Part shown: positions 1-64,000 of the stretch, in pieces
How the letters are laid out: each line of letters starts with the position of its first letter
Numbering within the stretch: the first letter of the stretch is position 1
Assembly (NCBI GenBank): GCA_965261595.1
Contig: CBDHDG010000006.1
Location: forward strand, 1,408,001-1,472,000
Source: a bacterium
GTDB lineage: Bacteria; UBA8248; JACPRG01; G963555815
Direction: 5' to 3'
Length of the DNA stretch: 64,000 nt
Notes under the pieces: model-generated
What the model saw: the letters and a program-made list of their open reading frames with translations, nothing else
Databases searched by the model: none
Told to the model about the DNA's origin: nothing
Made by a program: the position numbers and the translations under genes

Positions 1-2
1 CG

Positions 3-446
3 GTGATCGAGAACGTCTCCGCCGCCGGCGTGTTCGGCCATCACCGGCGCTGGGGAAGGGAACTCGAGGACTACGCCCGCGGCCAACTGGCGCGCGTCGG
101 CCTCGAAGGAGCGGAACACACCCCGGTGACCGCGCTGACCTACATCGACCAGAAACGGGTCGAGATCGCCCGCGCCTTGGCTTCGGATCCCAGGGTGCTG
201 CTGCTCGACGAATGGCTCGCCGGACTGAACCCCACCGAGCTGAGGACCGGGATCTCCCTGGTCGAGACTTTGCGCGCCGAGGGACGGACGATCATCGTCG
301 TCGAGCACGTGATGGACGCCATCCGCAGCCTGTGCGACCGTTGCGTGGTCATGAACAGCGGCACCAAGATCACCGAGGGCTCGCCCACCGACGTGCTGGC
401 CGACGGCGAGGTGATCCGGGCCTATCTCGGGAACGATGATGCTTGA
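3..446 (+). CDS. Branched-chain amino acid-type ABC transporter ATP-binding protein (LivG-like), 5' end outside window
   Basis: Walker B VLLLDE, IIVVEH switch motif, C-terminal 'EVIRAYLG' typical of LivG. Confidence 0.9.
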   Translation: MIENVSAAGVFGHHRRWGRELEDYARGQLARVGLEGAEHTPVTALTYIDQKRVEIARALASDPRVLLLDEWLAGLNPTELRTGISLVETLRAEGRTIIVVEHVMDAIRSLCDRCVVMNSGTKITEGSPTDVLADGEVIRAYLGNDDA

Positions 447-1146
447 GATCAGCAATCTATCGGTGAATTACGGACTGCACCGGGTGCTCGAAGGCGTCTC
501 CATCGGCGTCGAGCCGGGCGAGCTCGTCGTCATCCTGGGCACCAACGGTGCCGGCAAGACGACCCTTTTGAAGGCGGTCGGCGGCATCGTCCGGGCTCGC
601 GAGGGCAGCTCGGTCACCATCGCCGGCGTCCCGATCACCAATCACCCGCTGCACCGGATCGTCGAGGCCGGCATCGCGCTGGTTCCGGAGGAGCGGGGCC
701 TGTTCGGCGACCTCACGGTGCGCGAGAACCTCGAGCTCGGCGCCTTCGCGCGCCGGGCGCGGGAGACCGAAGCCAGGAACTTCGAGATGGTCCTCGGGCT
801 GTTCCCGCGGCTCGCCGAGCGCAGCCGGCAGATCGCACGAACACTGTCGGGCGGCGAGCAGCAGATGGCGGCCATCGGCCGCGCGCTGATGTCGGCGCCC
901 GATTTTTTGCTTCTCGACGAACCGTCGCTCGGGCTTTCCCCCATTCTGTGCACCGCTCTGTTCAAGGCGCTGAGGCGGGTGACCGAGACCGGCGTCGGCG
1001 TGCTGCTGGTCGAGCAGAACGCCAAGAGAAGCCTGGAGATCGCCGATCGCGGCTATCTTCTCAAAAATGGCCATGTCGTCGGTGAGGGCGCGGCCGATGC
1101 GCTGCGCAACGACGAGACCGTGCAGAGAGCCTACCTCGGGCTTTAG
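436..1146 (+). CDS. livF: ABC transporter ATP-binding protein (LivF-like)
   Basis: Walker A GTNGAGKT, LSGGEQQM signature, LLDEPSLGL, VEQN, AYLG end; overlaps upstream ATPase. Confidence 0.9.
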   Translation: MMLEISNLSVNYGLHRVLEGVSIGVEPGELVVILGTNGAGKTTLLKAVGGIVRAREGSSVTIAGVPITNHPLHRIVEAGIALVPEERGLFGDLTVRENLELGAFARRARETEARNFEMVLGLFPRLAERSRQIARTLSGGEQQMAAIGRALMSAPDFLLLDEPSLGLSPILCTALFKALRRVTETGVGVLLVEQNAKRSLEIADRGYLLKNGHVVGEGAADALRNDETVQRAYLGL

Positions 1147-1152
1147 GCATCC

Positions 1153-1226
1153 GGCGATTGATGTTTCGCGAAAAACGGGATTGGATGACCGGAAAATCGA
1201 GGGCGCTTGTGTCCGGATGACATCTT
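1153..1226 (+). promoter_or_regulatory. Candidate (degenerate) fluoride riboswitch
   Basis: GGCGAT-T-GATGT-T-TCGC ... GATGACATC upstream of crcB; GCGA/TCGC P1 and GATGT/ACATC pseudoknot pairing resemble the crcB motif, with extra nucleotides. Confidence 0.45.
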
Positions 1227-1253
1227 GAGCATCCAATGAGGAAGGGAGTTCAC

Positions 1254-1634
1254 ATGGGAAACATCTTGTGGGTGGGCCTGGGCGGATTCATCGGATCGAT
1301 TTTACGATATGCGGCGAGCGGATTCGTCAACTGGGTCGCTTTCGGAAGCATCTTCCCCTACGGGACCTTCATCGTCAACGTGGCGGGTTGTCTCGCCATC
1401 GGGCTCTTGGCGGGAATCGCGGAAACCCGGGGCGTCTTTTCCGAACAAACCAAGATGTTTCTTTTCATCGGGCTGATCGGCGGTTTTACGACGTTCTCGA
1501 CCTTCGCGTTCGAATCCCTTCAACTGCTCAAGGGATCTCAGGGCATGCTGGCGATGCTCAACCTGGTCTTTCAGTCCGTGCTCGGCTTGGGGGGCGTCTG
1601 GGCGGGTCAGACGATTTCGCGGCTCGGTTCCTAG
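1254..1634 (+). CDS. crcB: Fluoride efflux channel Fluc/CrcB
   Basis: GGFIGSILRY, FPYGTFIVNVAG, GLIGGFTTFSTF motifs; RBS GAAGGGAG. Confidence 0.95.
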   Translation: MGNILWVGLGGFIGSILRYAASGFVNWVAFGSIFPYGTFIVNVAGCLAIGLLAGIAETRGVFSEQTKMFLFIGLIGGFTTFSTFAFESLQLLKGSQGMLAMLNLVFQSVLGLGGVWAGQTISRLGS

Positions 1635-1694
1635 CCGACTGCCCGGGGCCGGCGGAGGGAGAGGGAGGGGAAGGGGCGTCCGGCGATCAGCGGC

Positions 1695-3070
1695 CTAATG
1701 CGATTGGCTTGCTTCGAGGTCCGGCCCCGTTTCCGATTCTCCGCTCCATGAACTGCGGGCCAGGACGGGAGAGTCGGGCGACTCCAATTCGGCCACCCGG
1801 CGGGCCGCGGCCGCCTGTTCCGCGTAAACCGGATCGAGGGGCGCCGGCTGGATGGGCCGGCGGGAATGGGCGGTCCGGTTCTCCGTGCCGGTCCCGGCAG
1901 GTTTCGGGATGGCCCAATTCGGGATGAAAAAGGACAGCACGCTCGTCACGACGCTTCCGGCGGTCTCGATGGTCTTGCGGAACGGCGTGTTCCGAACCCG
2001 AACCCAGTTGGAGTCCTGAATGCCCGTCACGGGAGAGTTCAGGTTGAACGCCAGGGGCAAGGCCAGGCCCTGATCGGCCGAGCCGGGCGAAAGCACCCGG
2101 GACCACGCGTCCCCGTAGGGAAGGATATCCATCACGTAGCTCAAGACCACCTGAGCGTTGTCGAACGTCTTCGTAACAAGCCGCTCCCCCTTCGGAAGGC
2201 TCCCGATGGTGGCGTCGGCAACCGCTTCCACCAGGTTCAGAACGCCCAAAACCCCGTCTTTCAACATATGCCCCACGGCCCGAGCGCCCCCGCCACCAGG
2301 TTGTTCACCAGGGCCTCGCCGAAGACCTTCTTGAAGAAGTGCTTGGTGCGCCCCCAGACCCCGACGGGGGCGGCTTCCCCTTCAGGGACATACGCACCGA
2401 ATGAGAGACCGCTCGCCATGTTCCGGAAAAACTTCCCGACGGTCCCCAACAGGCCGCTGTGGCGGCCGGACCCGATGCTCCCGTCGGCGGCCCGGTACTT
2501 GTATTCGGCCCCGGCGATAAAATTCTCGATCATGTTGATAAAGTTGCTGCCGGCATCCTTGAGATCCTTGCCGACCCGCTGGATGAACCCGGACGGCCCG
2601 TCCGGCTTGACGATGACATTCTTCGTCCGGTCCGTGTGATAGTGATCCCCCCCGGGATTGGCCAGAAGCTGGTCTTCTTTATACCGAGCGATCTGCTCCA
2701 TCAAACCCAGGGGGATTTTCGGTCCGACCATCGGCGGGGGCGGTCTCAGGTCCTGATTCAGGGATTCCCGAACGGCATGCTCAACCCCCCGGTCTATGTT
2801 GAAGCCCCGAACATCGGCCCTGGCGAGCTGGGTCCCGAAACTTGGAGCGGTGATGATCGCCTTGGAGATCATGGCCGAATCTCCGCCCTTCACACGGCCC
2901 AATTCCACAGCCAGGGCCTGCGAGAAGTGCGCCCGCGCGATCCTCGCGGCGGCCGACCGCTCCTGTCCCGGAACCAGCCCCGCACGCAAGTCGGAGAAGG
3001 CATCCTTCTTCCGGCCGAGAAGATAATCGGCTTGCGTCAGATTGGGGTCAATGCTGACCGGACCCGGCAT
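1695..3070 (-). CDS. Hypothetical protein, apparently one gene split by a frameshift near 2270
   Basis: ORFs 2261..3070 and 1695..2276 overlap in different frames and both look coding; no family recognised. Confidence 0.5.
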
Positions 3071-3525
3071 TTATTTCCCCCTTATTCCGGCTCACGCTCC
3101 CTCACCAAGCGTCCAAAACCACCCGGTTTCCCTTGGCGGATGGGGAATCGGGCCGCATGACGCTTCGTCGGGAGGCGCTCCCCGCCCAGGTTCCCCCCGA
3201 CTCTTCTGTAGAAAAATGCACATTCGGCGCCACGTCGAAGGAGGGCGTATTCGGGGGATGAACACTTCCGCCTCGAAACCTCCGGGTCGTCCGCAAGGAG
3301 GCGTCCGCACTCCTTCAGCATCGCGCCGCGCCCCGGGGGGAATCGATGGCCGACCCGAGCCCTTCGCACGCCGGGCGGACGGGTGGACAAAGCCCGAAGT
3401 GGCCGCAGGCTTCGACGCCATAGGCCTCTGGATCTCCGCGGCCGTGAAGGGGCCGCTGGGTGACGGAGAGACACACATGAAACAGGATTCCCTCGACAAA
3501 CGAAACGGTCTTCTTCAAGAAAACC

Positions 3526-4968
3526 GAGCCTGTCCCATTCATAGTTGAAGGTTGAGAAAAAGAGGTGGCGGTTCACTCCTGCCGACTCGGTTAGAATCGG
3601 GTTGGCAAACATTCAAAGAGGAGGAACCGCCATGAGTGAAGCTTACCAGATCATCGAGAAGAAAGAGACCCAAAGGTTGGCCGCCTTTGTGGCGGAGCAC
3701 GGGCAGGCGTTTTTTCCTCTGGTGTCGCTGGTGGAGCAGTCCCAACTGGCGGTGGAGGACCTGATGGACGTCATGGGCCGGGCGGGCCTGGAGGCCGTGC
3801 TTTTGCTGTCGGCCAAGGGCTTGACGGGCGCGCCGCATCCAGGCAAGCGGGGTGGCGAGGTCCGCCGGCACGGCAGCCAGGGGGGCCGGGTGACCCTGAA
3901 GGGGCGCAAGCTGAAGGTGAGAAAGCCGCGGCTTCGCCGCCGGGGCCAGGGTCGGGGCGGGGAGGTGGAGGTGCCGGCGTATGCGGCCATGCAGGCCGAC
4001 CCCGGGCTGGGGGAGCGGATGCTGGATTTGCTGATGCGAGGGGTCTCGACGCGGAACTACGCGGCCGTTCTTCCCGAGCTGGCCGAGACGGTGGGGGTGT
4101 CGAAGTCGGCCGTGAGCCGGGAGAGCATCGAGGCGGCCGAGGCGAAGCTGCGGCGTCTTTGTGAGCGGCGTTTTGACGACATCGACCTCCTCATCCTCTA
4201 CCTGGACGGTCTGCGCTTCGGCGCGCATCACGTCATCGTGGCCGTTGGGGTGGACACACGGGGCCAAAAGCACGTTCTGGGCCTGAGGTCGGGCGCCACC
4301 GAGAACGCCACGGTCGTGACGGCGCTTCTTGAGGAGTTGGTGGAGCGCGGCGTGCGGCCCGGGCGGCGTCGGCTTTTCGTCATCGACGGCTCGAGGGTGC
4401 TTCGTGCGGCGATTGACCGGGTGTACGGGGACGACAATCCGGTGCAGCGGTGCCGCAACCACAAGGTGAAGAACGTGATGGACCACCTGCCCGAGGAGTT
4501 GAAGGACCCGGTGAAGGCGACGATGAAGGCGGCCTGGCGGCTGGCGCCGAAGGAGGGGATTGCCCGTCTGCGCAAGCAGGCCCGGTGGCTTTAGATCGAG
4601 CATCCGGACGCGGCCGCCAGCCTTTTGGAGGGTCTGGAGGAGATCTTCACCGTCAACCGCTTGGCTCTTCCGCCCGGCCTTCGGCGCTGCCTGGTGAGCA
4701 CGAACCTGATCGAGAGTCCCTGTTCGGGGGTGCGGATGCGCACCCGGCGCGTCGGCCGCTGGCGGGACGGGGCGATGGTGAAAAGGTGGGCCGCTTCCGC
4801 CTTCCTCGCCACCGAGAAGAACTTCCGTCGCCTGGACGGCTACCGGGACCTGTGGATCCTGAAGGCCGTTCTGGACGAGCCCCGCTTTGACACCCGAGAG
4901 GAGGTCGCATAAGGTGAACCACACACGGACCGCCGCCTCAAACCTTCAACTGAATTCGGGACACCCTC
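3526..4968 (+). mobile_element. IS256-family insertion sequence, copy 1 (1443 bp)
   Basis: Ends GAGCCTGTCCC / GGGACACCCTC; 8-bp TSD AGAAAACC at 3518-3525 and 4969-4976; near-identical to 56231..57673. Confidence 0.95.
3632..4912 (+). pseudogene. IS256-family transposase with in-frame TAG at 4592-4594
   Basis: GVSTR, LYLDG, VIDG, QRCRNHK motifs; frame continues after the TAG (IEHPDAAASLLEGLEE...STNLIES). Confidence 0.9.
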
Positions 4969-5203
4969 AGAAAACCGGCTCACTCATTTCATCAGAGTCG
5001 CTGGATCGCATCCGGTTGACATCCCCGGACCCGTCCGCCTATCTTGGAGATCCAGCCGCTGATTCACCTCATTTCCATCCGGTCAAGGGCGAAGTGGGCG
5101 CCGGTCGCACCCCTTTTTTCGGCCGGGGCGGCGGGTTGCTTATGGAGATCGGCGGCGCGTCCGAGCGTTGCCGAGCCGATGAATGAAAAAGGAGAAACGT
5201 GAG

Positions 5204-5659
5204 ATGGTCATCAGAGCGGGTGAGCAAGCCCCGGCATTCACCGCCAAAGCAACGGGGGACCGGGAGATTTCCCTTTCGGATTACGCGGGCAAGAAGAACG
5301 TCATGCTGGCGTTCTTTCCCTTCGTCTTCAGCCCGGTCTGCTCCGAGCAGATTCCGGCTTATTCGGAAAACGCCCAAAGGTTCGCCGACCTCGACACTGA
5401 CGTCCTGGCCGTCAGCGTGGACAGCCCGTGGTCCCAGGGGGCCTGGGCGGAGCAGTACGGCATCCGGGCGCCCGTCCTGAGCGACTTCAGCAAGAAAATC
5501 GCGGGTGACTACGGCGTGATGCACGAGATGGGGATGTCCCAGCGGGCCATCGTCATCATCGACAAGAACGGCCGGGTGGCCTACGCGCACGTCCAGGAAG
5601 ACATCCGGACAATTCCCAGCCCGGACGAGATCTTCGCCGAGCTTGAAAAGCTGAAATAG
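5204..5659 (+). CDS. Peroxiredoxin (AhpE/AhpC-TSA family)
   Basis: FFPFVFSPVC peroxidatic motif, SVDS, RAIVIIDKNG. Confidence 0.9.
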   Translation: MVIRAGEQAPAFTAKATGDREISLSDYAGKKNVMLAFFPFVFSPVCSEQIPAYSENAQRFADLDTDVLAVSVDSPWSQGAWAEQYGIRAPVLSDFSKKIAGDYGVMHEMGMSQRAIVIIDKNGRVAYAHVQEDIRTIPSPDEIFAELEKLK

Positions 5660-5673
5660 AACGGAGGAACGAC

Positions 5674-6126
5674 TTGTCCGGCGAAGACCCCCAAGAGAAA
5701 CCCCCGAAGCGGCCGCCCTTTGTCGAGACCCTCCGCCCGGGGATGGAAGGCCGCGTCGAGCACGTTGTCGAGGAGCGCCACCTGGCCGACTCTCTCGGAA
5801 ACAAGGGCGCCAAGGTCCTGGCGACGCCCATCATCATCGGCTGGCTGGAAGACGTATCGTCCACGATCGTTCGACCCCACCTGCCTGAGAGGGTGCTGAG
5901 CGTGGGGACCCTGGTGAACGTCCGCCACTTGTCGGCTGCCCTGGCGGGATTCACCGTCGTCTTCCGGAGCCGCCTGCGGGAGGTGGACGGCCGGCGGCTT
6001 GTGTTCGATGTCGAGGCCCACGACGGTGTGGAGAAGGTGGCCGAGGGCGTCCACGAGCGGTTCATCGTGGATGAAGAGAAGTTCCTCGCCAAAGCGGCGA
6101 AGAAGCGGCCCGAAAGCAGGGAATAA
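5674..6126 (+). CDS. Hot-dog thioesterase, fluoroacetyl-CoA thioesterase (FlK)-like
   Basis: VLATP..LE..VGT.VNVRHL pattern (Thr/Glu/His triad), C-terminal GVHERFIVD. Confidence 0.8.
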   Translation: MSGEDPQEKPPKRPPFVETLRPGMEGRVEHVVEERHLADSLGNKGAKVLATPIIIGWLEDVSSTIVRPHLPERVLSVGTLVNVRHLSAALAGFTVVFRSRLREVDGRRLVFDVEAHDGVEKVAEGVHERFIVDEEKFLAKAAKKRPESRE

Positions 6127-6225
6127 ACTGGGCTTGCATTTGGTTGTAAGTCTGAGAAAATAGGTGGGAGGACAAATCCATGCTCTACTGTTTGAACTCC
6201 AAGGGGGAGGCGAAACAGGAATAAG

Positions 6226-6503
6226 ATGATCATCGCAGTCATTCTGTTGTTCGGCGCGGCCGTTATTGCGCCCGCGGGAATCGCCGTCGCCGGAGAATTC
6301 GGGGGGGGTGCGAGTTCGGGGCCTACAAGGCGCTCCAAGCCAAGAAGTCCGTCAAGGAGATCGAGAACACGTACGCGGGCATGGTCAAGGACGCCAAGCA
6401 CGACGGCAAGATTTCCGAAATCGAGCGTATCACGCTGGATTTCTACCGTCTGGACAACGGGGTGAGCCTCGCCAAAGCCAAGCGCATCGAAAACGACACC
6501 TGA
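6226..6503 (+). CDS. Small secreted hypothetical protein, frameshift in G8 tract at 6301-6308
   Basis: Signal peptide MIIAVILLFGAAVIAPAGIAVA; alternative frame after the G tract reads GCEFGAYKALQAKKSVKEIE...IENDT-stop and is followed by a terminator. Confidence 0.55.
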
Positions 6504-6521
6504 TCCGACACACGGCTGGAG

Positions 6522-6559
6522 AATCCCCCCGCATCTTCCGGAAACGGGGGGATTTTTTT
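6522..6559 (+). terminator. Rho-independent terminator
   Basis: AATCCCCCCG...CGGGGGGATT stem followed by a T-run. Confidence 0.8.
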
Positions 6560-6669
6560 GTCGGCGCCGCTTGCCCCGCCGCGAAGGAATCCGTACATTG
6601 AAGAAGAGAAGGCAACGCGGCGATTCGGCGTCGCCGCCGGGAATGAGAACGAGGAGAAGGCCCGCCCTG

Positions 6670-7083
6670 ATGATTCCATGGTCGAGACGGTCCCTTTGCT
6701 TCGCCCTGCTGGGCCTTGCGGTTGCCCTTGGGGGAGGGGGATGCGGACTTTTCGGAAAAAAGAAGCCCAAGGAGACTGACGCCGAGTCCAAGGCGAAGGT
6801 CGCCATGAAGGTGGTCATCACGGCCCGCCGCTACGCCTTCCGGCCAAACATCATCCGCGTCAAACAAGGGGTCCCGCTGGAGATTTCGCTGAAAAGCGTG
6901 GACGTCCCCCACGGCTTCGGCATCCGGCGTCCGGGCCAAACCCGGAACTTCGGCGCGTTCGAGCCGGGCAAACCCCTTCGCGTCCTGATCCGGACGAACA
7001 AGAAAGAGGTCATCGAGTTCTTCAGCACGGTGTATAGCGGGGTGGATTACTACAAGATGAAGGGGAAGATCATTGTCGAGTGA
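6670..7083 (+). CDS. Cupredoxin-fold (COX2/EfeO-like) lipoprotein
   Basis: Lipobox-like GGC; 'F.PNIIRVKQG..V.HGF..F.STVYSG....MKGKIIVE'; the usual Cu-ligand cysteines are replaced by Ser. Confidence 0.7.
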   Translation: MIPWSRRSLCFALLGLAVALGGGGCGLFGKKKPKETDAESKAKVAMKVVITARRYAFRPNIIRVKQGVPLEISLKSVDVPHGFGIRRPGQTRNFGAFEPGKPLRVLIRTNKKEVIEFFSTVYSGVDYYKMKGKIIVE

Positions 7084-7717
7084 GGCGGACACCCTGGATT
7101 CCTCGCACCGGGCAAAGGACTCCGCTTTCCCGCAAGCCGCCCCGCCGCCGCCGCGGGCCACGCGGCGCGAGCGTCGGTTGCTGCGTCTGTTCGCGGCCGT
7201 TCCGCTGGTCTTCCTGCTGATCCTTGCCGGCTACGCCTGGATCGGCCGGGTCTCGGCCCCCCCCGCGCCCAAGGCGCACCCCCTCCGCGCCGGCGACAAA
7301 GCCCCCGCGTTCAAGTTTTCCGACTTGAGGGGGCGGACCGTTTCCCTCGAAGACTTCCGGGGCCGCGTCGTCTTTCTGAACATTTGGGCGACCTGGTGCC
7401 CGACGTGCACCTGGGAGATGCCTTCCATGGAAGCCCTCCACAGGCGATATCGCGACAAGGGGTTGGCCATGGTGGCGGTCAGCATCGACGCCCTGGGAAA
7501 GGAAATCGTCGTTCCCTACATGAAGAAGCTGAGACTGACCTTCGGCTCTCTTCTCGACCCGCGGGGGACCATCAAGGGGCTCTACCGGATCACGGGCGTG
7601 CCCGAGACCTTCATCATCGACCGGCAGGGAAAGATCCTCCGGAAAATCATCGGACCCCGCCAGTGGATGGACCCGGAAATGGTGAACTTCATGGAGATCG
7701 CCCTGCAGTCTTCCTGA
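7073..7717 (+). CDS. TlpA/ResA-like membrane-anchored thiol-disulfide oxidoreductase
   Basis: TM helix, NIWATWCPTC, GVPETFIIDRQG. Confidence 0.92.
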   Translation: MSSEADTLDSSHRAKDSAFPQAAPPPPRATRRERRLLRLFAAVPLVFLLILAGYAWIGRVSAPPAPKAHPLRAGDKAPAFKFSDLRGRTVSLEDFRGRVVFLNIWATWCPTCTWEMPSMEALHRRYRDKGLAMVAVSIDALGKEIVVPYMKKLRLTFGSLLDPRGTIKGLYRITGVPETFIIDRQGKILRKIIGPRQWMDPEMVNFMEIALQSS

Positions 7718-7938
7718 CGCCGGGGAAGCCCGGCGCAACGGGCGGCGCGTCCGCTGACCGCCAGTGTCCGGCGCGGCTTTCGGGCGGCCCCATCGATCCT
7801 TGGGGACAACCTTTTCCCGAAACGGCGTTGAAATCCCCCCCCCCCCCTCGATCGCCGGGGTCCCCGCGGCGCTCCTCAAGGCGGCGTCGCGACAGATGAC
7901 CGGCCCCGATCCGCACACCTCTCAACCGGAGTGACGGC

Positions 7939-8562
7939 ATGAGCCAAGACCGCCTGGAGATCCTGGTCTATCACGATTATTGCTGACCCTGGTGCTGCAA
8001 TTCCGCCGTTCGGCTGGAACAGTTGAAGGAGAAATTCGGAGACCGCATCGACATTCAGCATCGGTGCTTCCTCCTGCGGGCCGAGCCGGACCCGACCGTT
8101 GTCTTCAACGACTACCGCCGCGGGCATTGGGAGCGGGCGGACACCCAGGGGGACGGCGGCACGTTCCGCGCCTGGCACAGCGACGCGCCCTTTCCCAGCC
8201 ACAGCCTCCCCTCGGCCGAGGCCTCCAAGTGCGCCGCCCTTCAAGGGGAAGAGGCGTTCCACCGATACCATTTCGCCCTCCTCAAGGCCATCTTCGAGGA
8301 CAGCCGCAACATCAGCGATCCCGACGTGCTGATCCGGATTGCCGAAGAGCAGGGCCTTGACGTTTCCCGCTTCAAAGAAAACCTGTTGAGCGGCTCACAA
8401 AAAGACAAGGTCCTGCGGGAACACATGGACGGGATCGAGCAATTCAGCGTCCAGGCCATTCCAACCGTCATCTTCGGGAGGAAGCAGGCCGTCGTGGGCG
8501 GCGTTCCGCGGGAGGAGTACGAGAAGGCCATCGAACTTATCCACGCGCCGTCGGGGACATAG
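7939..8562 (+). CDS. DsbA/FrnE-like oxidoreductase, predicted selenoprotein (Sec at TGA 7984-7986)
   Basis: ATG 7939 in frame: MSQDRLEILVYHDYC-U-PWCC; TGA sits at the first Cys of the CPWC motif; cis-Pro AIPT; hairpin downstream. Confidence 0.85.
8001..8019 (+). promoter_or_regulatory. Candidate bacterial SECIS hairpin
   Basis: TTCC-GCC-GTTC-GGC-T-GGAA stem-loop with bulged U and G-starting loop, 14 nt after UGA. Confidence 0.6.
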
Positions 8563-8576
8563 AGGGAGGCGCCGCC

Positions 8577-9551
8577 TTGCCCGGACTTTGCGACATCCGG
8601 GGAGTCCGGGTCGGCCATGCCGAAGACCGGGACGCCCTCACCGGCTGCACGGTGATCCTTTTCGACGGGGGGGCCGTCGCGGGACTCGACCTGCGCGGGT
8701 CCGCCACCGGAACCCGCCAGATGGACGCCCTGCGTCCTCAGCACCTGGTCGGCCGGATCGACGCCGTCTTCTTCGCGGGCGGGAGCGCCTTCGGACTCGA
8801 CGCCGCCGCCGGCGTCATGACCTACCTGGAAAAGAAGGGGGTCGGCTTCCCGACCGCGCGAACCACGGTGCCCATCGTCCCCGCCGCCATCATTTACGAC
8901 CTGGGCATCGGCCCCGGCGACGTGCGGCCGACGCCCGGCATGGCGCGGCGGGCCTGCAAGGCCGCCGACGGGCCGGGGGGGCGGGCACCCGCGGAGGGCG
9001 CCGTCGGCGCGGGAATCGGGGCGAGCGTGGGAAAGCTCTACGGACTCGCCCGGGCGATGAAGGGCGGGGTCGGGACGTGGTCCCTTCGGTCGCCGCGAGG
9101 CGCGACGGTGGGCGCGCTGGCGGTGGTCAACGCTTTCGGAGACGTGATTTGCGCCCGGACGGGAAAGATCCTCGCGGGCACGCGGAAGGATGAAGACTCT
9201 CTGGAGCCGGCGGACACAGCCAAGCGGATGCGCGAGGGCGAGAGTCGGTCCGGCTTCGACGCGGAGAGCACGACCCTTTGCTGCGTGGCGACCGACGCCC
9301 GTTTGGACCGGGTCGGCGCCGAGAAACTGGCCCAGCTCGCGTCCAACGGTCTGGCGCGGACGCTTCGCCCGGCGTTCAGCACACTCGACGGCGACCTGAT
9401 CATCGCCGCCTCAACAGGGGATCTGGAAGAAGACCTGAATGTCCTGGGCCTCCTGGCGGAGGAAGCGGCGGCGACCGCCGTCAACCGGGCCGTGACCGAG
9501 GCCGAAAGCCTGGGCGGCCTGCCGACGGCGAAAGACCTGGACCGGGCGTGA
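8577..9551 (+). CDS. P1/DmpA-family (S58) peptidase
   Basis: VRVGHA..TGCTVI, GGSAFGL, VPIVPAAIIYDL, EGAVGAG, VVNAFGD, DGD motifs. Confidence 0.9.
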   Translation: MPGLCDIRGVRVGHAEDRDALTGCTVILFDGGAVAGLDLRGSATGTRQMDALRPQHLVGRIDAVFFAGGSAFGLDAAAGVMTYLEKKGVGFPTARTTVPIVPAAIIYDLGIGPGDVRPTPGMARRACKAADGPGGRAPAEGAVGAGIGASVGKLYGLARAMKGGVGTWSLRSPRGATVGALAVVNAFGDVICARTGKILAGTRKDEDSLEPADTAKRMREGESRSGFDAESTTLCCVATDARLDRVGAEKLAQLASNGLARTLRPAFSTLDGDLIIAASTGDLEEDLNVLGLLAEEAAATAVNRAVTEAESLGGLPTAKDLDRA

Positions 9552-9670
9552 TCGCCGATCCCTACAAAAATCCCCCGGGGTCGGGCCTCACCACCGGATC
9601 AACGGTCCTCGCTTTCACTTCCGAACACAAAAGGAAGCGAAAGCAGGCCCTAGCGCACGCACCAATAGGC

Positions 9671-10261
9671 CTAAAGACTTACCCGCCCCCCCCCCGCTGA
9701 AGCCGCCCTTTGCAACAGGGCCAACACGGATCCGGTGGGCTGATTCCGGAGGTCCAGGACGACCCCGCGTCCGCGCGCGACGCCCGCGCGACGTGAGAGG
9801 CCCCCGATCTGAAGCCGATAATATTGACTGTAGGCCCTTCCGTTGTAGACCAGGATGTAGGTTCCCCGGCCGCTCCGGAGATTTCGCGGCAGCCTCACGC
9901 GAAGCTGAGTCCCCTGCGCGTCTCCCGAAACGGCGCGGGCGAAGCGGTAACCAAAAATTTCCGTCCGGCTTCTGACACCGCTCTTTCTGAATTTCGCCCT
10001 CCGGCCAGTCGCGATCGGAACCCGGATGCGGTTCAGGCGCGCGTACGGATTGAAGTTCCGCCCCAGGATGGTGATGATCGAACCCGAGGGCGCCGGCAGG
10101 GGGGTGACGCCCGTAATGACGGGCTTGATGACCGGCGCATACCGCCGCGGCCGGGCCCGCCGCACGTCTCCGCGTTCTGGGCGCAACGGGGCGCACTGCC
10201 GGGGATTCGGTCCTCGCCAAATAGAAAGGCTGAATCTTCGTCTTTCCGCGTTCGGATCCAT
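9671..10261 (-). CDS. Basic IPT/TIG-domain-like protein (start uncertain)
   Basis: PVITGVTP.PAPSGSIITILGRNF is a typical IPT/TIG N-terminal motif. Confidence 0.55.
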   Translation of the reverse strand: MDPNAERRRFSLSIWRGPNPRQCAPLRPERGDVRRARPRRYAPVIKPVITGVTPLPAPSGSIITILGRNFNPYARLNRIRVPIATGRRAKFRKSGVRSRTEIFGYRFARAVSGDAQGTQLRVRLPRNLRSGRGTYILVYNGRAYSQYYRLQIGGLSRRAGVARGRGVVLDLRNQPTGSVLALLQRAASAGGGRVSL

Positions 10262-10368
10262 CCAATCTTTTGATTAGAGTCATTGTGTGGGTCGGGTTCT
10301 TGGAAATTACGTGTCCACCGGGTGCAATCCGTATGCCGCCGAGCGGGTCCAAATCCCTTCAGCCTCAA

Positions 10369-11226
10369 TCACGAACTGACGGAAAACGCCACGATGGCGG
10401 CGACGGAGAAGCCCAAACCGACAAGCTTCGGCCGGGTCAGGGGCTCCCGCAGGATGACGGCCGCCCACCCGATTGTCACCAGGAAGCTGAGCTGGGCGAT
10501 CGGGACCACCACGCTCGCGAGGCCGCCGCGCCGAAAGGCATAGAGAAGGGCGCAGAACGCTATGGCCTTCAGGAATCCCGTGATCGGAAGGAAGATCCAG
10601 TTGTTCCTCGGCATCGAGAACCTTTTCCGGGCCGCCGCGAGCACCGCCGCGCAGGAAGCCCAGGAGAAGGCGGCGAAGGCGATGAGCCATCCTACGTTCG
10701 CGCCGTCTCTGACGCCGATCTTCAATAAAATGTTCAAGACAGCAAAGAGGACCATTCCGATGAGGGCCAGGGCGATGGACCGGCGGCCGCCCGCGATTCT
10801 CACTCCCCCGGCCCGTTCCATCAGCGTCACCGAGCCGATGGCCAGGATGGCGAAAACCAGCCCCGCTCCCATCGACACGCTCCAGCGTTCTTCAAGCCAC
10901 AGCGTCGCGAAGACGGCCACGAAAACAAAATTCATCCGGAAGATCAGCGTATTGACGCCGACCTCCCCCGTTTTGAGAGAGGTGACGAAGCAGAAGATGG
11001 CCCAGAAAGAGACGACCCCGGCGATCAGACCCATGATCACGGTGGTCCAGTTCAGAAAGAGATCACCCAGGAGCGCGCCCATAAGCATGGCCGCGGCCGC
11101 GAAGGGCACGGTTTCAACCATGAAGTACGTCTCCAGGACGATCCCCCGGTCTTGCGCCCGCTTATAGACGAAGTCGGAAGTGCCCTGGGCCAGCATGCTC
11201 AAGACCGCCAGGAGGAGGTTGATCAC
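10369..11226 (-). CDS. EamA/DMT-family transporter
   Basis: About 10 TM helices in two repeats, LREPLT...G ending. Confidence 0.85.
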   Translation of the reverse strand: MINLLLAVLSMLAQGTSDFVYKRAQDRGIVLETYFMVETVPFAAAAMLMGALLGDLFLNWTTVIMGLIAGVVSFWAIFCFVTSLKTGEVGVNTLIFRMNFVFVAVFATLWLEERWSVSMGAGLVFAILAIGSVTLMERAGGVRIAGGRRSIALALIGMVLFAVLNILLKIGVRDGANVGWLIAFAAFSWASCAAVLAAARKRFSMPRNNWIFLPITGFLKAIAFCALLYAFRRGGLASVVVPIAQLSFLVTIGWAAVILREPLTRPKLVGLGFSVAAIVAFSVSS

Positions 11227-11357
11227 CTTCGCACTCCCGCTCAGGGAAACTCAAAGGCCGATACCCGGATAAAGCCCCACGGAAAGACAAGAGCAATTGC
11301 ACCCATCGAATTTTTCATTCAAGGAGGTATTTCGGGGCACCGCGATTCCGGCGGGAG

Positions 11358-11768
11358 TCAAGATGCGTTTGTGTAGTCTTCTTCCGAAACCGCCTCCATC
11401 CACTCGGTCGCCCCGCCCATCGAGTGGGCGATGTGGTCCATTCCCTCTCCGGGCGACGCCCCGTGCCAGTGCTTCTCATCCGGCGGGATGTAAACGACGT
11501 CTTCAGGACAGATGACCTTGGCCTTCTTCCCGTTTTCCTTCTCTTCCCAGGTCTGAACCCACCCGGTCCCCTTCACAACGTGCAGGACCTGCCCGGCCGG
11601 GTGCGTGTGCCAGTGCGTCCGCGCCCTCGGCTCAAACGAAACAGTGACCACCCGCACCAGGATTTTCTCGTCGATACTCACGAGCGGGGTCATTCCCACC
11701 CGACCCGTGAAATGCTCCCTCTCCTCCGGGACCGCGCGCGGGGCGTCCTCTTTCGGAACAATTTTCAT
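11358..11768 (-). CDS. Cupin domain protein
   Basis: FTGRV, FEPRARTHWHTHPAGQ, HWHGA, WMEAVSEEDY. Confidence 0.9.
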   Translation of the reverse strand: MKIVPKEDAPRAVPEEREHFTGRVGMTPLVSIDEKILVRVVTVSFEPRARTHWHTHPAGQVLHVVKGTGWVQTWEEKENGKKAKVICPEDVVYIPPDEKHWHGASPGEGMDHIAHSMGGATEWMEAVSEEDYTNAS

Positions 11769-11828
11769 ATTCCCATCCTTATTGCGAGCACCAAACCGAT
11801 TCGCATACAAACAGCTCTGGCGACCGCC

Positions 11829-12620
11829 TCAGAAAGCCGACTTGATCATGCCTCCGTCCGCGTAGACCGATTGGCCGGTAATGTAACCCGCCTGATCAGA
11901 GGCCAGGAAGACAACGATGGGGGCCAACTCTTCGGGCTCGGCGAATCGCCCGAGAGGGACGGCCTTGGAGATCCGGCCGAAGAATTCCTCTTCGGTGATC
12001 CCCTCCTTCTCGCAGGCGGCCTCCGCTCGGGCCCGCCACCGGTCGTTCATCAACCGGCCAGGATTCACACAGTTGACCCGGACGCCTTTGGGCGCCAGCT
12101 CATTGGACAGGCTCTTCGAGAAGTTATTCATTGCCGCCTTGGCCGTATTGGACACGATAGCATTTTCGCTGGGCTGCAAGCCCGAGACCGAGCCGATGTT
12201 GATGATGCTCCCGCCCCCGGCCTCGATCATATGGGGCACGACGGACCGGCAGCACCGGATAACCCCCCGGAGATTGACCGCCAAGTTCGCGTCCCAGTCT
12301 TCCTCCGGAAGATCGAGGAAGGCTCCCAGGTGAGACTGCCCCGCGTTGTTGACGAGGACGTGGATGCGGCCCAGATGTCTCACCGTCTCCTCCGCCATTC
12401 GCTCCACGTCCTCCGCGACGGTCACGTCCGCTGTGATGGGGAGCGGTTCAACGCCGGTCGCATCGGCCATTGCTCGAGCCGCTTCGGCCAGCCCATCGGC
12501 CCGGCGGGCGGCGATGGCGACACGCGCGCCCTCCACCACGAAGGCCTTGGAAATGGCGAACCCGAGATTCTCGCTGCCTCCAACGACCAGGACGCCCCGG
12601 TCCTTCAGGCCAAGATCCAA
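11829..12620 (-). CDS. Short-chain dehydrogenase/reductase (SDR)
   Basis: TTG start MDLGLKDR; GGSENLG, NNAG, SNTAK (atypical YxxxK), ADGG. Confidence 0.9.
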   Translation of the reverse strand: MDLGLKDRGVLVVGGSENLGFAISKAFVVEGARVAIAARRADGLAEAARAMADATGVEPLPITADVTVAEDVERMAEETVRHLGRIHVLVNNAGQSHLGAFLDLPEEDWDANLAVNLRGVIRCCRSVVPHMIEAGGGSIINIGSVSGLQPSENAIVSNTAKAAMNNFSKSLSNELAPKGVRVNCVNPGRLMNDRWRARAEAACEKEGITEEEFFGRISKAVPLGRFAEPEELAPIVVFLASDQAGYITGQSVYADGGMIKSAF

Positions 12621-12640
12621 TGTCCGTCCTTCAAGCTCGA

Positions 12641-13507
12641 TCAGGAAGCGACGGCTTCCGGAACGGGAAATTCGTATAAGACCTGTCCGTTCCCCGCTGC
12701 GCCGCAATACTCCGCAAACGGTACGGCCGGCAGGTCGTAACCGCCTCCCCCCAAGAGGCCGTAGAGCATGCTGAAATCCGCCATTCCCGTCTCCCCGGCG
12801 CAGGCTTCCCGGTAAACCGGAATCATGCTGAGGACTTCCCGGTGATGGCCTCGCTCCAGCAATTCGCATACTCGAAGATCGACTTGGCGGTTGAACTCGG
12901 AGGAGACCTCCCAGCGGTGGGCCATGACCTTGTCGTTGGACCAGAACTTGTGACTCAGGGCTCCGCTCGCGATGAAGGCGACCCGACGGTCAAATTCGAT
13001 TATGGTCTCGGCGATGATCCGCCCGTACTCGAAATTCTCCTCATGGGTTGCGTTGACGTTCGCCCCGAGGGGCACAACCCCGAACTTTCCATCCGCGTTG
13101 AGATAACGGAGGGGAACCAGCGCCCCATAATGGAGATGGAGGCTCTTTAATTCGTGGGCGTGCGTGATCACGCCTTTCGCAGTGGCGGTTTCGGCGATGG
13201 TGACGGCCAGCCCCTTATCCCCCGGGTAATCATAAGCATAGTCGTGAATGACGTGGGGCTGCTCATCCGAGGTGTAAAGAGCTTTGTGGCGCTCGGCGGC
13301 GTTGATGTGATAGTTCACTGTGTTGATCCAGTGGGTGTCCACAATCAGGATGGTCTCGACACCCAGATCCTCCATCTTCTTGCCCATCCTGCGCATGCCC
13401 TGGCGGAATTCCTCATGCATTCCCTCCATCGGCTCATAAACGCCCTTCTCACCGGCATAGATGGAAGGCATGTGCGCAACCTTTGCGGCGTATAAAAGTT
13501 CACCCAT
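12641..13507 (-). CDS. LigB-type extradiol dioxygenase, 3,4-dihydroxyphenylacetate 2,3-dioxygenase (HpaD)-like
   Basis: AAKVAHMP, DTHW, YDYPGD, YGALVPLRY, ASGALSH, GNGQ match the HpaD pattern. Confidence 0.8.
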   Translation of the reverse strand: MGELLYAAKVAHMPSIYAGEKGVYEPMEGMHEEFRQGMRRMGKKMEDLGVETILIVDTHWINTVNYHINAAERHKALYTSDEQPHVIHDYAYDYPGDKGLAVTIAETATAKGVITHAHELKSLHLHYGALVPLRYLNADGKFGVVPLGANVNATHEENFEYGRIIAETIIEFDRRVAFIASGALSHKFWSNDKVMAHRWEVSSEFNRQVDLRVCELLERGHHREVLSMIPVYREACAGETGMADFSMLYGLLGGGGYDLPAVPFAEYCGAAGNGQVLYEFPVPEAVAS

Positions 13508-13846
13508 TCCTTATTTCCTCCAGATTGACCGTTATTCCCCTGGGAACCTTTACCACGGCCCCCGAGACTGACTGCAAAAAATGAGACCGGTCGAAACCCG
13601 TTCCTGATCTAAAATTCACCGTTAGCATAACCGCCAAAATCCCTCAAGGGCGGGTCCGATTTGAGATACGATGAAGAGCGTTTTCGACTTGATCTGTCAT
13701 ACCGGATCAGCCGACAGGAGGTCGGGTTCAGGGCAGCCCTTGGCTGGTTCGGAATCACAGGTTGAGAGCGTGTTGCCCCCTCCGGAAAGAGACCCCCATA
13801 GCGTTTTTCATCAACCTGCCGAATTTCTACGCCGGCGCCTTCCACG

Positions 13847-15151
13847 TTATGCGGCTTTCACCTGCTGAAGCGAGGCTTTCAGGATGTCCATGGCCCTATC
13901 GATATCCGCCGTATCGATGTTCATCGGCGGGGTGATCCGGATGGTGTTGCCGTGGATCCCCCCCTTGCCGAGGAGCAGCCCCCGCTTACGGGCCTCTTCG
14001 AAGACCTGGTTGACCGCATCGGGAGCGGGCCGCTTGTTCTCCCAGACCAACTCAAGGGCCTGCATCAGCCCCATCCCCCGTACGTCGCCGATGATGGGGA
14101 AACGCTCCTGGAGCTCCTCCAAGCGGGTGCGCATGTGCGCGCCGGCCAGCTCGGAGTTGTGAACCAGCTCCTCGCTCACGATCACGTCGATGGTGGCGCG
14201 CGCCGCCTCGGTGGAGACCGGGTTGCCGCCGAACGTCGAGATCGTCAGCCCCCCCATGTCGTCGGCCACCTCGGGGACGGCGACGGTCGCCCCGATGGGC
14301 GCGCCGTTGCCCAGCGTCTTGGCCATCGTCATGACCTCGGGCTCGACGCCGAAGTGCTCAATGCCGAACATCTTCCCGCCCGTCCGCCCGAATCCGGTTT
14401 GGACCTCATCGGAAATGAAGATCCCGCCGTATTTTCGGACGATCTCGACCGCCACCTGGAAATACTCCTTGGGGGGGACGATGAACCCGCCGACGCCCTG
14501 GATGGGCTCGGCGATGAACGCGGCGATCTTCCCACTGGTGGACGTCTGGATGACCTGCTCCATGTCCCGGGCGCAGAGGAGGTCGCAGCTCGGATAGGTC
14601 TGCTCGTAGGGGCAGCGGTAGCAGTAGGGGTTGGCCAGGTGCACCACGCCCCCCATCGTCCCGGCCCCCGTCATCCGCCAGGGCGCCTGGCCCGTGAGGG
14701 ACATGGCCACGCCCGTCCGCCCGCTGTACCCCGAGCGCAACGCCACCACTTCGTGGTTGCCGGTGTGACTCCGGGCCGCCAGGACGGCGGTCTCGTTGGC
14801 CTCGCTGCCGCTGTTTGTGAAAAAGGATTTCTGAAGCCGGCCGGGTGTGATCTGCGCCAATTTCTCCGCCAGGTGAACATACGGCTCGGTCAAATAGAGG
14901 CTGGAGGTGTGCTGAAGCTTCGCGGACTGCTCGGCGGTCCGACGCACGACCTCGGGATGGCAGTGCCCAACGCCGACGGTCAGGATACCGCCGAAAAAGT
15001 CCAGGTATTCGCGCCCGTCCGAGTCGATGAGCGTCGCGCCTTGGCCCTTCTCGATGACGAGGGGCTCCTCGTAATACGTGAAGGCCGAGGGAAAAACGAA
15101 CTCCTTCGCCTTGTCGCGAATCTCCTGGGATTGATTGGTGGAATCCGCCAT
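13847..15151 (-). CDS. Class-III aminotransferase (AGXT2/beta-alanine-pyruvate-like)
   Basis: NSGSEANE, FIAEPIQGVGG, DEVQTGFGRTG, MAKTLGNG, TFGGNP. Confidence 0.92.
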   Translation of the reverse strand: MADSTNQSQEIRDKAKEFVFPSAFTYYEEPLVIEKGQGATLIDSDGREYLDFFGGILTVGVGHCHPEVVRRTAEQSAKLQHTSSLYLTEPYVHLAEKLAQITPGRLQKSFFTNSGSEANETAVLAARSHTGNHEVVALRSGYSGRTGVAMSLTGQAPWRMTGAGTMGGVVHLANPYCYRCPYEQTYPSCDLLCARDMEQVIQTSTSGKIAAFIAEPIQGVGGFIVPPKEYFQVAVEIVRKYGGIFISDEVQTGFGRTGGKMFGIEHFGVEPEVMTMAKTLGNGAPIGATVAVPEVADDMGGLTISTFGGNPVSTEAARATIDVIVSEELVHNSELAGAHMRTRLEELQERFPIIGDVRGMGLMQALELVWENKRPAPDAVNQVFEEARKRGLLLGKGGIHGNTIRITPPMNIDTADIDRAMDILKASLQQVKAA

Positions 15152-15219
15152 GATGAGTGTCCTTTTCGATTGGGGAATGCGCGGCCTGAATTCCAACGAA
15201 GATTTCGTTGAGGGCGCGT

Positions 15220-15683
15220 CACGCCATCGGGTTAACCGTCATCGGTTTCGCTTCCGAATGCGGAGGGCGAACGCCCGCGGGTTGAATCGTCCGCGAACCG
15301 ACGAGTTCAGCCGGACGTCCCAGTCCATGAATCGCTCCACGCGGGGGCCATCCAGAGGAGAGCTCTTCCTTCTCGCGCTGGGTCGACACCAGAACCTTGA
15401 GATCGAGCAGATTGGAGCCCTCGTAGCGGTGAGCGTTCTCGATGACCGCAAGGTTGACGAGCTAGGTCTCGAAGGTGTTCTCGAAGACGTGGTCCACCCC
15501 GGCGAATCCCTTCTGCAAGTCTCCGAATGACGGGTGAGTGCGGCGCGAGATGTTCCGGGCGGCATCGTAGATGTCGTCGTTGGGCTCGTGGATGACGGGC
15601 GCGCCCCCTGCGTATTTCGCGGTCCCGGTGACCTTGTGAAGGCCGTCGTTGCGTGGGAGCCGCTTTCGGATGGCCGTCGTCAT
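15220..15683 (-). pseudogene. Remnant of xanthine-dehydrogenase-family Mo-binding subunit
   Basis: PRNDGLHKVTGTAKYAG and 'GD..KGFA..DHVFENTFET' motifs joined by a large deletion, then a stop. Confidence 0.7.
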
Positions 15684-15875
15684 GAGGATTCTCTCCCAAA
15701 CGAGAGGACAGGCTGAAAGACGGGCGCTTTCGCGGAGAGCGACCGAGAAACCCAATCCTCCGAAAAGGCGCAAGGGGCGGGGACCGGCTCGTGGAAGTCA
15801 CAAATCGGCCAACACCCTCCCCCTATCTCCGAGAAGATTCTAGCCCACATCGCCCCGGGCGCGCAACGCACGCCG

Positions 15876-17060
15876 TCACTCCAACCCCGAATCCCTCACC
15901 ATGCCCAGCAGCCGCTCGCCAGCGTCATGAAGCGTCTCGTCCTTCTTGGAGAACGTGAACCGGATAAAATCCCTCCCCCCCTTGCCCTTTCCCCCCATTC
16001 CCGGCGAGTGATAGAAGCTGCTCCCGGGAACCGTCGCCACGCCGTGCTCGCGGACGAGGCGCATGGCGAAGTCCACGTCGTCCGAAGCCCCGAAACCGGA
16101 AACGTCCGCCATGATGTAATAGGCCCCTTGCGGCTCGATGAACGGGATCTCCGCGCGCTGAAGGTAACCCTGCAACAACTCCCGTTTGGCCTGGTACATC
16201 GCCGCGAGGTCCGCGTAATACGCGTCCGGCAGGGAAAGGGCCGCCGCCGCGGCTTCCTGGAGGGGCGCGGGCGCGCCGACGGTCAGGAAATCGTGGACCT
16301 TCCGGACGCCAGCCGTCACTTCCTCGGGGGCGAGGACGTACCCCACCCTCCAGCCGGTCACGCTGTACGTCTTGGAGAGGCTGTTGATCGTAATGGTCCG
16401 CTCCCGCATCCCATCCAGCGAGGCCAGGCTGACGTGCGGCCGGCCGTCGAACACGATGTGCTCATAAACCTCGTCGGTGACGGCGAAGATGTCGAACTCG
16501 ACGCAAAGGTCCCGAATGCTCTCCAGCTCGGCCCGGGTGAAGACGTGTCCCGTGGGGTTGTGGGGGGTGTTGAGGATGACGGCCTTCGTCGCCGGGCCGA
16601 CGGCGCCGCGGAGCTCCTCGGGGTCGAACGTGAAATCGGGCGGCCTGAGGGGGACAAACCGGGGGACCGAGCCGCTGAGGAAGGTGTCGGGGCCGTAGTT
16701 CTCGTAGAATGGCTCGAAGATCACCACCTCCTCGCCCGGGTTGAGGATCGCCATGAGGGTGGCGATCATCCCTTCGGTGGCCCCGCAAACAACAGTGATC
16801 TCCGTCTCGGGGTCGGGCTCGAACCCGTTGAAACGGGCGGTCTTGCGAGCGATCGCCTTGCGGATGTTGGGGCTGCCCCACGTGATGGCGTACTGATTCC
16901 AGCCGTCGGTGATGGCCCGGCGGGCCGCCTCCTTGATCTCCTCCGGCCCGTCGAAATCGGGAAACCCCTGGGCCAGGTTAACGCCGCCGTATCGCATACA
17001 CTCCCGGGTCATGCCCCGGATGACGGACTCGGTGAACCGCCCGACCCTTTGAGAGAGCAT
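15876..17060 (-). CDS. Class I/II PLP aminotransferase
   Basis: NLAQGFPD, NTPHNPTG, DEVY, SLSKTYSVTGWRVG. Confidence 0.93.
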   Translation of the reverse strand: MLSQRVGRFTESVIRGMTRECMRYGGVNLAQGFPDFDGPEEIKEAARRAITDGWNQYAITWGSPNIRKAIARKTARFNGFEPDPETEITVVCGATEGMIATLMAILNPGEEVVIFEPFYENYGPDTFLSGSVPRFVPLRPPDFTFDPEELRGAVGPATKAVILNTPHNPTGHVFTRAELESIRDLCVEFDIFAVTDEVYEHIVFDGRPHVSLASLDGMRERTITINSLSKTYSVTGWRVGYVLAPEEVTAGVRKVHDFLTVGAPAPLQEAAAAALSLPDAYYADLAAMYQAKRELLQGYLQRAEIPFIEPQGAYYIMADVSGFGASDDVDFAMRLVREHGVATVPGSSFYHSPGMGGKGKGGRDFIRFTFSKKDETLHDAGERLLGMVRDSGLE

Positions 17061-17120
17061 CGAGTTTCTCCTGCAACATCGGGATCCCAACCGGAATTCC
17101 GAGACGCCGTCTGATCGAAT

Positions 17121-18536
17121 TTACGGAGGGCCGTCTTCAAAAACCGGATGGGAGGGGGGTGGATCGCCCGGCCGGCCCACACATGTTTCGTATGCGGAGG
17201 GATCGAAATTCGGCGTAGACACGCGCCGATACCCGTCGAGCTCCCCCGGGGGGACGGTCGCGTCCAGGACCATCTTGGTCCGGACGCCCCGCGAGACGGG
17301 AACGTACTCGTGCCCGCGCGCGCCGGGGAAGAGGATCAGGTCGTCCTCGGCGTTGAACCGGGTGGCCACCGCCCACTCCACCTCCTCGGGGTTGTGCGGG
17401 TCGATGTCCTCGTCCACCAGGGTGATGAGGTCGATGTCCTTGAGCGCGGCCACGGCGGCGAATACGGCGTTCCGCTGTAAGCCTTCGTCCGCCGGCCGCT
17501 CCTTCTTGACCTGGATGACCAGGTGGAAGCGGCAAAGCCCTCCGGTGGTGAGACAGACGTCCTGGACGATGGGCACGGCCGCCTTGGCCATGCTGAGGAT
17601 GCCGGGCTCCATCAGGGGTTTGCGGATCACGCGCACTTCGCTCCCGCTGATGTCGTAATAAATGGGCCGCTCCCGGTGGGTCACCGCGTGGATCTCGAAA
17701 ACCGGCGATGGGCCCTGGGCGGCGTAAAGTCCGACGAATTCCAGAAAGGGGCCCTCCGGAACCCGTTCGTGTGGAAGCATCAAGCCCTCCAGGACGATCT
17801 CCGATTCGGCGGGGACCTCGAGGTCCACCGTCAGACACTTGACCATCTCGATCGCCTTCCCCTTCAGGCCGGACGCCCACGCCAGCTCGTCCCGGTCCAG
17901 GGGGATGTGCGCCCCCATGCTGGCCGCCGCGAAGAACAGCGACAGGTCCGGACCGAGGACCACGGCGATCTCAAGCCCCCGGTCCTTCTCTTCGGCCCGT
18001 TCATACAGGGTGCGCAGGTGCCGGCCCAGGTCCAGCTGGACGGCCGTCCGGTTCCCCCCCAGGAGCTGGAGGCGGTGGAAAGAGGCGTTCCGGACGCCGC
18101 CGCCGTCTTTGGTGATGACGATCCCCCCGGTGACGAAGCGGCCGGAATCCACCGGCATGTGGAAGGGGACCGGGAACATCGCCCCCAGATCGATCCCGTC
18201 CGTCACGACGACCTCCTGGCACCTTCCCTTTTCCACCTCGACGGGAGGAATGGGGTGATCGATCGCCCGCTGCACGGCGGCGCGAAGACCGTGGAGGTCC
18301 ACCCCAAGGGCAACCAGGGCGTTCTCCCGGCTGGCCAGGAGGTTGCAGCAAACCGGAACTTCCCACCCTTCGACCTGCTCGAAGAAGATGGCCAGGTCTC
18401 CGTCGCGATTCTTCACAAAGGCCGGAAGATCCAGGTGGGGATTGATGGGGCTCCGGACGCGCATCACCCGGCCGGCTTCGTGCAAACGCCGGATGACGGA
18501 CCGAAAGGCAGTGTCCAGCTCACCGAGCCCGCTCAC
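17121..18536 (-). CDS. UbiD-family prFMN-dependent (de)carboxylase
   Basis: RNASFHR, EIVLEG, EGPFLEFVG, VDEDID, WAVATR; GTG start overlaps the cupin stop. Confidence 0.9.
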   Translation of the reverse strand: MSGLGELDTAFRSVIRRLHEAGRVMRVRSPINPHLDLPAFVKNRDGDLAIFFEQVEGWEVPVCCNLLASRENALVALGVDLHGLRAAVQRAIDHPIPPVEVEKGRCQEVVVTDGIDLGAMFPVPFHMPVDSGRFVTGGIVITKDGGGVRNASFHRLQLLGGNRTAVQLDLGRHLRTLYERAEEKDRGLEIAVVLGPDLSLFFAAASMGAHIPLDRDELAWASGLKGKAIEMVKCLTVDLEVPAESEIVLEGLMLPHERVPEGPFLEFVGLYAAQGPSPVFEIHAVTHRERPIYYDISGSEVRVIRKPLMEPGILSMAKAAVPIVQDVCLTTGGLCRFHLVIQVKKERPADEGLQRNAVFAAVAALKDIDLITLVDEDIDPHNPEEVEWAVATRFNAEDDLILFPGARGHEYVPVSRGVRTKMVLDATVPPGELDGYRRVSTPNFDPSAYETCVGRPGDPPPSHPVFEDGPP

Positions 18537-18883
18537 CGATTCCCTCCGATCACGAAACGCAGGAAGCGGAACCCCTCGTCCCCGCAATCGGTGAAACGGC
18601 AACTCTCACCTGGATCGGCATAGACGACGTGTCCCGCGCGGACCGGCCGGCGCTCGTCCCCCAACCGGACCTCCGCCCGCCCGGCCAGGACGTAAAAGAA
18701 CTGGCGTTGTTCATCCGATTGGAAAGGCGGGGACGAAGCGCCCCCCTCTAGATCATGGGCCTCTCCGCCGACGTGTTTCGCCCCGACCGATTCCGGGGAG
18801 ATGATTTTTCGCATCGTCGCGGCCCCGGCACCGCCATGGACCGGGAAGGCCGGCAGGTCTTCGATCCGGATCACGTGAACCAT
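18533..18883 (-). CDS. Cupin domain protein
   Basis: Cupin beta-barrel pattern FYVLAGRA..G...V.AG.VVY; metal ligands degenerate. Confidence 0.7.
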   Translation of the reverse strand: MVHVIRIEDLPAFPVHGGAGAATMRKIISPESVGAKHVGGEAHDLEGGASSPPFQSDEQRQFFYVLAGRAEVRLGDERRPVRAGHVVYADPGESCRFTDCGDEGFRFLRFVIGGNR

Positions 18884-18915
18884 CCCCCCCCCTCCCCCCT
18901 TCCCCCCCGCTTCTT

Positions 18916-19350
18916 TCAGCTCTGTGTCCAGAGACGGCCGTCGGTATGAAACCAGCGCAGGTCTACGTCTCCCCCTTCGAGGATCACGGTCTTGAAGCGG
19001 TTCGGAACCTGAAATTCCAGGAACTTCAGGGCGCTCCCCTCCGTCTTCATCTGGTGCTTTTCCCCTTCGTGGATGAAGATGAGGGTCCCCGGACCAACCG
19101 GGATCTCGCCCTCTTCCGTCACGACGACCCCGCTTCCCTCCAGGATCAACTGAAAATGCTCACACCCCTCATGATAATGGTAGGGGGACGCGGTCCCGGG
19201 CTGATAGGCCATATTGCCCGCCAGGAATTCGTCCGTCCCGGCAAGCGCCGGGCTAACGAAAAACACCCGCTCCCGCCCGGGACGCTCGGACACCAACCGC
19301 TCCAATTCGGATTCGTGGACGATGTACCCCAACGGCGACCCCCGTATCAA
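18916..19350 (-). CDS. Cupin domain protein
   Basis: YHYHEGCEH..ILEGSG..GEKH. Confidence 0.8.
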   Translation of the reverse strand: MIRGSPLGYIVHESELERLVSERPGRERVFFVSPALAGTDEFLAGNMAYQPGTASPYHYHEGCEHFQLILEGSGVVVTEEGEIPVGPGTLIFIHEGEKHQMKTEGSALKFLEFQVPNRFKTVILEGGDVDLRWFHTDGRLWTQS

Positions 19351-19582
19351 AGAGTGAGTCGCTTCCCTCCCCCGAGAGGGGATGAAGAATGGACATTCCG
19401 CTCCGCTAGTCTAGTCCGCCCCCCGATCGGAAGGCAAACGCGGGAACGGACGCGACGCCCGGAATCCGGGGGGAATCCAACGTCAATCCCCCCCCGTACG
19501 CTTGAGGGGCTCAAGAGATGGGGGTGGTGAGCCGATAAGGATAAAAATGGTGCGCCCAAGCACAAAAAGGGTGATGGGTAAA

Positions 19583-20760
19583 ATGGCTAAAGTCTACAAA
19601 GAAGGGATCGATAGGCTGACGGATGCCGAGATGCGCGAGCTGGTGGGGCAAGAGGACGAATCCGTGGGGGATGAATTGGAAAACCCGACGGACCAACCCA
19701 AACCGACCCTCGACCGCGGCAAGCTCCGGCCGATTAAAATGAGTCTGATTGCCGAGTTTCCGGTTCTTCCATTCCCGATTTACGTCCATTCGGATTCCGA
19801 GCAGGGTTTTTCCCTCCTTGTTTCCAAAGGCAGCCGGTTCGGCGAGAGCATTCAGAAAAGAATTGAAAGGCAATCCAAAGGACCGAATCTACGTCCAAGC
19901 GAAGGACTATGCCCTCTACGCCGCTGAAACCGAGCAGACGATCAACCGCCTGTTGTCCGATCCCAAGAAGGCCGCCCGGGAGAAGGTGCCTTTATTTTTC
20001 TCTTTCGCGACAGAGCGCCTGACCGAGGTGTTCCGACGGGTTTCCGAAGAAGGCGGCGAGAACGCGACACTCGTTCTTCCCATCGCGGAACAGGCGCTCG
20101 ATTTAATTCAGCAGGATTGGAAGGCGGCGTTTTCGCTCCTCCGGCTGGCCCAGACGGACCCTCAAGCGTACGCCCACGCCCTCAACGTTTGCCTGTTCGG
20201 CTTGAGCTACGTTCACAATTTCCTTCCGGGGTTTTCGGAATGCGACCTCAAGGAAATTGCTTTGGGATTTCTCAGCCACGACATCGGAGAGCTTGTGGTC
20301 TCGAAGGAATTATTGAACCAACGCTCCACGCTGAACCCCCTGGAGCGCAAGATCATCCAACAAATTCCATTGCATGGCGTGAATGTTCTCAAAGAGGCGG
20401 GATGCGACTATCCACTTGCGGTTGACATCGTCATGAACCATCACGAGCGGGTCGACGGCCAAGGCCTATCCTCGAGGCCTATTTAAACATCGAATCCCCC
20501 TCATCGCCCAGGTCTGCGCCATCTGCGAGTCCTTCGACACCATGACGACCCCGCAGCTTTATCGCCACGGGACCCACACCGCCTTCGAGGCCCTCAATCA
20601 TATGTCGAGAGAGAGGCCCGGGCAGTTCGACCTTCGCATTCTCAGCAATTTCATCCGAATGATGGGCGGCAACCTGCAACCCAAAACGAACGGAACGCCC
20701 GTAAACGGATCGAGTGTAAACGAATCGGACGCCTCGCCCGTGATTGTCGGAGCCCGATAA
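19583..20760 (+). CDS. HD-GYP c-di-GMP phosphodiesterase-like protein, frameshifted near 19870 and 20465
   Basis: HALNV, HDIG, HHERVDG.G(YP), 'A.CESFD.MTT...Y' and FD motifs spread over three frames. Confidence 0.75.
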
Positions 20761-20791
20761 CCGCTTCAGGGTCCGCCGCCGCCGCGCGCGC

Positions 20792-22193
20792 TCAATCCCG
20801 AAAGACCGAACCCGATTCCCCCTTGTCGGTCTCCCGAACAACATGGGTGAAGCGCGAAATCTTCTGGAAAAGGTGCGTGAAATCGTTGGCGCGGTCCAGG
20901 TCCGCGTTGTAGCGGGACAGGTCCGAGGGGTCCCACCTCGACACGAAGGCGGGGCCGGGAGGCCCCGACCAGCCCGCCTTCGGAACCTGCTCTCCCCAAT
21001 GGCCCTTGAACCCGAACCAGGGTTGATTCTCGAGAATCTCGATCGCTGAGCGGGGATAGCCCACATATTCCAGGTCCTCGGAGCGGACGCCCGAAAAGAC
21101 CAGAAAACGCTCCACCATCCTCCGCGGCACGGACCACCCGGGCGCCAGACAAAGGCGGCCGACAACGCGCTCGTCGGCGGCGGCGATGACGTTGTCCCCG
21201 CCGAGCTTGAAGCCCCCAATTCTGATCTTCGGCACACGCCCCTCGAAGAGCGCGAAACCGGGCGTGGGGTAGGCGCCGTGGCCCCTTTTCACGATGGATG
21301 AAGGACATGGGATGGGTCTTGAGCCGATAGACGGCAAGCGGGTCGGTTCGCTTGGCGTAAGCATCGATCTGCGATGAGGTGTTCGGCCAAAGGCCCAGCC
21401 ACTTCTGGAAATCAGGCAGCTTTTTCGGATAACCCATGAGCCAGTCTTCGTAGTGGAAAGATTGGGTCACGTAGGTGTCGCCCCCATCCCGCCGGATGAG
21501 CACCTGGACCGTCGCGTCCCAGTCCCCTTCGTGTTGGTTCCAGAAGTCGTTGTAAAGGAAGAAGAAGAAATACTGAACGATGTCGTAGAGGCCCGCGCGG
21601 ACGAAGCGGTTGTCCACCTCGACGCCCTCGACCACGCGGGCATAGATTCTGGGGACATAGGGCGGAAGCGGGACCTTGGAGCGGACGCCTCCCTTGGGAT
21701 AGCGGGCGGCGAGGATCTTCCGGGCGGCTTCCCTGACGCCTTCGGGTCCCTGTCCCCGGATGTCGAAGACGCGCCGCACGTGGGGCTCGACGGTGAAATT
21801 CCTCATCCCCAGGGATTCCAGGTCGAGCGAGCTCCCGAAGACGTTCTCGCCGCGATGGACGGGGTCCCGGAGAAGGGCGTTCAATTCACCCAGGCTTTTC
21901 AGCGTCCTGAAAGGGCTGCCGTTCGGCCGGCGCCAAATGACGTTCGATCGGTGAAAGAAGGTCTCCACGCCGACGGGAAGGAAGTAATCGCTTTCGTGAA
22001 ACCAGAGGATTGGGGCGTGTCTTTGAACAAGGGCCCGCTTGGCCGCGGGGGTGAGGGCCTTCTTGACTTGCAGGGGAACAGGGGCGCATCCGCCGAACAG
22101 GCCGGCCGAGGCCGCGCCCCCGGCAACGGACTTCAGGAAGGTCCGGCGGGTGAGTTTGCGCGGCCGTTGAGATTGAGCGCCGAAGGCCTTCAT
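20792..22193 (-). CDS. Tat-exported lipoprotein with Vps62-like domain, frameshift near 21290
   Basis: TRRTFLK + FGGC lipobox; HAPILWFH..D.F.P, QYFFFF.YN...HEGDW, GHGAY, PWFGFKGHWG, GPPGP. Confidence 0.7.
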
Positions 22194-22238
22194 CGTAGGC
22201 GTCCCAAAAAGTCCGGGTGAAGGGGGGAAGATTCGCTT

Positions 22239-22838
22239 TCAGGTTGAGGGCCGGCTCCGATTCGCGATGGCTTCGAGGACTTCATCCGTCGAATCGGAGC
22301 CCCAGTAAGTCTTCCCATCCACAACGTACGTGGGGATGCCCGTCACGCCCTGCTCTTCTCCCTGCCGCCTAAGCTCATCCAGCTCCCCTGCGTAGGCCTC
22401 GGCGTCGAGGGCCTTTCGCAAGGCCGCCGCGTCCAATCCGACCCGCTCGCCGATCGAGACCAGGACCCCGGGATCGCTGATGTCCAGGTCTTGCTGATAC
22501 CGGGCGTCGTAAACGGCGTCGCGGAACTCCTCCATCCGGCCGTGGTCCCGGGCGAAAAGCGTCGCCTGATGCGCCAGGCGGGTCCGGCACTTCTTCCAGG
22601 GGAAGATCAGGTCCATGCCGTATCTTACGCTCAGGGCCTTGTGCTTGGCGAGAAGTTTTTCCGCCTCTTCCGGCGTCCGATCGAGAAAAGGAATGCCTTC
22701 CGGACGCCCCTCCCAGGGGACCCACCGGACTTTGACCCCGCTTTCCTTCTCGACCCGCGCCATCCCCCGGACGGCGATGTAACAATACGGTCAGGTGTAG
22801 TCGGAATATTTCAGGATTTCTTCTCGTCCGCCGGCCAT
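22239..22838 (-). CDS. Second DsbA/FrnE-like oxidoreductase, predicted selenoprotein (Sec at TGA 22791-22793)
   Basis: RBS GAGAGGAAAG then MAGGREEILKYSDYT-U-PYCYIA in frame with ORF 22239..22763; GVTGIPT cis-Pro. Confidence 0.87.
22758..22776 (-). promoter_or_regulatory. Candidate bacterial SECIS hairpin
   Basis: CGCCGTCC-GGG-GGATGGCG 8-bp stem with G loop, 14 nt after UGA. Confidence 0.6.
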
Positions 22839-23167
22839 CGCTTTCCTCTCCCGAGGGTCCTCCCGCCGGTTGAAAAGGAATTGAGCCGGCGATCCATCCT
22901 AGACAACTCCCCGCAGGACCCCAATGGACGATGGTCTTTGCCGGCCCGCATCTATTGCCTTCGCGGGTAAGGGGTGGGCGCGTTCCTTGAATTCGACAAC
23001 CGAATACTCTTAAAAGTTCTCTCAACCGCTCGGATGACCCGGAGAACGGGGCCGCTCCGTCTAAAGACAGGGGGGGCCTCCAGGGCGGAGACCCCCCGCG
23101 ACAAACCGGGCTTCTTTTCAAGTTGCCGGCCCGCGCGGGCGCCGAACCGAAGCCCGGAGCCCACGGG

Positions 23168-24206
23168 TTACATCGCGCTTTTGGGAACAAGCTTTCCCGG
23201 GAGAAACCGGTTTGTATAGACGTCCCGGATGTTCACCGCCGTTTTCCCCATTTTCCCCTTCATGTACTTCGTGACGATGTCCTGGGTGAACTTCATCTTC
23301 TTCTCTTCCTCCATGTAACCCAGGCCGGTCTTGAGGCTCTCCGGGGTGGCGACAAACCGGATGGTGGTCTTCCACTGCTCCAGCGTGTTGTCGTAACCAA
23401 GCGCGGGTTTGCTCTGAACCACGTATCGGACCGCCGCCTCGGGGTTGTCCACCGCCCAGGTCAGGGCCTCCAGCGTCGCCTTGACAAACCGCCGGACGAG
23501 GTTCGGATTCTTCTCGATCAGGGCTTCCTGCGTGATGATTCCGTTCCCGTAAAAGGGAAGTCCGTATTCGCCGTAAGGAATCTCCACGACCTCTCTGCCC
23601 ATGGCCTTCGCCTGGCGCTTGACCGATACGGCGGTCAAAGCGAACGTCAGGATCATATCCACCTTCCCGGCCAACAGGCTCGAGCCCAAGGCCGCGGCCG
23701 TCATCGTAATGAAATTGACATCGGACTCCTTCAGGCCGTTCTTCGCGAGAAGCGCCGGAAAGATCGTCCGCGTCGAGCTGGCGGCGACGTCGCCCACGCT
23801 CCGGCCGCGAAAATCAGCAGGGGTCCGGATACCGGAGCTCTTCATCGCGGCGACCTCGGATTGATCGTTGTGGTAGATCATCCCGACCTGTTTGACGTTC
23901 ACGCCCCGGCTGCGGGAAATGATGCTCGTCCCCGCTCCGGCCTCTCCGAAATGGCTTTTCCCGGTGAAGACCGTCGCGATGGTCGCCTTGGAGCCATACC
24001 CCCGCGTGATGCTGACGTCCAGACCCAGCTTCTTGTACCGGCCGCTTTCCAAGGCCGTAAAGAAGGCCGTGTGCCCGCCGTGAAACACGTAGGACATCGT
24101 CGCGAGGCCCTTATCGGCCGCCGACGCCATCGGCCGCCGACGCCGCCCCGACGGTCAGCCCGAGAACCATCCCGAATACCGCCGCGCCCGCCATCCATCT
24201 CTTCAT
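23168..24206 (-). CDS. NMT1/THI5-like ABC substrate-binding protein; signal peptide out of frame because of a 16-bp tandem duplication
   Basis: G.H..F..ALE.G.Y...GLDV.I..G.GS pattern; ATG 24206 signal peptide; duplication at 24113-24144. Confidence 0.85.
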
Positions 24207-24308
24207 CGCTGCGCCCTCCTTGAGTCAAGCGATTCCGCCGCGGGAACGCTGATTGCCCGAAGACATCTCAATCGGTGCGGAATTGCAACGCGCCGCGCCC
24301 AAACCGAC

Positions 24309-24980
24309 TTACACCCTTGCCTCCTCCTTGCGGGCGGCCGAATCCACGGCCCGGGTCCACGCGCTCTCCACCTCATTCGTCGTGGCGACGAGTCCGAAAT
24401 GCAGCTGGATGTTTTCCAGCGTCGCGTCGTGGCGCGCACGGCTGACGCCCGCGCAACAGTCCGAGACCACGACCATATCATAATCCCGCATGAAACCCTC
24501 GCGGGCGGTCGACTCCACGCAGACATTCGTCGCGACACCGGTCAGGATCAGCCTCCCGACGCCGAGCTCCTTCAGGACGGCGTCCAGCTCCGTCTCGGCG
24601 AACGCCCCATATCGGGGCTTCGTGATGACGACCTCCCCGGGTTTTGGGGTGATCCGCTCATCGTAGAACTCGGCGCCCCAGGTCCCCTCTTCCACCAGGC
24701 GGATATAGTCCTCTCCAAACTGGGCGCGAAAGAGCCGATCCATCGCCGGCCATTCGTCCAAGGCCGTCCGGGCAAGCCGAATATGGATGACGGGAACAGC
24801 GGCCTCTCTGGCCCTTTCGATGAAACCGTGCAGCCGCGGAACCATCTCGGGGACCATCGAGAGATCGTATCCCCTTCTCCCCAGGCCCCCTTCCGGGTGA
24901 CAAAAATCATTCTGAACGTCAATCACCAATAAGGCGCAGCCCCCCGGCTCGACCCACCGTCCGAGGCTCTCATGGCTCAT
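24309..24980 (-). CDS. Isochorismatase-family cysteine hydrolase (RutB-like)
   Basis: ALLVIDVQNDF, K.RY.AF, GVATNVCVESTAR. Confidence 0.92.
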   Translation of the reverse strand: MSHESLGRWVEPGGCALLVIDVQNDFCHPEGGLGRRGYDLSMVPEMVPRLHGFIERAREAAVPVIHIRLARTALDEWPAMDRLFRAQFGEDYIRLVEEGTWGAEFYDERITPKPGEVVITKPRYGAFAETELDAVLKELGVGRLILTGVATNVCVESTAREGFMRDYDMVVVSDCCAGVSRARHDATLENIQLHFGLVATTNEVESAWTRAVDSAARKEEARV

Positions 24981-25305
24981 GGTCCACGCCTCCACCCGCT
25001 CCAGCCGGGAAGTTCGTGAACATCGGGCGGATTCCCCCCTTCTTCAACCCCGGAGACCCGCCTGCCTCTCTCCCGCATGGGTGAACGCTATCCTCCCGCT
25101 TTCCGGTTGTCAATCGTCTTTTTCCGCTATCCAAGCGGACGCCGGAGACTCAGGAGAAACGGCCCGTCGCAGCCTTTCCAATCGGTCCTCTTTCCGAACC
25201 GGACCGGCCTCCCGCGCCGGATGAGGCGGGGTGTTATGATGCCTCGCGGGAACGGGAGCCCGGTCGGCTCCCTTCAGGACCCTGAGATTCGCGGGAAACC
25301 TCCAA

Positions 25306-26418
25306 ATGGTTGAAACGGAAAAGGCCCCTGAGACCGGCGTGGAAGAGGCGTTGCCGGTCGTTTTGGCCCGTGACCGGGAGCGCCTGCTAACGGACCTTCT
25401 GCGCCGCGTGTCGAGGTCTTTCTATTTGACGCTGTGCGTCCTGCCGGCGGGCCTGCGGGGGCCCGTGGGTCTGGCCTACCTGCTCGCCCGCGCCGCCGAC
25501 ACCATCGCCGATACGCGCATCCTCCCGCCCGCCGAGCGCCTGGGCCGTCTGCGGGCCTTCCGGGCGCAGGTGTACGGACCGGCAAAGGCGTCGGGGCTTC
25601 GGGAGATTCAGGAAGCGCTCCGGGAAAGACAATCCACACCCGAGGAGGTGGAGCTGCTGTCCTCCCTTCCCGAGGCGTTCTCGATGCTCGAAGACGCCGA
25701 CGAAGATGATCGCGGCCGCGTCCGCTCGGTCGTCGTGCGGCTCACACTCGGGATGGAGATCGACCTAACCACGTTTCCCCCGGAGGACTCCGGGCGGATC
25801 GAAGCGTTTCGGGAAGAAGCGGATCTGGACCGGTACATCTATTACGTGGCCGGGTGCGTGGGCGAGTTTTGGACAGTGATGAGCGTGGCCCACGCCCGGG
25901 CCTTGAAATCCTGGGACGCGGAGCGGATGTCGGAAATCGGCATGCGATTCGGAAAAGCCCTCCAGTTGACTAATGTCCTCCGAGACGTCCCGAAAGACCT
26001 TCGGATCGGCCGCTGCTACCTGCCCGAGATCGAGCTTTCCGGCGCGGGTATCTCCCCGGAAGACCTGCTCGATCCGTCCGCCGCCGAGAAGGCCCGCCCG
26101 GTTCTGTCCGGTTGGATCGAGACGGCCCTCGGGCACTACGGTGCAGCGGAGGAATACCTCCTGGCGATCCCCCGGCGATGCCCGCGCCTTCGCCTCGGGG
26201 CGCTTTGGCCGATCCTGATCGGGCTCGCAACCCTGGCCGACCTGGCGCGCAATGAGGCCTGGCTGGATCCGGACAGGCCCGCGAAGGTCAGCCGCCGGTG
26301 GGTTTACCGGATGATCGCCTGCTCGATCCCCGCCGTCCTTTCGAACCGTGTTTTACGCGCCTGGATATCCCGATTGCGAAAGGAAGTCGAGGCCCCCCTG
26401 AAGCAAAGCCGGTTTTGA
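25306..26418 (+). CDS. Squalene/phytoene synthase family protein
   Basis: VSRSF, YLLARAADTIAD, YYVAGCVGEF, GKALQLTNVLRD..DL..GRCYLP. Confidence 0.92.
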   Translation: MVETEKAPETGVEEALPVVLARDRERLLTDLLRRVSRSFYLTLCVLPAGLRGPVGLAYLLARAADTIADTRILPPAERLGRLRAFRAQVYGPAKASGLREIQEALRERQSTPEEVELLSSLPEAFSMLEDADEDDRGRVRSVVVRLTLGMEIDLTTFPPEDSGRIEAFREEADLDRYIYYVAGCVGEFWTVMSVAHARALKSWDAERMSEIGMRFGKALQLTNVLRDVPKDLRIGRCYLPEIELSGAGISPEDLLDPSAAEKARPVLSGWIETALGHYGAAEEYLLAIPRRCPRLRLGALWPILIGLATLADLARNEAWLDPDRPAKVSRRWVYRMIACSIPAVLSNRVLRAWISRLRKEVEAPLKQSRF

Positions 26419-26665
26419 TTCCGTGAAGCGGAAAGGAGAGCGTCGCGCTTAAACCCCCACGGCGCGGCAAAATCATGAGAACACTCCATCACCTGTTTCG
26501 CCGTCGGTTTGCGATCTGGATTTGCAATAGAAATTTTTTGGCCCATCCGCAATCACGCGTTGACCCTCGTCCCTTGGCGACCGCTTTGTGCTAACCTTTC
26601 GGGAAGACGTAAGCCTCTCGATTTCAAAGAAGACGTCGGGGCGAAAGGAGTCAGGAGGACAGACC

Positions 26666-27082
26666 ATGGAGAAACGAGTCATCCACCCCCAGCCCCCGGC
26701 GGCGGACATGCCCTTCGTCCCGGCCATCACGGTCAAGGGCGATCACACTGTCGTCTACGCCTCCGGATGCACCGCGTCCCCGCTTTATCACAGCCACCCC
26801 CACGTCGAGGAGGAGCTTCGGGTCCCCGACGACATCCGGGCGCAGACCCGTATGACGTTCGAGAACATCCAGCTCGTCCTGGGGGCCGGCGGCGCGACGC
26901 TCAAGGACGTGGTCCGGGCAACCGTCTACCTCACCAACCGGGAGGAGATGGACGCCATGAACGAGGAATATGAGAAGGTCTTCAGCGGCAACCTCCCGGC
27001 TCGGACGTGCGTCATAGTCAATGGTCTCGTCGCCCCGAACCTCAAGATCGAAATCGAGGCCACAGCCGCGATCCCGGATTAG
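26666..27082 (+). CDS. RidA/YjgF-family protein
   Basis: QTRMTFENI..VL...G, MNE.Y, PART, IEIEA. Confidence 0.9.
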   Translation: MEKRVIHPQPPAADMPFVPAITVKGDHTVVYASGCTASPLYHSHPHVEEELRVPDDIRAQTRMTFENIQLVLGAGGATLKDVVRATVYLTNREEMDAMNEEYEKVFSGNLPARTCVIVNGLVAPNLKIEIEATAAIPD

Positions 27083-27228
27083 ACGGGGGGGAGAGAATAG
27101 CTAAAGGGGGTCAGACACGTTCTTCATTCTGTCACCGGACGATTCTTGCCTTTTTCCGGACGGCAGATCACGACCAGCCCGCGTGGATGAGTAAATCCGC
27201 TCCCCCTCGGCCGGTCCCCTTGCCCTAG

Positions 27229-27244
27229 CGGCACGATCCTTGCA
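27229..27244 (+). promoter_or_regulatory. Candidate sigma-54 promoter
   Basis: CGGCACGATCCTTGCA matches GGCAC-N5-TTGC, 85 nt upstream of the PilZ-like gene. Confidence 0.55.
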
Positions 27245-27328
27245 CCCCTTAATCACTCAGAAATATCTTCCAGAAAAGGGGAAAATAGAACAGGTCCTTG
27301 GTTTTCCACCTACGCGAGGACAAGAGCG

Positions 27329-27592
27329 ATGTCCGAGAACAGGCACTACCTCCGATTGGGCCTCCTCCTTCCCTCCAAGGTGAGGGTCCTGGAATGCGAA
27401 GTTCAAGGGGTTTCGATCAACGACATCCGATTCTCCAGCAGGGAGGCTTTCCCCCCCGACTCGGTGAAAGAAATGACGCTTGACACGGGCGAAGATGAGA
27501 AACTGAAGGTCCAGGCCGCAACTCGGTGGTGCAGGCCCGCCTCCTCCGACGGGCATGAAGTGGGCGCGGAGATTTCCGTCCCGGCTTCATAG
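27329..27592 (+). CDS. PilZ-domain-like protein
   Basis: RHYLR (RxxxR), degenerate D/NxSxxG (GVSIND), 'RWCR....H.VG.E'. Confidence 0.6.
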   Translation: MSENRHYLRLGLLLPSKVRVLECEVQGVSINDIRFSSREAFPPDSVKEMTLDTGEDEKLKVQAATRWCRPASSDGHEVGAEISVPAS

Positions 27593-27808
27593 CCCTTATC
27601 ATCCGCAGATTACACAGATTATTTGAATTCATCGCCTCGATGATAAGGGTGTGAATCACCGCTTGTCTTGGTGACAAAATTAGTGGATTGAATCATCCGC
27701 TCCCAGGACGCCGGCAAGCTCATTTCCCCACAACCTTGAAAATCCCGTGTCGAATCCTACAGACTGTGGGACAAAGGCGGTTCCCGACCACCGGCATGTG
27801 ATTTTCAT

Positions 27809-29191
27809 ATGACTACACCCCCTCTGCTTCTCGAACACGGCGCGGTCCTGACCGTCGACGCGCAAAACCGGCGCTTCGACGAGGGATGGGTCTACATTGA
27901 GGACGGACGCGTCGTCTCACTCGGCGGCGGCCACCCCCCTGCCCTCCCCCCGGAAACCGAGCGCGTCTCCTTTCGCGGCAAGGCCCTACTTCCCGGTTTC
28001 GTCAACTGCCACACCCACCTGTTCCTGTCGGTCCTCCGGGGGACGTTCACCGGACTTCCGCTCTACGACTGGCTGAAGCGCACGTATTCGGCTGTCTCGT
28101 TCCTGACCGAAGAGGACTGCCGCGCCGCCGCGGCCCTGGGCTGCTTGGAGCTTGTCCGGAGCGGCGTGACGACATTCGTCGACCACCACTTCATGAACCC
28201 CCGGCCAGGGCTGGGGCGGGCCATCCTCGACGCCTACCGCCGCGTGGGAATTCGGGGGTTCTTCTCCCGCGGGATGATGGATATGGGCGACCTCTGTCCC
28301 GCCGAGGGGCTGGAAAAAGCCGGGGACGTCATTGAAGAATGCCGGGAGCTTCTGGCCGACCTCAAGGCGCCGGTGGCGCGGAAGGAGGTGGGGGTGTTCA
28401 TCGGCCCCAACTCCCCGGGCTATAACGTCACCACGGAGTCCCTTCAGGCCTGCTCGGAATTCGCCCGAGAGACGGGCATCAAGATGACCGTCCACGTCTC
28501 CGAGACGGTTCACGTCCTGGAAGACGTCCGGCGGCGCTACGGCCACGCCGGCGTCGTTGACTATCTGGAAGAGATCGGCGTTCTCGGCCCAGAAGTCCTG
28601 GCCGCCCACGTCATCCACGTCTCACCCGGGGAGATCGATCTTTTGGCCTCGCGGGGGGTCTCCGCGGCCTATAACCCGGTGGCCAACATGTACCTTGGAG
28701 ACGGCGTCGCGCCGGTCGGCGGTCTGACGGCCGCGGGCGTCCGGGTCGGCCTGGGGACCGATGGGGCCGCCAGCAACAACTCGCTGGACTTCTTCGAGAC
28801 GATGAAGTTCGGCTCCCTGCTTCAGAAGGCCCATCACCTGGACCCCACACGGCTCCACGCCCGGGAGACCCTGCGGATGGCGACGCAGGGCGGGGCCGAG
28901 TGCCTCGGGCTCGGGGATGAAATCGGCTCCATCGAGGCGGGAAAGCGGGCCGACTTGATCATCGTCCGCCCTTCGGGCCGGGCCCACACGACGCCCCTTC
29001 ACGACCTCGAAGCCCAGCTTGTCTACAGCGCGAAGAGCACCGACGTGGAGACGGTCCTGGTGGACGGGCGGTTTGTCCTGAGGGACGGAGAATTGGTGAC
29101 GACCTCCGAGGAGGACATCATCGGAGAGGCCGAGGCCTCGGGGGAGAGAATGCGGCGCGGCTTCCGGAGGATATGGGGGCCGTCATCCTGA
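27809..29191 (+). CDS. Metal-dependent amidohydrolase (MtaD/AtzA/guanine deaminase-like)
   Basis: PGFVNCHTH, HVSET, AHVIH, GLGTDGAASNN, GSIEAGKRAD. Confidence 0.92.
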   Translation: MTTPPLLLEHGAVLTVDAQNRRFDEGWVYIEDGRVVSLGGGHPPALPPETERVSFRGKALLPGFVNCHTHLFLSVLRGTFTGLPLYDWLKRTYSAVSFLTEEDCRAAAALGCLELVRSGVTTFVDHHFMNPRPGLGRAILDAYRRVGIRGFFSRGMMDMGDLCPAEGLEKAGDVIEECRELLADLKAPVARKEVGVFIGPNSPGYNVTTESLQACSEFARETGIKMTVHVSETVHVLEDVRRRYGHAGVVDYLEEIGVLGPEVLAAHVIHVSPGEIDLLASRGVSAAYNPVANMYLGDGVAPVGGLTAAGVRVGLGTDGAASNNSLDFFETMKFGSLLQKAHHLDPTRLHARETLRMATQGGAECLGLGDEIGSIEAGKRADLIIVRPSGRAHTTPLHDLEAQLVYSAKSTDVETVLVDGRFVLRDGELVTTSEEDIIGEAEASGERMRRGFRRIWGPSS

Positions 29192-29273
29192 ACGGACGGC
29201 GATCCCGCCTCCGGAAACAACCGATTTCATCCGGCCATCCCGGTCGAGCGCAGTTTTCGATAAGAATCACGGG

Positions 29274-29825
29274 TCAGGCGGGACGCGGAGTCCACGGAAC
29301 GTGGAAGTTGGAATCGTTGTGCTGGATCGTGTTGATGAACGCAAGGGCGAGAGGCTTTCCGGACGCCTCGGCGAGCGGAGTCAGATGAGACAACAAATCA
29401 CCCCGCCGGCAGAATGTCCGGTACCCCGCGGCCTCGTAGACTTCCTGCTCCGGTAGACCGCTCGCGAAGATGATCCCCGCCCGGGCGCCTCTCCATTCCG
29501 CCGGGAGGCTTTGGGCAAGCGGCAGGCCCTGGCCCGCGTTGTTTCCGAACGCGACAAAATCGATGCCGCCGCCCGGGTCGCTCAACGCCCCGATGATCCC
29601 GGCCGGGCGGACCTGATCCCAGTTCAACCCTTCCCGGCTTGCCGTTTCGGCGGTGAGCGCGGATGGATATCCGTCGCCAATCCGGTAAGCGCCCGCTCGA
29701 TCAACCAACCGAATCCAAGGCAATGGCGGGGCCGTGACAAATTCCCCGACGGTCACCTCGTTATCCAGAATCAAGGCAACGAAATGGCCGGAGAAATGGG
29801 GAGAAAGCTCGTCTGAAACCATCAT
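29274..29825 (-). CDS. Hypothetical protein
   Basis: Coding-like ORF (FGNNAGQG, FINTIQHN); no family recognised. Confidence 0.6.
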   Translation of the reverse strand: MMVSDELSPHFSGHFVALILDNEVTVGEFVTAPPLPWIRLVDRAGAYRIGDGYPSALTAETASREGLNWDQVRPAGIIGALSDPGGGIDFVAFGNNAGQGLPLAQSLPAEWRGARAGIIFASGLPEQEVYEAAGYRTFCRRGDLLSHLTPLAEASGKPLALAFINTIQHNDSNFHVPWTPRPA

Positions 29826-29904
29826 GAACCCCCGCGGACAAGGCGCGTCCGCTCGCAAGAAAGGGAAGACCACCCACACCGAGCGGATAACCCTTTGATT
29901 TTAT

Positions 29905-29981
29905 TGGCGCCCACGGCACGACTCGAACGTGCGACCCCAGGATTAGGAATCCTGTGCTCTATCCACCTGAGCTACGTGGGC
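29905..29981 (-). tRNA. tRNA-Arg (anticodon CCT)
   Basis: GCCCACG/CGTGGGC acceptor stem, D arm AGCTCAGGTGGATAGAGC, anticodon arm CAGGA-TTCCTAA-TCCTG, GTTCGAG T-loop, encoded CCA; 77 nt. Confidence 0.97.
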
Positions 29982-30200
29982 AGGCTATCCTTTCAATGGG
30001 CTCGCCAACGACCCTCCATCCGCGTCGTCTCGTGACCCCGCGACTTCTCGACTGTATTTAGGTCCACGCCCTTCATTGCCAAGTCCGAAGCGGAGCACGA
30101 GACCATCGTGTTGGTGAGAAATCCGGCTTACCCCCAACCGGGAACTTCCAATCCCACGCCGAGGAGGTGGCCGAAGAGATCGGTCAGTTTCTGACGATCC

Positions 30201-30453
30201 TCTTCCGGCGGTGGCGGCTGGATATGGGATGTCTCAAAGAAGAAATGGGAGCAGAAGTCCGACGCGAGCTGGAAATCCCCGACCGGTGGCGACAGCAGCT
30301 ATCGAAACCGCCTCCGTCACCCCGTGGTCCAGGTGAGCTGGAAAGATGCGCGGTCTTATTGCAGATGGGCAGGGAAGGGGTTGCCGACAGAGGCCGAATG
30401 GGAAAAGGCGGCTCGTGGGGTGAATGGCCGGAATTATCCCTGGGGGAATGATT
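30201..30453 (+). pseudogene. Internal fragment of an FGE-sulfatase (SUMF1/C-type-lectin-fold) domain gene
   Basis: Translates [45 protein letters not shown], cut at an inverted-repeat end; not in the ORF track. Confidence 0.85.
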
Positions 30454-30510
30454 CGTGATTATGCCTTTGACGCAGTAAGACACAAGATATAGGTGCGATT
30501 TTGAGACACT
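30454..30510 (+). repeat. Extra direct copy (57 bp) of the cassette left end
   Basis: Identical to 30540..30596. Confidence 0.9.
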
Positions 30511-30631
30511 GGGAAAAGGCGGCTCATGGCCGGTTGATTCGTGATTATGCCTTTGACGCAGTAAGACACAAGATATAGGTGCGATTTTGAGACACTACAT
30601 GTTGTGGTTATCCAACAGGAGGGGGTCACTT

Positions 30632-30847
30632 TTAGGGACCCGTGGAACCACATATCCTCCCATTGATGATGGCTGGTGGCCCGACGTAAGAGCCCCGAAT
30701 TTCGAGTGGGATGCGTTTCTTCGGCGGTTTCTTATTCCTTATCCCCATCAAGTAGAAACCCGCATAGAAGAGAAGATCAATAACCCTAGAGGCTGCTTCG
30801 GAGATGAACCATTCAAAAACGTCAAATCCTTCGCATTTTGCTTCCAT
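30632..30847 (-). CDS. Small hypothetical cargo protein
   Basis: 71-aa ORF with RBS GGAGGA inside the cassette. Confidence 0.45.
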   Translation of the reverse strand: MEAKCEGFDVFEWFISEAASRVIDLLFYAGFYLMGIRNKKPPKKRIPLEIRGSYVGPPAIINGRICGSTGP

Positions 30848-30940
30848 TGCCCCAGTCCTCCTTCAAGGTTGGGTGGTGATGGAACCGCAGCGCCAGGGGC
30901 GGGATCCCCTGGCGCTGCACTTGTAAATCTTATTTTCCAC

Positions 30941-31291
30941 TTATTTGCACGAGATGAACTCGCACAACGTCTCAAAAACCTTGAATTCCCCTTCAAAACG
31001 GAAAGTCGTAGAGCCAGGGATGCTCTTCAGGTATTGGAATCCTTTTGGATGCTCACTCACCATGAAAATACGCCATTTCTCCTTTGCGTTTCGGTATCCA
31101 AGTTTATACAAAGCTACCAAATCGCGATCGTCCAACATGCGAAGTATGAGTTTTCTTCGTTCCAAATCCACATAAGCGGGGCTGTACACCGCACCTTTTC
31201 CGATAAAACAGGCCTTGTTGGATTCTCCAGCCATGACGGCGGAAGATGCGATGAGGGCAGTTGTAAGTATGCAACCGCCGATAGTACGCAT
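30941..31291 (-). CDS. Secreted hypothetical cargo protein
   Basis: Signal peptide MRTIGGCILTTALIASSAVMA; 116 aa. Confidence 0.6.
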   Translation of the reverse strand: MRTIGGCILTTALIASSAVMAGESNKACFIGKGAVYSPAYVDLERRKLILRMLDDRDLVALYKLGYRNAKEKWRIFMVSEHPKGFQYLKSIPGSTTFRFEGEFKVFETLCEFISCK

Positions 31292-31496
31292 GGGCAGACC
31301 CCCAGAAAATCGAGGTTGACACGGGCTTGGGGATTTGCTACAAGGAGGGTCTGTGAGGTCCTCTCTTGTAGCAACGCCCCGGGGTTCCCTCGGGGCTTCC
31401 ACCCTTTGAAGTTCCATATACCACATGTAGTGGGTCGGATTCAATTTTCGAGGGACCACCATATCTTGTGTCTTACTGCGTCAAGGGCATAATCAC

Positions 31497-31778
31497 GCAT
31501 ACGACTCAGCTGGAAAGACGCGGCTTAGGCTCCGTGGGCAAGATGGCACTGTCAGAGCATATGACTCAGCTGGAGAGCAGCGGGTTAGGCTCTATGGGGG
31601 AAAGGGCCGTATCGAAGCATACGACTCAGCCGGGAAGCAGCGGGTTAGGCTCGATGGGTCAAAGGGCCGTATCGAAGCATACGACTCAGCCGGGAAGTGG
31701 CGGGTTAAGCTCTATGGGGAAACCGGAAAGATCTCTTTCAAAACTCTAAATGCCAGAGGAACGATTTCTCATCCCTAA
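31497..31778 (+). pseudogene. 3' fragment of a 20-aa repeat protein gene (four 60-bp tandem repeats, 31498-31737)
   Basis: Repeats translate as AYDSAGKxRVRLxGxKGRIE and end at TAA 31776-31778; 5' end replaced by the cassette. Confidence 0.7.
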
Positions 31779-32541
31779 TTGTTAGGAGACCACTTCCATA
31801 CCCGCTGGGCGAGAAGTATGGCGGGTTCCGGGACGTTCGGCTCAAAGCGGGTATCTTTCCAGCCCCGACCAGCTGCCGCACCGTGGCGCTGAGGTGTCCG
31901 GGCCGGCTGAAGATATTCCGAACGACGAACATTACGAGGGTGCCGATCTCATTTTCAATCGTGTGGGGAAAGACCTCGGCGCGGGCGATCTGGTGCATCA
32001 TGTTGAACCCGAGCATAATCACCTCCCAGACCTCATCATGCACGGCGCGCTGGAGCATTCGCTGCTCATGGTCATGGGGCGACGTCTCGGTGATCCCCAG
32101 GTGGCGGAATTTCCCCTTCTCCTTTTCCCTCAGCAAGACCGGCGCAATCTCGCGCAACGCGTGATCATAAGCCGAAGGGGACACACCGTGCAGTTGAAAT
32201 ATGTCAATGAAGTCGATGTCGAGTTGGCGCAGTGAGCTATCGAGGCTCTCGACCACCCGGGCGGGCCGAGAAGGGATGTCCGCGCGCGGGATCAATGCTT
32301 TGGTGGCGACCACAACGTCGTCACGGCGCACCGCCTTGATCGCTTTGCCGACGATGGCTTCCGTGCCGTAGACCGGCGCGGTGTCCAGCAGATTCACGCC
32401 CATATCCAACGCCTGCCGCACAAGCGCGACGGCTTCCGCCTCCGTCTTCCCTTTCGCCAGCCCCAAACGGCTGTTGCCGCCGCAGCCGAGACCGGCGACA
32501 CTCACGCGGAGTCCTGTTTTTCCAAGTGTGACGTACTCCAT
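31738..32541 (-). pseudogene. Aldo/keto reductase, C-terminus apparently truncated near 31845
   Basis: LGKTGLRVS..GLG, DTAPVYG, VATK, IDIFQLHG; the tail departs from the AKR pattern. Confidence 0.75.
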
Positions 32542-32665
32542 CCGGCGGAGTCACCCCATAGAATTATTCTGGATTTAGAATTCTGGAATTTTAACAGGAG
32601 TTGCACTCACCGACGCACAATTTGCATCAAGGAGGTTTTCGGGACCCGACGATGATGGGAGAGAA

Positions 32666-32744
32666 GGCGGGCAAGATGCCCGCCCTACCTGTTCTGAATA
32701 CACCGGATTTACACCGTTCGGCAGGCCGGGCATCCTGCCCGGCC
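32666..32744. repeat. Inverted pair of REP-like palindromes
   Basis: GGCGGGCAAGATGCCCGCC (32666-32684) and inverse GGCCGGGCATCCTGCCCGGCC (32724-32744). Confidence 0.7.
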
Positions 32745-32825
32745 GGAATGGGAAGATTCAGGCACGATCTGCAAAACCATTTACGAGACTCTACACGGGC
32801 ACCGGCCGAGTCGCGCGGGCCGGGC

Positions 32826-33329
32826 TCAAGCGCCGAGCTCCTCATCGAGGATTTCGTGGATGTAGCGCTCCAGCGAGACCGGGTAGAACTTGGCGTCGGG
32901 CGAGAGGATCACCCCGGTGTCGATGACCTCCATCCGCATCAATTCGTCCAGGGCGCGGTCGAGGTGCGACTTGGGGTCGGTGTTCACCTTCTGGATCTTC
33001 AGGTCGTCGTTCTCCAACTGGATTTGCGGCCGGGATGAATACAGGAAGCTGAATATCCGCCCGACCAGCATCCGGTCCATGACCTCGTTTTCCTCGAACA
33101 CCTCTCCGTAAGTCTGTTTCGATCCGCCGGGCGAGATCACCATCCGGGGGGAGACGCGGATCTTCCCCCGGACTTCGACGGACCGCTCGCTCCCGCCGGC
33201 CTCCGGCCCGGCGAGGATATACGGCAGGGTGTGATACCCGGAGATGATCCCGGAGAGCGGCTTCCGGATGACCTGGGTCTTCTCGAAAACGCTCTTCAGA
33301 TATTGCCGATCCAATCCGTCTTCAAACAT
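32826..33329 (-). CDS. Conserved-looking hypothetical protein
   Basis: 167-aa ORF with good codon usage; no family recognised. Confidence 0.75.
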   Translation of the reverse strand: MFEDGLDRQYLKSVFEKTQVIRKPLSGIISGYHTLPYILAGPEAGGSERSVEVRGKIRVSPRMVISPGGSKQTYGEVFEENEVMDRMLVGRIFSFLYSSRPQIQLENDDLKIQKVNTDPKSHLDRALDELMRMEVIDTGVILSPDAKFYPVSLERYIHEILDEELGA

Positions 33330-33398
33330 TCGCGCTCACCCGTTGAATCCTCTCAGATTGTCTTTATCCCGAGCCGCCGACCGCCGGCGCGGGAGAAC

Positions 33399-34704
33399 CT
33401 ATCCGCAAAGATCGTACGCCGCCAGGGCGTACCCCTTCGTGACTTTGGCCAGGTTGGCGACGTTCAGGCACTCCCCTTTGGCGCCGTCGTACATGGAGTA
33501 TACGCCCGCGGGGGTGACCCCCCCGGCCCCGTACGTGATGCTCGTACAACCGTATTCGGAGATCGGCCCCCGTCGCTCGAGACGGAATAGCGCGCCGGCT
33601 CCGGATAAAGAGGCTCCTTGCCGAACACCTCTTTATGGATCCCGTGCATCGTCTTGACCAGCTCGTGATCGGGCGAGGTCTCGTACCCGTTGCTCACCAT
33701 GTAGAAATCGACCTCGGCGTGCAGCTCGGGGTCCTTCTTCTCCAACCGGTCCAGATAACCCAGCAGGTCGTTCCGGACATCCACCGGCGTCACCCCCGGC
33801 AGGGTGGTGATGTGAACGTACAGCGTGCAGGAGGGCGCCGGGCAGAAGGAGGGTTTATAAGGGAGCCCCCCTCGATCGCGCCGATGCCGACGGAGACCAG
33901 CATGAAGGGATGCGGATGTCCGGCCCGGTATTCGGCCTCCCAACCCTTCAGGCCCTCACGGATCTTGACCATCTTCTCGATGGCGTCCACGCCCTTGTCC
34001 TTGCTGAAGGTGTGCTGGCCGACGCCTTCGGTCATGATTTTCGCGAAGATGTAACCGGTGTTGCCCATTTGAATCCGCATGCCGGTCGGCTCGCCGATGA
34101 TGGCCAGGTCCGCCACGCAGCCGTGGGCCATCAGAAACCGGGCGCCGCTGCCCCCGCCCCGGTAACCGATGCCCTGGTAATGGCTGACCGGGGCCTTTTC
34201 AATCTCCCCCACGACCCCCGTGATCAGGATGTCTCCGCTCAGCTCCGCCCCCGTCTCCATCAGGGCCTCGACGGCGCCGATGTAGCCGGCGAAGGCGTTC
34301 TTCATGTTGGAGGCCCCCAGGCCGTAAATCCAATCCCCCTGCCGGACCGCCCTGGATTGCTGGCCCGGAATCCTGTCGGCGTCGGTGGCCGAGGTGTCGA
34401 AATGGGCGTTGAACATCAGATTGCGGCCCCGGCCCCGGCCCCGGCCCTTGCCGCGCAGACGCGCGGTGACGTTGTTGCGTCCCGCCTCGACTTCCTGGAC
34501 ACTCACCTCCAGGCCGATGCGCTCGAACTCTTTGGCCAGGAAATCGGAGATTTTCGCTTCGCCGCCCGTCGGGCTGGGGATGTCGGTGAGCTGCTCGGTG
34601 ATCTCTCCGACCCGGGCCTTGCTGACGGCCTTGGCGATTCTCTGCCGGATCGACCCCTTGGCCGTTTTTCCCCGCTTCACGGCTGGACCCGCTTTCTTTG
34701 CCAT
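33399..34704 (-). CDS. M20/ArgE-DapE-family metallo-amidohydrolase, frameshifted near 33865 and 33570
   Basis: NAHFDT, YGLGASNMK, VGEIE, IIGEPT, SSDG across three frames. Confidence 0.8.
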
Positions 34705-34776
34705 TGGATTCCTCTCAGGCCTTGATTCCACAACCCGGCGCCGCGTCGGAATGAATCCGAACGACTCCCTCCCGGC

Positions 34777-35430
34777 TCACGGATCATAAACGATCATCTT
34801 CATGGGACTCGGATGATAACCGGTTCCCGGATTATTTTCCTGCGGACAGTTGGAGATGCCCGCGAGCACGTCCATCTCCGCCCGCAGGTCCGCGTAGTCG
34901 CCCGGGCGGGTCGGCGTCGGCCGGATCTCGAACGTCCCGTCGGGGTCGTAAGAGACATTCAGAAAAAAGGTGAACGCGGCCCCGTCGTCGATGCGCCCGC
35001 GCGTGAAGCCGTGGGGCTTCAGGGCGTTTTCCAGATTCTCGGCGCAGCTTCGGGTCCCCCGGACGCCGTAGCGGTTAAAATTGGCTTCCTCGCAACAGTA
35101 TCCCCCGCCCATGAAATGGACCCCCACGGTGTCCTCGACAATCGTGTACATGGGGTTGCAGTGGTTGGTGTAGAGGATGTGGCCTTTGGTGGGCTTCCAC
35201 GTCTTGTTGATGAAGTTGCTCCAAACGACCGACAGCTTTTCCTCGAAGGGGTCCGCCAGACTGAACGAGGCGTAGTCGAGCACCTGCACGCCCTCCAGGT
35301 CGATCACCCGGACACATTGACCTTTCTTCAAGGTGAGGTCGCAATATTCCCGGGCGGGAACTACGATCTCGCGGACCGCCTTTCCCGGAACCTCATGCGC
35401 CCGCTCCAGCCTCTCTTTGTCCTCTGGCAT
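34777..35430 (-). CDS. Urea-carboxylase-associated DUF1989-family protein
   Basis: IDLEG.QV.D, EDTVGVH, SCAENL, AEMDVL.GISNCPQ.NNP. Confidence 0.88.
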   Translation of the reverse strand: MPEDKERLERAHEVPGKAVREIVVPAREYCDLTLKKGQCVRVIDLEGVQVLDYASFSLADPFEEKLSVVWSNFINKTWKPTKGHILYTNHCNPMYTIVEDTVGVHFMGGGYCCEEANFNRYGVRGTRSCAENLENALKPHGFTRGRIDDGAAFTFFLNVSYDPDGTFEIRPTPTRPGDYADLRAEMDVLAGISNCPQENNPGTGYHPSPMKMIVYDP

Positions 35431-35585
35431 GGCCGACCCCTTCCAAGTCGTAAAACCAGCCGGGCCCCGTTGAACGTAAGCGGCCCGAGGTCACGGGATT
35501 CTCTTACATTCCGCCTCCGGGTTCAATCACCTCCGGACGCGCCGGGTTCCGCGCGGCAAGCCCGGGAAGATCAATGGGACAGCGC

Positions 35586-36284
35586 CTACGCCTCGCGAGC
35601 GCGAGGTGGAATCAATCCAACGGCCAAGGCGATCCGTCCCACCCGGCTCTCGGGGACAATCAGTGAATTCCGGCGGGACTCCCCCCCGGAGGCCAGAATG
35701 GCCGCCGCCTCCGAGGCGCATTCGACACCGCCCGCGTTCGGCGGATCGGAGACGGCTTGAAGCCGTTCCGGCGCAATCCACTCGAAAGGGAGGCGAGAAT
35801 TTTCGGCAAAAGCCGCCAGGGCGTCCTTCCCCGCGTCCGCTTCCGGCGCGGCCAGCCCGGCCGCCGATCCCGATGCCAATCCGGACTGGCGAAGCACCTG
35901 AGAAACGGCCCGTTCCACCTCATCCGCGGAAATCTCGCCCCCGCCCCCCCCTTCCCCCTCCGACTCAAAACCGAGGGTCAGATTCTTCGGGCGAATCACG
36001 GCGACGGGGAAACCAAGGTGTTTCAGGTCCTCATCGACGAGTCTATGCGTAACGAGAAACGCGGCCTCCCAGTTCCCCCCCCCCCGTTTCAGACCTTGAA
36101 TATCCTCCACCACATCGACCCGGCCCGTGGCGCCCGACAGGAGATCCCCCCGCGCCCCATACTCCGTGCAAAACCCGACGCGGCCGCCGGCCCGCAGGAC
36201 GGCTTCCGCCGAATGCACGGCGTCTTCATCTTCCATCCCCCATCCGAAATTCCGGGCCAGCGAGGCAAGCGTGACTTTATTCAT
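35586..36284 (-). CDS. CbiG-like cobalamin biosynthesis protein (mid and C-terminal domains only, possibly degenerate)
   Basis: RPKNL.LG, 'K.D.L..FAE...P', 'SEAAA.LAS.....LIV.......IALAV'. Confidence 0.6.
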   Translation of the reverse strand: MNKVTLASLARNFGWGMEDEDAVHSAEAVLRAGGRVGFCTEYGARGDLLSGATGRVDVVEDIQGLKRGGGNWEAAFLVTHRLVDEDLKHLGFPVAVIRPKNLTLGFESEGEGGGGGEISADEVERAVSQVLRQSGLASGSAAGLAAPEADAGKDALAAFAENSRLPFEWIAPERLQAVSDPPNAGGVECASEAAAILASGGESRRNSLIVPESRVGRIALAVGLIPPRAREA

Positions 36285-36677
36285 CGGGGGATTCGCTCAT
36301 CCAACCGGCGCGCATCCGGGCGCTCGATCCCGCAATTCCTTGAAAATGGGCGGTATCCTCCGCCCGGGAGGCGGCCGGAGGTTTGCCATTCGCGCTGATT
36401 GTCGATTCCATCATGGCCGTTTTTCCACTCCCAACAGGCTTTCGAGTTGAATATATCGGCGATCAGGAATCGAATCAAGAAAAGCCCCCTAAATTCCGCG
36501 TTCGCGGCGCTCCATCGGGGGTTGAGAAAAGACATATCCGGGCGTTTTCATTGACATCTTCATGATTTGTCACGACGATATAAATTGAATGGCGGCGGGG
36601 GTTGCCCGCCGAAACGATAAAACCGAATTCCGAATCCTGGATTTTCTTTTGCCGTCTTCAAACGGGGAGGCACCACA

Positions 36678-37427
36678 ATGAGCCGCAGGGTGCCCATCCA
36701 CTTCCTATGCGTTTTGGGGACGGCGACGTTGCTCGCCGCGGGCTGTGCACAGCAAACCGGGCCGGGCTCGGCCGGACCCGGTTCGAGCAGCTTCGAAGCG
36801 GCCGACACGCCCACGATGTGAATCCAGAGAGTCTCGGCAAAATTCAGAGGAAAAAAGGTCGCGGTCTTCCCCTTCATCAGCAAGGCCCTCTCCCAATACC
36901 GATTCCTCGGCAACGCCTCTTCGGATTACTTGCTCGAAATGCTTCAGGAGGCGGGGTTTCGAACGGTCGAGGGCGCCACAACCCCCGGCATGAAGCGGGT
37001 GATGGGCGAGCTTCGCTTCGGCCTCTCGGATATGGTGAGCAGCAAAACCGCGGTCGAGGCCGGACAACACCTCGGCACGGATTTCGTCTTCCTGGGCTCC
37101 GTCACCGATTTCAACATCGTGAAGGGAAAGAGCTCCAAGGGGATTTCATTCCGCGGCATCGGCGTCGGGGGAAGCTCCGAATCCATCACCTACACCGTTC
37201 AATCCGCCGGGCGATTCATCGACGTGAGAACCCGCGAGATCCTCGCCGCCACGACATCCACTTACCGAAAGAAGTTCAAGGCCTCCGGCGGACGCATCCA
37301 GACTCCTTGGGGGTCCATCGGGAGCTCGGAAAGCGTCAAAGTCATCAATGAGACCGGCGGACGGATTCTGCAACTGGGCCTCAACCGGATGATGAACAAG
37401 GTGGTCCGCAGGCTCAATTCGTTGTAA
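36678..37427 (+). pseudogene. CsgG/FlgO-like lipoprotein with in-frame TGA at 36819-36821
   Basis: RBS GGGGAGG, lipobox LAAGC; frame continues KVAVFPF...E..FGLS...G.D....GSVTDF...RFIDV.T.EI. Confidence 0.7.
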
Positions 37428-37509
37428 TCCATCCCATGGCAGGATGGACCCGTCACCTTGCTTTTCCCGGTGGAAGGTGCGTCCGAATTTTCGGAGGAAA
37501 GACAAGGCT

Positions 37510-37719
37510 ATGATTCGGAATCTTCGCTTCCTCCTCCTCGCGGGGACCGTGGGCTTTATGGCCGCGCTGACAGGCTGCGCCGCTCAAGGGGGAGGGGGGA
37601 CCTCCCTCAGCGAGCTCATCCAAAAGGAAAAGTTCAACCTGTCCGGCGAAAGCGAACAAACCCTCTATTCCATTTTTTTGAGCATTCGCGAATTGGAAGA
37701 CATCGACCGGCCTCAATGA
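37510..37719 (+). CDS. Short (probably truncated) lipoprotein
   Basis: Lipobox LTGC; RBS GGAGG. Confidence 0.55.
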   Translation: MIRNLRFLLLAGTVGFMAALTGCAAQGGGGTSLSELIQKEKFNLSGESEQTLYSIFLSIRELEDIDRPQ

Positions 37720-37814
37720 CTTCGCTCCGCGCCCGTCGCACGTCCCTCGCCTCCTTTCCTCCGTGAGCGGCGATCTCCCGGACGCTTCCCGTATCCAGTT
37801 GAGCTCATCGGGCG

Positions 37815-38147
37815 CTAACGCACGTAGCGAATCTCAAGCGTGACGCACCCCTCCTCCGTCCGGTAGGGGCCGTGCTTCATCCCCGGAGGCCGGCAGGCGT
37901 ACATTCCTTTCTTGAGATGCCGGTCGCCGTCCCACTGGCTGCCTTCGAGGATGTACACCTCTTCCCAGAAATCGTGGACGAACGTCTCGGTGCTCGCGGC
38001 CCCGGGGTCCGCCTTGAGCAGGCGGGTGATGAACATCTTCTCCGGCTCCTCGCTCAGGATCTTTTGGTTGTGGCCCGGCGGGGAGCCCTCGACGGGCGTC
38101 CATTCCAACTCCTCCACCGGAAAGAATTCTCGCTCGGTTTTCGGCAT
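37815..38147 (-). CDS. ChrR-like cupin domain protein
   Basis: HDFWEEVYILEG, YACRPPGMKHGP. Confidence 0.88.
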   Translation of the reverse strand: MPKTEREFFPVEELEWTPVEGSPPGHNQKILSEEPEKMFITRLLKADPGAASTETFVHDFWEEVYILEGSQWDGDRHLKKGMYACRPPGMKHGPYRTEEGCVTLEIRYVR

Positions 38148-38411
38148 GGCGGAAACTCCCTGACCAGTTGGCGTGAAATCCGCCGCGCCGCCTCAATCGG
38201 CGCCGTCGTCGGGCCGTTCGAAGCCGCGCGGCCATACATGAAAACGGAACCAGGAACGGAAAAACCAGCCTCAATGCCGGACCCGGACCCGACCTTGACT
38301 AAAACACCCTCGTCATCCGCGCCGTTTGATATGGAAAATGCGGGATGATAGACTTCAGTCGTTTTTCCACTTTTAACCTGACCAAAATAAACGATCAAGG
38401 GAAAAGCAGGA

Positions 38412-40034
38412 ATGGACTTCCCCCTCACCCTCCCTGAGATTCTCGAACAGCGGACGCGGCGGAACGCCGACAAGGTCTTCCTGCGGTTCTCCGATGAAAC
38501 GCTCACGTACGAGGATTTCGATCGGAAATCGAACCAGGCGGCGAACGTCCTTACAGACATGGGGGTGAAAAAGGGAGACCGGGTATGCCTGATGCTGGGC
38601 AACCGTCCGGAGTTCCTCTACCTTTGGTTCGGCCTGGCGAAAATCGGCGGGGTCCTGGTCCCCGTCAACACCGCCTTTAAAGGACAGGAAGCCGCTTACG
38701 TCATCAACCACTCCGAGGCGGCGGCGGTCTTCACCGAGTCCTCATTCGCGGAGGTCTTGGCGGGCGTCCAGTCCGAATGCCCCTCGGTCCGCCGATGGCT
38801 CGGCCTCGACACGGCCGGGGATGGCCGCTTCCTCCCTTACGCCGACCTCCTGGATGAAGCGGGGGAGGACGCCCCCGGGGTGAAAATCTCCGAGACCGAC
38901 CTTCTTTCCATCATCTACACCTCCGGGACGACGGGCCGGCCGAAAGGCGCGATGCACAGCCACAGGACGTATGTCCTGGCCGGTTGGGCGTTCACCCGGC
39001 GGATGGACCTGAATTCCACGGACACCGTTTTGGCCTTCATGCCTTTGTTTCACATCAACGCCCAGATCTACTCGGCCATGGGGACCCTGCTGGCCGAGGC
39101 CACGCTGGCCCTCCTCCCCCGGTTCAGTCTGAGCCGTTTCTGGGACGACGCCCGGCGCCACAAAGCAACAAAATTCAACTGTCCCGTCGCCGCCGGCCAC
39201 CTCCTGGCCAAGCGGCCGCCCTCGAACCGGGATCGGGACCACTCCTTGAAGATGGTGTTCATCGGCCCGCTCCGGGAGGACCTGGCGGAGGCATTCGAGA
39301 AACGCTTCGGCATCCTGCCCATCGACGGCTACGGGATGACCGAGTGTCCGAACATCTGCCAGAACCCCCATGACGGAGTCCGGAAGATCGGCAGCATGGG
39401 GACGCCGGCCGTCTTTCCGGATCCTTCCATTCCCCTGACGGAGATGAAGCTGGTGGACGGCGACAGCCGGGAGGCGCCGGTTGGGACCGTTCCGGTCGGG
39501 ACCGTTGGCGAAGTCGCGGTGCGGAGCCCGCTTCTCACGCTGGGCTATTACAAGGACCCGGATCGCACGGCCGAGGCCATGAAGGGCGGCTGGTTCCACA
39601 CCGGGGACAACGCCTACCGGGACGAGGACGGCTACTACTATTTTGTCGACAGGAAGAAGGACGTCATCCGCAGGCGCGGGGAGAACATCTCCTCGGCCGA
39701 GGTGGAGCTCGTCCTCTTCTCGCATCCCGACGTGACCGAAGCCGCCGTCATCCCGGTTCCGTCCGAGCTGGGCGAAGACGAGGTCAAGGCCTGCATCGTC
39801 CCGGCCGAGGGCGCGGATTTGAAGCCGGCGTCCATCGTGGAATGGTGCGAAGCCCGCCTGGCCAAATTCAAGGTTCCGCGATATATCGAATTCCGGGAAA
39901 GCCTCCCCAAAACCCCGACCCAGAAGGTGGAAAAGTACGTCCTGCGCCGGGAAAAGACCGACCTGACGGAAGGCTGCTGGGATCGGGAGCGGGCAAAGGG
40001 CCAAGACGCGCTCAACAGGGGTGACCGGCCGTGA
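38412..40034 (+). CDS. ATP-dependent acyl-CoA ligase (CaiC-like)
   Basis: YTSGTTGRPKG, YGMTE, WFHTGD, DRKKDVIRRRGENISS, LPKTPTQK. Confidence 0.93.
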   Translation: MDFPLTLPEILEQRTRRNADKVFLRFSDETLTYEDFDRKSNQAANVLTDMGVKKGDRVCLMLGNRPEFLYLWFGLAKIGGVLVPVNTAFKGQEAAYVINHSEAAAVFTESSFAEVLAGVQSECPSVRRWLGLDTAGDGRFLPYADLLDEAGEDAPGVKISETDLLSIIYTSGTTGRPKGAMHSHRTYVLAGWAFTRRMDLNSTDTVLAFMPLFHINAQIYSAMGTLLAEATLALLPRFSLSRFWDDARRHKATKFNCPVAAGHLLAKRPPSNRDRDHSLKMVFIGPLREDLAEAFEKRFGILPIDGYGMTECPNICQNPHDGVRKIGSMGTPAVFPDPSIPLTEMKLVDGDSREAPVGTVPVGTVGEVAVRSPLLTLGYYKDPDRTAEAMKGGWFHTGDNAYRDEDGYYYFVDRKKDVIRRRGENISSAEVELVLFSHPDVTEAAVIPVPSELGEDEVKACIVPAEGADLKPASIVEWCEARLAKFKVPRYIEFRESLPKTPTQKVEKYVLRREKTDLTEGCWDRERAKGQDALNRGDRP

Positions 40035-42220
40035 CGAACAACGCGAGCGAAGGGTTCATCATCTACCTCGATACGGGCGGCACGTTCTCCGACGCCGTGG
40101 TCGTCGATCCGGGAGGCCGCTTCGTCAGCGGCAAGTCGGCCACGACGCCGGACGACCTGGTGCAATGCTTCTTCGGCTGCATCGAGGACGCCGCCCGCAA
40201 GCTGGACACCGGCGTCCGGGACCTTCTCTCCAAGACCCGGATTCTCGGGTTCGGCACGACCGCCGGGACGAACGCCCTGATCACCCGGGTCGGCGGGCCC
40301 CGCCTGGGCCTCATCTGCACGCGGGGCGTCGAGGACACCACCCTCATCATGCGGATGGAGGGAAGGTGGGCCGGCCGCCCCCTTCAGGAGACCCTCCACA
40401 TCGCCGGGACGGACAAGCCTCTCCCCCTCATTCCCCGCAAGCGCATCCGGGGCGTAACCGAGCGGGTGGACAGCAAAGGGCGCGCGGCGATCCCCCTGGC
40501 CGAGGCGGAAGTCCGCGAGGCCATCGAGGCGCTTCTCGCCGACGGAGTCGAGGGCGTCGCCGTCTGTTTCCTCTGGTCCTTCCTGAACGACGCCCACGAG
40601 CGGCGCGCCCGGGAGATCATCCGTGAGGCGGCCCCCGGCCTGCCCGTCTCCATCTCGGCGGAGGTCGCGCCGGTCATTCGCGAGTATCCCCGTTTCATGT
40701 CGACGATCATCGACCTCTTCATCGGCCGGCCCGTCCAGAAGCTTTTCTCCACCATCGGCGAGCGGCTGGCCCAACACGGATACACCAAAGACCTGCTCGT
40801 GATGCAGGCCTCGGGGGGGCTTTCCCGCTCCGATGTCGTGCGGCCCATCACCACGCTCCACTCGGGACCGGTGGGCGGTCTCCTGGGCGTCGAGCACCTG
40901 AAGCGCCTCTACGGCGAGGCCTACGCCGTGGGGACGGACATGGGCGGGACCAGCTTCGACCTCAGCCTCTCCAAGCCGACCGGCTGGGAATACATCAAGA
41001 CCCCCGTCGTCGCCCGCTTCACCCTGGCCAACCCGATGCTGGGCATCGAGGCCATCGGCGCGGGAGGCGGGACGATCGCGAGCGTCGATCCCACCACCGC
41101 CGGCCTGCGGATCGGCCCCCGCAGCGCCGGGGCGGTTCCCGGGCCCGTCTGCTACGACCAGGGGGGGGAAGCGCCCACCGTCACGGACGCCGACCTGGTC
41201 CTGGGCCGCATCGACCCGGACTTCTTCCTCGACGGCGAGATGCCCCTGAACCGGGAGAAGGCCCGCGCCGCCATCGAGGAAAAGATCACCCGGCCCTTGG
41301 GGATCTCGGCCGAGGAGGCGGCCCTGGGGATCGTCCGGAGCATCGACGGGATCATGCAGAGCGCCATCCGGGCCTTTCTGAGCTGGAAGGGCGTAGACCC
41401 GAGGGAGACCGTCCTGTTCGCCTTCGGCGGGGCCGGACCGACCCATTGCGCCGGATACACGGACGGCCTGGGCGTCAAGCGGGTGGTCATCCCGCCCTTC
41501 GCCTCGACGTTTTCCGCCTTCGGGGCCTCGACGGCGGACGTGACCCGGCGGTTCGAGGCCTCGCCCTACCTGGTCATGCCGGACCTGCCGTACGACGTGA
41601 CCCGCCAGCGCTTCGACGTGCGCTCACTCGACGGGATCCCCCCGGCGACCCTGGAGCGCTTCAACAGGGCGATGGAGCGTCTGGAAGACCGCGCCCGGGA
41701 GGACATGGCCCGGGAGGGCTTCACCGGCGACGAACTGGAAATCCGTTATTTCCTCGAGATGCGCTACGGCGGCCAGCTCAACGAAACCACCTGCCCTTCC
41801 CCCATCGGGCGGATTCGGGAAGCGGCCGATCTTCAGGCGATCCTCCGCGCTTTCGAAGATGAATACGTCCGGCTCTTTCACCCCGGGACGCAATACCCCC
41901 GAGGGGGCGCGGAGATCATCACCGTCACCGTGGAAGCCGCCGCCCCGCCTGTCGCCAAGCCGGTCCTGGCGCCTCAGCCCCGCGACGGGACCGACCCCAA
42001 GGCTGCGCTCAAGGGAAAGCGAAACGTGTTGTTTCCCTCGGGTGGGCTGGAAACGGACATCTACGCCGCCGACAGATTGTCTCACGGCCACGAGATTCCG
42101 GGTCCGGCGATCATCGAGGGGAACGACACGACGGTCGTCGTCCCAGACACCCACCGGATTGCCGTGGACCCCTACCGGAACTTCATTCTGGAACCCCGGA
42201 CCCGAGGAGACCAGCCATGA
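40031..42220 (+). CDS. Hydantoinase A/oxoprolinase-family protein (acetone carboxylase beta-subunit-like)
   Basis: DTGGTFSD, GTT..TNA, SGPVGG, DMGGTSFD, GAGGG, PTVTDAD, FGGAGP. Confidence 0.93.
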   Translation: MTNNASEGFIIYLDTGGTFSDAVVVDPGGRFVSGKSATTPDDLVQCFFGCIEDAARKLDTGVRDLLSKTRILGFGTTAGTNALITRVGGPRLGLICTRGVEDTTLIMRMEGRWAGRPLQETLHIAGTDKPLPLIPRKRIRGVTERVDSKGRAAIPLAEAEVREAIEALLADGVEGVAVCFLWSFLNDAHERRAREIIREAAPGLPVSISAEVAPVIREYPRFMSTIIDLFIGRPVQKLFSTIGERLAQHGYTKDLLVMQASGGLSRSDVVRPITTLHSGPVGGLLGVEHLKRLYGEAYAVGTDMGGTSFDLSLSKPTGWEYIKTPVVARFTLANPMLGIEAIGAGGGTIASVDPTTAGLRIGPRSAGAVPGPVCYDQGGEAPTVTDADLVLGRIDPDFFLDGEMPLNREKARAAIEEKITRPLGISAEEAALGIVRSIDGIMQSAIRAFLSWKGVDPRETVLFAFGGAGPTHCAGYTDGLGVKRVVIPPFASTFSAFGASTADVTRRFEASPYLVMPDLPYDVTRQRFDVRSLDGIPPATLERFNRAMERLEDRAREDMAREGFTGDELEIRYFLEMRYGGQLNETTCPSPIGRIREAADLQAILRAFEDEYVRLFHPGTQYPRGGAEIITVTVEAAAPPVAKPVLAPQPRDGTDPKAALKGKRNVLFPSGGLETDIYAADRLSHGHEIPGPAIIEGNDTTVVVPDTHRIAVDPYRNFILEPRTRGDQP

Positions 42221-44577
42221 CGCGGACCGCGCGGGAGCTGGACCCCTTCACGTACGAGGTCTTCTACAACCGCCTGTTCAACCTGCTGTGCGAATCGCGG
42301 GACGTCATCCGGCACCTCTCGGCGTCGGCCATCAGCCGCGAGTCGGGAGAGACGGCCGAGGGCGTCTTCCTGCCGGACGGGGAGCTGGTCCTCCTCTCCC
42401 CCGGCCTCCTCCTCCACCTCAACACCGTTGCGCGGGTGATCCGCTTCATGCTCGAAAACCGCATGGGCGAGGACGTGGGGTTCGAGGACGGGGACCAGTT
42501 CATCTGCAACGACGCCATGGTCGCCTCGATGCACCGGATGGACATGGCCGTGGTCGCGCCGTTCTTTTACGGGGGCGAGCTCGTCGGCTGGGTGGGCAAT
42601 TACAGCCACGTCCCCGAGATCGGCGCCACCGAGCCGGGCGGGCACCCGATGATCGCCACCGACTGCTACCACGAAGGGCTCCTCCTCACCCCCGTGAAGC
42701 TCGTCGAGCGGGGGCGGGTCCGCCGGGACCTGATGGAGATGATGGCCCGCGTCGTCCGGGACCCGAGGCCCATCGAGATCGACACCAAGGCCAAGATCGC
42801 CGCCAATGAGCGCACCCGCCGCAACCTGACCCAGCTGATCGACGATGTGGGTCTCGATTTTTTCATGGAGGCCTCCCGGAAGCTCATCGACGACTCCGAG
42901 GCCCAGTCGCGCGAGGCCGTCAAGACGCGCAGGCCCGGGAAGTACCGGGCGCGGGTGTTTTCCGACTCCGAGCTGCCTGAGCGGCCGGGACTGCGGGTCA
43001 TGGAGACCGAGCTCGAGATCGGCGGCGACGGGAGCCTGACCCTCCGGGCGCCGGTCGTCTCTCCCCAGGCCGCCGGCTCGTACAACTGCCCCCTGCCCTG
43101 CCTGGAGGGAAACGTCTTCTGTCTCACGCTGAGCCACCTCTTCTACAAGACCCGGTGGAACGGGGGCGTGGTCCGGATCTACCGGACGGACATCCCCTAC
43201 GGGTCCATCCTAAACTGCGACGAGACCGCGGCCGTTCATTACGGGACCGTCGGAGTCGGCCTGCACGCCGCCTCGGCGATCAGCGTGGCCCTGTCCCGCG
43301 CGGCGTACATCGTGGACCGGCGCGAGGACATCCTGGTCTCCTCGCCCCCGGTGAACCAGCTCCTGTACGGCGGGCTCGATCAGTTCGACCGGCGGTGCGG
43401 AAAGTACGTGATGGATTGCGTCTGCACGGGGGGCGGGGCCCGGTTCGACAGGGACGGGGCCGACAGCGGCGTCCACCAGGTGAACCCCTGGATCTTCTGC
43501 ATCGACGTGGAGGGGACGGAGGCCATCGGGCCGCTGATCCAGCTGGGCCGCCGGCATCTGCCCGACTCCGGCGGCTTCGGCATGCGCCGGGGGGGAAACG
43601 GCGTCAGCGCGGTCCTCACCATCCACGACACTCAATCCCTGACGATCGGGAACATGGCCCAGGGCCGGTATGTGACGCCCATCCAGGGGATGTTCGGCGG
43701 CTATCCCCCCTCGGCGTCGCGCTTCCTCAAGGTTCACGACGCCGATGTCCTGAACGCGTCGCCGGAGGTTATCCCGCACGACGTGGTCGAGCTCCTGAAC
43801 TACCCGCACGGGCGGCTGGAGGACCTCTACTGCGGGTCGAAATACCTGCCCATCAAAGAAGGCGACCTGATCGCCACCATCTACAACGGCGGGGGCGGCC
43901 TCGGCGATCCGCTGGATCGCGATCCGGAAGACGTCCTGCGGGACATGGGGAACGCCCTGACGACGCCCGACGCGGCCCGGGAGGCTTACGGCGTCGTCCT
44001 TTCGTCGGGGGAGGAGACCTCCATCGAGGCGGACAAGACGCGGGCGCTTCGGGCGGAGCGAAAGGCTGGGAGGCTCCGGACGGGCGTTCCGGGCCCGGAG
44101 TTCCTGGGCCGGCAGGTGAAGCGGCGCGAGGAGCGCGATTATCCCGGGCCGACGCTGGCCCTCTACGACCAGATCCTCGCCACGCCCTGGTCCGGGACGT
44201 TCCGCGAGCAGCTTGCCTTCGAGGAGCACGCGGCCGAGGGAGCGGCGGGGCCGCAACCCCTGGAGCTGCGCGAGCCGCTGGGGGTCTTCCTTCCCCTGAC
44301 GCTCTACGTGAACGTCGTCGAAGACGCCGGCGGCCGGCGTGCGTGCGTATGCGCGGGATGCGGACATGTCTACGGCGAGGCGGCCGAGAACTATAAGCTG
44401 GGATGCCTGATCCACGAGCGCGACCCGGTCGAGATCCACGGGTCCTTCGCGCCTGATCCGGACTGGCTGGTCTACCGGGAGTTCTACTGTCCCGGGTGCG
44501 GCGCGCTGGTCGAGGTGGAATCCACGCCTTCGTGCATGCCGATCCTGCATGACGTGGAGCTGGATGAGCTTCGGTAG
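42217..44577 (+). CDS. Hydantoinase B/acetone carboxylase alpha-like subunit fused to an acetone carboxylase gamma-like domain
   Basis: GD.FI.ND, EGL...P, DSGG.G..RGG, GGGG.GDPL.RD; C-terminal C..CGH......NYK...DPDW..REFYCPGCG..VEVE. Confidence 0.88.
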   Translation: MTRTARELDPFTYEVFYNRLFNLLCESRDVIRHLSASAISRESGETAEGVFLPDGELVLLSPGLLLHLNTVARVIRFMLENRMGEDVGFEDGDQFICNDAMVASMHRMDMAVVAPFFYGGELVGWVGNYSHVPEIGATEPGGHPMIATDCYHEGLLLTPVKLVERGRVRRDLMEMMARVVRDPRPIEIDTKAKIAANERTRRNLTQLIDDVGLDFFMEASRKLIDDSEAQSREAVKTRRPGKYRARVFSDSELPERPGLRVMETELEIGGDGSLTLRAPVVSPQAAGSYNCPLPCLEGNVFCLTLSHLFYKTRWNGGVVRIYRTDIPYGSILNCDETAAVHYGTVGVGLHAASAISVALSRAAYIVDRREDILVSSPPVNQLLYGGLDQFDRRCGKYVMDCVCTGGGARFDRDGADSGVHQVNPWIFCIDVEGTEAIGPLIQLGRRHLPDSGGFGMRRGGNGVSAVLTIHDTQSLTIGNMAQGRYVTPIQGMFGGYPPSASRFLKVHDADVLNASPEVIPHDVVELLNYPHGRLEDLYCGSKYLPIKEGDLIATIYNGGGGLGDPLDRDPEDVLRDMGNALTTPDAAREAYGVVLSSGEETSIEADKTRALRAERKAGRLRTGVPGPEFLGRQVKRREERDYPGPTLALYDQILATPWSGTFREQLAFEEHAAEGAAGPQPLELREPLGVFLPLTLYVNVVEDAGGRRACVCAGCGHVYGEAAENYKLGCLIHERDPVEIHGSFAPDPDWLVYREFYCPGCGALVEVESTPSCMPILHDVELDELR

Positions 44578-44596
44578 GGTTCTTCGGCCCGGACGC

Positions 44597-45547
44597 CTAC
44601 AGCCGCGCCATGTACTCCGCCATCCGGCGGCGCGTCTTGGCATCCGGCAGGCGGCCGTATGCCGCTCCCATGTTGTCCATGAGGTGTTTCGGCTTGGTGG
44701 TCGCGGGGATGGCGCACGTGCAGGCCGGGTGGGAAATCAGGTACTTCAGGAAGAACTGTCCCCAGCTCTGAATATCAAAATCCCCTCCCTCCGCCCACGG
44801 GGGGAGGGGTCTCCCTTTCACCATCCTGAAGAGTCTTCCCCGCCCATAGGGGGTGTGCGCGATCACCGCAGTGCCGTGGTCCGCGGCGATGGGCAGCAAT
44901 CGCTCCTCGGCCCTTCGGTTATCGATGGAATACGGGATCTCGATGAAGTCCAGCCCATCGTTCTTGATGATCTCCGCGATCTCGTCGAAGGCGCTCAGCG
45001 CGTAGTGCGTCACGCCCAGGTAACGGATTCGGCCGGACTTCTTCCATTCCTTCAACGTGTCCAGTTGGGTCCGCCAATCGGAGAGGTTGTGGACCTGGAT
45101 CAGGTCGATCCGCTCGGAGCGCATCCGCCGCATGGACCCTTCCATCTGCCGGATGCCGGCCTGTTTGCCGCGCGTCCAGACCTTCGTGGCGAGAAAGAGC
45201 GACTTCTGAATCCCCAATTCCGCGGCGAGGGCGCCGACAACACGCTCCGCTTCCCCGTACATCGGGGATGAATCCACCAGACCGCCGCCCCGCTCGACAA
45301 AGAGGCGCATCACCTCCTGTAGCGGTGAGCCAATGGCCCGCTCGGGCTTCACGTCGAACGTCCTCGACGTGCCGAGACCGACGACCGGCAGCATCTCGCC
45401 GCTGTGCGGGATGGGTTTTTTGAGGATTTCCACCGTCTGACCTTCGACCGTCGGCTTCCCCATGACCGCCCAAGCGCCCAGGCCTCCGAGCGTCTTCAAG
45501 AGCAATCTGCGGGAGAGCATAAAGCCTCCAACATCCTTTGGTTCCAT
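44597..45547 (-). CDS. Aldo/keto reductase with Tat-like signal
   Basis: SRRLLLK; GLGT, DSSPMYG, ATKVW, IDLIQVHN, IPAT. Confidence 0.9.
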   Translation of the reverse strand: MEPKDVGGFMLSRRLLLKTLGGLGAWAVMGKPTVEGQTVEILKKPIPHSGEMLPVVGLGTSRTFDVKPERAIGSPLQEVMRLFVERGGGLVDSSPMYGEAERVVGALAAELGIQKSLFLATKVWTRGKQAGIRQMEGSMRRMRSERIDLIQVHNLSDWRTQLDTLKEWKKSGRIRYLGVTHYALSAFDEIAEIIKNDGLDFIEIPYSIDNRRAEERLLPIAADHGTAVIAHTPYGRGRLFRMVKGRPLPPWAEGGDFDIQSWGQFFLKYLISHPACTCAIPATTKPKHLMDNMGAAYGRLPDAKTRRRMAEYMARL

Positions 45548-45598
45548 GGCCTGAACCTCTCGGAGGCTGTGGTCAGCGCACCGATAGCCGGCGTTGCT

Positions 45599-47387
45599 TC
45601 ACTCCGTCAGTCCCGCATCGCGCAGGGCGTCCAACAGATGCTTCGAATCCTGGGCGTTCTTGTACGGAAGCGCATCCCCCCAGGAGCTTACAGAGAAATT
45701 TGGAAACACTTCGACCAGCCTTTGCGCCGAGGCCTTTGCCTCCTCTTCCCGGCCGACCTTCGTGTAGGCCGCCGTAATGGCAGCCAACGAAACGAGGAAC
45801 GGCGAAAAGCCGCCATCAAGTTTTTCTAATGTTGTGATGGCTTCCTCGTACCGTCTCGCCGTGAAATAGGCAAGGCCCAAAAAAGTCGGATGCCGAGCGC
45901 CCAGCCCCTGAGGATTTAAACGTATCGCCTTTTGTAACGTTTCTATACTTTTCTCCGGCCTCCCCGCCCACGTCAGAAAATAGCCCAAATACACGCGGGC
46001 ATCGACGTCACTCGGTTGTATTTGGACGGCTCGTTCGGCGACGGAAACGGCTTGGTCGGGTTGTCGCCTGACCAAGTAGCCGGCTGCCAGCGCCGTGTGA
46101 GACCACCCAAATGTGGGATCGACTTCCATGGCCCTCTGCGCCAATTCAAATGCCCTTTTCGCATCCTCACGGGGGGATTTGCTGTATCCCAACCAAATCC
46201 ATACGGAATACACCCAAGACGAGCCTGCGAACCGCCTGCAAAATTGGCGTCGAGCTCGATAGCCTGATCAAACAGTTTCCGCGCATATAAGACATTCTCT
46301 TCGGAAGGGAGCTCAAGCACCGCTCTGGCCTGTAAAAAGAGGTCATAGGCTTCCAGGTTCGGGGTGTGTTTCCTCCCGAGCCGTTCTTCTTCTCCCTCCT
46401 TCAACGTCACCGCCAAGGCCGACACCACCTTCTCCGCAACCTCGTCCTGGACGGCGAAAATGTCTTTCAATTCACAGTCATACCGCTCCGCCCACAGGTG
46501 ATTTCCGGTTGTCGCCTCCACAAGCTGGGCGGTGATCCGCACCTTGTCGCCCGCCTTGCGGACGCTGCCTTCAAGCACATAGCGCACACCGAGATCCCGG
46601 CCCACCTGCTGCACCTGCACGGGCTTGCCCTTGTAGACGAATGTTGAGTTTCGGGCGATGACGAACAGGCCGGAAACCTTGGAGAGGTCCGTAATGATGT
46701 CCTCGGTGATCCCGTCGCTGAAATACTCCTGCTCCGAATCGCCGCTCATGTTCTCGAAGGGAAGAACAGCGATGGAGGGCTTGTCGGGCAGCGATGGCCC
46801 CTGTCCGCCCCCCCCCCCCCCGGCAGGCGTTGGGGCCGCCGGGACCGCGACTTCGGCAAGAATCCGGTAGACGTGAACCGGGTCCTTCAAATTCTTGACC
46901 GCCCGCTCGCCAAGGTCCTCGAACCCGGCATCCACTTTGTTTCTGACCTGCTCGAATACGCTTCCTGAAACGCAGATGCTTCCGGGCTCGGCCAGGCCAT
47001 CGAGACGCGCGGCGACGTTGACGCCCTCGCCGTAGATGTCGTCGCCGTCGAAGATGATGTCTCCCAGATTGATCCCAACGCGAAACTCGATCCGCTTCTC
47101 TTCCGACACGCCGGCGTTTCGCCGCGCCATCTCCCGCTGGACCTCAACGGCGCACTGGACGGCGTTCACCACGCTCGCGAACTCGACCAGGACTCCGTCC
47201 CCCGTGGTCTTGACGATCCGGTCCGTGATGTTCCGTGATCCTGGGATTGATGATCTCACCGCGGAGGGCCTTGAGCCGTTCAAGCGTCCCCGCTTCGTCC
47301 GCCTCCATCAGCCGGCTGTACCCGGCGATGTCCGCGGCAAGGATCGCGGCTGAGTCTTCTTGTGACTTCTTGCGGGTCCAAAGACAT
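45599..47387 (-). CDS. Adenylate/guanylate cyclase - TolB-like - TPR protein, multiply frameshifted
   Basis: AILAADIAGYSRLM, KTTGDG, RVGINLGD, VNVAARL, PDKPSIAVLPF, SDGITEDII and TPRs over several frames. Confidence 0.85.
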
Positions 47388-47522
47388 TTCCCCCGGGCGA
47401 AATCCCTGAGACGGGCAGGTTGTCCCACCTCAACCCCTTATGACAAATCAAGGAATGCCACCGAATATCAAGGGCTCACGCCGCATCGGAAGGGTCTGTT
47501 GCTTTCGGGGCGATGACTGGAT

Positions 47523-48963
47523 CTAAGGATGAGGTTCCGGGTCAGGCGACGCCTCATCCATTGAGATCGGCAGGCGAACCCGGAACCGCGTCTCACCCGG
47601 CCCGGAGTCCAGGGTGATGTCCCCTTTGTGGGTTTCGTAGACGATCCGGTGGACAATGTGCAGACCGAGGCCGGTCCCCTTCCCCACGTCCTTTGTCGTG
47701 AAAAACGGCTCGAAGATCTTCGGCTGGATCTCCTCGGGAACCCCCGGACCGTTGTCGGCAATCTCGACGGTGACCGAGCGCGCCTCCTGAGACGTTCGCA
47801 ACCGGATCCGGCCGCCCGGACCGGCGGCGTCAATGGTGTTGTCGATCAGGTTCGTCCACACCTGGTTGAGCTCGACCCCGTACGCCTCGATCGGCGACAG
47901 GTCCGGAGCGTAATCGCGCTCGACCTGAACCTTCTCGTCTCCCAATTTGTGGCCAAGGATGATGAGCGTGTCCTCGAGCCCCCGGTGTATGTCCACTTCC
48001 TGCCGGGGCCCCTGATCCATAAAGGAATAGGACTTGACCGCGCTGACGAGCTCGTGAATTCGCGCCGGCCGCCATTTCGACCTCCCGCACCAGCACGGAG
48101 GCGGCGAGCGACTGCTCCAGCCAGGCAATCGCGGCCGGAAGGGCTTCTCTGGGCGCCCCCTCCGCCAGGCCCTCCAACCGTTCCACCGACAGGCCCGCCT
48201 GGGCGAAAGTCGGCGCCAGCCTCCAGCCGTCCGCGACATCGCGGTCATCCAGCCAGTCTGAAATTTCGTCCTCCAGCTCGCTCTCGCGCAGGGGGTCCGG
48301 GGAGGAGGGAGGGGGGGAAGAGGCGGCCGGCGCCCCGGAATCCTCCCGGATAACAGCCGAGAGCCGTTCCAGATGCCCCGGGTCGAGCGGCGTCCGGGCG
48401 AGCGCGACGGTCTGCGTCTTGAGCGATTCCAGGGTCTCGGCGAGCGTTTTGGCCGCGCGAAGCGCCGCGGCGGCGGGGTTGTTCAAATCATGCGCCAGCC
48501 CGGCGGAGATTTTCCCCAGACCGGCCAATTTCTCCTGTTGCTGAGTGAGCCCCTCGTTATACTTGAGGCGCCGGGCCGTCGCCTGGATGAACTGGAAAAC
48601 CACCGGCGGGCAGACGCCGAGCATTTCCCGGAAGGCCTCCGCGGTGAACCGGATCAGGCGGGAGGGCCGGTTGCCGCGCACGGTGGCGATGGGCGCGTTG
48701 CCGCTCAGGAGCGAGATCTCGCCGACGAAGTCCCCGGCCGTATCCAATGTGGCCAGCCGGATCTCTTGTCCGGCCGCCTGCCGGGCGACCTCGAGCTCCC
48801 CATCGAGCAGAACGTAGAAGGACTCTCCCTTCCCCCCCTCCTCAATCAGCGCTTCGCCCGGCGCGAGCGCGACCTCCTCGCAATGCCCCGACAGCCACGC
48901 AATTTGATCGGGCGTCAAATCGGCGAAGAGCGGGAGACTTCCCAACTCGATTTTCAGATCCAT
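47523..48963 (-). CDS. cNMP-binding-domain sensor histidine kinase, frameshift near 48065
   Basis: cNMP domain (FVGEISLL), H-box [38 protein letters not shown]. Confidence 0.88.
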
Positions 48964-49071
48964 GGACGAACCTCGATGGGAACCGGAGAACAAGGACTCA
49001 CTTATAATTGGATCCCAACCCCGCCACAAGCGGAAGGGCGCCCCGCCGGGTTCGGATCGTCCGCTCCGGCG

Positions 49072-50076
49072 TCAGCCTCCGCCCGCGCCGGCGACGAGAG
49101 GGTCCGCCTCCGAGCGGAGCCTGTCCTGTTTCCGCCCCAGGGAAACGCCGGTCATCAACCAGCCCGCGGCGATGGGGACCGCGAGGAAGGCAATCGCCGA
49201 CAGGCCCATCCCGAGGCCGGAAAGCCCGGCGAACACCCAGCCGCTGACCGCGTCTCCCCCACGGTAGACCACCGTATCGATGAAGTTCTTGGCCTTGTAC
49301 TTCTCCTCCCGTCCCACAACCGTGAACAGGACCTCCCGGGCCGGCCGGGCGAGGGCGAAGTTCCCGGCCCGCCGGACCACCTGGAAGGCGACCAACACCC
49401 CCAAGACCGGAAAGAACCCGAGACCGGCGAAGCCCAGCATGACCAGCGCGGGCGCCAGGGCGAGCGTCACGGGGAGGCCGAACGCCGCGACGATCCTTCC
49501 GGTCAGAAAAAGCTGCGTCAGGATGGTCAGGACGTTCACCCCCAGGTTGATGGACGCGAAAAGGGCGGTGCGCTTCACCGGGTCGTCGAAGGCGCCCCGG
49601 ACGATGTGGGCCTGCTCCAAGTAGAGAAACGTCGAAAGCGTCGTGTAGAGCAGGATATAGAGACAGATGCCCAGCAGGTACCGAGACTGGAAAACCTGTT
49701 TCACGCCCGTCCAGACGCCGCCGCCAATCGTCGCCCCCTGTGGCCACGGGGGTTCGGGCTTATCGGCTCCCCCCGGCGGCTGAGGAGAACCCTCCAGGCG
49801 TGCCTCCCGATCCTTTTGCGCCCAGCGCAGAAACCGGTGGACGCAGACCAAAGCGCCCCCGAGGAGCAGGACGGAAATCAGGAGGAGGTTCGTGACCCCA
49901 ATCCGGACGACAAGCGCCGCCGTGAGCGCCGAGCCCGCCACCGCGCCGGCGCTGCCTCCCGCCGCGATGAACCCGAACAGCCGCCGCGCCTGCTCGTTGG
50001 TGAACAGGTCGGCCATGAAGATCCAGAAAACCGACACGACGAACAAATTGAAAACACTCACCCAGATAAAAAAGGG
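49072..50076 (-). pseudogene. MFS/AAA (NTP-NDP exchange-like) transporter, 5' part removed by an IS1595-type end
   Basis: FFIWVSVFNLFVVSVFW..MAD, PARE.LFTV...EKYKAKNFIDT.VYRGGD; no N-terminus. Confidence 0.85.
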
Positions 50077-50572
50077 ATTTATATAGGAGAGTTGACAAAT
50101 ACCACGCTAAACTTAAAAAGAAGAGTTGACATAGTCTCCGTCAAGCCCTATATTATATAGTAGAAAGGGGAAACGGAGAAAATGAAACGCATCGCAAAGA
50201 CCATCGGAATTTTCGAACTGAATCAGAAATACTCCACAGACCACAAAGCCCGCATATATTTCGAGGAACTCCGCTGGGGCAAAAAGCCGGTCTGCGTCCG
50301 TTGCGGCGGCTTCAAGAAGATCACCGAACAGAAAAAACATCCAGGCCGTTATTGGTGCGGAGATTGCCGAAAATACTTCACGGCATTCACGAACACCCCT
50401 CTTGAGTATTCCAAGGTTTCCCCGCGCAAATGGATCATGGCCGCCTATATGCTCATGACGGCCCGCAAGGGCGTGAGCAGTTTGCAGTTGAGCAAGGAGC
50501 TTGATGTCACGCAGACAACGGCTTGGTACATTCTCCACAGATTGCGGCTTGCTTGCGGAGACGGCATAGAAG
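50074..50572 (+). mobile_element. IS1595-family remnant; transposase 50182.. truncated by an IS3 insertion
   Basis: LRW..PVCVRCG..YWCGDCRK.FT Zn ribbon, KGVSSLQL..EL.VTQTTAW..LHRLR; the DDE part is missing. Confidence 0.85.
50126..50154 (+). promoter_or_regulatory. Near-consensus sigma-70 promoter of the IS1595 transposase
   Basis: TTGACA-N17-TATATT upstream of ATG 50182. Confidence 0.7.
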
Positions 50573-51976
50573 TGGACCGCCCCTGGGTTATTGGACACTC
50601 GGGTGAGGGTATTCGACCTCATGCGGCCTCCGCAACTTGAGCGAGTTTTTCCTGCCTTGCCTGGGCCGGCGTTCGGTAGCCGTAGCCCTCAAGAATCCAA
50701 TGATGGTTGTACAGGTTCTTGAACTCAAGCAGCGCCCACCGCAGTTCCTCTACGGTGGCGAAAGAGCGCACCCACAGGAGATTCTCCTTCAAGATGCGGA
50801 TGAACCACTCACAGTAGCCATTTCCCTCGGGCGCCCGCACGAAGCTGGGCGAACTGGTCATGCCCAGGTAGGCGATCTCCCGCTGAAAGTCATCGGACAG
50901 ATAGGCGGGGCCGTGGTCGTGACGAACTTTAAGCCCCTCGGCGACGTCCGCCTCCAAGCCGGCGAAGCGCTCGGCGACCCCCTGCCGGATCGGCTCCAGG
51001 GCCTCGAAGCGGTTGCCGCTCTTGGCCGCATGGATCCCCACGCAGTCCACCGAGCAGTGATCCACCGCCACGAACACCGAGGCCATCCCCTCCTCGGTGG
51101 TCACCGTCGTCGTCATGTCCGTGCCCCACATTCGGTCGGGCCGCTCGGTGCGGATGGTCCCGTTGTGGGCCTTGGGACCTCGGGGTTTGCCCACCCGGTG
51201 GGGGGCCTGAAGCCCCGCCTCCCGCATCAGGCGACGCACCCGCTCCTTGCTGGTGCGGATGCCCGCGAAGCGCAGCCTCGCCCACACCTTGCGGTAGCCC
51301 TCGCCATGGAAGGGAGAGTCCTCCAGGACCTGCCGGATGTGGCCGAGGAGTTCCGCATCGGTGCACGGGCCCACAGGGCCGCGCTTATTGGGCGTGGGGC
51401 GTTCATGAACGGGGACCGCCTCTCGCCGCCGTTGCGCGTAGACCGTGGAGCGCGCCAAGCCCCAAAGGGCGCACACCCGCTTCAGGCCGTAGGCTCTGCC
51501 CGTGGAGGTGAAGCGGGCCTGACTCATCGCCTCCACCTCCTGCCGGCTAAAGGGCGGCCGGCCTCCAGGCGGTCGATCTTCTCCCGCAGGACCTCGCCCT
51601 CCATCGTGAGTTCGCCCACCTTGGCCTTTAGCCGGGCGTTCTCCTCGTCCCGCTCATCCGCCGGGCGGGCTTTGAGCGCCGCCTCGCCCCCGCGAAGGAA
51701 CGCCTCGCGCCAGGCGGAAAGCCGAGCCGCTGTCGTGCCCAACTCGCGGCAGAGCGTCTCCAGGCTCTCGCCCCGCAAAAGACGCAGGACCGCCTCCCGC
51801 TTGCGCTGGCAGGAGAACCGACCCCGCTCACTGCGATGCCCTGGGGCCTTGGCTCCGTTCGCCCTACGGGCGCCCTCCGCCAAAGCCCCCTCTTGCTTTT
51901 GTTCGTTCATCACGACACCCCTTTCTCCATGAATCATGGATCAATCGAGTGTCCAACAAAACCCTAGAGCGGGGGA
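50573..51976 (-). mobile_element. IS3-family element (orfA 51524..51910, orfB 50619..51527)
   Basis: Imperfect IRs sharing TTGGACACTC; HTH orfA; rve integrase orfB (WGTDMT, DHG, PEGNG..E); ATGA overlap. Confidence 0.9.
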
Positions 51977-52337
51977 CGGGGGTTGTGTAGGAATCACGGG
52001 CGGAGAGACCGGCGCGGCTCTGGTTGGCATCCCCGGAGAAATAACGTGTGGGTGTTGCAGGGGTGAGGGGCCCGCCGGAGCCGAGAAAGGCCTTGACTTT
52101 ATACGTGAGGATGTAGCAAATTAATACGTCTATTCAGCAAAAGACCCCGCGCGGAATGATGCGGGGTCCGTCAACCGTTTTTGAAGGGCGATAGAATTCC
52201 AACCTGTTCGCGCGGCCCTCGGGCTGGCGGCGGTTCAGGCGCCGCGGGCTTCATGGGGTTTTCGGGCGCGTATACAGGAAGTCATGGAACCAGGTTGTTC
52301 AGCCTCTCGGCCTCAACCTCATCCGGACCAAAAAAAA

Positions 52338-52663
52338 GGTTGAACCGACGCAACGGATATGGTAAATCAAGAGACGGTTCACCGTTCCGTTGCAGTAAAA
52401 AGCAGATTCCGGCCGCATCGGGCGGCGCGAAGTTTCGGTAAGATGGTCATGGGAGTCGGAAAGCTGGCAAGGGAAAGGAGGTTGAATCGAAGAAACGGAT
52501 GTGGTAAGTCAGAAGAAGGGTTCAGGGTTTTATCGCAATGAAAAACGGATTCCGCGCGCATCGGGCGGGCGGCGCGAAGTTTCAGCCTCACTTCCCAGCA
52601 GGCGCGGCATGGACTTCGACTCCATGACAAAGGCTTTGACACAATGACAAAAGGTGGTAAATT
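52338..52663 (+). promoter_or_regulatory. Tandem duplicated promoter-like modules
   Basis: About 100-bp imperfect direct repeats with 142-bp period, each TTGAAy-N17-TAArTC; third module TTGACA-N16-TAAATT. Confidence 0.5.
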
Positions 52664-52675
52664 GACGCTAGAGAG

Positions 52676-52738
52676 TCTCACGGAGGGCCTTCTCACGGGG
52701 GCCTTTTCACAGGGGCCTTTTCACATGGGCCTTATCAC
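52676..52738. repeat. 14-bp tandem repeat, about 4.5 copies
   Basis: TCTCACGGAGGGCCT / TCTCACGGGGGCCT / TTTCACAGGGGCCT / TTTCACATGGGCCT / TATCAC. Confidence 0.8.
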
Positions 52739-52762
52739 GAGAACGGGGAGGACTCACTCTAT

Positions 52763-54443
52763 CCGGAATTTCCCATATCAAATCCGGACAGGCCTGTACC
52801 GACCCCTCGTTGCTATTTAACTCAATTAGACCCCTCTCTCCCGGACCTGTCAATCCCATTTCAGGTGCCTGAAACCCTAATCGGAGCGTTATCCACCATT
52901 GAAAATCATGCCACCCCTCCGGGTAGGCGAGCCTTCCCAGCAGGTCATCTGGAAGGGACAGAACATTCACCATTTTGTCCTCGGGTGGACTGCGCTGAGA
53001 GCGGTTAGACAGGTACGGGCCGCAATCGGTTGATTCGGTCCAGGATGATGGCGAACTCTTCCCTGGATACCGCTACTTCGGCCAATTGAAAGATGATCTG
53101 CCGGGCGTGCCGCACAATCCTCCCCCCCATTTTGATGAGCTTGACCTGGAGGCTTCGGAGCGACCAGTGCTTGAGCCCCCTGGGCAAGGCTAGCCTGCGC
53201 AGGAAATTGCCCAGGTTGTACGCCAGGACGAAGAGAAGGAGCCGCACCTGGTTGCACACGAACCGGTGACAGGAAAGGCGTGTCCAGTTCAGGGCGTACT
53301 TGCCGTCCTTGATCCATTGCTCGGCTGTGCCTCGCTGGTTGTAGAAGTGCACGACCCCCTCGGGTCGAGCCGTCAGGTTCGTGACAATGAATCCGACGCG
53401 AGGGAAGAGTTCGCCTGAGTGCCATTCCACCTTCGCCACGACCCGCCGGGAACGGTCCCAGCTTCCAGCCTGATACCGGAAGTCGTAATAGAAGATGATG
53501 GGTCTCTTGGGCGGGCGACCGACCGGGCGGGTGAGGAGGAAGTCGATCTCTCGCTGCACCACGTCGTTGGCGGGAAGGCGGATGGCGTAAAGGAAGCTGT
53601 GCGCTTCCAGGCACTCATAGACCTCCGGGCGCGCAAAGGCGGCATCGGCTCGGAAGTAACGGCGAACACCCGCCCGCTCATACCGGGCCGCGATGGGCGA
53701 AAGCAACTCGCGCCAGCCATCGGCGCTGTGCACGTTCCCCGGCCGCAACATCGCCCCCTCGCAGTCCCCGAACTGGTTGAAGCAGAATAAGGGATGGTAG
53801 CAGAGGGAACCGAAGTGACCGTTGTAGGCCGTACCTTCCTGCTCCCCATGGACGGGGCTTTCCGAGCTGTCCATGTCCAGGATGATTCGCTGATGGGGTG
53901 AGTGTGCCATGGTCCGGTCCACCCACTCCCGGTTCAGCTCGCTCCGGCCCCTTGAGATTCTCCTCCCTGGTGAGAACCTCGGTCTCGAACCGGCTCAGGG
54001 TGTTGGCGCCCGCCGCCTGCTTCTCAAGCGCTCGGCGGCCGACCACGGCTTGCATCGCGGGGTCCTGGGCCAACCGCTCGGCATCGTTGGTGTCTTCATA
54101 CCCTGCCAAGCGGCTATAGACCGACTGGCGCAATAGCGGCGCCAACTCATGCTGGATGTTCCGGCCATGACGGATCTCTTGCAATTGCACTGGCGCTCTC
54201 ACCGTCAAACCCAGCGCATCATCCAGCTCCCGGCAGGCCAGCAATCCCGCATCCGAAGTGATTCTGGTTCCGTGAAACTCAAGCCTCAGCCGACGGTCAA
54301 AACGGATCTTCAAAGCCCCCTTCTTCGCTTCACCCATTGGGTCCCCTCGCAAGATGATGGCAGGGAGAGGCCAACACCTTGATCTTACACGAGAAAACGG
54401 CATTCGGTCCGACAAAACTTATGATCCATATGGGAAATGCGGG
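52763..54443 (-). mobile_element. IS1380-family element; transposase 53005..54337 frameshifted near 53945
   Basis: IRs CCCGCATTTCCCATAT / CCGGAATTTCCCATAT; TSDAGLL, LDMDSS, YNQRGTAEQWIK; no matching TSD. Confidence 0.92.
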
Positions 54444-54785
54444 GTAATTGGAACGAGCCTGGTTGATGCGTGCCAGCGAAGGATAAAGGTTGTGCAGATC
54501 GGCTTCCATGAAGTTGAACCTCTGACTGTCTGTGCGGCACTGTCTTCTGGCCCCACATCCAAGATGTTTCGCCATCCAGGAAGCCGGGTAGACATGCTCG
54601 ACATTGAGGCCCCTCTTTGTTCTCCACCGCTTCCCGCAATAAATTGTCCAGCCGCCGTGCGGGTAGAGCTTTTTGTAAAAGAATTTGTCGCGGGCCGTGT
54701 TGTAGTTGCGGATTATGTTTTGTCCGGCGAAGGCGGGAACGGCGAACAGTGCAATTGCTGATACCCACGCTCCCAAGAATTTCAC
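54444..54785 (-). pseudogene. Endonuclease I (EndA/Dns-like), 3' end replaced by IS1380
   Basis: Signal peptide; TIYCG, NVEHVYPAS, MEADLHNLYP...IN..RSN, then the IS end. Confidence 0.88.
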
Positions 54786-54899
54786 CGTCTGCCCTCCTTT
54801 ATTTCAGTCCGAAGGCCGAAGAGGGTGCTATTTTCTGGGAGTCGCCTTTTGGGGTTTCCATTTGGCAGCTAGTCTTTGCGCCTCGGCGACTTGCCTGGA

Positions 54900-56159
54900 T
54901 GGAGTTGACCCGGTTTGGTGGACACCTGATGATTTGGGGGTAAAGGAGGTGTTCACGATGCCACAGACTCACCCACGCTATCCAATGGAGTTCCGCTGCC
55001 AGATGGTAGAGTTGGTCCGGGCGGGACGCACGCCCGAGGCGCTGGCGCACGAGTTCGAGCCCTCGGCGCAGACGATCCGCACCTGGGCCCATCAAGCCGA
55101 CGTTGACGAGGGGCGTCGCAAAGACGGGCTCACGAGCGATGAGCGGGAGGAGTTGCGCCGACTTCGCCGCGAGAACCGACAGCTCCGCCAGGAGCGGGAG
55201 ATCTTAGCAAAAGCCGCGGCCTGGTTTGCTCGGGAAACCGATTCGATCCCGTCCGGATCTACGGGTTCGTGAGGGCGAACCAGGCCATGTATCGGACCGC
55301 CACCATGTGCCGGGTGCTGGGCGTCTCCTCCAGCGGCTACTACGCGTGGCGCAGGCGCGCGCCGTGTGCCCGCTCGTGTGCCGATCGGGCACTCACCAAA
55401 CGCATTCAGGCGATCCACGAGCGTTCTCGGGGGACTTACGGCGTGCCGCGCGTCCATGCCGAGTTGGAGGCTGAGGGAGTGCGTGTGGGCCGCAAGCGCG
55501 TCGCCAGGCTGATGCGTGGGGCGGGACTTGCGGGCGTCAGTCGGCGCAAGGGAGCGCGCACGACGCAGCGCCGGCAGGAGGCGCGGCCGGCCCCTGATCT
55601 GGTGGACCGCAACTTCACGGCCGAGGCCCCCGACCGGCTGTGGGTGGCCGACATCACCTACGTTCCGACATGGGCGGGGTTTTTGTATCTGGCCGTGGCG
55701 CTCGATGCGTTCAGCCGGCGCATCGTGGGGTGGTCGATGGCCACACACCTGCGGGCCGAGTTGGTGCTCGACGCGCTCGACATGGCGCTGTACAAGCGCC
55801 GTCCCCGGGCCGTCATCCACCACTCCGACCAGGGCACGCAGTACACCTCGGTCGCCTTTGGGCAGCGCTGCCGGCAGGCGGGCGGGCGTCCCTCCATGGG
55901 TTCGGTCGGGGACTGCTACGACAACGCGCTGTGTGAGAGCTTTTTCGCCACGCTGGAGTGCGAGCTCCTCGCTCGCCACACTTTCCGCACCCGGGCCGAG
56001 GCGCGCATGGAGGTGTTCGGGTTCATCGAGGGCTTCTACAACCCGCATCGTCGGCACTCCTCCATCGACAACCTGTCACCCGTTAACTACGAAAGGAGAC
56101 AACAACGCACACCCTGAAAACCCAAGTGCTTAACTCTCCACGAAACCGGGGTAAGTCCA
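54900..56159 (+). mobile_element. IS3-family element (orfA 54958..55272, orfB 55269..56117)
   Basis: Ends TGGAGTTGACCCGGTTT / AAACCGGGGTAAGTCCA; 3-bp TSD GGA; WVADITY, HHSDQG, DNA.CESFF. Confidence 0.95.
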
Positions 56160-56230
56160 GGACAATATCCTCTTAGCAACTCGCTCACGAGAATTTAAAT
56201 ATCTTTTTTGTCTCTCGCCTGTCTCACGGG

Positions 56231-57673
56231 GAGCCTGTCCCATTCATAGTTGAAGGTTGAGAAAAAGAGGTGGCGGTTCACTCCTGCCGACTCGGTTAGA
56301 ATCGGGTTGGCAAACATTCAAAGAGGAGGAACCGCCATGAGTGAAGCTTACCAGATCATCGAGAAGAAAGAGACCCAAAGGTTGGCCGCCTTTGTGGCGG
56401 AGCATGGGCAGGCGTTTTTTCCTCTGGTGTCGCTGGTGGAGCAGTCCCAACTGGCGGTGGAGGACCTGATGGACGTCATGGGCCGGGCGGGCCTGGAGGC
56501 CGTGCTTTTGCTGTCGGCCAAGGGCTTGACGGGCGCGCCGCATCCAGGCAAGCGGGGTGGCGAGGTCCGCCGGCACGGCAGCCAGGGGGGCCGGGTGACC
56601 CTGAAGGGGCGCAAGCTGAAGGTGAGAAAGCCGCGGCTTCGCCGCCGGGGCCAGGGTCGGGGCGGGGAGGTGGAGGTGCTGGCGTATGCGGCCATGCAGG
56701 CCGACCCCGGGCTGGGGGAGCGGATGCTGGATTTGCTGATGCGAGGGGTCTCGACGCGGAACTACGCGGCCGTTCTTCCCGAGCTGGCCGAGACGGTGAG
56801 GGTGTCGAAGTCGGCCGTGAGCCGGGAGAGCATCGAGGCGGCCGAGGTGGAGCTGCGGCGTCTTTGTGAGCGGCGTTTTGACGACATCGACCTCCTCATC
56901 CTCTACCTGGACGGTCTGCGCTTCGGCGCGCATCACGTCATCGTGGCCGTTGGGGTGGACACACGGGGCCAAAAGCACGTTCTGGGCCTGAGGTCGGGCG
57001 CCACCGAGAACGCCACGGTCGTGACGGCGCTTCTTGAGGAGTTGGTGGAGCGCGGCGTGCGGCCCGGGCGGCGTCGGCTTTTCGTCATCGACGGCTCGAG
57101 GGCGCTTCGTGCGGCGATTGACCGGGTGTACGGGGACGACAATCCGGTGCAGCGGTGCCGCAACCACAAGGTGAAGAACGTGATGGACCACCTGCCCGAG
57201 GAGTTGAAGGACCCGGTGAAGGCGACGATGAAGGCGGCCTGGCGGCTGGCGCCGAAGGAGGGGATTGCCCGTCTGCGCAAGCAGGCCCGGTGGCTTTAGA
57301 TCGAGCATCCGGACGCGGCCGCCAGCCTTTTGGAGGGTCTGGAGGAGATCTTCACCGTCAACCGCTTGGCTCTTCCGCCCGGCCTTCGGCGCTGCCTGGT
57401 GAGCACGAACCTGATCGAGAGTCCCTGTTCGGGGGTGCGGATGCGCACCCGGCGCGTCGGCCGCTGGCGGGACGGGGCGATGGTGAAAAGGTGGGCCGCT
57501 TCCGCCTTCCTCGCCACCGAGAAGAACTTCCGTCGCCTGGACGGCTACCGGGACCTGTGGATCCTGAAGGCCGTTCTGGACGAGCCCCGCTTTGACACCC
57601 GAGAGGAGGTCGCATAAGGTGAACCACACACGGACCGCCGCCTCAAACCTTCAACTGAATTCGGGACACCCTC
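56231..57673 (+). mobile_element. IS256-family insertion sequence, copy 2 (transposase 56337..57617 with TAG at 57297-57299)
   Basis: Same 1443-bp element as 3526..4968; 8-bp TSD CTCACGGG. Confidence 0.95.
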
Positions 57674-58029
57674 CTCACGGGAGGCAGCGAGATTGAACCA
57701 CATGTGAGCCCGAACATAGTCTTTAGCCACGCCTATGCCCTGTTCGTACATAAAGCCGAGGCTGTGCTGGGCGGGGCCGAAGCCCTTCAGTGCGGACTTG
57801 CGATACCACTTAAACGCTTGAGTGTAATCTTTGGCTATGCCTCGTCCCTTGAAGTACATAACACCGAGATTGTGCTGGCCCAAGGCGTGGCCCTTCAGTG
57901 CAGACTTGCGATACCACTTCACCGCCTGAGCGTAGTCTCGGTCCACACCTCGGCCTTTATCGTACATAGCGCCGAGATTGGATTGCCCAAGGGCGTGGCC
58001 CTTCAGTGCGGCCTTTCGATACCACTTCA

Positions 58030-58401
58030 CCCAGATATTCCATATGGATCATAACTTTTGTCGGACCGGAGGACATTTTCTGGAGTAAAATCAATGCATG
58101 AGCCTCCCCGAGCCATCCTCTCGCGGGGTAATCCAATGGGTGAAGCGAAAAAGTGGGCGTTGAAGGTCCGTTTTGAGCGTCGGCTGAGGCTTGAGTTTCA
58201 CGGAACCAGAATGACTTCGGATGCGGGATTGCTGGCCTGCCGAGAGGGATCAAGCACTGGTCGTTACGCGGCCTTCAGCTTAAGCTCCTCAAAATGGGCG
58301 GCCGGCTCGTGCGGTACGCCCGCCACATCACCTTCCAGTTGGCCGAGGTCGGTGTATCCAGGAAGACATTTGCCCTTATCTTGGAGAGAATCAAGCGATG
58401 A
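58030..58401 (+). mobile_element. Internally deleted IS1380 derivative (left end plus fused N- and C-terminal transposase remnants)
   Basis: End [37 protein letters not shown] joined directly to 'IKHWSL...FQLAEV'. Confidence 0.85.
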
Positions 58402-58638
58402 TGCCCGGTGCCTGTCTAGCGACCCTAAGCGGAGTCCACACAAGGGCAAAATGACGAAGACTCCAAACCTGGTGGTCAAGCCCGTTTACACGCCGGCGCT
58501 GACATGGTTTTCCAATGGCGGATACCGCTCCGATCAGGGTTTCAGGCGCCCGAAATGGTGTTGACAGCCCCGGTAAAGAGGGCTCTAATTGAGTTAAAGA
58601 GCAACGGGTGGTCAATACAAGAGTTGTCTTGATTTAAA

Positions 58639-60333
58639 CCGGGATTTCCCAGATGACCACTCTTAGCCATCCTGCGGTCCTCCTGTGTCATCAAAGTACC
58701 CCATTTTACTACAGATTCAGGGTCTCTTTGCAGAACCATCTGCTCAATCGAGGGGCAACGGCCGTCCTAAAGCCGCAATCCCTTGAAAACCCAGCTATAC
58801 CGGCACACTCAGGGGAGTTCGGCACAGACTGATCCCCCGTCTCCACCACGTCACTAAGCTTCCGGGCCATCTGCTCCGTCATCCGGTATCTGGTACGGGA
58901 GGCGGTAACCACAACCGTCGAATTCGTTCAAGGATTGCCCTGAACAGTTGACGCGGCACGGCCACCTCGGCCATCTGGAAGGTGGTGTGCCGGGCGTGGG
59001 TGACCACCTTGGCCCCAATCTTAATCAGCTTCTCGCGTAACGTCGTCAGCGACCAGTGCTTCACCGCTCTGGGCAACGCCAGCCGCCGCAGGAAGTTTGC
59101 CAGGTTGTACGCCAAGGCAAATAGTTGCAAGCGAACCTGGTTCTCTTCAAAGCCGTGGCAGGACAGGCGCGTCCAGTTCAGGGCGTACTTGCCCTCCTTG
59201 ATCCACTGCTCCGCCGTCCCACGCTGGTTGTAGAACCTCACGACGTTCTCTTCCCGCCAGTGCAGGTTGGTCACGATGAAGCTGACTCTTGGAAACAACT
59301 CGCCCTGGTGCCACTCGACCGCCACCACCACCCGGCGAGGCTTCTCCCAACTAGCCGCCTGATAGGAGACGCTGTGGTAGAAGATAATGGGCCTTTTGGG
59401 CGGTCGGCCAACCGGCCGGGTCAGAAGGCATTCGATGTCCCTGTACAAGATGGCGTTGGCCGGAAGCCGAATCGCATAGGAGTAGCCCTCCGCCTCAAGG
59501 TATCGGTACACCTCCGGCTTGGCAAATGCCGCGTCGCCTCGAAAAAACCGACAGACCTTCGCATCCCGGTAGCGAGCTACCACCGGCTCCAATACAGACC
59601 ACCAGTCATCAGCGCTGTGGACCTTGCCGTTGCGCAACAGCGCCCGCTCCAGATCGCCAAACTGGTTGAAGCAAAACAGTGGGTGATAGCAGGTGCAGCC
59701 GAAGTGGCCGTTGTAGGAAGAGCCTTCCTGCTCACCGTGGGTCGGGCTGACCGAACTGTCCATGTCCAGGATCAGCTTGCGAATCGGCTTGCGTTTGCGG
59801 ACACGATCCACCAACACACCGGGCAGACCGCTCAGCGCCTTGAGGGGTTAAGGGGCCGGGTGAGGGTCTGCGTCTCGAATCGGCTCATCTGGCTGGTGGA
59901 GGCAGCGGTGTGATACTTCGCTCGCCCCCCAACCACCTGACGCATGGCGGGATCGACACAGAGCCGCTCGGCATCATTGGTGTCTTTATATCCTGCCAGG
60001 CGGCTGTAGACCGACTGGCGCACCAAAGCGGTGAGGCTGTGCCGGGTGTTCCCGCCCGTCCGTGAATCGGACAGAAACCCCTCGGCCGCCTTCGTCAGCC
60101 CCAACACCTCATCCAGTTCACGATAGGCAAGCAAACCGGCGTCACTCGTAACCTTTGCTCCGTGAAACTCCAGCCTGAGCCGACCGTCGAATTGGAGCCT
60201 CAACGGCCTCTTTTTCGCTTCACCCATCGGGTCCCCTCGCAAGATGATGGCAGGGAGAGGACAACACCTTGATTTTACACGAGAAAACGGCCTTCGGGGC
60301 GTTAAAAATTATCATCCATATGGGAAATGCGGG
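58639..60333 (-). mobile_element. IS1380-family element; transposase 58879..60227 frameshifted near 59845
   Basis: IRs CCCGCATTTCCCATAT / CCGGGATTTCCCAGAT; transposase homologous to the 53005..54337 copy. Confidence 0.92.
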
Positions 60334-61346
60334 CTTCACCGCCTGAGCGTAGTCTCGGTCCACACCATGACCGTTTTCGTACATAGCGCCGAGATTGGTT
60401 TGAGCAGGGGCGTGGCCCTTCAGTGCAGACTTGCGATACCACTTCAGAGCCTGCAAGGGGTCTTGGGCCACGCTTTGGCCCGTGGCGTACATAACGCCGA
60501 GATTGTACTGGGCCAAGGCGTGGCCCTTCAGTGCGGCCTTGCCAAACCACTTCACCGCCTGCATGCGGGATTGGGCTACGCCCATTCCCTTGTCGTACAT
60601 AACGCCGAGACTGTACTGGGCAGAGGCGTGGCCTTGCAGTGCGGCCTTGCCAAACCACTTCATCGCCTGAGCGTAGTCTCGGGCCACGCCTTGGCCATTG
60701 GCGTACATAAGGCCGAGACTGAATTGGGCAGGGACGTGGCCTTGCAGTGCGGCCTTGCGATACCAGTTCACCGCTTGATCGATGTCTCGGGCCACGCCCA
60801 ATCCCTTGGCGAACAATGAACCGAGGTAGAATTGGGCAGAGACGTGGCCTTGCAGTGCAGCCTTGCGAAACCACCTCCCCGACTGGGAGAAGTCTCGGAC
60901 CACGCCCTGGCCTTTGGCGTACATAATGCCGAGGCTGAATTGGGCAGGGGCGTGGCCCTGCTTATCAAGCTTTTTAAATTCCTTCAGTGCCGTTTTAAAG
61001 TCACCACGTTTGTAAGCGGCTAAACCGGTAGCGAAGTCTGCACTGGCCGAGGTTGGAACGAGAAGCAGGGCTATAAGGGGAAGGAAAAGCAGTCTTTTTT
61101 TGATTACGCCCATTTCCTCGTACACCCACCGGTTTGAGGTCTCGAACGAACGGCTGTCAGCATATCAGAAGAAGGAGGCCGCCGGGAAGGTTGTCCCTTT
61201 TGTCCCTTCATCGGTGATCGTGCCTGATGGTTCAGGGGACAGACACCCTCTCAATGTGCCCTCATTCTCCCGTCAGCTTAGAAACCTGTTAAAATCCACC
61301 GTCAATCCGAAAAGAAACAGACCCCGCCCACCCGTAGGGGGCACGC

Positions 61347-61868
61347 ATGCGGTTTCGGCGAAGTGTCCTGATTGCCGCTTTGGTTTCAGTCCTTATTGAC
61401 CCCTCCCTGTTTGCCCAGACGCTGACGGTACGCGTCTCTCGTGGCAACGTCCGTGCCCAGCCAAGCAAATCCTCTCCAATCACCGGAAAGATTAACAAGG
61501 GCGAGGTCTACGACACAGAGGGCCACCAGGGCGACTGGTTCAAGATCCTGCTGGAGACGGGCCGGGAGGGCTGGGTCTTCAAGTCTCTCGTCGAGGTCTC
61601 GGGCAAGCGGACGATTGGCGTCGTGCCTTCGGGTCCCACCCCATCGGCCTCCCGTCCTTACGGCGACTCCTGGGCCATCGTTGTGGGGATCAACCGGTAT
61701 CGAAAACCGGCCAAGAGCCTTCGCCTCTACATCGATCGGGCAATCTACATGCTCAAACCTGCGTCCTACCGCTACTTTTCCCCGGTTGCCGGTCAATCTG
61801 ATGGGAACCGGATTATTGCAGATTTGATGCGGCCATCTGTATCTGAAAGTAGCGCGGTACACTCGTGA
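61347..61868 (+). pseudogene. Chimeric ORF: signal peptide + bacterial SH3 + start of a caspase-like domain, fused to an unrelated low-GC tail
   Basis: GNVRAQPS...GDWFKI....GREGWV; SWAIVVGINRY; abrupt compositional change near 61705. Confidence 0.7.
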
Positions 61869-62530
61869 GCGTAATCAGACGGCATCTTGCGAGGGAGGGG
61901 GGCGCCCTTCCGGCCCCTTTCTACGAAGTCCGGCCACAGGTATTGCGTAGTGTCTTGCTTGCGCTTGAGAGAGCGGTGAGTATGACCGTAAGAGTTTTCG
62001 GCGAAGTGCTCCCTCTGGAGCCGAGATTCACGCGCTAGCTTGCGGTAGACTTCGAGAATGCGCGAGACGCTATGGCAAGCTCACCAAAATACGATATTAC
62101 GCATCAACCCAAGTTGCCGATCTTAAACGATGAAGGCGAAATTGTCAGATATCGCCGGCTCGATATTCGGGTCCTTTTCACCCGGCAGGTAGGTCGAAAA
62201 GGCGACTATTTATGCATTGAATGCAAATACCTTGATGTCACAGACCGTCGGAGCGATGCAGACTATGTAGACGAAGGGGTTGAACGCATTGTGTGTGGCG
62301 ACTACGCGGCGGGACACCCTTGGGCCATTATGGTTGGCTTGGAGCGTGTAGGTCCGGTAAATCTTTCTGCTTCTCATGTCAATGAGCGCCTGAAAACCCG
62401 TTATGGAGATGAATGCGGATTCAAGCCGACACCACGCGTCAGACTTGATAACGTTCGCGAGAGTGAACATCTGCAAACTGGAGGACCTCATCGAATTGCA
62501 ATTCTGCACGGGTTTTTTCTTCTAACATAA
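61865..62530 (+). pseudogene. PD-(D/E)XK nuclease-like hypothetical protein with in-frame TAG at 62036-62038
   Basis: GTG 61865 overlaps the upstream stop; RLDI...IECK.L...YVDEG..R...G.YA. Confidence 0.6.
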
Positions 62531-63249
62531 GGCTGAACATCTGATCTCTCATGCGGCCGTGAGAAGTCAACACATTTGTCATTTGACCCTCAACCAGCGA
62601 AAAAATAATGGTCATCGAAAATGCACATTTATTTGCTTAGAAAAATTGGACGGAGTCACATAAATCTTCTAGATAGAGAAACTCGCGAAATGTAATATCG
62701 AGGGGCGGCAGTGAAAGGAAGAGAAAGGGGTCAAGTCTTTTGTTGATTGATTAGAGACTAAATCTTCTCTGCCCAGATTTTGAACCTTTTGTCTACCTTC
62801 ATTTCCCCCTTCACTTCATGCCACGACCGTCCCACCACTCCATACCTCCCGACGTCAAACACTTTGGCCGTCTGTTTCAACGTCAAATGGACGTGCCCTC
62901 GAAGTGTTTCATCGGAGGCGGGAATGACCGGGGGGACGTTGCGGGTATGACGGCGGGCCATCGGGCTTCGTTTTCTTCGCGCGCGGAGAAATTGGGATGT
63001 CTCGGCTCCAAACGGCCTTGACGGCCCTGGGAGGAGGGGTGTTGAATCACTGCAACCGGGAAGATCGCGGTTCGCTTGCGTACGCTACATTCACACAGGA
63101 CGGTCCGGCGTGGTCTCTCCCCGGCGAAGAGGGGGGGAAGGGGGGAAATCGGTAGACGCGCCCGGCTCAGGGTCTACCGGGTGCAACCTTGCCGGTAGTC
63201 CCGCGTCGGGCGATTCCGGCATCAATGACGAGGTCTCAGGGAGAGAGAA

Positions 63250-64000
63250 ATGACGAGCGTAGGGAAATCCGTGCAGGTGGACCCGATGGACGTCGCCGTC
63301 CTTCAGCACAAAATCCTCTACACCTGCGACTTGATGGGAGACGTCCTTAAATACTCCGGGCAGTGCTTTATCCTGATGGAGTGCAACGACTTCTCGCCGG
63401 GCGTGTTCGACGCCGAAGGGCGGCTTTTGTCGGTCAGGTCCTGGCTGCCCTTGCATGTGGCCGTCGCCAAAGAGCAGGTGTCGCCCCTGGTCCAGCGATT
63501 CGCGGGAAACATCCACCCGGGGGACGTCTTCCTGGCCAACGACCCTTACCTGGCCTCGGGCTCCCATTTGCCCGACTGGACGATTATCCGGCCGGTGTTC
63601 GACGAAGACGAGCTCATGTTCTTCACCCTCCTCAAAGGGCACATGCAGGACACCGGCGGCGCGTTCCCGGGCGGTTATTACCCGGGCGCGTATGACCTGC
63701 ACAGCGAAGGCCTCCGGATCGACTACGTGAAGATCTATGAGCGGGGCGAAAGGCAGCCCGTCTACGATTTCATCCTGAACAATGTGCGCTGGCCCGATAT
63801 CGTCGCGATGGACAACCTGGCGATGATGGGCGCCACCAAGCGCGGCGAGGAGTCCCTCATCGGGCTCTGCCGAAAGATGGGCCGGGAGACGGTCCGGGCC
63901 TGCGTTCAGACCCTCCTGGACTCCTCCGAGCAGGCCATGCGGCGCGAGATTTCAGCCATTCCCGATGGGACGTATTACGGCGAGGACGCCTGCGACTGGG
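63250..64000 (+). CDS. Hydantoinase B/oxoprolinase-family protein, runs off window
   Basis: DFS.GVFD, PGDVFLANDPY..GSHLPD, GH..D.GG..PG, SEGLRI, NNVR, IPDGTY. Confidence 0.92.
   Translation, partial: MTSVGKSVQVDPMDVAVLQHKILYTCDLMGDVLKYSGQCFILMECNDFSPGVFDAEGRLLSVRSWLPLHVAVAKEQVSPLVQRFAGNIHPGDVFLANDPYLASGSHLPDWTIIRPVFDEDELMFFTLLKGHMQDTGGAFPGGYYPGAYDLHSEGLRIDYVKIYERGERQPVYDFILNNVRWPDIVAMDNLAMMGATKRGEESLIGLCRKMGRETVRACVQTLLDSSEQAMRREISAIPDGTYYGEDACDW

Follow-up and report, generated by a model that had tools for sequence, protein, structure and literature searches.

The stretch of bacterial DNA analyzed here (64,000 nucleotides, hereafter the window) very likely contains a real, misannotated gene for a selenoprotein of the DsbA/FrnE type at positions 7939-8562, in which selenocysteine (Sec) would take the place of a catalytic cysteine at residue 16. 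This reading had been put forward in a preliminary description of the same DNA. It is supported by the pairing of TGA with Cys codons at one and the same column of related loci (25 versus 7), by the invariance of columns 16 and 19, by the use of TGA as a normal stop codon in the window, and by synonymous constraint 3' of the TGA. The main value of the result lies in annotation, because standard gene callers treat the UGA as the end of the frame and leave an inactive C-terminal stub of 179 residues. The corrected gene model would add one selenoprotein to the redox inventory of the organism. The features of the gene, hereafter called the Sec-DsbA gene, are the following:

7928-7931, plus strand: GGAG ribosome-binding site, 7 nt 5' of the ATG (direct read).
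7939-8562, plus strand: full coding sequence of the putative DsbA/FrnE-like selenoprotein, 207 residues with U at residue 16 (translation with TGA as U; Pfam; tblastn; AlphaFold2).
7981-7998, plus strand: active-site codons Cys15-Sec16-Pro17-Trp18-Cys19-Cys20 (sequence and translation).
7984-7986, plus strand: in-frame UGA, probably read as selenocysteine (TGA in the same column of 25 of 32 loci, a Cys codon in seven).
8001-8019, plus strand: core of a SECIS-like hairpin with 7 bp, a bulged U8015, and the loop GUUC at 8008-8011 (minimum free energy fold).
8461-8463, plus strand: codon of Pro175 in the 'cis-Pro' loop of the thioredoxin fold, A-I-P-T (conservation in the 43-row and nine-row alignments).
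8560-8562, plus strand: stop codon TAG (translation).

ORF calling with translation table 11 reports only an ORF from 8023 to 8562, with a TTG start and 179 aa. The preliminary description had placed an upstream ATG in frame with this ORF, and translation of the frame confirmed it. With TGA translated as U, the ATG at 7939-7941 opens a frame of 207 codons with one in-frame TGA at 7984-7986. Reading through this codon is the sole non-standard step between 7939 and 8562, and it places U16 in the context Y-H-D-Y-C-U-P-W-C-C. The further claim that one TGA coincides with the first Cys of the CPWC motif of the DsbA family also held: in the sequence match to FrnE of Deinococcus radiodurans (5cnw/5cp1), which is the top match among solved structures (E 1.3e-7), U16 is aligned opposite the first Cys of the CPWC.

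We then turned to related loci. One scan of species-representative genomes, based on an alignment from which the distant protein P0011 had been left out, returned 32 loci (L001-L032). A TGA was read in the DNA at the column of U16 in 25 of them (L001-L024 and L026), which cover a range of 34-94% protein identity. The other seven carry a Cys codon at this position, TGC in L025 (Dehalococcoidia) and Cys codons in L027-L032. In tblastn (residues 1-201), the match of 24 loci to the query begins at residue 1 and continues through the TGA, and the 15 codons ahead of it are therefore conserved as protein. Columns 16 and 19 are the sole invariant ones in an alignment of 43 rows, which comprises the TGA forms and full-length Cys forms. 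An alignment to Cys homologues had been proposed at the outset as a check on the selenoprotein reading. When it was run, the column carried a TGA or Cys throughout. An exhaustive HMMER search (E ≤ 0.001) returned 2741 representatives; of the best 150 of these 2741, 38 span the N-terminus, with a CxxC motif in 32 and CPWC in 24 of the 38.

The proteins deposited in databases tell the same story from the other side. A word-index search gave ten proteins, and the seven best (49-94% identity) begin beyond the motif, with a query coverage of 84-86%, which is the signature of genes cut at the UGA. Moreover, 35 of the best 150 of the 2741 representatives, including P0012, P0017, and P0024, begin with M/V-R-L right past the motif (selected because the match starts within residues 1-4 of the protein and residues 22-32 of the query). 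Three of these 35 correspond to or resemble loci in which the TGA was seen (L004, L026, and clade 2); for the remaining ones we infer truncation at a UGA. Such entries suggest that Sec forms of the DsbA-like family have widely entered databases without their N-terminus. As a separate observation, the relatives include three proteins of 663-974 aa (P0033, P0041, P0046) with three to five tandem DSBA domains.

The late start annotated for all seven closest database proteins would also fit a TGA that is a true stop, be it by nonsense mutation, by sequencing error, or because the gene is short, so that the product would be the 179-residue ORF 8023-8562 or nothing. Such a stop matches the table-11 ORF calling as well, and the 64-kb window contains no Sec machinery. 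However, it leaves unexplained why 25 loci, with protein identities of 34-94%, share the TGA at this column and why the protein sequence encoded by the 15 preceding codons is conserved. Strand 1, most of helix 1 (residues 6-36 in the AlphaFold2 model), and the whole active site would be missing from the short product. Furthermore, a GGAG precedes ATG 7939, whereas nothing comparable is found ahead of TTG 8023. We regard a true stop as extremely improbable.

Decoding of the UGA without selenium, by lineage-wide or local recoding as Trp or Gly, known from variant codes, or as Cys by near-cognate reading, would likewise keep the frame open, as would any code in which TGA is a sense codon. But TGA is the commonest stop in the 64-kb window, where it ends 17 of the 32 Pfam-supported ORFs. 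Therefore, TGA is not globally recoded and the code is standard. In addition, the residue found in all seven non-TGA loci is Cys and never Trp or Gly, in line with the CxxC of 32 of the 38 N-terminus-spanning representatives (among the best 150 of 2741), and the synonymous constraint 3' of the UGA described below fits a cis-acting insertion element. The genome of one relative is also listed among Sec-pathway species in the available part of PMC13326102. Recoding without selenium has, in our view, only the slightest chance of being correct, and selenocysteine remains the preferred meaning of this UGA.

In a quick tree of the 43 rows, 11 of 12 TGA forms group in one clade (SH-aLRT 95). The Acidimicrobiales TGA form, L026, was placed among Cys forms, so that at least two changes are needed on this tree. 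The tree's own table may still allow a single origin of the TGA form.

A bacterial insertion element is expected just behind the UGA, and the preliminary description had reported a bulged hairpin there, 14 nt past the TGA. The hairpin was recovered at 8001-8019, starting 14 nt after the A of the UGA, with its 5' arm at 8001-8007 and its 3' arm at 8012-8019. It forms the core of the minimum free energy structure (-15.9 kcal/mol) predicted for the 50 nt that follow the UGA, a structure that extends to 7988-8029. With its small loop beginning with G and its one-base 3' bulge, the hairpin resembles the canonical SECIS printed in PMC13326102, as far as that source could be consulted; 12.6% of the entries in the database described there have no canonical element. 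The stability of the hairpin is unremarkable: 27 of 200 shuffled sequences fold equally well (z = -1.26), and 7.1% of the 32-nt windows along the gene reach the stability of the hairpin window. Across nine sequences the z-scores range from -1.99 to +0.82, and the corresponding window of the 19 clade-2 loci ranks at 30-81% among the windows of its gene. Because of these z-scores and within-gene ranks, we rejected hairpin stability as evidence for a SECIS element.

A consensus SECIS across all clades was not found either. RNAalifold detected no shared hairpin in clade 2 (4 pairs only, -1.18 kcal/mol), and imposing the window hairpin on all 20 distinct sequences paired 63.6% of the cells, compared with 69.3% at a slide of -1. 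Therefore, there is no common register between the clades. Every TGA form that was folded singly shows a hairpin around the invariant G25-U26, in a register that differs by clade, and L025, the sole close Cys form, shows no hairpin around G25-U26. Within the window's clade (a small sample of five sequences), 35 of 35 cells are paired as compared with 20-63% in slid controls, the imposed structure being derived from one of these five sequences. The hairpin of L004 contains one compensatory change from G-C to A-U and one change from U-A to U-G.

Codons 22-26 (Ser, Ala, Val, Arg, Leu), all with four- to six-fold degeneracy, agree in 19, 19, 19, 18, and 19 of the 19 clade-2 loci, respectively. Among 150 sliding windows in this clade, synonymous entropy is lowest at codons 21-28, with 0.25 bits versus 0.72 bits for codons 29-190. 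This minimum indicates that the RNA itself is under selection where a bacterial SECIS would be expected. Taken together, the evidence for a SECIS is mixed: place, shape, pairing within the clade, and synonymous constraint speak for the hairpin, while its stability is at chance level and it has no register shared across clades. In the proposed mechanism, a SelB-type factor would recognize the hairpin at 8001-8019 and deliver Sec-tRNA to the UGA.

No selA, selB, selD, or tRNA-Sec gene was found in the 64-kb window: ARAGORN and Rfam detected a tRNA-Arg only, and Pfam searches of 86 window ORFs gave no SelA, SelB, or SelD domain. No tRNA-Sec was found in the flanks of 26 related loci either, nor in the eight loci scanned with Rfam. 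A 92-nt 'tRNA-???' with a two-base anticodon was called by ARAGORN in L002, a locus of 73% identity (16827-16918, plus strand); at the gathering threshold, Rfam identified it as neither a tRNA nor a tRNA-Sec. In the part of PMC13326102 available, a database that covers only Sec-pathway species credits the isolate to which L024 is assigned with 54 selenoprotein genes, and two further Nitrospinota-labelled genomes with 50 and 48. The lineage is already noted for large selenoproteomes. In the Acidimicrobiales locus L026, a gene for SelO (a protein adenylyltransferase; 6832-8343, minus strand) precedes the Sec-DsbA gene by about 1.7 kb, and a sigma-70/anti-sigma pair follows the SelO gene.

The 207-residue translation scores 61.4 bits with Pfam DSBA (cut-off 25.6); Thioredoxin_5 (50.8 bits) and Thioredoxin_4 (33.4 bits) also exceed their Pfam cut-offs. 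No NCBIfam model reached its cut-off, the best scoring 27 bits against 190. An AlphaFold2 model built from the 43-row alignment (pLDDT 95.5, pTM 0.91) has a strand at residues 6-12 that leads straight into a helix at residues 17-36, with the UxxC at the N-terminus of helix 1. A Foldseek search with this model returned FrnE (5cnw) first, with E 2.7e-11 and a TM score of 0.79-0.81, followed by YjbH and DsbM. The predicted structure is a thioredoxin fold with an inserted helical domain, nearest to FrnE. P175 belongs to the 'nearly invariant (90% or more)' set of the 43-row alignment and is invariant in the nine-row alignment. By inspection, no signal peptide was seen, and since strand 1 already begins at residue 6 there is no room for one.

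The C-terminal CxxxxC motif by which D. radiodurans FrnE is regenerated is absent from the 207-residue translation, because the protein stops at residue 207 and its last Cys is C98. This excludes the D. radiodurans FrnE subtype, not the FrnE-type family; according to the consulted portion of PMC8945050, many FrnE homologues have the motif and some lack it. From its fold and motif, the product is most likely a cytoplasmic disulfide reductase/isomerase of the FrnE type, with Sec16 as the nucleophile and Cys19 as the resolving residue. In such an enzyme, Sec16 at the N-terminus of helix 1 would attack a substrate disulfide or another oxidized thiol, the mixed selenenylsulfide would be resolved by Cys19, and the oxidized Se-S center would be re-reduced by thioredoxin or a low-molecular-weight thiol system.

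The preliminary description had called the C-U-P-W-C-C site atypical, and comparison with the 32 Cys-form representatives (among the best 150 of 2741) bears this out. Position -1 is Leu in 26 of them, Ile in three, Val in two, Tyr in one, and Cys in none (0/32). Position +4 is Tyr in 26, Phe in three, and Cys, Trp, or His in one each (Cys in 1/32). This rarity would favor a selenoprotein in which the extra cysteines are functional, either through a selenenylsulfide between Cys15 and Sec or with Cys15 and Cys20 as alternative resolving residues, so that the site would form a multi-chalcogen center. Cys15 (TGC) is indeed kept in five of five members of the window's clade, that is, in the window and L001-L004 only, down to 67% identity. 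However, position 15 is Leu (20) or Ile (1) in the other 21 TGA-bearing loci, and Cys20 occurs in the window alone: all 25 other TGA-bearing loci have Tyr, Phe, or Trp, including L001 (94% identity), which has TAC where the window has TGC at codon 20. Therefore, neither residue is needed for the function of the family. With Cys15 confined to the five sequences of one subclade and Cys20 to the window, any special chemistry is speculation, and we judge a multi-chalcogen center unlikely, the plain UxxC pair of Sec16 and Cys19 being preferred. A role for Cys15/Cys20 within the window's subclade is possible. A full-text literature search for a CUxxC or CUPWC site gave no relevant publication.

The preliminary description had also assigned the gene to a redox cluster with Prx, TlpA, and a cupredoxin. 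The genes next to the Sec-DsbA gene are the following, the first four lying upstream of it:

5183-5659: gene for a peroxiredoxin (Prx).
5674-6126: gene for an FlK-type thioesterase.
6571-7083: weakly cupredoxin-like ORF that reads as a lipoprotein (NCBIfam E 5e-5 and 1e-4, far below the cut-off).
7073-7717: gene for a TlpA/ResA-like protein with WCPTC that reads as membrane-anchored.
8577-9551, plus strand: gene for an S58-family peptidase (Pfam Peptidase_S58, E 2e-39) with its own GGGAGG site.

These redox neighbours are real, as described, but they recur in the closest four loci only (L001-L004) and do not represent a conserved partner. The TlpA-like neighbour reads as membrane-anchored and the cupredoxin-like one as a lipoprotein, whereas the Sec-DsbA protein appears to have no leader. 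The S58 gene behaves differently. In the window it begins 14 nt past the stop of the Sec-DsbA gene, and 23 of the 25 TGA-bearing loci (L001-L021, L023, and L024) have an S58 gene directly 3' in the same orientation, 18-163 nt beyond the matched region. It is missing at L022, L026, and the Cys-form locus L025. The pairing holds across clades of 42-50% identity. With S58 genes in 23 of 25 loci and the redox genes in L001-L004 only, the conserved partner is the peptidase and not the redox cluster. The two genes are probably co-transcribed. This pairing was not found in the available portions of published accounts of DsbA-like selenoproteins.

Beyond annotation, two modest leads emerge, the pairing with an S58 peptidase and the subclade with a vicinal Cys-Sec. 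Both could be combined in a more far-reaching proposal, namely that in this Nitrospinota-type lineage the Sec-DsbA protein acts with the S58 N-terminal-nucleophile peptidase as a dedicated system of two enzymes and that, in addition, the site of the window's subclade is a vicinal Cys-Sec (C-U-P-W-C) with chemistry beyond a plain UxxC. We consider this joint proposal unlikely. If it were true, one possible role would be the reductive opening and subsequent cleavage of a disulfide-bearing peptide.

Two GC3-based read-through scans of the window, with NCBIfam searches of seven candidates, gave no further convincing selenoprotein gene. A peptide resembling a Sec-peroxiredoxin, FFPFSFSSQV-U (11494-11865, plus strand, TGA at 11554), is most likely spurious, because it is antisense to a minus-strand ORF (11358-11810) that is cupin-like by reading. 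Among the read-through candidates, only an IS1380 transposase with an interrupting TGA matched a family (NCBIfam), and this candidate was also discarded. The window carries two copies of this IS1380-family (DDE_Tnp_1_4) transposase on the minus strand, at 53005-54198 and 58879-60242. In one copy, an in-frame TGA separates the N-terminal from the main part, and the other is split into ORFs 59832-60242 and 58879-59817.

The closest locus, L001, differs from the window in several respects outside the gene. About 3.7 kb between the CrcB and Prx genes (1391-5127) are extra in the window, with flanks of 92-95% nucleotide identity, and this segment includes an ORF for a Mutator-family transposase (3545-4594). 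L001 has a PAP2-family gene (8971-9942) between the TlpA-like and DsbA genes, which is lacking in the window, L003, and L004. The corresponding junction in the window (7826-7880) contains a run of 13 C at 7835-7847.

Among proteins of solved structure, FrnE of D. radiodurans (5cnw), a cytoplasmic disulfide oxidoreductase/isomerase, resembles the window protein in its CPWC-type motif at helix 1 and probably in the lack of a signal peptide. It differs by an identity of about 21%, by Cys instead of Sec at the start of the motif, and by a length of 260 residues versus 207 here. FrnE is regenerated by its C-terminal CxxxxC tail, according to the part of PMC8945050 consulted, whereas the window protein has no such tail. 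DsbM of Pseudomonas aeruginosa (5hfg), a cytosolic reductase, has the same fold (TM 0.74), as does the Spx adaptor YjbH (6ghb; TM 0.81). Both are cytosolic Cys proteins, and YjbH is a protease adaptor rather than an enzyme. A vicinal Cys-Sec pair is present in mammalian thioredoxin reductase, as G-C-U-G in the C-terminal tail. Its likeness to residues 15-16 is in sequence only; the fold differs and so does the position, which is the start of helix 1 here.

The closest known system is the DsbA-like selenoprotein itself. In the sections available of the respective papers, the Sargasso Sea metagenome yielded nine DsbA-like (COG2761) UXXC sequences with predicted SECIS elements, which were described in 2005 as a new family of selenoproteins (PMC1088965), a study of 2006 gives DsbA-like selenoproteins for several complete genomes (PMC1794560), and a 2026 review has the entry 'DsbA-like protein form 1, PF01323, UxxC' (PMC13188914). 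As far as these sources describe it, form 1 (PMC1088965, PMC13188914) shares with the window protein the DSBA domain, Sec (predicted here) as the first residue of UxxC, widespread Cys homologues, and a stem-loop after the UGA. The window copy differs by C-U-P-W-C-C and by the S58 pairing; the likeness is drawn via Pfam PF01323, not via a score against COG2761. On the evidence of these passages, the replacement of the nucleophilic Cys by Sec in DsbA-like proteins has been known from the literature since 2005, and the gene in the window is a further member of this family.
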